This document shows positions 1 to 64,000 of a stretch of 64,000 bases of DNA, piece by piece. Position 1 is the stretch's first letter. Every line of letters starts with the position of its first letter. Source of the DNA: the human T2T-CHM13v2.0 reference genome, Homo sapiens. The position numbers and the translations under genes are program-made. The stretch lies in NCBI RefSeq assembly GCF_009914755.1, contig NC_060944.1; one strand, given 5' to 3'. The notes under the pieces were generated by a model. The model was given only the letters and a program-made list of their open reading frames with translations, was not told where the DNA came from and made no database searches.

Positions 1-1029
1 TTTGTCTTTTACAATCCATAATATATTATTATTATTAAAATTCAACTATTGTGTGTAGCTGAATTTTACTTCTTTTCCCTGATACGTAGCTCATTCTTTG
101 AATATATCACAATTTATTTATCTATTTGCCTGTCAAAGAACATTTATGTTCCTTACAGTTTGTAGCTTACCTTTTTACTTTCTTTTGGGTATCTTTTGAT
201 GGACAGAAATTCTTATATTTTTACATACTCAAACTTATCAATGTTTTCAATATAATTTTCAATACAGTGCTCACATGAAGACTCAGGTTATATATACATA
301 AAATTTCAAGTGCACCCGTTTTCATAAAAGAAATGGAGTAAGTGAATTCCTCCACAGCTGTCACCATAAGTTCTCAGCATTTTAGTCTATTGAAATTCCT
401 CCACAGTGATGCTCCCCTTGACAATACATTTATTTATTAGCACTCATTTCATGCTTATCCTTCTATGAAGGGCCAGGTATAATAAATTCTTCAGTACCTA
501 AATAAACTAAAAATAATTCCAATATATAAACAATGCTCAAAGTCATCCCTTGTTTATAAGTATTTGAATAAACTAAAAATTATTTCTTCTATTTTCTTTG
601 GATCAGGATGGCAGCAAAAAAAAGGATATTTTTTTTCTTCGCTGAAGTTTTGGAAAGAAGGAATGCCTTTGTGTCAGGCTAGTATATGGCCTCCCACAGA
701 AACCCAAAACAGTAGCTACATCTGCTGGCCTCCTGGTAGATCCCAGAAAACTACCAAAAACTTTTACAGTCCTTGCTGCATTTGAATCACAGTGCCCCTG
801 TATGTCCCCTCCCACATCCAAACAGACAGGGGACTCCTCCCTGCTGCCTGGCATGCCTTCTCAGCAGGCCTCACATAGATAGGGAGAATAAGTGCTGCAG
901 GGAGCCCTCCTCAGAATGAAACTCAAACCTGATCTAATTCCGCCCCAGTCTGAAGGGATTGCCCTCTCCCAATCGCCCTGAATAGGAAGACCACTACGAA
1001 ATACTCAAAACTCTCTCAGAATCCACCAG

Positions 1030-1140
1030 AGCAATGGGCAAAATGCTGACACAGAGAGAGGTGCAGGAAGGTAGTCTCTCTCTCTCTCTCACTCTTTCCA
1101 TCCGGACAGAGACACACGGCTGCATCACCCAAAGCAAATG
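1030..1140 (+). pseudogene. Possible highly decayed beta-defensin exon-2 relic (DEFB115-like)
   Basis: CAG acceptor at 1027-1029, then phase-1 reading Q-W-A-K-C-*-H-R-E-R-C-R-K-V ... S-G-Q-R-H-T-(gc)-C-I. Resembles DEFB115 DGWIRRCYYGTGRCRKSC...CGEKHICCV as recalled. Speculative. Confidence 0.3.
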
Positions 1141-2399
1141 TCAGTACCTTTTTTAAGTTCCTTATTACCACGGTTTTTTGGGTAATACTTTGTATCGCCA
1201 TCAGACTTTGTATCGCCAACATCAATTTATTTTCACTTCTAATATTTCCTCATTGCTCAGTCTGATAGTCAGAAGAAATCTTCTTTTGAATTTCACCATT
1301 GTGTGTGACCCACTGAATGCCTGTGTGAAGGTCACTTTCCTTTCTGGGGCTCAGTTTCCCCATCTTCGTCTTCTTCACAAGACAATCTACAGGGTATAAC
1401 AGTGTTGGTGGGATTATTTTTTAAAAAGAAAACAAAAACACTGGCAGTGATTAGTTCCCATATGTAGAGAGAATTGAGGAGCAGCGCAAGAAAAAAGAGA
1501 GTCTGGATGAGGGAGACGAGAAGGACAGAAAGATGATTGTGTTGACTTTGAAATAGTGGAGGGATGTGAGAAACTACTCTCAGGGTATTCTTGTGGAAAT
1601 GCTCAGCTTCAAGAGGTGCCCTCTCTGATCATACCAGCCTTTTTCTTCCTCTAGCCAACTTCCAAATTCTAACATTTGAACCATTCAGTGCCTATGAAGT
1701 TCTCACCCAAGGAATTTGGGAAGTTATGGAGAAAGGCCTCTGGATATTTTCATTTGGAGGAGGGAACAGAATAAATTTTAATAGACCCCGATCTACCTGA
1801 TTACGTGGCTCCATTTAAGCCTAACACAGATTCAAGTTCCACACAACTACAGACCAATCCCAAGTTCTGATCACTCACACTTTTGTTCAAATTGAGCCTA
1901 AACTCTGTTTCCATCTTAACTCCAAACTCCAACCCTACTCTACCCAAGGTCTATCCATGTTTAACCCCAAGACAACCACAACCTAACTTTACTACCACTA
2001 GCTCCAGTTCAGCCCATCACCCTGCCTAATCCCTATATCCAGATTCATTTGGCCATAAATTTCACCCCCTCTCCAGACTACCTCATACCAATCCTAATTC
2101 CCCCAATACAACTCCTCACCTAGTATTTATCCCGAACCATCTTCCAAATATCTCCCTAACTGCAAGCTCCTCTTCCCACTGTTCAACAAAATTCATCCCT
2201 GGTGTCCAATATCTCTCAGAGATCCCTACCCCTCCTCAACTGGGACTCAATCTCTTGCCCTTAACCCTTCATCTAATTGCATATTGTATGAGTCACAGTT
2301 TTATCAGTTATCTTAACAGGGATTATTTAACATTTAAGTGTAATATTAGTGTTCATATTAATAAATTTAATATTAACTTTAATATAAAGATTTGTTATA

Positions 2400-2930
2400 T
2401 AGGCATTTAAGAATTGAAAAAAATAAAGAGGACACTCAGCTATCACAGATGTAGCAACTGCAGGAATCAGCTACCAATTCCAGGGTGGGAATAACAAGAA
2501 AAAAGGTTGGAACCATTAAAAATAAATTAGAAGCTTGGAGGAAGATACCTGCTGAGCTGAATTTCAGATCTCTGAGGAAGGAGCTCTGCTCAGCTAGAAC
2601 TAGTATCTATGAGGCATCATGAGGCTGGCTGTGTTGGAAAATTGCAAATTGGATTCAACTGTGCTAGAGGAATGCCCTCCCAGTGTTGGGGTGAAGAAGC
2701 AAGAATGAGTGATGCTGTTGGCAACAGGAAATAAATAGGAAGCCCTTAGGAAGTAAATAGGAAAGAGTTCTTCCCCCTCCAACTTTGAAATGTGCTCCTG
2801 GCACCGCCTATTGGCAGAGCTTAAGGAAACATTCTGCAAAGGAGAACCCCTGTTTGTAGTGTGCTAGCCTCAGCATTGCAAAGTAGAGCATAGACGGTTG
2901 GATGTGAAGCTGACAGACAACAGGCAATAG
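2400..2930. mobile_element. Ancient LTR-like relic (family uncertain)
   Basis: Motifs such as cagcattgcaaagtagagcatagacggttggatgtgaagctgacagacaa resemble old ERVL/Gypsy-type LTR ends; only loosely recognised. Confidence 0.3.
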
Positions 2931-3028
2931 CATATTAAGTGACAAACATATCAGCGCCAGCCTTGACTGACACATGCCCAAGTCTTCCACCCTTCCACCA
3001 CTGCAAAAGCAGCAACCTCTTAAATCCA

Positions 3029-3190
3029 CCTTGGCAGAAAGCCACAAAGAGATGCTAACATGAAATGGACATGGGGATAACTTCATCAAGCTGCCTGAAA
3101 CCAGGCTTCAGTTGCTGGCCACCCTACACAAGACCAGAATCCTAAAAAAAGACCAGAACTCCAGCACACTTGAGAGAGTCCTATATTATT
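3029..3190 (+). repeat. 162-bp direct repeat, copy 1 (copy 2 at 4664-4825)
   Basis: ccttggcag...gagtcctatattatt present twice, 4 mismatches by manual comparison. Confidence 0.95.
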
Positions 3191-4271
3191 TGAATTCCAT
3201 GAAGCAGATTGACAAAGATCAGGATATGAAACTCTGTGGCTGCAGGGTCCCAGGAGAAGTAGGTGACTGATTTATGAAGGATGCAAAATAATTTTTGCAG
3301 CAAGTCTGAACTCTGACTATATTAGCTCCTGAAGCATGGTGGGGTATTGGTCAGCAAAATATAGAGAGAGGCAATTTATCTGAAGTCAACATAACAGAGA
3401 TACAACATTTAATATATATTCCATCTAGACATTGGAATGGGAAAGTGAGATACTGGCCAGCATCCATAACAAAAGTGGGCTTTCTCTCCTGGTAAAAGAA
3501 AATCATTTGTCCTTTCAGAAAATGAGTAACAAAATAGCTAAAGCCCTCGCCTATTAATAATTACTTTAAAGTAAATGAACTAAACTTCCCAATCAAAAAG
3601 GGAGAGTATATGAATGGGTTAAAAAAAAAAAAAAAGAGTCAATGATATGCTGTCTACAAGAGACTCACTTTAGATTTGTGGGCACACATAGACTGAAAAT
3701 GAAGGGATGGAAAAAAAAAAATACTCCATGTAAAAGGTAACAAAAGAAAGCAAGGGTGCAAGGATGGCTATACTTATATCAGACAAAATAGACTTAAAGT
3801 CAAAACTATCTCTAGGGACAAAGAAAGTCATTATAATGATAAAAGGGTCTCTAGGGACAAAGAGAGTCATTTATAATGATAAAAGGGTTAATTCAATAGA
3901 ATGATATAACATTTATAAATATAAACCTACCCAACACCAGAGCACATAATTATATAAACCAAATGTAGACAGATCTGAAGGGAGAAACTGGCAACAATAC
4001 AATAATAGTAGGAGACTTCAATACCCCACTTTCAAAAATGGATGGAATATACAGACAGAAAAAATCAATAAACAGCTGACTTGAACAATATTATAGACCA
4101 AACGGACCTAACAGACATAGAACTTTCTATTCAATAGCAGAGGACTACACATTCTTCTCAAGTACACCTGAAACATTCTCCAGAATAAATCACATGCTAG
4201 GTCACAAAACAAGTCTTCAGAAATTTAAGAAGATTGAAATCATATCAACCATCTCTTAAAAAAAAATAGGT

Positions 4272-4825
<554 letters not shown>

Positions 4826-7322
4826 CATAATCAATGAATTGAAAAACTAACATAATCAATGAGGATAAACTGGAAGTTTTTTCTCTAAGATCTGGTACAA
4901 GGCTAGGAGGCCCACTCTTGCCATTTCTACCCAATACAGTATTAGAAGTCCTAGTCAGAGCAATTAGACAAGACAAAGAAATAAAAGGCATCCAAATTTA
5001 AAAGGAAGAAGTAAAATTATCTCTGTTTCCAGATGACATGATCATATATATAGTAAACCATAAAGACTCAACAAAAAAACCCTGTTAGAACTAAGAAACT
5101 AATTCAGTAAAATCGCAGGATAAAAATCAACATACAAAAATCAGTGGCATTTCTATGCACAAACAATCTGAAAAGGAAATTAAGACAACAGTTATATTTA
5201 CAATGGCAACAAAAAGCATAAAATACTTAAGAATAAGCCTAATCAAAGAGGAGAAAGGCTCGTACAGTGAAAATTATAAAACGTTGCTGAAGGAAATTAA
5301 AGAAGGTACAGGTAAATGAAAAGACCTCATGTTCATGGACGGGAAGAATTAATATTGTTAAAATGTTCATACTACCCAAAGTGATCTAGAGAGTCAATGC
5401 AATCCTTATCAAAATTCCAGTGCCATTTTTCACAGAAACAAACAAAAACACTAAAATTCATGTGGAATTACAAAAGACCCCAAAAAGAACAAATCCATCA
5501 CACTTTCTGTTTTCAAAATATATTACAAATCTACAGTAAATGAAACAGCATGGTACTCACATAAAAACAGACAGATAGACTAACAGAACAGAATAGAGAT
5601 TCTAGAAACAATTCTACACATTCAGTCACCTAGTCTTCAACAAGGATGCCAAAAACATACCCTTGGGTAATGGGTATTTTCTTCAACCTATAGTGTTGTC
5701 ACCCTCATAGAGGCAGAGCGTACAATGGTGGTTGCCACGGTGGGGGAAGGGGAAAATGGGGAGATATTTGTCACAGGGTACCAAGTTTCAATTATGCAAA
5801 GTAAGTTCTGAAGATAATATGCAGTATAGCGATTACAGTTAGTAATATATACGTGATATTTGCTAGTACATGGTAAGTGTTCTCACCACAAAAAAAAAGG
5901 AAAAAAATAGCAACTATGTGAGGTAATGGATATTTTAATTAGCTTGATTGTGGTGATCAATTCACAATGTATACATATATCAAAACAATTGTACAATGTA
6001 AACATATAAATTTTTATTTGTCAATTATACCTGAACAAAGCTAAAAAAAAAAAATTTGTTATCATCCCTCACAAAAAAACCATTAGTCCTTTTGTGTAAG
6101 ACACAAATAATAATGAAAAGCGTTTTTTAAGAAACCCTTTAAAATAATAAATTGTCCTTCCCTCCTGTTGTGTAAGAGCTATGGAGCACTTATGCATTCA
6201 GCCTTGTGCTAAGCACCATAGGAACAAAGAAGAAAGCAAAGAGATGAGAATAAAAATTGAGGGTAGCAGGAAGAGAGGGAAGATGACAAAAGCAACTACT
6301 TTGTGTCAGGCTCTGTCCTAAACCCAACGTGGGCAGTAAGTACAGATATAGATACAAAAATGGAAGTTCCAAGAGAGGTGTTAACCTTCCCAAGCTCATG
6401 CAGCTCCTGAGAACAAGGATGGGAATGCAGATTTATCTGAAGTCTTGAACAAAGTACATTTTCTTCACAGAGTCAGGGTAGGATGGAGGACAGTAGAAGA
6501 AATATTTATAAAATAATAATGTATCAATATTTTCTTAATACTCATTATTAATTTAAATGTGTCCAATGTTGGTTTAGATAAGAAACCTCTGGGGTCATCA
6601 TACTTGTTTGTTCTGTTTTTATGGGAGAAGTGGGAAGATCCAGTGATTGCCATCTGGTTTTTTATCTTTGAGAAAAGATAAAATATGGCAAATATAATAA
6701 ATAGGACAACCAAGTGGAATTACAGACCTCAAGAAGGTTAAGGTTAACTTCACAGGGCAGAGCAACAAACTTTGAAGTCTGGGTATTTTACAAAACTTCT
6801 TTGTTAGCATGAATCTTCAAAAGAATAGTTTTATCAACCTGAATATTACCTGCTTTCCTCACAAACTGCATGGGAGCGGGGAACATTTTCTCCTTGTTGA
6901 AATTTACTTCACCAACAGTGAGTAGAATTTATAGTTTCAAGGACAGGTGCTGGAATCTCAGTGATCACTAAGAGGGGGACGGAGATGCAAGTTTAAAGCT
7001 TACAATATAGAAAAAGACAAAAGAGAGTTTTTAATAAACAAAATATGAGCATGTCATGTTTTACATTGATGGTGCCCCTCTCTGTTGCCACTCAGTGGCA
7101 CTTTACTTAGACTTGAATTTGTAGAAGATATTTTAGCTCCTTTTTTTCAGATTTATTTTTCCAGTATGCATTACTCCTTAATATACATGTAAGAACTTTT
7201 AATTTTCATTAGTAAAGGTTGCAAATTATGCAGCATTCTATAAGTGTCACTGCTAAATTTGAATGGTTTCTTCCAGCTCCATTACAATACTGTATATTTT
7301 AAAGGCAAGAAAACAGAAGTGA

Positions 7323-7632
<310 letters not shown>

Positions 7633-8169
7633 GATGTCTCCAAATATTCAGAATCCTTCTATATATACTTTCCATTTGCCAAACCTCTTCCATCAGGGCC
7701 CATTCACATTCGTCTTTTCATCCTTCACATTCCCTTTTCTACATTCAAGTCTTTCTGAAAACTTCTTTGCCTCTTAATCAGATAACTCTCACTGCCGATT
7801 TCTCATTTATATGCAACTTTGTACAAGAGATTGGTTCAATCAATTTATGTCAAGTCTTTGTTCTCCTGAAAGACACCCAATTTGGATAAGGATTTGTAAA
7901 TTGGGGCTTCAAAGCCACCATCATCTGCAAGACTCAGTCCAGCCAATAAATTATAACTTAATAAATCATTGCATGCATTCAAAAAAGAAAATAATAGAGC
8001 TTAATCTTTGAAAATCCATATCTGTCCTTAGTCTTCTTTCAGTCTCATGGACAGCACAAGTCTTGGCCACTCTAGCTACCCACGGTTTTTTCAGAGTGTC
8101 CACTAGATTTAAGCAGTCAACAATAAGATGTTTCCAGAAAGGTCACACAAACTATACATATCAAAATAT

Positions 8170-8766
<597 letters not shown>

Positions 8767-8816
8767 AACTCCTGCAAGAATGTTTCAGTCATTCAGAAGA
8801 TCAAAAGAAGGTTTTA

Positions 8817-9093
8817 GGCCAGGTGTGGTGACTTACACCTGTAATCCTAGCACTTTATTAGAGAGAGATGGGAGGATTGCTTAAGGCCGGAAGTTTGAGA
8901 CGGGCCTGGGCAATCTGGCAAGACTCCATCTTTACAAAAAAATTAAAAATTAGCCAGGCATAGTGGTATACATCTGTAATCCCAGGTACTTGGGAGACTA
9001 AGATGGGAGGATTTCTCGAGTGCAGGAGTCCACGGCTGCAGTAAGCTACAATTGTGCCAGTCCAGCTTGGGCAATGAAAGGAGACCCTCTCTC
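8817..9093 (+). mobile_element. AluJ
   Basis: Diverged dimer with J-type ggaggattgctt motifs. Confidence 0.85.
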
Positions 9094-9558
9094 TAAGGAA
9101 AGGAAGAAGAAGGAGAAGGAGAAGGAAGAAGGAAGAAGAAGAAGGAGCAAGAGGGGAAGGGCAGGGGGAGGGGGAGAAGGAGAGAAGAAGGAGAAGAAGG
9201 ACAGGAAGGAGAGGAAGAAGGAGAGAAGGAGAAGAAGGAGAGAAGAAGGGAGAAGAAGGAGAGAAGAAGGAGAGAAGAAGGAGAGCAGAAGGAGAGCAGA
9301 AGGAGAAGAAGAAGGAGAGAAGGAGAAGAAGAAGAGAAGAAGAAGAGAGAGAAGAAGAAGAAGAGAGAGAAGAAGGAGAGAAGAAGAAGGAGAGAAGAAG
9401 GAGAGAAGAAGGAGAGGAGGAGGAGCAGGATGAGGAGGAGCAGGAGGAGGAGGAGCAGGAGGAGGAGGAGCAGGAGAAGGAGGAGCAGGAGAAGGAGGAG
9501 GGGGAGAAGAAGAAGGAGAAGAAGAAGGAGGAGAAGGAGGAGAAGAAGAAGAAGAAGC
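9094..9558 (+). repeat. Polypurine (GAA/GGA/GGAGAA)n tract at Alu tail position
   Basis: About 465 bp almost purely G/A on the + strand. Confidence 0.95.
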
Positions 9559-11075
9559 TTCGAACTTTTCACAGAAATGTGCTCAAGGCCCAAAGACAAT
9601 GGAAAAGAACAAGATGATCAAGAATGGCAAAAATGGAGCAGAAAGAGGAAGGAATAGCCAGGGAACTGAGGAGAGGTAAAAGAAGTCCTCTGAAACAGGG
9701 CTGTGGTATACATTCCTGAGATGCCTCACTTTTCTGGGTGTTTGGCCAAACTCATTTGGCTGAACTACATGGTAGAATCTTGTTAGTTGGCAATGGATTC
9801 ACCAATGCTGAGCCTACGGAATATGGCAGGGGAACTCACAACCTTCATGTACAGCTGCCATCAGTTCCACAGGATAATCAGGGGAATTCAGAGCACCCTT
9901 CTTAAAGTTGTAAGTTTCACCAGAAACAATATGGCATTATATTCTGCAAGTATGACATTTTTAGTGCAATCCAGGGTATGATGAGGATTAATATAATGCT
10001 GTTGTTGACAACCTCACAAGCCAGGAACACTGGCAACTATATAAAAGGCAGGTACCTCTGTATTTTCCTACCATGGTGATGAAACAGAGAAGCACCAATC
10101 CTGCAAGGTTGAACCAGTATCAATCTATTCAAATGTTATGCATATTGTCCCAAGGGAAAGTCCTGGGAATTTCTCCCTTGGTGCCGTGTGGTATGTGAGC
10201 AAGCATTTTAAAACATTTAGGTCTTTTACATATAAATAAGATAGTTGAATGGATTTATTGATGTTGTGTCTTTGGGATCTCATACTCAAAAGCATAGCAA
10301 AAATACCTAGACACAATCTTATCATTTCAGTTTTAATCTTTTAAAGTGAACATTCTTTACCTTACAATTGAGGTCCAATGGCCAATCTGTAAAGTTCTGT
10401 AGAAAACTATAGCAACTATCAAACCACAAGATTTTGCTTAGTGTCAGCACTATTGACTTATTCTTTGAAGGAAAGGAAAAAATTTACATTTTTTCTCAAA
10501 CTTCCCATGTTGTGAGATATGTCCCATATAAGGACTTATTTCCTGATTGGAAAATGAACACGTTATTGGCAGAAATAGGTTGTGTATTTATGGGAAGAAG
10601 ATGAAGAAGAAGAATCTAATTTTTAGGAACAAACCAGTGAAGTCCAAAGCAAGATCAACCAGAAAGTTGAATGCTCTCTCATTGGAAATTTTCAGTAATT
10701 GTTTCAATGTGGAATTCACTGTAGCAGTGTAGAAGTTACTTGAAAACTCTGGTATTTTAGGGGCGAGATCAATGGCAGAGTGGGTCTTCAGCTGTTCAGG
10801 TAATTTTAAGACATTGTTAAGAAGTGGGTCATTTGTCTCTGTGCCTAAAAAAAGAACACGAATTAAGAACAAGATGTTAAACGGGAGCCAAGATGGCCAA
10901 ATAGGAACAGCTCCGGTCTACAGCTCCCAGCATGAGCAATGCAGAAGATGGCTGATTTCTGCATTTCCATCTGAGGTACCGGGTTCATCTCACTAGGGAG
11001 TGCCAGACGGTGGGTGCAGGACAGTGGATGCAGCGCACCATGCGCAAGCCAAAGCATGGTGAGGCATTGCCTCAC

Positions 11076-11330
11076 TCAGGAAGTGCAAGGGGTCAGGGAG
11101 TTCCCTTTCCTAGTCAGAGAAAGGGGTGACAGACGGCACCTGGAAAATCGGGTCACTCCCACCCGAATACTGCGCTTTTCCAATGGGCTTAAAAAATGGC
11201 ACACCAGGAGATTATATCCGACACCTGGCTCAGAGGGTCCTACGCCCACGGAGTCTCGCTGATTGCTAGCACAGCAGTCTGAGATCAAACTGTAAGGCGG
11301 CAGTGAGGCTGGGGGAGGGGTGCCCGCCAT
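11076..11330 (-). CDS. L1 antisense ORF0, open, 84 aa (MAGTPPPASLPPYSLISDCCASNQRDSVGVGPSEPG...)
   Basis: Matches the recalled primate L1 ORF0 N-terminus; ATG at 11330, no internal stop. Confidence 0.7.
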   Translation of the reverse strand: MAGTPPPASLPPYSLISDCCASNQRDSVGVGPSEPGVGYNLLVCHFLSPLEKRSIRVGVTRFSRCRLSPLSLTRKGNSLTPCTS

Positions 11331-11907
11331 TGCCCAGGCTTGCTTAGGTAAACAAAGCAGCCGGGAAGCTCGAACTGGGTGGAGCCCACCACAGCTCAAG
11401 GAGGCCTGCCTGCCTCTATAGGCTCCACCTCTGGGGGCAGGGCACAGATGAAAAGACAGCAGTAACCTCTTCAGACTTAAATGTCCCTGTCTGACAGCTT
11501 TGAAGAGAGCAGCGGTTCTCCCAGCACACAGCTGGAGATCTGAGAATAGGCAGACTGCCTCCTCAAGTGGGTCCCTGACCCCTGACCCCCGAGCAGCCTA
11601 ACTGGGAGGCACCCCCCAGTAGGGGCAGACTGACACCTCACACCACCGGGTACTCCTCTGAGACAAAACTTCCAGAGGAATGATCAGACAGCAGCATTCG
11701 AGGTTCACGAAAATCCACTGTTCTGCAGCCACCGCTGCTGGAACCCAGGCAAACAGGGTCTGGAGTGGACCTCTAGCAAACTCCAACAGACCTGCAGCTG
11801 AGGGTCCTGTCTGTTAGAAGGAAAACTAACAAACAGAAAGGACATCCACCAAAAACCCATCTGTACATCACCATCATCAAAGACCAAAAGTAGATAAAAC
11901 CACAAAG

Positions 11908-12924
11908 ATGGGGAAAAAACAGAGCAGAAAAACTGGAAACTCTAAAAAGCAGAGCGCCTCTCCTCCTCCAAAGGAACACAGTTCCTCACCAGCAACAGAA
12001 CAAAGCTGGACGGAGAATGACTTTGACGAGTTGAGAGAAGAAGGCTTCAGACGATCAAACTACTCCGAGCTACAGGAGGAAATTCAAACCAAAGGCAAAC
12101 AAGTTGAAAACTTTGAAAAAAATTTAGACGAATGTATAACTAGAATAACCAATACAGAGAAGTGCCTAAAGGAGCTGATGGAGCTGAAAGGCAAGGCTCG
12201 AGAACTATGTGAAGAATGTAGAAGCCTCAGGAGCCGATGCGATCAACTGGAAGAGAGGGTATCAGTGATAAAAGATGAAATTAATGAAATGAAGCGAGAA
12301 GGGAAGTTTAGAGAAAAAAGAATAAAAAGAAACGAACAAAGCCTCCAAGAAATATGGGACTATGTGAAAAGACCAAATCTACGTCTGACTGGTGTACCTG
12401 AAAGTGATGGGGAGAATGGAACCAAGTTGGAAAACACTCTGCAGGATATTATCCAGGAGAACTTCCCCAATCTAGCAAGGCAGGCCAACATTCAGAATCA
12501 GGAAATACAGAGAATGCCACAAAGATACTCCTCGAGAAGAGCAACTCCAAGACACATAATTGTCAGATTCACCAAAGTTGAAATGAAGGAAAAAATGTTA
12601 AGGGCAGCCAGAGAGAAAGGTCGGGTTACCCACAAAGTGAAGCCCATCAGACTAACAGCGGATCTCTCGGCAGAAACTCTACAAGCCAGAAGAGAGTGGG
12701 GGCCAATATTCAACATGCTTAAAGAAAAGAATTTTGAATCCAGAATTTCATATCCAGCCAAACTAAGCTTCATAAGTGAAGGAGAAATAAAATACTTTAC
12801 AGACAAGCAAATGCTGAGAGATTTTGTCACCACCAGGCCTGCCCTAAAAGAGCTCCTGAAGGAAGCACTAAACATGGAAAGGAACAACTGGTACCAGCCA
12901 CTGCAAAATCATGCCAAATTGTAA
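11908..12924 (+). CDS. L1 ORF1p, intact 338 aa
   Basis: MGKKQSRKTGNSK...; coiled coil, RRM and CTD motifs REKG, ARR, YPAKLS present. Confidence 0.95.
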   Translation: MGKKQSRKTGNSKKQSASPPPKEHSSSPATEQSWTENDFDELREEGFRRSNYSELQEEIQTKGKQVENFEKNLDECITRITNTEKCLKELMELKGKARELCEECRSLRSRCDQLEERVSVIKDEINEMKREGKFREKRIKRNEQSLQEIWDYVKRPNLRLTGVPESDGENGTKLENTLQDIIQENFPNLARQANIQNQEIQRMPQRYSSRRATPRHIIVRFTKVEMKEKMLRAAREKGRVTHKVKPIRLTADLSAETLQARREWGPIFNMLKEKNFESRISYPAKLSFISEGEIKYFTDKQMLRDFVTTRPALKELLKEALNMERNNWYQPLQNHAKL

Positions 12925-12987
12925 AGACCATCGAGGCTAGGAAGAAACTGCATCAACTAACGAGCAAAATAACCAGCTAACATCATA

Positions 12988-16816
<3,829 letters not shown>

Positions 16817-18806
16817 ACAATGAGAACACATGGACACAGGAAGGGGAACATCACACTCTGGGGACTGTTGTGGGGTGGGGGGAGGGGGGAGGGATAGCTT
16901 TAGGAGATATACCTAATGCTAAATGACGAGTTAATGGGTTCAGCACACCAGCATGGCACATGTATACATATGTAATTAACCTGCACATTGTGCACATGTA
17001 CCCTAAAACTTAAAGTATAATAATAATAAAATAAAAAAAAACAAGATGTTGTTAAATATGTGAGGAACACATTTCCTTACAGTGGGAGGCAGATACCTCA
17101 GGGCTGGACACCATGTTTGAAGTTGGCTCTTGGTGGGGCCCTTTCCAGAGAGGTTTGAGCAAATATCCACTGACTAAACTTGATATGAAATCCATTGCCA
17201 AGCTTATTCAACGACATGCCATTCTGGATCAATTAGAGGGCTTCTTGTGAAGAAGCATTGGCACACTTCCTGAGTGCCTTGCAATAATCTAGCTCAAGAT
17301 TACCTAACACAATTCTTCTTCTCCCATGATTGGTCCCTGAAGAGGTAGCAGAGCTTTAACCATTAATATTTCACAGTGAAGGCTGTGAAGGCATTGTTTT
17401 GTACAGTGTGGCCCAAATACCATCAAGAGGCAAGGTATATACAAGTCCTTCTGCAGACAGTCATTGCATACATATTTACACGTGGGCATGGTTCTGCCCT
17501 TCCTAACAACATGCACAGAATCATTGAAATAGATTTATCTAGACCACATTTCACACATATAAAAATCTATCTAAATAGTTACAATAGGCCTCCAAATGGA
17601 AGTATAAGCTACTTTCTTTACCTGAACACCATAAAATGAAATCTCTTTTACAATATTGTAGAGTAATTCTGAAAGACTCTAAAGCATACTAATCGAGGCT
17701 AATTATTACTAAAATGCTGTCTTTCTTTCTGTATGTGTGTCGTGCCAGAGATTACATAAGCAAAGTAAGACAGCAAATATTTGGTGCAAAAGAGCAGCTA
17801 CTTGTGAAGGCCAACGCTAGTCTGCATGCAAGAGATGCCTGTCACTCTCTGAAGGTCTAAATTTGAGTCCTGATATTGGACAAGGGGAATATCTGTGAGC
17901 ACTACCAGTTGAACACAGGAGCATAGGTACATGAGATCAAGAGAAGGTCACCATCTAGCCTGGGTGAATAACTGAAGTTTTGGTACCTTATAATCAACAC
18001 TGTAGATGTTAAAAGAAGGATCATTAGAAATTTTAGCTACTCCAGAGGCAAGGGAATTGTTATTCTTTTTATAATTGTCTACATTATAAAATGCACTTAA
18101 GGTTAAGTGCATAATGAGAGTCAAAGCTCTTTTGAGATATGAAAAAACACAATTTCTCAAGGGTAAAATGTTGACTACCTGTACAAAGTATACAGAAAGC
18201 AAAGAAGTATTTGCTACGGCATATTGAGAACATAGTATATATCTTAAGTTTAACTTTCTTTTCTCTGATCTATCAATCTTTTCTCCTCTATTTAGTTCAA
18301 ATTTATTGTTTTCATTAGCTTCAATAGATCTTGATATGTACATATGTGTATATATACAATATATTTTTAAACAAACTAATGAAATTTTTGATTTATATTT
18401 TTGTTAAAATGTAAAACTAGGATTTATATTTAGTTTAAATATGAGACTAAATATTAGACTAAATTAGACTCAATATAAACGTTACACCACCCACTGAATG
18501 GATTTGTAGTTTGACGGTTCCTTTTAAGCACCTTCTTAAAAGGAAAAGATGAGAGTTCCATCTTTTTTCTTCTTTAAAATCATTCTGCCCCAGTCTTCAC
18601 TTATCATCACATGCACTTTACTCCACCAAACATCATTTCTCAAAATCAATCTATTTGAATAATCATTAAGCCCGTTTAGAGCTTTCCCAGTCTTAAAATT
18701 TGTCATCACACACAACGTGTGTGATGTCATGTGTGACTACACATCCCAAGGCCTTTCTCACTTTTTCTGGTTAATACAGAATGTCCCATAAAGAAAGAAT
18801 AAAAGG

Positions 18807-19105
<299 letters not shown>

Positions 19106-20348
19106 AAACAATAAAAGTTGTATATTTCTTTAAAATGAAAGATCAGTAACTTCAATGGCTATTATATTAACCACTTAGTAAAGGTACAACAAAAACTACA
19201 CATCCTTATGTTAACTAACTGAAATTATAATAAATTAGTTAAGCTACTTTTGTCACTTAATGTTTGCAAGGGTACTCAAGAAATCAAAATGGCTTCCCAT
19301 TGCTTGACATTTGCTTTCCAAATACTTCACATTTCAACCCTATATCCCTACAAAGAGAAATAATTCAACATACTTTCCTTACCTAAAAATACTACAGGAG
19401 GCTAAAAGGCATTTAGAATTTTTTAGACCTTGAAGAATAATGTTACACTTCCAACATGTATTTAACTTATAAATCAGTTTCTATTCTGTTGCATAGCTTC
19501 AGTCTAAGTACATCATAGTTATATTAACTCCGTATTGCTTCATCTTGTCAAGTCAGACAAAGATTCTGTTGCATCAAGGCTCTTATTCAAGATGTCTTCT
19601 TCGTTTGAATTAGGTAGAAGTTCTCCAAAACTACATGGTATTGTGGTCAATCTTTGTTCCACTGGAGGAAACTTAATTAGTGGTGAAAGAGACTTTTCTT
19701 TCACCAAGGGACATGTGTAAATGTGGTTTTGCATATTCAATGTGCACATCATGAGTGTCCAAATAGTTAAGCATATCATCTGTTTGCACATTTTGGGGAG
19801 TAGGGCTCAATTCTGGTTTGTGTCTTTCAAGTGTTTCAAGATTAGACAGGTAAAATTCTTCCCTTTTCTTGGAAAAAGATTTCTTCAGAGCCTCATATCT
19901 ACTGCAAACAGCCTATAGATTGAAGTCTGATTCTGGAGTAGTTTGTCCATCTACCATAATATCTCCTAGAAAAATGCCACTGTCCACAGGACTATTTGGC
20001 TCTAGTTTAAACTGGACTCTAAGCTACTGGAACTTTTAACACTTAGGGGACCACCTTCCTCCGGAAAAGTTTCATGCCAAATGTAAATATGCTAAAATCA
20101 ATATCCTTACAACTCTTAGAACTAATTCCGCTTGATATCTGAAAAGAGTTCCATAATGTAGTGTTATTCATGGAAGGTTTGTTACAGGAATCCTGTGAAT
20201 GGTCCAATATTTTCATATACTCCTCTTTACTGCTACCCAGCTCATCTATCCCATTGCTGATGGCAGGGGAGAATGTCTTCTTGGCTAGTTTCTGAAAGCT
20301 TGGTTGGTAAAGCTGTACATTCCAAATCTTGCTTGCAAATTATTATTA

Positions 20349-20622
20349 TTTTTTTTTTTTTTGAGACACAGTCTGGCTCTGTCACCCAGGCTGGAGTGCA
20401 GTGGCATGATCTTGGCTTACGGCAAGCTCCGCCTCCTGGGTTCATGCCATTCTCCTGCCTCAACAGGCGCCCACCACCATGCCCTACTAATTTTTTGTAT
20501 TTTTAGTAGAGACAGGGTTTGACCGTGTTAGCCAGGATGGTCTCTATCTCCTGACCTCGTGATCCGCCCGCCTCGGCCTCCCAGAGTGCTGGGATTACAG
20601 GCGTGAGCCACCTTGCTGGGCG
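20349..20622 (-). mobile_element. AluY with about 20-bp internal deletion
   Basis: Reverse Alu lacking the gcctcccgagtagctgggact segment; TSD gcaaattatt. Confidence 0.9.
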
Positions 20623-21585
20623 CAAATTATTTTCTTACTCAACAAATCAGACTGATTTTGTATTGGTGGTTCACCCATATGATTGATCACCATGTATTTC
20701 TGAGGCACACACTTGCAGTCTCATTTCAGTCAAATGAGACTGGCCGAAATCTCATACAGTGGTTTAAGAGAAAACCGACTATGCTAAATCCTCTTTGATT
20801 ACACAAATCAGGTAATGATCCCAGCAATACTTCTCTGTGCTCAGTATCCGTTTGAATTGGTTCTGTAGTTCTGTTTTCTTCCATTTCAATAGTTTTTCTC
20901 CATGAGCTCCTAATTTCCATTGTCAAGTTTTATGGGTATGGGAAATCTGGTTCCTTGTTCAGAAGAGGTTAGAACCTAGAGAGTCAATTAGTTCCCCTAA
21001 ATTTACTTATTTTCTCTCACAGAGCTGTGGTGAACCAAATAAAACTGCTCCAACAACCCCTTCTAGCAGATGATCTTGCTTTTTTTTGGAACTGACCACT
21101 TTTTTTTAGCTGGCAGAGACCCTCCAAATGCACTACTCTCTGTTCTTTGCGACATCTGATAATGGAGAATCTTCCACTTCAAAATCTGGTATTTTCTTAG
21201 AAATTGTTTTATTTTTCTCTTTGGGAGTTCTCATCTTCCTGTCCTTTTCAAGTGGTGTAGCATTGTTTCTATCTGATGATGAAGCTGACTGCAACAAGAA
21301 AGAGGCAGGGCTGTTGGCTAGATCATGTACAGCTCCCAAGGTATCATTGTCTCCTCTGCAACCATTTTCTTGGTGATGTTGCTCAGGTGTACCTAAGGCC
21401 AAAATCTGATACAGTGGTTTCTAACAGAAACCAGACAACGATAAATTCTCTTTGATTAAGCAACACAGGTAATGATTCTGGCAATATCAGTGAAGCAGGA
21501 TACTGAAAAAGAATACTCTTTGCGTGCACTTCTGAGGGAAGACCAAATGAAAGGGGAGACATAGGTGGTAAAAGATCCACAACTG

Positions 21586-21902
<317 letters not shown>

Positions 21903-24900
21903 TTAATTAGAGTGAAGGAAGACAGACCAAGAAATTCTTTCCACTTCCTATGCCATTCCCCTTGCTTTTCAACAATAGAATGTCTTATAGTTGTGAGATC
22001 TTTTTATTCTATAGCTTATATGCTTCAGATCTGATTATCTTTCCCTCTAAAATTTGGTATCTTTTTCCAGGTAGTGAAGGTCTATTGTCAATCGTGCTTG
22101 GTCAGCCTGACTTTCCTATTTCATTACTTTCAAGGCTTCATTATATAACAGAATAACTTAAGAGTTTCCATTTTCCAGACTCATAAACATTTCCTATGTG
22201 CAACTGACACATCTGTCTCTCAATTTTGTCAAGAGTCAACTAATAGCATTAGTTCCATCTAAAGCATATCGGTTAGACTAAGGACTGAACTAACAACTTC
22301 TCTTTTTCCAGAAACATGAGTGTTTCATTCACTGATGTTCACAAAGGCCCAACCTTTTGAGTTTTTTCTTCTATACTACTTTGGTCACCCATAGGGTTCC
22401 ATTTTTTTAAATTTGGTTTTGCAGTTCTATACATCTAGATCTCAAATTTCAGACATACTTAACTAATAATTGTACATTTTCCTGAGATTTTGGGGTAATA
22501 CAATCTGCTCTTTGCAAAATTTGTAAACATTTGTTACGTGCTAAATGGCATCTGGCATTGCGCTTGTGCAAACTTTGTGATTTCACATTAAATGTCTGCA
22601 AAACATAAAGAATTTTTAGAATTGGTTTTCATATATTTTATTACAACAAATCTCGCAAGATGTTACATCAGATGAGTAAACAGAACCGCTAGGAGAAATA
22701 AATAGTGAACAACAATTTGAGGAAAGCTTCCACATTCAGCAGAAATCCTTGTTAACCATTCACAGCAATGTTTCCTGAATATCGTATCACTTTCTTGGTC
22801 AAATGGTGGCCAACAAAATTTAAAAACTTCTTTGGTGAGAGACTGGTCCAGCATTTGAAACAAAAAATAAGAAACTATATGAAAGCCATCACGGTTCAGC
22901 TTATCAAACATGTTCACTCCAAGGTGCTTATTTGACACCCTTTGCAGGCCATGGTCAAACCCGGGCCTGGCTCAAAGCTGAGCACCTGCCGATACATTCA
23001 GAGATGCTTGTTCTGGAAAGAGGTGATCCAGGCCAAGGTCATCCTCATGATAGGCACGGTGACTGCAAAGAAAAAAAGCACAAGCCCTAGCGACTCTTGG
23101 GTCCTCAGGATCCCTCCCTATGGGCAGCCTGAGGTCTCAGAGGTCCCTTCTTTGCCACTGCCTGCATCTCTCTCGCTGGAGCCATTTCACCTCAAAGGGC
23201 TGTACAGTCTCCAGAAAATGGAGCCTGTCATGGGAATGTGGCCGCAGCTGCCTACTCGAAGCCTACAATATGTTCTTAACTAAACAGTAATTAAAGGACA
23301 ATGTAATTTAAGCTTAAAAGTTCTAATGTTTAAAACATAAGCACCTTGTCAAGCACATTTTTGGACAATGTATATAATCCGTTGGTATAAACTACCTTCA
23401 TTTGGGTAATCTGAAGAACAAATTAATTTATATCCATGAGAATAAATAGATTTTTTTTTAAAATGAAGATAATATGGTAACGATAGACTTCACTTTCTGC
23501 ATCTCTCCAAATTTTATTTAAAAGTGTCAAGATAAATAAAGATTTACAAGTGCCATAATATTAAATTGTTCTAAAGCTCCTAAATGATGGATTTTAGAAA
23601 ACATAAGTTAATTTTAAAGGATAATGAAATCACAGCTTATAACAACAATTTTACAGGGAAACAAGAACATTATAAAACTAGGCCCAGCTGGTTTAACTGA
23701 TGAATAAACTCTACATAAATAGAATACTGTCTGAAGTTTATAAGAACCAAATTTATATGCACTACATGTTTAAATTGTGGCTCAATTTAATTGAAGACCT
23801 ATGTTTTTATTTATATATTTAAATATTATAATTAATAAAAACATCTGATTTACAAATTAAGTGTAAGGAATGTAGGTATTTAACTGTTTTGTAAAATAAT
23901 AAATAGATTAAAAGTCTTAAATAGACTAAAAATCTCATGTTTGTATTTTTATTTCCCACTGAGGCAAATTCAGAGAGAACAAATATAGACTTCTTTTAAC
24001 CCAAACTTTATCAAAAAATAAAAATGTTTCCCCTGCTTGGGAGTATTAATGGGAACTGGATATAACTATAAAATCTCTCCCTCAACTAAATAATATTAAA
24101 AGCTTTGTGGAAGGATTTTATAATCCTTTTTATGATTACTCATTAAGCCTAAAGTTAATTTGCATATCTTTTATTCCCCATATTGTACGTGGAAGGAACA
24201 TTAAGGTCATTTAACTAAAATTAGATTTTGCCTTTTCTCATCCAAAAACATTTTTAAGTGAAAGTATTTATATCAGAAAACAAGAACACCATTAAAATTA
24301 TTTTTAAGATCTTTGTGATTTTGACAGAGTTCTTTATACATTTTTTATTTATATATTTTATGTTATTCCTGAGTATAATATTCCTTTTGACCAAAAGGTT
24401 TTAAACAATTCAGTACTTCAATTTCTTCATTTGCAAATAATCTTTTCAAGTACAAACCTATTATAAGATTCAGTCCTCCAAAGATGTATTTCTTTAATTT
24501 TCTTAATGTATTTGCACACCTTACAAGGTTTAATTGATGGCTCAACTCCTCAAGCACTTGCCACTTTCTCCCAGGCTGGAGTTTTTTTATTGAAGTGTTA
24601 ACAAATTTAAGGCACTTGGAATTTGGGTTTGATTTAAAATTGTTTTCCCTGAAAGTTAATAAAACCTTTACACCCTTTCCAATAACCTCCATAGACAGGC
24701 TCACCTATCTAATGTAGAGATACCTTTTAAAGGAAACCTCTTTCTCTCCTCAGTCATATCACATCCACACCAACATTCAAGGGTCACACGGCTTCTGCAA
24801 CTGTCAGCTATTTAGGCAGCATCAGAAAGCATCAGAAAAATGGACATGTTGGTAGGATTAGAGAAACCTCTTGGATTCTCACTCCCTGTTTCTCAATTTG

Positions 24901-24933
24901 CATGGGCTCACACATAGGAAAAAGTCTCACAAT

Positions 24934-25172
24934 TGTGCCCACCCTGCCCCACCCCCTACCCCCCTACACCTCCCGGGCCCAGGAACTGAATCAGCACAAG
25001 AAGACATCTTCCACTCCCTGTGATTTCATCTCTGACCTGACGACCAATCAGCACTCCTGACTCACTGGTTTCCCCCCACCCACCAAGTTGTCCTTAAAAA
25101 TTCTGATCCCCAAATGCTGGGGAGACTGATTTGAGTAATAAAAAAAATCTGGTCTCCCACAAAAAAAAAAAA
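24934..25172 (+). mobile_element. LTR8-like (ERV1) fragment ending in poly(A), flanked by L1-type TSD
   Basis: ccaggaactga...accaatcagcactcctgactcactgg...gagactgatttgagtaataaaa...ggtctcccac then A-run; 15-bp TSD aaaaagtctcacaat at 24919-24933 and 25173-25187. Confidence 0.8.
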
Positions 25173-25343
25173 AAAAAGTCTCACAATCAAAAAACAGAAG
25201 AAACTATAGATTTTTGGTCCATCTGTAAATTGCATAGCAACCCCTTAACTTCCAAAGAAAAGGATGAAAAATGAAATTCTATTAAGAAAAGAAAACACTT
25301 ACCCAGCTGCTTTGAGCATCCTGTGAATTAAAACTTGAACTCG

Positions 25344-25783
<440 letters not shown>

Positions 25784-25827
25784 TCATTTGCCCAGAAGCA
25801 GATTAAATCTACACTAATTAACAATGA

Positions 25828-27650
25828 GAGGAGGTGGAGCAATATGGGTGAATAGAACCCTCCAACAATTGTTCCCCCCACAACCCAGCCCACTCACAGG
25901 AACACCAAATTGAACAACTAACCATGCAAGAAACTACTTTCATAAGAACCAAAAATCAAGTGAGTGATCACAGTACCTGGTTTTAACATCATATCAAGGA
26001 AAGAGGCACTGAAGAGGGTAGGAAAAACAGCCTTGAATTACTGACACCACTCCTCTCCCATCCCTTGGTAGCAGCTGCATGGTGCAGAGAGTGTGCTTGG
26101 GGGAAAGGGGGTGCAGTGATTGTGGGACTTTGCATTGGAACTCAGTGCAGCAGAAAGCGACATGAAGTGGGATTCAGATGGCACCCATGGAGGGAGCATT
26201 TGGACCACCCCTAGCCAGAGGCAAATCACCCATCCCAACAGTCAGAACCTGAGTTCCACCTAGCCCCACCACCACAGGCTAAAGCACTCTGGTGTCCTAA
26301 ATAAGCTTGAAAGGCAGTCTAGACCACAAGGACTGCAATTCCTGGCTAGGTCCTGGTGCTGTGCTGGGCTCAGAGCCAGTGGACTTGGGAGGCATGCGAC
26401 CTAGGGAGACACCAGCTGAGGTAGCCAAGGGAGTGCTCACATCACTCTTCCAACCCCAGGCAGTGCAGCTCTGAGAGAGACTTCTTTCTGCATGAGGCAA
26501 GAAGAGGGGAGAGTAAAGGGGACTTTGTCTTGTAACTTGGATACAAGCTCAACCACATTAGAACAGAGCACCAAGCAAAGTTCCCAGGCCCCCATTCTAG
26601 GACCTAGCTCCTGGACGACATTTCTAAACACACTTTGGGCCAGAAGAGAATCCACTGCCTTAAAGGGAAAGTCCTGACAAGTCTTTGTCAGTCCTGACAA
26701 GATTAATTACCTGCCAAATAAAGAGCCCTTGGGCCTTGAATAAACATCACGGGTACCCAGGCAGTACTCGCCGCAGGCCTTGCATGAGACCCAGGGCTGT
26801 ACTGGCTTCAGGTATGACCCAGCATATTCCAGCCATGGTGGCCATGGGGAGGGACTCCTTCTGCTTGAGGGAAAAGAGAGGGAAGAGTAAAGGGGACTTT
26901 GTCTTTCAGCTTGGGCACCAGCTCAGCCACAGTGGGGTGGAGTACCAAGCGGGCTCCTGGGGCCCCTGATTCCAGGCCTTGGATTCTGGGCAGCATTTCT
27001 AGTCCCACCTTGGGCCAGAGGGAAGCTCACTGCCCTGAAGGGAGAGATCCAGGCCTGGCAGCATTCACCACAAGCTGACTGAAGAGCACTTGCGCTTTGC
27101 GTGAACATCAGCAGTAGCCAGGCACTACTTGCCATGGCCCTGGGACAGTGTTGGCCATGGGAAGACCCTCCTTCTGCGTGAGGAAAGGAGGGAAGAGTGG
27201 GAAGGAGTTTGTCTTGTGGCTTGGGTGCCAGCTCAGCTGCAGTAGAGCACAGCACCAAGAAGATTCCCAACTCCATGCCCTGGTTCCCAAGTGGCATTTC
27301 TGAACCTGCCCTGGGGCAGAGGGGAGCTCACTGCCCTGAAGGAAAGGACACAAGCCTGGCTGGATTTGCCATTTGCTGACAGAAAAGCCCTTGGGCCTTA
27401 AGTAAACGTCAGCAGTAGCAAGGCCATGGGCACCACAGGCCTTGAGTGAGACCCAGTGCTGTGCCGGCTTCACGTCTGACCCAGCATAGTCCCAGTAGTG
27501 GTAATCACAGGAGTGTCTGTGTCACCCCTTCCCCAGCTCCAGGCAGTTCACCACAGAGAGAGAGACTCTGTTTCGTTGGGGGATAGTAAGGGAAGAGAAC
27601 AAGAGGCTCTGCCTGGTATTCCAAGGAATTCTTCTAGCTCTTATCCAAGT
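25828..27650 (+). mobile_element. L1M1/L1M2-type (L1MA) 5' UTR with about three tandem 300-370 bp monomers
   Basis: Starts gaggaggtggagcaatatgg...aatagaa; recurring aagggactttgtcttg...ctgccctgaagg...gcccttgggcctt units near 26510, 26880 and 27190. Confidence 0.75.
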
Positions 27651-28320
27651 GAAAGTTAGTATGAAAAGGCTACATAATTATATGTGATTTGGAAAAGGCA
27701 AAGGCTATAGAGCAGTAAAAAGACCAGGGGTTTCCAGGAACTTGGGGGGAGGAAGGAGGGTGAGATGAAGGAAATTTAGGGGATGGTAAAACCATATTGT
27801 ATGACACTGTCATGGTGAATACATGACATTATGCATTATGAAAACCCATAGAACTTTATAGCCCAAAGTATGCAAAGTAGTTATGCACATTTTAAAAACT
27901 GTTTAGGAGGTCAGGGAGTCCCAGGATAGAAGGCAGACCATGACAAAAGACTCTTACTGGGTTACAAATGTGAGAAGTAATCACACTGAAAGGAGTTGGG
28001 AGGGTAAGAGCTGACCTGACTAACTTGGGAAATGAACAGGGTCTCTAAGACTAAAGGCAAAAAGGACTGCACATAAGCATCATATACTAGTTAGTAAAGT
28101 TACTTTCCCTGGGGATGTGAGTTAACATACACATGTATATTTCTTTGTCCTGTCAGCTTAGAGAGTCTAGAAGCAATGACACCCCTGTAGCAATAGGAAT
28201 ATCTAGTGTCCAGAACTTGGTTTCTAATAGCATTCTCTAGTAAAAGAAACAGGCTTCCTTGGAGAAATGACTGACTCTAGCACTTGGGCAAGAAATATAC
28301 AAGATGAGCCTGAAGAAGAA
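27650..28320 (+). mobile_element. L1MC-type 3' UTR fragment
   Basis: aaaaggctacata...ggaaaaggcaaag...tgtatgacactgtcatggtgaatacatgacattatgcatt. Confidence 0.6.
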
Positions 28321-28519
28321 TTTTAATCTAAGGGAACATGTGGCACCATGACAAAGCTGTGTGTTAGGCACTGAGGAAGGAGCTGAGGTATGAATGAAAC
28401 CCTTTCCCTGAAGGCAATGGGAATTCATTCATGAAGAAGGGAGATAGACCTGTTTAAAGAGAGTAGCCATGTTTCTGTTCCGCAAACTCACTGAGGTCAT
28501 TTCCACCTCATGGTCTTGG

Positions 28520-28830
28520 TTCTTGAGATTTTCACTCCCTGAAAGTCACTTTTTCTGGATTTTCCTGTGGACAGGAACTGTGAGATCTTCTACCAAGAAC
28601 CAACACCAACTCGTCAACCATGAGGAAGAGAACCTGCAGCTCTAGTTGAGCCTTCAGAGGACTAACATCTAACTGCAACCTCATAAGAGACCCACAGCCG
28701 AAAGTACCCTGCCAAGCCACTCCTGAATTCCAGACTCACAGAAACTGTTAGAGATAATGGATTTATATTATCATTTTAAGCCACTAAGATATTGGGGTTG
28801 ATTATAATACAGCAATAGATAATTAAATGT
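28520..28830 (+). mobile_element. MLT1 (MaLR) LTR fragment
   Basis: ...cacagaaactgttagagataat...ttttaagccactaag...cagcaatagataat end motif. Confidence 0.75.
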
Positions 28831-29429
28831 TTGTCATGCCCCAGGTATCAGCAGCCTCAGCATGGTAAGACTAAAGGAGGAGGTGCTCCCTGGCTGTTCA
28901 CTCCCATAACTTTGATAGAGGAATTGGGCTATGGGGGAGTAATCTTTAGCATCTGCACACAAGACAGAGGTGGACTCAACATCAATACCCTTTTGCTTAG
29001 GAACTTATGCTTGGGAACTCATCTTTGCCTTCATAATCTAACAAACAAAACAATAGTATCTTTGGTCATATATTGAGCCTTTAATGTGATGAATCCTCAC
29101 AATAAGGTAGATATTTTTATCTTTCTTTTCCAGAATGGTGGCTCATCCAAGAAAAAAAATTGACACAATGTTATACAATGGTTAAATGACAGCTACTCTT
29201 GACTCTTCAGAGGCCAGACCAGGACAATAAGCAGAGAAGGGAATTATGTCTAGAGGGGAAAGGAATCCAATAGAGAGCAAGAAGTTGAAAATACAAGGGG
29301 ATGAGAAGTGATTAATGGAACAAAGACCCAGAGGAAGCAACAGATAATGGTGTCAAGAGGCTCAGGGGAAATATTGCCTTGGACAAAGAGAGGATAGTCT
29401 CTTTTAAAGAAGATGAGTGTTTTGCAGAA

Positions 29430-29510
29430 AGTATATCATAATGGTTAAGACCAAAAACTCTGATGTCAGACAGACTTGGATCTGAATGCTGGCTCTGTCA
29501 CTTATTAATG
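29430..29510. mobile_element. MIR fragment
   Basis: tggttaaga...tcagacagacttggatctgaatgctggctctgtcactta. Confidence 0.6.
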
Positions 29511-30078
29511 AAGGGGCAGTTGTGGTCATTCACCTGTTTAGATGCCCAAAATCTGCACTGACTTATCGTCAGGTAATTCCTTGTCATATGAGACAAAGTG
29601 AAAGAGCACATCTTCTCTGAAGACAGGAAGGCCACAATTTTGCTTCTAGGGTAAAGGCATGTGACCCCCAGTTTATTCTGCTCAAGATCCTAACTCCAGG
29701 ATTAAGTCACCCACCATGGCCCATGTGTCCTCACCAATGGTTATGGAGTTATGATCCTGTGGTTGGCAGCCTCACCAAGAGGCAGTTCCCCACAGGGTCA
29801 TGAAGTACAGACAAAAGCAGTTTATTTCTACTACATCCTCTTTCAAGAGAAACTAATAGAAGAATCAGATGAAAATTTAAATTTTTAACATAACACAGAC
29901 TTTCCAGGAAATAGAAATAAAGCATAAAAAAGCACATAACTTAAAGCATTTTGGTCAGTTTAAAATTGTATTAAAAGAAATAAAGGATGGTCCAGAAGTA
30001 ACAAATTGGTGGTCTAAAAGATGAAATGGAAGAGATATTTCACAATGGAAAACAAAATACAATGAAATGAAAATTGTT

Positions 30079-30545
30079 TATTTGCGGCATTATTCACAAT
30101 AGCAAAGACTTGGAACCAACCCAAATGTCCAACAATGATAGACTGGATTAAGAAAATGTGGCACATATACACCATGGAATACTATGCAGCCATAAAAAAT
30201 GATGAGTTTATGTCCTTTGTAGGGACACGGATGAAATTGGAAATCATCATTCTCAGTAAACTATCGCAAGAACAAAAAACCAAACACCACATATTCTCAC
30301 TCATAGGTGGGAATTGAACAATGAGATCACATGGACACAGGAAGGGGAACACTCTGAGGACTGTGGTGGGGTGGGGGGAGGGGGGAGGGATAGCATTGGG
30401 AGCTATACCTAATGCTAGATGACGAGTTGGTGGGTGCAGCGCACCAGCATGGCACATGTATACATATGTAACTAACCTGCACAATGTGCACATGTACCCT
30501 AAAACTTAAAGTATAATTTAAAAAAAAAATTGAAAAAAAAAAAAA
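30079..30545 (+). mobile_element. 5'-truncated young L1 (L1PA2/3), about 470 bp
   Basis: ORF2 C-terminus ...IFSLIGGN*, 3' UTR gcattgggag...gctagatgacgag, TSD gaaaattgtt at 30069-30078 and 30546-30555. Confidence 0.92.
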
Positions 30546-30649
30546 GAAAATTGTTAGCTGGGGTAATGCTTCCTGCACATTCCTCATGCTTTCATGAAAA
30601 AACCTGCTACACTCTCAAAGAGGGAAAAGTATTTTAAAGAACACTTTCA

Positions 30650-31430
30650 TGCCACCTCTATAAATAATAAGCTCAAGAATTAGAAAGAAAAAAGTAGAAG
30701 TTACAATTAGAAACATAATAGAAGCAAATTTCTCAGAACTGAAGGAAAACATGAGTTTTTAGATTGAGAGGATTCACCAAGTCCCAGGGATATCCATGAG
30801 AAAAAGCACATTATCTAGAAACAAATTTTTTTTTTAATTATATTTCCAGGATAAAAAGGCAGTGTCAGAAGCTTCTAGGCAAAAGATACAAGATACCAAC
30901 AAAGGAAAGAGAATCAAACTAACATCAGACTTTTCATCTGCAATTCTGGAAGAAACACAGTACAGTGGCCAACCACAATGGCTCATGCCTGTAATTCCAA
31001 CACTTTAGGAGGTCAAGGCAGGAGGATTGCTTGAGGCCAGGAGTTCAAGACCAGCCTTGGCAACATAGAATTGTATGCACCATAAAATAAAGCAACAAAA
31101 TAAGTATGTAATGTAAAAACTACTAAAAATATAAGAACTTGTTTAAATGCTTAATCACATGGGGATTTTAATATAGTTCTCTGAGTATTTTACCCTTCAA
31201 GTAAATAGAAAATAAGTAAGAATATTTACATTGATTAAGGGAGTGAAAAGCTTAATTTAATAGAGGACGTTGTCCCATATCATATGAAAGAACCAAGTTC
31301 TTTGGCAAAAAGAAATCATTACTAAATTCCCAAAACCAAAGATTATCAGTCTCTTGTTTCTGACCATAGTCCATTAAGGCCAGAAGTCAATCACAAACAA
31401 AAGTGACCAAAGGAAATAAACCACCTGGAA
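30650..31430 (+). mobile_element. Ancient HAL1/L1M ORF1-like fragments, with an Alu left-arm fragment at about 30967-31068
   Basis: aatttctcagaactgaagg...aatcaaactaacatcagacttttcatctgcaa resembles L1 ORF1 RRM-coding sequence. Confidence 0.5.
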
Positions 31431-32283
31431 ATTTATTCAGAAAAATAACATTAAGCCCCTCTTCTCGAGCTTTATTAGTTCTTCTGTGGCCAAACAGGCA
31501 TGTAAGTATATGGTTATATGACTCCTTTCCACAGGGGCTGATAGAGAGTGAAAATGAACCCTAAGAGAAACAAGACTGAGGTGGATCCTGGGTGACAGCT
31601 GGATGCGAAGTTTGCTCTGTGTGTTGGGCATTCACAGAAGTGACTGTACTCTTTCCAGGATGCCCATGTCAGAAGTAGCATTCCCATGACCCTTCACCTA
31701 CCCTGGGAAGGGGGCATTTCAGGCCCTGTTATAAGCATCCTTTCCCCAACTCTCCTGCCTGCTAGTCACTCTTCCTCTCTTTACCTCAGTGCTCCCATCT
31801 GTAAAATAAGGAAGTCTGACCTATTTTATTTCAAAGAGCCTGATGTTATACATTGTCTAAAAATGGGTTTACTACAATGTGTTTAACAGATTTAAGATTT
31901 TTTAATGTGTTAAAAATATGTGTATAAGAAAAGAATATTAAAATATTAATATTATTAAAAGAATACTAAAATATTCTTTTCTGAGCCCCCTAAGTTTAAG
32001 CCCCTGGCTCTGGAAACAAGGAGTTTTCAGTTGGTTCTGATGCTATGTGACGAGTGTTAGGATAGAATGGGAGGGGCTATTGAGCAGAGATCCCAACACT
32101 CCCATAGGAAGGTAGACTTCCTGGTTTGTGGATCCTCTCTGTATATACTTCCATGACAGTTTTACCTTTTCTTCCATTCTTCTGCCTCCCCTCAGTGTAT
32201 CTAGAACAGAGCTCTGAGTGGGGAATAATCAGTTAATGCTACTGGGCAAAGGACCAATGTCCCTTTATACTTCTCTTTGCCTA

Positions 32284-32325
32284 TGACTCATGCCCTGGAC
32301 CCCGCCCCATGGAAGCAAATAAAAA
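32284..32325 (+). promoter_or_regulatory. Putative DEFB117 proximal promoter: AP-1 TGACTCA (32284-32290), GC box CCCCGCCCC (32300-32308), TATA-like AAATAAAAA (32317-32325)
   Basis: Motifs seen directly; the A-rich box aligns with ccaataaaac upstream of DEFB118 exon 1. Confidence 0.55.
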
Positions 32326-32392
32326 CCTGAGTCCAGAGCCCCATTGCAGGATGTTCTCAACTCCTGGATCTGCCACATCCTTCTCAAAGACC

Positions 32393-32449
32393 ATAAAATT
32401 CTTGCTACTGGCTCTTACTGTATTTTTGGTCCTGTTCAGATGTTCCCAG
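32393..32449 (+). pseudogene. DEFB117: DEFB117 exon 1 (signal peptide), disabled
   Basis: Paralogous to DEFB118 exon 1 (ctcctggatct...gaccATAaaattcttgctactggctctt...cccag|gtaaac); ATG>ATA and 57 nt instead of 58. Confidence 0.85.
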
Positions 32450-33312
32450 GTAAACAGAACCAAGGAAGAAGGGAAAAAGAGCTAGCATGGGGAAGTGTCC
32501 ATGGAAGGCTTAATATCTTTTCCTTCATTGAGATAGGGTTTTTGGGGATGGTTGATTAGGCTTGAATTTATTAGAATGCTTTCCTCCTAGGACAAACCTA
32601 AGGCCCCATATTGGGAATGTGTATCTGGCCAGGATCCCTGGAACCATAAAATAGGGCACGGTGTCTTATGAGAAGTCCTTTTCATACTCAGCTATAACCT
32701 CAGCATCCCAAATTGCACATGGTGCTTTGCTCCAATGTCCCAGTGACCCAACTGAGGGGCTGCCTGACTTCAGCTGTCTTTCTAATCTCTACGAAATCAT
32801 GAGTCCTGAGGCCTTTCTTGGACATTAAGTTCTATTATCACTTCATATAAAGTTCCTGTACTCCTATTCTGGGATAAAAGTATCTGCAGACCAGCTATGT
32901 GGACGAAAGTACAGGCCCTTCTGCTCCTTTCCAACCATAAAAGTCTGTGATTTTTGTTAATGATTTCCAGTAAGATTTCACAAACAAATGGCCAGAGTTT
33001 TGAAACTACTGCTTATGAAGGCCTGAATAATTTTTAGACAAGGTACCATTCTCCTCTTCTGTCTGACATTTAAAACCTTTTTTCTATGCATATATAAATC
33101 CACATAAATATATATGTACCTGTACTTCTTTTTTAACCAAAAAAGGTAACTATACTTTGCTCTAAAATTTTTAAAATTCAGCAATATATTCTAGACATCT
33201 TCCTTGTCAGCACATAAAATTTTGCCTCATTGCTTCTGGAAATTACATGTTATTCCATCATATGGATAGATCCTAATTTATATACATCTAATCTCTATTG
33301 AGTGTAAAATGA

Positions 33313-33717
<405 letters not shown>

Positions 33718-34240
33718 CTTGCACATATATTTTTATATACTTGGGTAAAAATGTCTAAACAAGTTCCTAGAAGTCAATTTGCTAGGTCGGGTAAGTGTAT
33801 CATTTTGTTTTTAATGAGCACCTTTTCTAAGTCTCCTTGGGTCATACATGACTGGATGAAATCACTTGGCTTCTAGGACAAAAAAGTAAAAGCTTTAGAA
33901 AACTCAAATTAACTTTTTCATGCAAACCTAGAAAAATTTGGGTTGTGGCAACTTCTCAACTGTAACACTGGTGTGAAAGAAAAACTAAATACTTTAAATA
34001 GTGAAGAAAATGAACTTTTAACCTAGAACTTTATATCCATCTACACTGCTACTTAAATATAGGAGCATAATAAAAAATATTATCAAGTGTAGGAGGACTC
34101 AGAATGCTTGCCACATAAAGACTGGAGGAAAAACTCAAATAAAAAGAGAAACAAATTGTACCACTGCCCTCCAGCCTGGGCAACAGAGTGAGACCCTGTC
34201 TCAAAAAAAAAAAAGAAAGAAAACTGGAGTGGCAATCTTA

Positions 34241-34605
<365 letters not shown>

Positions 34606-35054
34606 AGATTATTATTATTATCATTTGTTATTATTGAGCTACAAGAACATATTAGCAACTATAATTTCAGCTTTCAAATTTACAAAACAACAAATGACAG
34701 CACTTCATGGATAAGTCAACAATAGTATTTAGAGATCTTCAACTCAAATGTTAACACTTGATTGAGAGCAACACATTGAAGGTCTAGCCAATATATTCAA
34801 TAAGTTTGAATGTATTGAATATATATTTATATCTGGACATTTCTGTGCTCAACAGAGAGTAAGCATTCTTTTGAGCACATATAAAAATTTGCAAAAATGT
34901 CCCACATTTTAGACCACAAAGAAAACTTCATTAAAGAATAGCATGCCAAAAAAAAAGAACAGCATACAGATTGTATTCCCCTACATAATAAATAAAATTA
35001 GAAATTAACACTAAAAGAATGGCAAAGAACTCATATTTAGAAACTAACACATTA

Positions 35055-35143
35055 GTCTACAGACATACCACCCTAAATGCAACAATCTTGTCTGATCTCA
35101 GAAGCTAAGCAGGGTCAGGCCTTGTTGGGACTTGGATGGGAGA
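35055..35143 (+). pseudogene. 5S rRNA retropseudogene, 3'-truncated (about nt 1-90), no poly(A)
   Basis: gtctacagacataccaccctaaatgc...tctgatctcagaagctaagcagggtc...cttggatgggaga; TSD aaactaacacatta at 35041-35054 and 35143-35156. Confidence 0.92.
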
Positions 35144-35169
35144 AACTAACACATTAGTAAATAAACTTT

Positions 35170-35345
35170 TCCCTACCTAAGAAATCACATTTACTAACAA
35201 GCAAGTCACGTGGATGAACCAAGAACAAAATGGTGAGGTAGACCCCCTGACTGTAATAAGAGGGCATCATAAAGTTACACAGCAAAGGGCATGGATCCCA
35301 GAAGGGATAAAAAATTGGAGCCTTTTTTACAGTCAGTCTACTACA
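35170..35345. mobile_element. MLT1-type LTR fragment
   Basis: agggcatggatcccagaaggg...aattggagcctttttt...agtctactaca terminus. Confidence 0.5.
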
Positions 35346-36124
35346 TGGTATTAGAAGTCAGGACAGCATTACCTCGGAGGGGAAGAGGAACATTAATGAC
35401 TGGAAGAGGTCATGAAGAGGTTTTGTAATCCTTGTTACCTGAGTAGTTTTTTCTAAGATGATTCATCCAGCTGTATACCAATAATTAGTGTACATTTCTG
35501 GAAGTATGTTCTACTTCCGTTTAAACTCAATTTTTAAAACTCGTGCATAGATTTGTTACATATAGTGTCTAGATGTATACTTTACATAACCTTATCCAGA
35601 TTTCCTTCAGCTGTTCTTCTTCTATCCTTTTTTTCAGCATTCAAGCTGATTCTTCTATATCCTTTGGTCATTTAGCATGATATGTGGTATCACTGAAGTT
35701 ACACAGGGTAGCAAATTTCAGCCATTGTTAGTTAAGCACTGAATCCAGTTCCTAAAGGGTTCCCAAAAATCCTTTGGGAACTATTAAGATTAATAATACA
35801 ACATCAAGGCATGATGAAATGGACAATGATATCAGATGCATTTCCCAACTTATTTTTCTTTTTTCATTAAAGTATGTGGCATTAGAAAAACTATTCAGAT
35901 TCATTTAGCAATCAATAGCCAGATTTTGTTGTTGGATATCTAAGTGATGGTGGTTCTAAAAGTAAAAATTGTCAGTTGCCTGTACTCTATCCCATGAGAC
36001 TTGGTAAATTCTATGACTTACCTATACGTTTTCTGTAAAATGACCAAATGCCTTTTACAAGCATTTCTCAAAAATAAAAGCAAGCAGATTTCCATCCACC
36101 TTGGAGATGTTACATCTTTAAGCT

Positions 36125-37780
36125 AAATGTTCCTAAAATTAATATGGAACCATGAAAGACCTTGAATAGCAAAAGCAATCTTGAGCAAAAAGAACAAAGC
36201 TGATCACATCACACTACCTGACTTCAAAACATACTACAAAGTTATAGCAACCAAAACAACATAGTATTGGCATCAAAACAGACACATAGACCAGCAGAAC
36301 AAAATAGAAAACCTAGAAGTAAATTCACACAACTACAGCTAACTGATTTTAAACTAAGGTGCCAGGTACACACAATGGGGAAAGTATAGCCTCTTCAATA
36401 AGTGGTGCTGGGAAAACTGGATATCCACATGCAGAAGGATGAAACCAGACTCTTTTTTCTAATCATATACAAGTATTAACTCAAAATGGATTAAAGGCTT
36501 AAATGTAAGACCCAAAACTATGGGAAGAAACATGGGGGAAAAGCTCCACAATATTGGTCTAGGCAAGGATTTTTTGTATAAAACCTCAAAAGCACAGGCA
36601 ACAAAAGCTTGTCTAATCACATATAGACAAATGGGATTACATTAAACCAAAAAGCTTCTGCGTAGCAAAGAAAACAACTAACAGAGCAAAGAGACAACCT
36701 ACAGAATGGAGAATGTATTTATAAACCACACATCTGAAAAGGGACTAACATTCAAAACATGCAAGGAACTCAACAACAACCAAAAAAAACCCAATTTTAA
36801 AATGGGCAAAAAACCTGAATAGATATCTCTCAAAATAAGACATACAAATGGCCAACAGATATATGAAAAAAAAATGCTCAACATCACTAAGCATAAGGGT
36901 AATGTAGATCAAAACTACAACGAGATATCACCTCACTCCATTCAGAATGACTACTGTAAAAAAAAAAAGGATAGCAAGTGTTGGTGAGGATGTGGTGAAA
37001 AGGGAACACTCACATACTGCTAGTGAGGATGTAAATTAGTACAGACATTATGGAAAATGGTTTGGAGGTTCCTCAAAAAATTAACAATATAATTATTATA
37101 TGATCCAGCAATCCCACTACTGAGTATATATCCAAAGGAAATGAAATCAGTGTGTCAAAGAGATATGTGCACTCATGTTTGTTACGGCACTATTCACAAT
37201 AGCCAAGACATAGAATCAACCTCAGTGTCCACCAGCAAATGAATGAATAAAGAAAATGTGACATATATACGCAATGGAATATTATCCAGCCATAAAAAAA
37301 AATGAAATCTTGTCATTTGCGGCAACGTGGATGAACCTAGAAGACATTATGTTAAGTGAAATAAGCCAAGCACAGAAAAAGAAATACCATGTGATTGCAC
37401 TCATATGTGGACTCTAAAAAGTTGTTCTTATAGAAGTAGAGAGTAGAATAGTGGTTAACAGAGGATGGGGAAGGCAGAACAAAGGGAAGAAGGTGAGAAA
37501 CGGGTCAGTAAGTATAAAACTACAGTTAGATAGGAAGAATAAGTTCTGGTGGTCTATTGCATAGTAATATGACCAGAGTTGACAATAATATATTGTATAT
37601 TTCAAAATAGATAGAAGAGAGGTGTTTGGATATTCTCATCACAAAGCAATGATAAATGTTTAAGATAATGGATATGCTAATTTCCCTAATTTTATCATTA
37701 TACAATTTATACATATATTGAAACATCACATTGTATTCCATAAATATGTACAATTATTAAGTGTTAATTATAAACTTAAA
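36125..37780 (+). mobile_element. L1MA 3' portion (ORF2 end and 3' UTR)
   Basis: ctacctgacttcaaaacatactacaaag...; L1MA-type 3' UTR. Confidence 0.88.
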
Positions 37781-37852
37781 AAATGGTTGTCGCCTCTTAA
37801 GAATTTATTAGTGTGTGGATATTCTGGCTAAGATATAAACTTTTCTATAGTA

Positions 37853-38022
37853 CAGTGGTTCTCCCGACCACCAGCATCAGCATCACCTGGAAACCTGTTA
37901 AAAGTGCAAATTTTTAAGCCCATTACAGATCTACTGAATCAGAAACTCTGAGGGCTGGCCCAGAAACCTGTTTTAGCAAGCCCCTGGGGGAGACTGTGGT
38001 GTATGCTTAATTGTGAGAACCA
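37853..38022 (+). mobile_element. MER5A (hAT-Charlie) DNA transposon relic
   Basis: cagtggttctc...agcatcacctgg...tactgaatcagaaactctg...tgagaaccag terminal inverted ends. Confidence 0.8.
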
Positions 38023-38379
38023 GCAAATAATCTACTACAACTATGGTTCTGAGATCTCTAGTTAAAACACCGATTTTCTTCCATTTGCTGCCTCATGGAG
38101 CAATTGTTTTTTAAAACACTTTGTTGAAATATGACTGATATTCAAAAGCTGTACATATTTAATGCATACAAGTTGATGAATTTGGAGATAAGTCTACACC
38201 TGTGAAACCATCATCACCACAATCTATGGTATAAACCCGTCCTTCACCCCTAAAAGTTTCCTCCTGCCTAGCGCAATCATTTTTAAGACATTTTAAGTGA
38301 CAATTGTGGACCCAATTTCAGTTGAAATTCCTATACTTGTGGTATGGGAAATGTAAACAATTCAGCTGAGGTGGAATTA

Positions 38380-38697
<318 letters not shown>

Positions 38698-38957
38698 CAG
38701 CCTGCTTTATACAACTAATTTCACATAATCTTGCCAAATAACCCCAGTTTCTGCTATCTAGCAAGTTCCTTGGACATTGATGGTAAAATGCTTAGAAATA
38801 TGATATATACCAAACCTGGCTTTGTTTACATAATTTTCCTTAATGAATTCTCTTCAGTCTGCAGGATCGTTGTGAAGATTACAGATACAGTGGCTCTCAT
38901 TGTTATGACTATGAGCATCAATATCTTGAATTAATTACCTTTCTTTACTCTTTTCAG

Positions 38958-39088
38958 TCTGCAGGAGCCAAAAATCTTGCTGGATCATAAAAGGACACTG
39001 CAGGAAAAACTGCAAACCTGGTGAACAGGTTAAAAAGCCATGTAAAAATGGTGACTATTGCTGCATTCCAAGCAACACAGATTCTTAA
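38958..39088 (+). pseudogene. DEFB117: DEFB117 exon 2: (V)[42 protein letters not shown]
   Basis: Polypyrimidine tract plus CAG acceptor (38955-38957), phase 1; C-x6-C-x3-C-x9-C-x5-CC motif; close paralogy to DEFB118 exon 2; decayed tail to 39285. Confidence 0.92.
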
Positions 39089-39569
39089 CCACAGAGACCA
39101 TCCCCAATCACCTACCGCAAAAACCCAAACTTTTGGTAATAATTTTGGAAATAACCAAATGTATCAGTAATAATCATTATGGACCACAAGAATTTAGAGT
39201 GAAGCAGAAAAAACCGGGGGATTTCTCGGATAAGGGATTGTCAACTATTCGAGTCTCTCTTTCATGGGTCCATTAAAGCACATGACCTCCTGTCTGCTGT
39301 TACTCATCTCTGTTCTCACAGGGCTGGATTAAGACCTTGAGCTGCTCATGGCACTGAAAATATCATGGTGTCCCATCCCCACCAATATTTAATTCTAAAC
39401 AAAAACAATGATAAACTAATTAAATAGAAGGAAATCCCGAAGACTTTCAGTATTTTCCATGAAAAATACTCTCTTGTTCCTTTCAGATAAATAAATTGGA
39501 TTGGGGGGGGGGGGGGAATGATGAGAAATCGAGCCAAAAGGCAAAGGAAGCTATCAATAAAACATAACT

Positions 39570-39875
<306 letters not shown>

Positions 39876-39964
39876 CTATGAGGGTTTTAAGAAGGTGACC
39901 TTAGCCATGCAGTGACAGGATGAGTACAGAAGCCAAATTTTAGTAAGATGAATTTGGGGGAAGA

Positions 39965-44258
<4,294 letters not shown>

Positions 44259-44265
44259 AGAACTT

Positions 44266-44697
<432 letters not shown>

Positions 44698-45219
44698 TCA
44701 GCATAATAAAAATCTAATAAGTAAACAGCAATGGAAAGTTCAGGTATATTTCTTAATGGATATGGACTGCATTTATCCCTTGACAAGAGTGGCTGGCTGT
44801 GGGCAGTGGACCAGGGACTCGCGGGACACCATGGACTACATGGACTACACCCACCTAGCTTCTCCCCTGTGATGAGTCCTTCCGCTTCAGGCCTTTTTTT
44901 TTTTTTTTTTTTTACAGCCCTTCTCCATTCCCACCACCACCACTACCGTCTCAGATATGAGATCAGGCTCTGTGAATTGGGTTAGGGGTAATCCAGATTT
45001 TCCTGCTTTTCTGTAGCAAGAGCGAAAAAAGGTGTTTCTCAAGTTCTTCAGTTTAGAAAGGGTCAGGGATCTCTGCACTTATCAGGACATGTAGAGAAAC
45101 CATTCATAAAATTAAGAACATAGATTTGTATGCTTAGAAGGAACTAGAAAAGACATTCTTTATTCTATATAGAAATCCATCCTATTTAATCACTTAGACC
45201 CTGCTTGAAAAATGAGTTA

Positions 45220-45687
<468 letters not shown>

Positions 45688-45995
45688 TCACATGGCAACC
45701 CTGCTAATTCCCATCAATTATTCTCACAGTGAAAGTTATCAATTCCAGAAGAGAAAAATCAGCAACCTCCTCTGTAAAAGAGACTTTTAGAGCCGAGTAA
45801 ACAAGAGGGAGCAAAAGTTGAAACACGATGAAAATGCAACTAAAGCAATGCAGGACCTAGGCTGACTCTGGGGGTGACATCGAGGTTCCACATCCCAAAG
45901 GCAAGTCTAAATGTTGGGGTCTTCATGGACAGCTCCCAGACCTCTGATGACCCTCATGGTGCCGTTGTCAAAGGTAACATCCCAAATTATTGTAG

Positions 45996-46178
<183 letters not shown>

Positions 46179-46726
46179 GGGAATTTTTTTTTTAATGACA
46201 TTGGGTAGCATCCCCCTTTGAGTCTTATAAATGATCTCCCTCAAACTTCTGCAGCAAGTGACTTCTTGGGCAAGTCATTTTCCCTGTTGGGCACATATGT
46301 AAGAGAGGGATTTGGCTTATAGATTGACATGTGTTCATTATCGTTTATTTCCACAAACCTTCACTGAGAGCATGCTTCGTGCCTTGGGGGCTCAAAAATG
46401 AAAGACACGTTCCCTACTCTCAGGAATTTCACAGGCTGGTGCGGGGAGACACACAGATAAGTAGACCATTCAAAAGTAGGTTTATGCTAGAGTGAGAGGG
46501 GCTGTGAAGAAGGGCTGAGCCCTAATGAGAGATCGGGGAAAGCTAGGGAAGATGTCCCAGTGTGAATCTTCCCTCTCCATTGCTCCAAACACCTCCTCAA
46601 AACCTGTGACTTGTAACCCTCTGCATGCCCTCCCAGTGCCTGGATCAAATGCTCAGCTTATGTGCCACACACTAGACTGATGTTATGCATGGATAAGCTC
46701 TTAGATATCCGGCTGGTTCTGTGCCC

Positions 46727-46833
46727 ATCCCTCTGCCCCCACTGCAGAGAGGCCAATAAAACTCTTGTTCAGACTCACACTGCACACAGTATTCTGAACT
46801 CCTGGATCTACCACCTCCTGCTTCCCAAGGACC
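46727..46833 (+). promoter_or_regulatory. DEFB118: DEFB118 proximal promoter and 5' UTR; TATA-like AATAAAA at 46755-46761; Kozak gaccATG
   Basis: Conserved with the DEFB117 upstream region and with the intronic duplicate. Confidence 0.65.
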
Positions 46834-46891
46834 ATGAAACTCCTGCTGCTGGCTCTTCCTATGCTTGTGCTCCTACCCCAAGTGATCCCAG
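46834..46891 (+). CDS. DEFB118: Beta-defensin 118 exon 1, signal peptide MKLLLLALPMLVLLPQVIP
   Basis: 58-nt coding exon, phase-1 donor CCAG|gtaatc. Confidence 0.97.
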
Positions 46892-47525
46892 GTAATCAGA
46901 GGTCAGGGAAGATACAAAAATAGAGGTATAGTGGGTTCTGGCTCATGAAAATTCCAATGTGTCACGGTACTCCCCAACATGGGCAGCTCCACAGTTCCCA
47001 CACTGGGACTATGCTCCTGGCTGGGGTAAAACCTGGGAGTAGAGCAAGTTATCCTCAATAGACAGGGGCAGTCCCACCATCCAGAGTTGTCCTTGGTTCT
47101 ATATTCCAAGTTGCCGCCTAAGAAACTAGGGGAAAGCTCGGCTCACATCTGTTCTCTTTCCAGATTGTGCCAGCTTTTGAAAATGATTCCTGCAGCCCAC
47201 TTTGCTATGTTTTCTTGGCCCTAAAAGTCCTGCTATAGCTATAATGAGGTTCTTTTTGTTTTCTAATATTCTAGAATTTGGTGAACAAGTCAGAAAACAC
47301 TGGTAGAGCTGTTACACGGAAGACAGAACTGGCTTTTCTTCTTCCTTCTACAGTGAAAATCTAAGCTTTTCATAATCACTGCTTTCTTAAGTATATCTAA
47401 AGGCATGACCAGAACTTTGAAATCACTGGTGAAGAGAGCCTGTTTCTCCTTTATGTTTTTCAAGGTGCATTTCAATGTATGATCGAACTTACATAAAAAT
47501 GAATCTAAATATTTCTGTTTTATAA

Positions 47526-47952
<427 letters not shown>

Positions 47953-48194
47953 TAAAGTTGTATAGTTCTGCTGTAGGATAAGCCATATAAAGTCATATAT
48001 AGCCATTTGAGACATTTCTTAATTTTCGAACAAGACATCAATGAATATGCTTGTACAAACATTAATATATTTACATATATGGATATGGGCTTAAATAGGA
48101 TAGATTCCTAGAGGGCAGATAACCAAGTTAAATGTAAGTCTGGTGGGGGTGGGCAAGAAAATTAAAAATATATATTTGTTCCATTAATTCCTCT

Positions 48195-48402
48195 ATTCCT
48201 CTGCCCTCATTGCAGAGAGGCCAATAACTCTTGTTCAGACTCCCACTGCACACAGCGTTCTGAACGCCTGGGTCTACCCTGGCGTTCAGGGTAGGGAAAC
48301 AGGGAAACCTCTCCTGTTTCCCAGGGACCATGAAACTCCTGCTGCTGGCTCTTCCTATGCTTGTGTTCCTACCCCAAGGGATTCTGGGTAACCAGAAGTC
48401 AG
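48195..48402 (+). other. Intronic duplicate of DEFB118 promoter plus exon 1; intact 58-nt coding part 48330-48387 (MKLLLLALPMLVFLPQGIL)
   Basis: Direct alignment to 46727-46906; gaccATG and G|gtaacc donor retained. Confidence 0.9.
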
Positions 48403-48875
48403 TAATCAGAAGTTGTGTATCTTAAAGGACACTGCCAGCAGAAATTGCCAACTCTGGGGGTTTTTAGTAATTCTTCAGTTACAATTCCAGACACAAACAG
48501 GAATAATTCTGTGTGATCACTTTGAAAGCAATTGTGTCTGCTTTGAGTGCTAGTGGAGATATTGAGACTAGGAAAGAGACAGATGTGAAAGATTTTGTAC
48601 ATGAAATCCACAAGTTATAAAAACTCAGCATATGGGAAGTGAAGGAAATATTACATGATCTGGGGTTTCAAGTCTGAGTGTTAAGAGTGATAAATTGGAG
48701 CCATCCTCTTGGAGCAAAGAGTTAAGATAATGAAAGAAGCATAAAGTCTTGATGCTTTATCTTAAAAAGCCCCTACATTTGGGGAAGAAGAATAGAAATC
48801 AGTGACATTTATAGGAACAGAGATATCTCCCTACCCTCTCACCGAAAATACACAAGGGTTTTTCTATCACCATAA

Positions 48876-49208
<333 letters not shown>

Positions 49209-49229
49209 TAATCTGCATTTCTCTCATCA

Positions 49230-49560
49230 TCCTGTGATCAAAAGTTCTGAATGGCTTTCTTTCAAAGACCTGCAAGATTCTATGTGATCTCAACTCCCAT
49301 TATATTTTCTCCAGTTACTCTCCACTTAACTTACTCTATACTCACCATAACTACCTTATTGTTTTTCAGAACCTTTGAGACAGGTCCTGCCTCTAAGCCT
49401 TTGCACTTGCTGCTTCCTCTGCCTGATATATACTCTGCCCCCAGTTAGTCTCGTAGCTCGCCCTCTCTCTTCCTTCTCAAACCTCAAGGGAAGTCTTTCA
49501 CTATTTCCCTTCTAATCACACACTTCCTAAACCCCTTCCCTGCTTCGTTTCTCTCCATAA
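49230..49560. mobile_element. L2 fragment
   Basis: cctgcctctaagcctttgcacttgctgcttcctctgcctg, an L2 motif. Confidence 0.6.
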
Positions 49561-49645
49561 TGCTTATCTTTTTTTTGTATTTTCATAATGCTTATAGTAT
49601 GTATCCCACATAAAGTATGTTTTACTTTCTTCTCTTATTATCTAC

Positions 49646-49834
49646 TTTTTTTCTTTTTCTTTTTTTTCTTTTTTGAGACAGTCTCGCTCTGTTGCCCAGG
49701 CTGAAGTGCAGTGGCACGATCTCAACTCACTGCAGCCTCCGTCTCCCAGGTTCAAGTGTTTCTCCTGTCTCAGCCTCCTGAGTAGCTGTGACAATAGGCA
49801 TGCGCCACCACGCCTGGCTAATTTTTGTATTTTT
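49646..49834 (-). mobile_element. Alu right arm plus linker
   Basis: Reverse partial Alu. Confidence 0.85.
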
Positions 49835-49866
49835 GGACATATGCTTATTTTATACTTTGGTTTATA

Positions 49867-50335
49867 ATTTTTTATTTTTTTAATTTCAATAGCTTTAGGG
49901 GTACAAGTGGATTTTGGTTACATGGATGAATTGTATAGTGGTGAAGTCTAAGATTTTAGTGCACCCATCACTGGAGTAGTGTACATTATACCCAATAGGT
50001 AGTTTTTCATCCCTCCCCCTCCTCTTACTCTTCCCCCTTCTGAGTCTCCAATGTCCATTATACCACTCTGTACGCCCTTGTGTACCCATAGCTTAGGTCC
50101 CACTTATAAGTGAGAACATGTGGTATTTGTTTTTCAATTCCTGAGTTACTTCACTTAAAATAATGGCCTCCAGTTCCATCCAAGTTGCTGCAAAAGACAT
50201 TATTTTGTTCCTTTTTATGGATGAGTAGTAATCCATGGTGTATATATACCACATTTTCTTTATTCACTCATCAGTTGATAGGCACTTAGGTTGATTCCAT
50301 ACCTTTGCAGTTGCGAATTGTGCTGCAATAAACAT
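49867..50335 (-). mobile_element. L1MA1/2- or L1PB-type 3' end
   Basis: ggggtacaagtggattttggttacatggatgaattgtatagtggtgaagtc... Confidence 0.85.
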
Positions 50336-50453
50336 ACACTACACAGATATATTTTATATACTCATGTGAATGTATACTTTGCAGTAGAATGGGATATGAC
50401 CAATGCAAATAACTTAATCACACTTGTTGAAGTAGCAACAAGATGTACTTTCT

Positions 50454-50765
<312 letters not shown>

Positions 50766-51040
50766 TTACTCACAGGGTACAGGTAGCTTCATTATAAGTG
50801 GCCCCAATTCCTCATGACTAAAGTTTCTTTTCATTGATAGTAAGATTCATCCCACTTTCAGAATAGTTAAAAATTGACAAATGGGAGGTTGAGTATTTGC
50901 CAGACCTGAGGTGGGAGTCTTGCAGCTGTCATCTAATTATGATCCACAGTGTGGATATAGGATGCGAGATATACAGTCATGCTAGTGAAATTGAGAGCAT
51001 CAGTAACCCAAAATCAATGGTCTTTCCTTTTATTATTCAG

Positions 51041-51354
51041 CCTATAGTGGTGAAAAAAAATGCTGGAACAGATCAGGGCACTGCAGGAAACAATGCAAAG
51101 ATGGAGAAGCAGTGAAAGATACATGCAAAAATCTTCGAGCTTGCTGCATTCCATCCAATGAAGACCACAGGCGAGTTCCTGCGACATCTCCCACACCCTT
51201 GAGTGACTCAACACCAGGAATTATTGATGATATTTTAACAGTAAGGTTCACGACAGACTACTTTGAAGTAAGCAGCAAGAAAGATATGGTTGAAGAGTCT
51301 GAGGCGGGAAGGGGAACTGAGACCTCTCTTCCAAATGTTCACCATAGCTCATGA
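51041..51354 (+). CDS. DEFB118: Beta-defensin 118 exon 2: (A)[44 protein letters not shown]...SLPNVHHSS*
   Basis: Acceptor ttattcag|; six-Cys motif; 58+314=372 nt gives 123 aa; acidic S/T-rich tail; NRS sequon. Confidence 0.97.
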
Positions 51355-53309
51355 CTTCCTCTCGGCTATCACTCACCCCTGTCCTCAGAGTGATAAACTA
51401 AGTCACATACAGATAAAGCACTGAAAACACCACAGTGACCCTCCCACCCCCCACCAATATGTAATTCTATTAATAGAAACAGCTGTGTAAAGAAGTCTAA
51501 AATTTTCACTATTTCCAATGATAAACTCTTCAGTGCTCTTCTTGAAATGTCACATTATTTCCACAACAAGTTATAACCTATTTTTAGTATTTCTTGTTTG
51601 CTAGTGACCTATGCACAACTTCAATAGCTTAGTTAGCTATTCCAACAACAATTTCTTCATGTATCGTTCTGTCTTCTCAACAGCTGTCTTCATGGCAGCA
51701 TAAGTGGTCATGATCAAAATTCTAAATCTTTGCATCTGTGAGAGTAGCTACTATGACACTAAAAGCTTTTTTTCTAGAACAGGAGACACTTCAGGTGAAA
51801 GCATTCATTCTCCTACTAACTATGGCCTTGGAGCCAGGTTTTATCTCTCACTGTAGGAAATTGGCCGCCCCAGGTGTGAGCTATGAAGACTCCTTTTTGC
51901 CCCAGTGGCTTTGGGGTTGAAATGCTGTCGAAAAGCTTTTATGGCTCTGTAGACCCATCTTTTTGACCAAGCCTTGATCACACATGGACATCCAAGGGTA
52001 ATCATGGACCCCCAATTGTGGGTGAAAGGATGGATCATTTATCTACCTGATTACTGAGAGCTTTATTTGTCTCCCTCTGATAGCAAAAAAAAAAAAAAAA
52101 AAAAAAATCTTCACATCCTATCCCATCCACATAACTCTACAACAGACTTCATTTTACAAATTTTCCAATCTTGCTCTTTCCAAGTACCTAAACAACCAGC
52201 CAATCTATTACCAGCGTTCATGAATTACTATAGATCCATACCAAGCCTTCCTTCTACTGGAAGGTTTTCCCTTAACCACTGTCTTTTGGGCCACTGCCAT
52301 ATCATGCTGTAATGCAGCACTTCTGTCTGGTGCTAGCATGTCATGCAGACCATTCCACAAACCTGGCCTTGCTTTTTCCTCCTTTATTAAGTAACCATAG
52401 GAACCCCTCATGATACCATTAGTGTGTGATGAAGAAGAGGCAATAAAGCAGGAATGGGTGCCATAGGCATCTGAACCACCTGCTTCTGCGGTTTATGCTT
52501 GCCAGACCTGCTAAGTTCCAATTTTGAACATATTACTTTCAACTAACATTGGAATTCTTCTTCACAGGTCTAATTGTATTATTCAAGGGGTTAGATAATA
52601 CCTAATTCATGACGGGAAATTTCTGTCTCATTATTTTTTTAAACTTGTTATTCCTGATAATTCTGAAATTTGAAGTCTTTGAAAGTCTGAATCTCTAGAC
52701 TGATTTCTGCTGACCTTAATTCATGGTGCCTTATTTCCTTGTGTGTTTTGTGATTTGGGGCTCTGCTCTGTTTATTTTCCTCAGAAGTTTAGTTGAGTAA
52801 ACTAGTTGAGTCCTGAGTTAAAGGTCTACTCCTTTGTTTTCTTCTGTCTTTTTGGCACTACTAGTCTGGGACAACTTTAAACTTGATTTTTTTTTTCATA
52901 CGACCCATGTACTGTGAATTCAGGCTGAGAGACTTTATGAGATCTACCTTGAGGTTATAAATTCTCAGTGAAGATTTTTTTTCTATTTACTGAATACTTA
53001 GGTTCATAATCAGGCAATTTTCCTTGAAAACCTCTGGTGAAGGAAAAGGAATGTTTTATGTATCTGCTTTATTTTTACACAGCATACATAACACTTTAAG
53101 GACTGAGATTTATATAGGGGTCTCCTATTAGACTCGCATATTTTTTCAGACCCTAGTCACTGCCTTCTCTCCCCTGCTTACCCCCACCTTGGCCAAAGCC
53201 ATGGAAACCAAAACTCAAGTTCACCTGATTCAGCAAGTACCTTTGTGACAAAAGCTAGCGTCAGTTACTGCCTGTGAAAGAGTGCCCACTTGCACTTGGT
53301 TTTAATATT

Positions 53310-53650
<341 letters not shown>

Positions 53651-54500
53651 TTACTTTCTTGCAAGGTTAAAGATGCTTTAAAAGTTTTGTTGTATATTTT
53701 AAGTAAGTTTTTTTCACTGTTTTCAGTGGGAGGATCAGCCTGGGTTCCTCAACCAGTATTCTTCCTGAAACAGAGGTCCAGAACCAACACTTTTGTCCAG
53801 ATCATAAACCTTGTTGTTGGGATGGGTGGCAGCACCAGAGGAAGGAGAAAAAAAGATCATTGTCAAAGGATGAAACTATCACTCAGTGTCTAAAACCAAA
53901 ATGCTGAAATGATTGCTTTCTTAAGAACAGGAAAGCCATGCTGGTCCATCATAAGCTCCTTCACCAGAGTGAAGTGTTGAACTTACACAGCATTTGGGGA
54001 ACACATTTTGAGGGAGTTGTGTTGGTTACAGAGGTGGGAATTGGTTAATGACAATTTAGAAGTGTGTACACTGAAATGAATTCAAAGCTGATTGGCATAA
54101 TCAAAGCATAAGGCTGTCACTGACAATGAGCTTTCAGAAGTGTGTTCACTGAAGCAAGTTGTCGTTGATCAATGAAAAAAGTTTAAAACAGTTCAAGGTA
54201 TGTACTTATTGTCACGACCATAGGACTGTCAGCCTTTTCCTAGGAATGTGGAGAGTTTTTATTCTCAGAAGAGAAGAGTAACCCCAGAAGAATCCAATGA
54301 GACAAATAACAGAAGAGGAACCCCAAAAGATGATGTAGAAGGGGGAGCCTGAAAGTTAGGAAGAAAACAAAGAGTGAAATCACAGAACCCTAGGCAGTTA
54401 AGGTTTTCAAGGGGGGAATAACCTATAGTGGAAATGCTGCCTAGAGGCAGATTGAGATACAAGTTGAGGAACATTCTGAAACTTTCAAAACGGAGGTCCA

Positions 54501-54645
54501 GCTACACTTGTTTATATTTTTGTTTAACTTGTGGACAAAGATTTATAGACAGGTGCAAAAAATAAATCCTCTTTTGCAACCCAGAACTCATTGTTCGGTA
54601 TGAGTTTTAATACATATAAGAAGGGATATTATGATGAAAAAAAAA
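54501..54645 (+). ncRNA. H/ACA snoRNA retrocopy (SNORA40/ACA40-like) with 3' extension and poly(A)
   Basis: tttgtttaacttgtggacaaag...ggtgcaaaaaataaatcctcttttgcaacccagaactcattgttc...tACAtat (ACA at 54612-54614); A-tail; TSD aaaa(c/a)ggaggtcca. Confidence 0.8.
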
Positions 54646-55363
54646 AAAAGGAGGTCCACTGGTGACCTTGGCCAGAGCCAGTTCAATAGCAAATAAGCAC
54701 AAAGGCAAACTGTAATGAGTTGAGGAGAATCAGAGAAGAAGAGAAAGATAATGGGTTAAATACTACTCTACTTTTGACAGAATTTAGAACTGCTAGTGGG
54801 AGGTAAGACACAAAAAGTAAAATTAGAATTTTATATTAAAAAGCTGGTGTTAGTTGTCATTGGGGGCATAAGCCTCTTAGGTTTTGAAGAATTGGAGGAC
54901 CTTAACTATCAACAACAACAGCATCCAATATTCAAAGACCTTCTGCAATAACCACCAAACAGGCCCTTCAGCCTCACAGCTTGAAACCAACACAGCTTAT
55001 TCCACATTACAGCAGCTCTGTTGGTTATAACGTTTTTTCATGAACTAGGCCAAAGTTGTCTACAAGATCTCTACCTACTGCCCTATGTATCCATCCCACT
55101 GGTTAAAGATCCTCCCTGAGTTCTACATGGCACAGATTAAGTCATAAATCTGCCTAAAGCCTTCGACCCTCCCTCATTCGATTCATTCTTCCCCCTTCCT
55201 CACCGGCTTGTCTAGCTTCTCTGTAATTGTTTCCCCAGTTTTCCAGCCTTCTTTCTCATGGGGCTCACCCAGAATGAGACAGACATTGTCACCATGCAAA
55301 GCCCAGTCTCTCACTATGATTTCCAGTGGACCAAAGACAGACAAGGGTAGCAGGCACATGAAT

Positions 55364-55369
55364 TTTAAT
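55364..55369 (-). terminator. Putative DEFB119 poly(A) signal ATTAAA
   Basis: tttaat on the + strand, about 60 nt past the DEFB119 stop. Confidence 0.6.
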
Positions 55370-55429
55370 GAGGGGGGTTGACAGCAGGTCTCTGTGCCCA
55401 GAGAGCTTGAGAATGGTAATCACCAGCAC

Positions 55430-55623
55430 TCAAGGTAGTCTTGGCCACTGCTTCTCATAAGACCAGTCGGTATTTTCCTCTTTGCCAGAAATGCTTATCC
55501 TCATGTAGGACTGGAGGCAGCAGGACTGACAATTTCTGCAATAGAGGTAGGGCTGTTCGTTCTTTTTGCAAGAGGCCCTACAAATTCCACTGTTACCCAT
55601 GCATCGAAGGATGTGGCGTTTGC
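55430..55623 (-). CDS. DEFB119: Beta-defensin 119 terminal exon: (G)KRHILRCMGNSGICRASCKKNEQPYLYCRNCQSCCLQSYMRISISGKEENTDWSYEKQWPRLP*; exon 1 not found in window
   Basis: Minus-strand acceptor ttttttcctttggcag|gc, phase 1; defensin Cys motif; recognised sequence. Confidence 0.96.
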
Positions 55624-55822
55624 CTGCCAAAGGAAAAAAAATACAAATAGTTAATTCACCTAGGAGTGACATAAATCTGATAAGTCGGGAAGCATCATAA
55701 AAACCTAAAGGGGGAGCAGGGAGAAAACCTAAAGGACAATAGTGACTTCTACTTCCAGAAAAAAAAGAGTCAATGTCTTTTTCTCTATTTGTCCTGCCAA
55801 GTTCGGTTTAAAACCCTGGGTC

Positions 55823-55853
<31 letters not shown>

Positions 55854-55879
55854 ACACTCTGAAAGGTAAAGTAAAGAAG

Positions 55880-56740
55880 AACAAGGCAGGGACCTCAGGA
55901 CCTAAGGAAGGACACAGCCATGAATTCCCTGGGTTTTCTTTTTGCCTCATCGATTCCAGACTTGTGCTGGAGAGACTGACAACCTGGAAACACAAACGAG
56001 TGCAGACATAGAGTCCCAAGAAAAGTCTCCTCTCTCTAGCCAAAGAACCAGGAAAGGTCAACCTAGCAAGAAAGAACAATTTAGACAATAACCACTCCAC
56101 TCCAGGAAAAACCAAAGACAAAACTACACTCCCACTCATACATCCACCAAAGAAGGCTACGTGGAGAGCCTCGACTTCTGCCCTCTCCATGCTGTAAGGA
56201 GGTGTAACCTCCCAGAGTGGAACCTAAGTGGGGAGCGGGGACTATTATCACTGCTGGATGGTCACAAGGCCCATCACCACCATGCAGTGTCGATAGGAAT
56301 CATGTGGGAAGCCTCAACTTCCCCTATCTGGTGGGAAGAAGGCATCCCTCCCTCCACTTCCCTGATGGGGTGGTGACAGAGAGGGCCTAGTGCAGAGTCA
56401 AGACTTTCACCACCACACAGTAGTAACAGGGCCACCACTCCCTGAGATGTGACTTGGAGGCCACACGGGGAACAGAACATCCCTCCCCATCCCAACCAAG
56501 GCAGTACCAGAGGAAATACACCTGGACTTCCACCCACCTGGCAGTATCCAGGCAGCATCCCACTGTCCTCACCAGAGCTGTATCAGAGGAGACAAGCCAA
56601 CAAAGATCATTGAAATATGATCCAGCATCTCATAACATAATAATATCAAAAACATCCACGTTCCAGCAAAAATTACTCATCATACTGAGAACCAGGAAAA
56701 TCTTAACTTTAATGAAAAAAAAGACAATCAACAGAACTGA
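55880..56740 (+). mobile_element. Old L1M (L1MC/MD) 5'-region fragment
   Basis: aaattactcatcatactgagaaccaggaaaatc...aagacaatcaacaga. Confidence 0.5.
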
Positions 56741-56749
56741 GAGCCACCC

Positions 56750-60432
<3,683 letters not shown>

Positions 60433-60509
60433 AAATATCAATAAATAACCTAAGGGGCTATAGAGAGATTAAAAAAACAAAATCTAAAAAACAAGAATCC
60501 CTAGGTGAC

Positions 60510-60710
60510 CAATCCCAGTTCCCATTTTACTTGCTGTGTATCCTGGGGCAAGTTTCTGCACCTCCCTGTTCTACCCTTTTTCTCATATGTATAGTATAGA
60601 CCGGAAAAATATCTAACCCCTAGAATTTTGAGGATTAGTGGCTGAATACATAGAAGGCAATAAGGGACTGACACATAGTAAGAACTAAATGAATGTTAAT
60701 TATTATTGTT
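60510..60710. mobile_element. MIR
   Basis: aatcccagttccc...tcctggggcaagtt...acacatagtaagaactaaatgaatgtta. Confidence 0.65.
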
Positions 60711-61284
60711 GTTTTAAATTATCATTTGAGCAAGACCCAGAAACTCCTCTGCATCCTTGCTAACCCTGCCAGCCAGAACCACGTAGACCTAACACAGTGG
60801 TCCTCTGCTCCCTCCAGCCCAGAAGTTTCTCCACCCAGATTCCTGGAACCTGGAGTCAGCCTTTTGTGCCCCCACCAGATCCACTCATGCTTTCACTGGT
60901 GAATTCATTATTCATATTCAAGAAACACTCACTAAATCGCATTCGTGCCCAGCACTGGGCTTAACATCAGGCATGCAGATGTAAATAAAACATCATCTCA
61001 GCCCCTAAGGATTTCCACCTAATATGTGTGTGTTTGGGGGATTGATGGAAAGGGGACAATAATTCAAATAATTACACAATAACATAATACGTGTCATAAC
61101 TTCTTAAGAGTGACAGTTTGTGACGCCAATCAAAACTCAGTTTGGAGAAAAAGTGATAACCTAGAAAAGGGACATCAAATTCTCCATAGCCTTTAAAGAG
61201 CCAGTAAACAGAGAAAGAAATGTTGAGTGCTGAGGGAAAAGTTCAAGCTAGAACTGTGTACGTAGCTAAAATTTTCTTAACTGA

Positions 61285-62267
<983 letters not shown>

Positions 62268-62364
62268 ATAGATAAGGATACATTTAGATATTTTCAAAAG
62301 TAAACCCACTGAGAGACTTGATCACCAACAGGAGCTTCTTAAGAGTAAATTACAAGGGTTTAAA

Positions 62365-62630
62365 AATATAATTCCATAGAATGAATAAGATCTGGTATTT
62401 GATAGCATAACAGGATGACTGCAGTTCACAATAATTTATCGTACATTTTAAAATAACTAAAAGAGTATAATTGGATTTTATGTAATACAAAGAAGAGATA
62501 AGTGCTTGAGGTAATGGATATCCCATTTACCCTGATGTGATCAGTATACACTAAATTCCTGTATCAAACTATTTCATGTGCCCCGTAAATATATACACCT
62601 ACTATTTATCACAAAAAATAAAAATAAAAC
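62365..62630 (+). mobile_element. L1MA 3' end fragment
   Basis: atagaatgaataagatctggtatttgatagca...aaatatatacacctactat. Confidence 0.8.
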
Positions 62631-63599
62631 AACTTTTAAGATAAAAAAAATTCACCGAAAACAAAAAAGTAAACTATAAGAAGAAAGAAAAGAGTTCTTA
62701 TATGAAGATCTGAGAATCAAAGTGAAGGAATAATAGATATGGTATGGGAAATCAAATCATAGTGGATGAGAGGTGAGTCACAACCACAGTATAAAACATT
62801 AAGTTTAAGCAGATATCTGCAATTTGAAAATTGGAATTTGGAAAAAGTGTCCTCTAGTCTGCAAGTGTGCTAATTAGGATCAGCTGAGATCCCTCCATTC
62901 TGACATTATCCTCCCTAAATACGTGAAATGTAGACTTTTAACACAAATTTTTAAAAATTTTTTCTAATGTTCAGAAACAGTTTTTCCACTGTTTCCATGT
63001 CACTTCATGTGAGTGGTAAGAACAGTAATGATCATTATCATTCTTTTCTTTTTGTTTTCAACCTAACCTGAGTCAATTCTCTCTGCCTTCTATTTTTGTA
63101 AAATATAGACACCAGAAGACACCATCCCAACTGAATTTAGACAATGTTATTGTAAACTTCAAAAATAAAAGAAAAGAAAACTGAAAAAAATAAGCTACTG
63201 CTCTCACCTTAATCAGAATGAATGTGAATCCACAATACAATTAACAAACATTTCTGCCTTAGACCCCAGGAATACAAATTAACAAACTGCTAGACAAGAC
63301 TATTATTCTGCTAGATGGAGAGTAAAGAAAGTCTAAAAGAGGCAAGGAATGATATCACCTCAAGCCTCACTGTTTTCTCAACTGAAAAATCCTTTTTCTA
63401 CTCCAGATCTCTACTCAGGCCTCATTTTAGGATTCCCTGAGAATTGTTCCTTTCTCATAGAATGCCCATATCAAGTGATAATCCAATGTCTGCCATTACT
63501 CAGTGACAGTTTAGTACCTACTTTGTATCAAAGAAACAAGACAAATAACAAAAGACAAAAAAAAAAAAAAAAAACACAGTTTGATTCCCTGCTCTATCT

Positions 63600-63740
63600 T
63601 AATACTGTGTGACTTGGGCTAATTATGTCACCTCTCTGGACTTCAGTTTCCTAATAAGTAAGATAGAGATAATAAGAGGATTGTTGTAAGAATGGAATGA
63701 CACATAGCAAGGGTCAATGAGAACTATTATTATAGCTATT
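63600..63740. mobile_element. MIR fragment
   Basis: ctgtgtgacttgggc...cacctctctggacttcagtttcc. Confidence 0.65.
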
Positions 63741-63765
63741 ATAATTGTTAAGAAATAATGACACA

Positions 63766-64000
63766 GGGCTGGGTGTGGTGGCTCATGACTGTAATCCCAG
63801 CACTTTGGGATGCTGAGGCAGGTGGATCACTGGAGCCCAGGAGTTTGAGAGCAGACTGGGCAACATAGTAAGACCCTGCCTCTAAAAACACAAATAGAAA
63901 AATTAGCCAGGCATGGTAGCGCACACGTGTAGTCCCAGCTACTCAGGAGGCTGAGGTGGGAGGATTGCTTGAGCCTGGGAGGGTTAGGCTACAGTGAGCC
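63766..64000 (+). mobile_element. AluJ (runs off window)
   Basis: J-type diagnostics. Confidence 0.88.

What the first reader, a model, noticed from the sequence alone, without database searches (positions are those of the whole stretch)
48195..48402. Second, ORF-intact DEFB118 promoter and signal-peptide exon inside the DEFB118 intron
Seen: about 200 bp matching 46727-46906 recur 1.5 kb downstream. The copy keeps gaccATG (48330), an unbroken 58-nt frame (MKLLLLALPMLVFLPQGIL vs MKLLLLALPMLVLLPQVIP) and a phase-1 GT donor (48388), so it would join exon 2 (51041) in frame to give a 123-aa precursor. Amino-acid changes cluster near the signal-cleavage end. The TATA-like box is shortened (AATAAC vs AATAAAAC) and the donor is weaker (TGG|gtaacc vs CAG|gtaatc). 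Inference: an alternative first exon or promoter for a sperm-coating defensin, with possibly different processing or regional expression.
Basis: partly seen in the sequence, partly recalled or inferred. Interest (0 to 1): 0.8.

Follow-up and report, generated by a model that had tools for sequence, protein, structure and literature searches.

The report
Decaying DEFB118 exon-1 duplicate in intron
A second copy of the DEFB118 promoter and signal-peptide exon lies in the gene's intron and could still splice in frame, but it mutates like unconstrained DNA and is most likely a leftover duplicate.

Summary
Window 48195-48402 duplicates 46727-46906: 57 bp of core promoter, the 5'UTR, the 58-nt signal-peptide coding part and 15 nt of intron. 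17 of 178 aligned bases differ (K2P 0.104). The whole genome holds only these two copies. ATG 48330, the open 58-nt frame and the phase-1 GT at 48388 are present. An in-silico join to exon 2 gives 123 aa that differ only by L13F, V17G and P19L.

The copy shows no sign of constraint:
- Divergence is even across promoter, UTR, coding part and intron.
- With an older paralogous relic as outgroup, 14 changes fall on the copy and 3 on the working exon.
- Coding changes are 3 replacement to 2 silent, about the neutral expectation.
- 52-59% of simulated neutral copies keep ATG, frame and GT.
- Its derived lesions are a shortened TATA-like box, a 30-bp insert that builds two 5'UTR hairpins (-41 kcal/mol), a weaker donor, and a duplicated out-of-frame donor.

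RefSeq lists one human transcript, without this exon. One public Pan gene model does carry exactly this signal peptide, so rare use cannot be excluded. Even if used, the mature peptide would be unchanged. Best reading: neutral relic (0.65); weak alternative first exon (0.25).

The parts
48195..48249 (+). Duplicated core promoter: CCAAT motif kept, TATA-like A-run shortened by 2 bp. It ends at the position homologous to the RefSeq start site 46784.
   Evidence: Alignments. The outgroup relic at 32.3 kb has the long A-run, so the 2-bp loss is derived in the copy.
48250..48329 (+). Putative 5'UTR of the copy. It includes a derived 30-bp insertion (about 48279-48308) made largely of inverted copies of its own flanks. 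Two hairpins form, at 48258-48291 and 48294-48322.
   Evidence: Searches show the insertion is absent from the canonical exon and from the outgroup. One search gives hairpins of -22.6 and -18.8 kcal/mol, -41.4 together, and shows that the reverse complements of the flanks match the insert. One search gives z = -3.99 against shuffles. The canonical 5'UTR folds at -7.5 kcal/mol, z = -0.06.
48330..48387 (+). 58-nt open signal-peptide frame (19 codons plus 1 base, phase 1). It differs from canonical exon 1 at 5 bases: L13F, V17G, a silent change in I18, and P19L with two changes.
   Evidence: All 5 changes are derived in the copy. Orthologue proteins agree.
48388..48415 (+). Donor region present as two tandem 14-bp units. 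The first GT (48388, TGG|GTAACC) is in phase with exon 2. The second GT (48402, TCA|GTAATC) would give phase 0, out of frame.
   Evidence: Matches to CAG|GTAAGT are 5 of 9 and 4 of 9, against 7 of 9 for the canonical donor. The duplex with the U1 5' end is -6.2 and -1.9 kcal/mol, against -8.1.
46727..46906 (+). Source or sister segment: the working DEFB118 core promoter, exon 1 (46784-46891, coding part 46834-46891) and the first 15 nt of intron 1.
   Evidence: Hub RefSeq table (NM_054112.3).
51041..51354 (+). Coding part of DEFB118 exon 2, to which either first exon would join in frame.
   Evidence: Homologues carry Pfam PF13841.
47551..47888 (-). Alu-type insertion between the two copies, flanked by a perfect 15-bp direct repeat at 47551-47565 and 47874-47888. 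Before it arrived the copies were about 320 bp closer.
   Evidence: families D1, D4 and D6. The hub table lists 47559-47878 as masked repeat. The name 'Alu' is recalled, not computed.

Best explanation
This is a relic of a small local duplication. About 180 bp were copied into intron 1, 1.47 kb downstream: 57 bp of core promoter, exon 1, and 15 nt of intron. Short direct repeats sit at both junctions. Since then the copy has drifted without detectable constraint. Its short frame, ATG and GT survive because 60 nt is a small mutational target, not because selection kept them. Its promoter, 5'UTR and donor have each picked up a weakening lesion. Any transcripts it starts are expected to be rare and would encode the same mature defensin.

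Shown here: the duplication, its limits, the uniform divergence, the excess of changes on the copy's branch, the derived lesions, and the chance of neutral survival. Inferred: that it is not meaningfully expressed in human tissues.
For: 1. The duplicated unit is only the 180-bp segment. The flanks share nothing but Alu-type repeats, and the genome holds no other copy.
2. Divergence is even: promoter 4/57, 5'UTR 6/48, coding part 5/58, intron 2/15.
3. With the paralogous relic at 32290-32465 as outgroup, 14 differences are derived in the copy, 3 in the canonical exon, and 3 are ambiguous (chi-square P 0.008, exact binomial P 0.013). Without three alignment-edge columns the count is 11 against 3 (P 0.057).
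4. On the copy's branch the coding rate is 5/58 and the non-coding rate 7/120 (Fisher P 0.53).
5. Coding changes are 3 replacement and 2 silent, against 63% replacement expected for random changes.
6. The canonical residues L13, V17 and P19 are kept in 7 of 7 catarrhines (Hollox & Armour 2008, PMC2373304, supplementary file 1). They are also kept in 7 of the 8 database orthologues, including 3 New World monkeys.
7. In 200,000 simulated neutral copies per setting, ATG, open frame and GT all survive in 52-59% at d = 0.086-0.104. Adding indels at the local rate of 3 per 178 bp brings this to about 20%.
8. The derived lesions are the 2-bp loss in the TATA-like box, the 30-bp insert, the hairpins at -41.4 kcal/mol against -7.5 for the canonical UTR, and the weaker donor with an out-of-frame twin.
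9. RefSeq RS_2025_08 gives 1 of 1 DEFB118 transcript, without this exon (hub table).
10. No paper in the library holds both 'DEFB118' and 'alternative promoter'. Four hold 'DEFB118' and 'first exon'; by title and abstract none is about this, and I did not read their passages.
Against: - No disabling lesion exists: ATG, frame, phase and GT are all intact, and there is no upstream ATG in 48216-48329.
- The donor at 48388 is still the best GT in its neighbourhood.
- The CCAAT motif and the bases around the homologous start site are unchanged.
- The copy lies only 1.5 kb from the active promoter, so it probably shares its enhancers (inference).
- One of the 8 database orthologues, the Pan model P0001, uses exactly this signal peptide. 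I could not see what evidence that model rests on.
- All the tests rest on 17-20 differences and on an outgroup only about 76% identical.
- No expression data were available.
Confidence: 0.65

Rival explanations
1. Weak but real alternative first exon and promoter, 'exon 1b'. Transcription starts near 48250, the exon splices from 48387 to 51041, and translation gives a precursor with a variant signal peptide and the same mature DEFB118. It might be used in a different tissue or epididymal segment, or mainly in Pan.
For: - The in-frame join gives 123 aa.
- CCAAT motif, start-site context, Kozak-like context and a usable donor are kept.
- The Pan gene model P0001 carries exactly this signal peptide on Pan exon 2.
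- Chimpanzee also has an open canonical exon 1 (PMC2373304 supplementary file 1). The Pan model is therefore not a stand-in for a lost exon.
Against: - No sign of purifying selection on the copy.
- TATA-like box shortened.
- By homology a -22.6 kcal/mol hairpin starts 8-9 nt from the cap, followed by a -18.8 kcal/mol hairpin that ends 7 nt before the ATG. By recalled work on 5'UTR hairpins this should lower translation.
- Donor weaker than the canonical one.
- RefSeq has no such human transcript (hub table).
- P0001 is listed from UniRef only, not from NCBI's annotation. It may come from protein-to-genome alignment choosing the nearer look-alike exon.
Confidence: 0.25
2. Cassette pseudo-exon in transcripts from the normal promoter. 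The pyrimidine-rich tract and AG at 48215 would act as an acceptor and 48388 as the donor, inserting 172 nt between exons 1 and 2. This shifts the frame and yields a truncated protein that is not a defensin.
For: A long pyrimidine-rich tract ending in CAG precedes 48216. The 172-nt insert shifts the frame, with a stop just inside exon 2.
Against: No annotated transcript contains it (hub table). The same tract is simply part of the duplicated promoter sequence. Acceptor strength was not scored and no expression data were available.
Confidence: 0.05
3. The copy does not work as an exon but as DNA: a duplicated promoter-proximal element in the intron that binds the same factors and adjusts DEFB118 transcription, as an enhancer or a decoy.
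For: The CCAAT-containing block 48195-48227 is 91% identical to the promoter, and the copy lies 1.5 kb from the active start site.
Against: The promoter part diverges at 4/57, no more slowly than the rest. Only 57 bp of promoter were copied. No binding or chromatin data were available.
Confidence: 0.05

Closest known systems
DEFB118 exon 1 with its core promoter (NM_054112.3; window 46727-46906)
   Same: About 90% identical over 178 aligned bases. It has the same CCAAT motif, start-site context, ATG context, 58-nt phase-1 frame and GTAA donor core.
   Different: The copy has a 2-bp loss in the TATA-like box, a 30-bp hairpin-forming insert in the 5'UTR, three signal-peptide replacements, a weaker donor and a duplicated donor. 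It changes about 4 times as fast, 14 against 3. It is not in the RefSeq transcript.
Pan DEFB118 gene model P0001 (named by its source as UniRef 'Beta-defensin n=2 Tax=Pan', A0A2I3RRG8_PANTR)
   Same: Its first 20 residues equal the translation of the human intronic copy joined to exon 2.
   Different: It is an automatic model whose evidence I could not see. It is listed from UniRef only. The sequenced chimpanzee gene in PMC2373304 supplementary file 1 has the canonical signal peptide with M10V.
Exon-1 relic at window 32290-32465, probably the lost first exon of the DEFB117 pseudogene
   Same: A further paralogous copy of the same promoter and signal-exon module on the same strand. It has a TATA-like A-run and a GTAA donor.
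   Different: It is much older, 76% identical over 109 nt. It is visibly dead: ATA replaces the ATG at 32393 and a 1-nt length difference changes the phase. It shows what the intronic copy may become.
Beta-defensin loci with more than one first exon or promoter: SPAG11 with two promoters, DEFB119/DEFB120 sharing a first exon
   Same: Two-exon defensin genes in which a signal-peptide exon is combined with different partners, in the epididymis. The hub table lists 7 transcripts for DEFB119.
   Different: Those arrangements have transcript evidence and change the mature peptide. Here no transcript is known in human and the mature peptide would be identical.

Membership tests
Alternative first exon / alternative promoter of a two-exon beta-defensin gene | Donor site in the phase that joins the shared downstream exon in frame | tested here: met
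   58 nt, phase 1, GT at 48388. The join to 51041 gives 123 aa and the native stop.
Alternative first exon / alternative promoter of a two-exon beta-defensin gene | Own core promoter able to start transcription | tested here: inconclusive
   The CCAAT motif and the start-site context are kept. The TATA-like A-run has lost 2 bp. Only 57 bp of promoter were copied. No promoter assay or CAGE data were available.
Alternative first exon / alternative promoter of a two-exon beta-defensin gene | Transcripts that contain the exon | not testable with these tools
   No expression data here. RefSeq lists 1 of 1 human transcript without it (hub table). One Pan model of unknown evidence uses it.
Alternative first exon / alternative promoter of a two-exon beta-defensin gene | Sequence constraint (purifying selection) on the exon | tested here: not met
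   The coding part diverges like the flanks: 5/58 against 12/120 in total, and 5/58 against 7/120 on the copy's branch (P 0.53). Replacement to silent is 3:2, with 63% replacement expected. Branch counts are 14 for the copy and 3 for the canonical exon.
Duplicated pseudo-exon (unprocessed partial gene duplicate, neutral relic) | Derived by duplication of part of a working gene | tested here: met
Duplicated pseudo-exon (unprocessed partial gene duplicate, neutral relic) | Changes faster than the working copy, at the same rate in coding and non-coding parts | tested here: met
   The numbers are small (17-20 differences).
Duplicated pseudo-exon (unprocessed partial gene duplicate, neutral relic) | A disabling lesion: lost ATG, stop, frameshift or lost splice site | tested here: not met
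   None is present. Simulation shows this is expected for 52-59% of neutral copies by substitutions alone, or about 20% with indels. So its absence neither excludes nor supports membership.
Duplicated pseudo-exon (unprocessed partial gene duplicate, neutral relic) | No or negligible expression | not testable with these tools
   Only indirect evidence: it is absent from RefSeq (hub table).

The most novel reading that the evidence does not exclude
Exon 1b is a true second promoter and first exon of DEFB118 in African apes and humans, as the Pan gene model suggests. It would be used in testis or in one epididymal segment. Its template-switch-born, hairpin-rich 5'UTR would put the same mature sperm-coating defensin under separate transcriptional and translational control.
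Probability: 0.12. Interest if true: 0.45.

Novelty: new member of a known kind. Interest (0 to 1): 0.25.

Why it matters
The main value is for annotation. A look-alike first exon nearer to exon 2 can mislead protein-to-genome gene builders, and one Pan model already carries it. It can also mislead primer or probe design, exon-1 variant calling and the interpretation of CAGE or junction reads at DEFB118.

Biologically it is a small, clean example of how a promoter-plus-signal-exon module duplicates and then decays. The three copies in this window stand at three stages: working, intact but drifting, and dead with ATA for ATG.

If it were shown to be transcribed, DEFB118 would have a second regulatory input without any change to the mature peptide. 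That would be of modest interest for epididymal gene regulation.

Tried and rejected
- Larger duplication unit: blastn of the flanks (44000-46726, 46907-48194, 48403-51040) against each other found only Alu-type repeats. The unit is about 180 bp.
- More copies in the genome: none beyond the two. In the window the only other hit is the old relic at 32.3 kb.
- Known structured RNA in 47900-48700: two Rfam matches far below their gathering scores (20.6 against 55; 18.9 against 43). I take these as chance.
- Unspliced reading: the frame from 48330 runs only 31 aa before a stop. The other ORFs of 20 aa or more here are on the minus strand, and I have no evidence for them.
- Literature: 'DEFB118' with 'alternative promoter' gave 0 papers. 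With 'first exon' it gave 4 and with 'chimpanzee' 7; by titles and abstracts none describes this copy. With 'epididymis' and 'transcript' it gave 31 papers, 20 listed, none on isoforms by title or abstract. 'beta-defensin' with 'signal peptide exon' and 'duplication' gave 1 paper, on frogs.
- Primate genomic DNA could not be fetched with these tools. The duplication could not be dated by presence or absence in other species, and frame retention could not be tested there. The protein database shows only representatives of 90% clusters, so exon-1b models in other species would be hidden.
- SignalP, MaxEntScan, CAGE and RNA-seq were not available. Splice strength was approximated by consensus matches and by the U1 duplex energy.

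Full report
**The observation**

Reading both places and aligning them confirms the finding. Window 48195-48402 repeats 46727-46906. The repeat finder gives three ungapped blocks: 33 nt at 91%, 53 nt at 91% and 92 nt at 90%. A 2-bp gap and a 30-bp gap separate them.

Over 178 aligned bases there are 17 differences, 14 transitions and 3 transversions. That is p = 0.096 and K2P = 0.104. The match is far beyond chance, with blastn E = 3.8e-46 inside the window. A search of the whole 3.1-Gb assembly found only these two places, 2 of 2 candidates scored.

The copy has the ATG at 48330 in nearly the same context as the canonical one. It has no upstream ATG in 48216-48329, an open 58-nt frame and a GT at 48388. 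Joined in a script to exon 2 at 51041, it reads 123 aa to the native stop. It differs from the canonical precursor at L13F, V17G and P19L, plus one silent change in codon 18.

**Limits and origin of the duplicate**

The homology stops sharply at both ends. blastn of the surrounding stretches against one another finds only Alu-type repeats. So only about 180 bp were copied: 57 bp upstream of the RefSeq start site, exon 1, and 15 nt of intron.

- At the 5' edge there is a perfect 8-bp direct repeat, 48187-48194 and 48195-48202.
- At the 3' edge the donor region is present as two tandem 14-bp units, 48388-48401 and 48402-48415.
- Short repeats at both junctions fit a replication-slippage or microhomology-type local duplication. 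This is an inference.
- An Alu-type element with a perfect 15-bp target-site duplication (47551-47565 and 47874-47888) later landed between the two copies.

The copy is older than the human-Pan split, because a Pan protein model carries its translation. A K2P of 0.104, mostly on one branch, is several times the human-chimpanzee distance. This points to tens of millions of years. That estimate is an inference from recalled primate distances and could not be tested, because no primate DNA was available.

**Constraint on the copy**

Five tests were possible, and none shows constraint.

1. Divergence is even: promoter 4/57, 5'UTR 6/48, coding part 5/58, intron 2/15.
2. The window holds a third, older copy of the module at 32290-32465. 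It is 76% identical over 109 nt and serves as an outgroup.
   - In the three-way alignment, 14 differences are derived in the intronic copy, 3 in the working exon, and 3 are ambiguous.
   - Tajima's relative-rate test gives chi-square 7.12 (P 0.008); the exact binomial gives P 0.013.
   - Dropping three columns at alignment edges leaves 11 against 3 (P 0.057).
   - So the working exon is constrained and the copy is not held to the same standard.
3. On the copy's branch the coding part changed at 5/58 and the non-coding part at 7/120 (Fisher P 0.53). The coding changes are 3 replacement and 2 silent, against 63% replacement expected for random changes.
4. The canonical residues at positions 13, 17 and 19 are widely kept.
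   - They are the same in 7 of 7 catarrhines in supplementary file 1 of Hollox & Armour 2008 (PMC2373304; I read the supplement rows and the passages on DEFB118).
   - They are also the same in 7 of the 8 orthologues returned by the protein search, including 3 New World monkeys.
   - The three replacements in the copy are therefore its own.
5. Neutral survival of the frame is not unusual.
   - In 200,000 simulated neutral copies per setting, ATG, open frame and GT all survive in 52-59% at d = 0.086-0.104.
   - With indels at the local rate of 3 per 178 bp, survival is about 20%.
   - An 'ORF-intact' 58-nt exon is thus what a neutral relic of this age often looks like.

These tests rest on few sites and on a distant outgroup. 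They show no constraint; they cannot prove neutrality.

**Derived lesions**

The outgroup lacks the 30-bp insert and has the long A-run. Both indels are therefore derived in the copy.

- *TATA-like box.* The 2-bp loss shortens the element that sits about 24-29 nt before the canonical start site.
- *Insert and hairpins.*
  - The 30-bp insert consists largely of inverted copies of its own flanks. The putative 5'UTR therefore folds into two hairpins, of -22.6 and -18.8 kcal/mol.
  - The 80-nt 5'UTR folds at -41.4 kcal/mol. A 91-nt stretch folds at -42.8, z = -3.99.
  - The canonical 5'UTR folds at -7.5, z = -0.06.
  - By homology the first hairpin would begin 8-9 nt from the cap. Recalled work on 5'UTR hairpins suggests lower translation; this is an inference.
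- *Mutational origin.* Inverted copies of flanks are the signature of short template-switch mutations (Löytynoja & Goldman 2017, PMC5453318; Mönttinen & Löytynoja 2022, PMC8794818). For both papers I saw only the search listing and the start of the abstract.
- *Donor.*
  - The donor matches CAG|GTAAGT at 5 of 9 positions, against 7 of 9 for the canonical one. Its U1 duplex energy is -6.2 against -8.1 kcal/mol.
  - It is still the best GT nearby.
  - Its tandem twin at 48402 (4 of 9, -1.9 kcal/mol) would give an out-of-frame join.

**The result against my reading**

Among the 8 orthologues (8 with E <= 0.001 of 9 candidates), one does not fit. P0001, named by its source 'Beta-defensin n=2 Tax=Pan, A0A2I3RRG8_PANTR', has a first 20 residues identical to the copy's translation, followed by Pan exon 2.

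The chimpanzee also has an open canonical exon 1, with M10V (PMC2373304 supplementary file 1). The model is therefore not a replacement for a broken exon.

The record is listed from UniRef only, not from NCBI's annotation. I could not see whether it rests on RNA-seq or on protein-to-genome alignment, which may simply pick the nearer look-alike exon. This keeps the alternative-exon reading alive.

**Consequence if the exon is used**

The residues at -3 (I) and -1 (A) before the presumed cleavage site are unchanged, and only -2, -4 and -8 differ. By the -3/-1 rule the mature peptide would be identical. The cleavage position is recalled, and SignalP was not run. Any effect would therefore be regulatory.

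A different use, as a 172-nt cassette exon through the AG at 48215, would shift the frame and stop just inside exon 2. Nothing supports it.

**Comparison with known cases, and verdict**

The closest things are:
- the working exon 1 itself;
- the Pan model;
- the dead relic at 32.3 kb, with ATA for ATG at 32393, which is probably the lost first exon of the DEFB117 pseudogene;
- defensin loci with several first exons or promoters, such as SPAG11 and DEFB119/120 (recalled).

The copy meets the structural test for an alternative first exon, namely phase and donor. It fails the constraint test, and transcript evidence could not be examined. It meets two of the four tests for a neutral pseudo-exon and lacks a disabling lesion, which the simulation shows is unremarkable.

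No paper in the searched library describes it. RefSeq lists a single human transcript without it (hub table).

Most likely it is a drifting relic (0.65), possibly a weak alternative first exon (0.25). It is of low to moderate interest, mainly for annotation.

Noticed in passing
window 32290-32465 (+): A third, older copy of the promoter and signal-exon module. It is 76% identical to DEFB118 exon 1 over 109 nt and has a TATA-like A-run and a GTAA donor. ATA replaces the ATG at 32393, and the length before the donor is 57 nt rather than 58. It lies 6.5 kb upstream, on the same strand, of the annotated DEFB117 pseudo-exon, and is absent from the hub table. It is probably the dead first exon of DEFB117.
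   Followed up: partly
window 38960-39088 (+): The annotated DEFB117 pseudogene segment reads open in frame 0 as a complete six-cysteine defensin core ending in a stop. The visible defect of DEFB117 in this window is therefore in the exon-1 relic, not in exon 2.
   Followed up: partly
window 48258-48322 (+): The 30-bp insertion in the copy is built from inverted copies of both of its flanks and creates two near-perfect hairpins. This looks like one or two short template-switch mutations. There is no Rfam match above the gathering score.
   Followed up: partly
window 48187-48202 and 48388-48415 (+): Short direct repeats lie exactly at both edges of the duplicated segment: an 8-bp perfect tandem at the 5' edge and two 14-bp tandem units at the 3' edge. 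They hint at a slippage or microhomology mechanism for the duplication.
   Followed up: no
window 47551-47888: An Alu-type element on the minus strand, with a perfect 15-bp target-site duplication, inserted between the two exon-1 copies.
   Followed up: no
P0001 (Pan) against PMC2373304 supplementary file 1: Two different chimpanzee DEFB118 precursors are in public sources. One has the canonical signal peptide with M10V. The other is an automatic model with the intronic-copy signal peptide. Anyone comparing primate DEFB118 signal peptides from databases could mistake this for fast evolution.
   Followed up: partly
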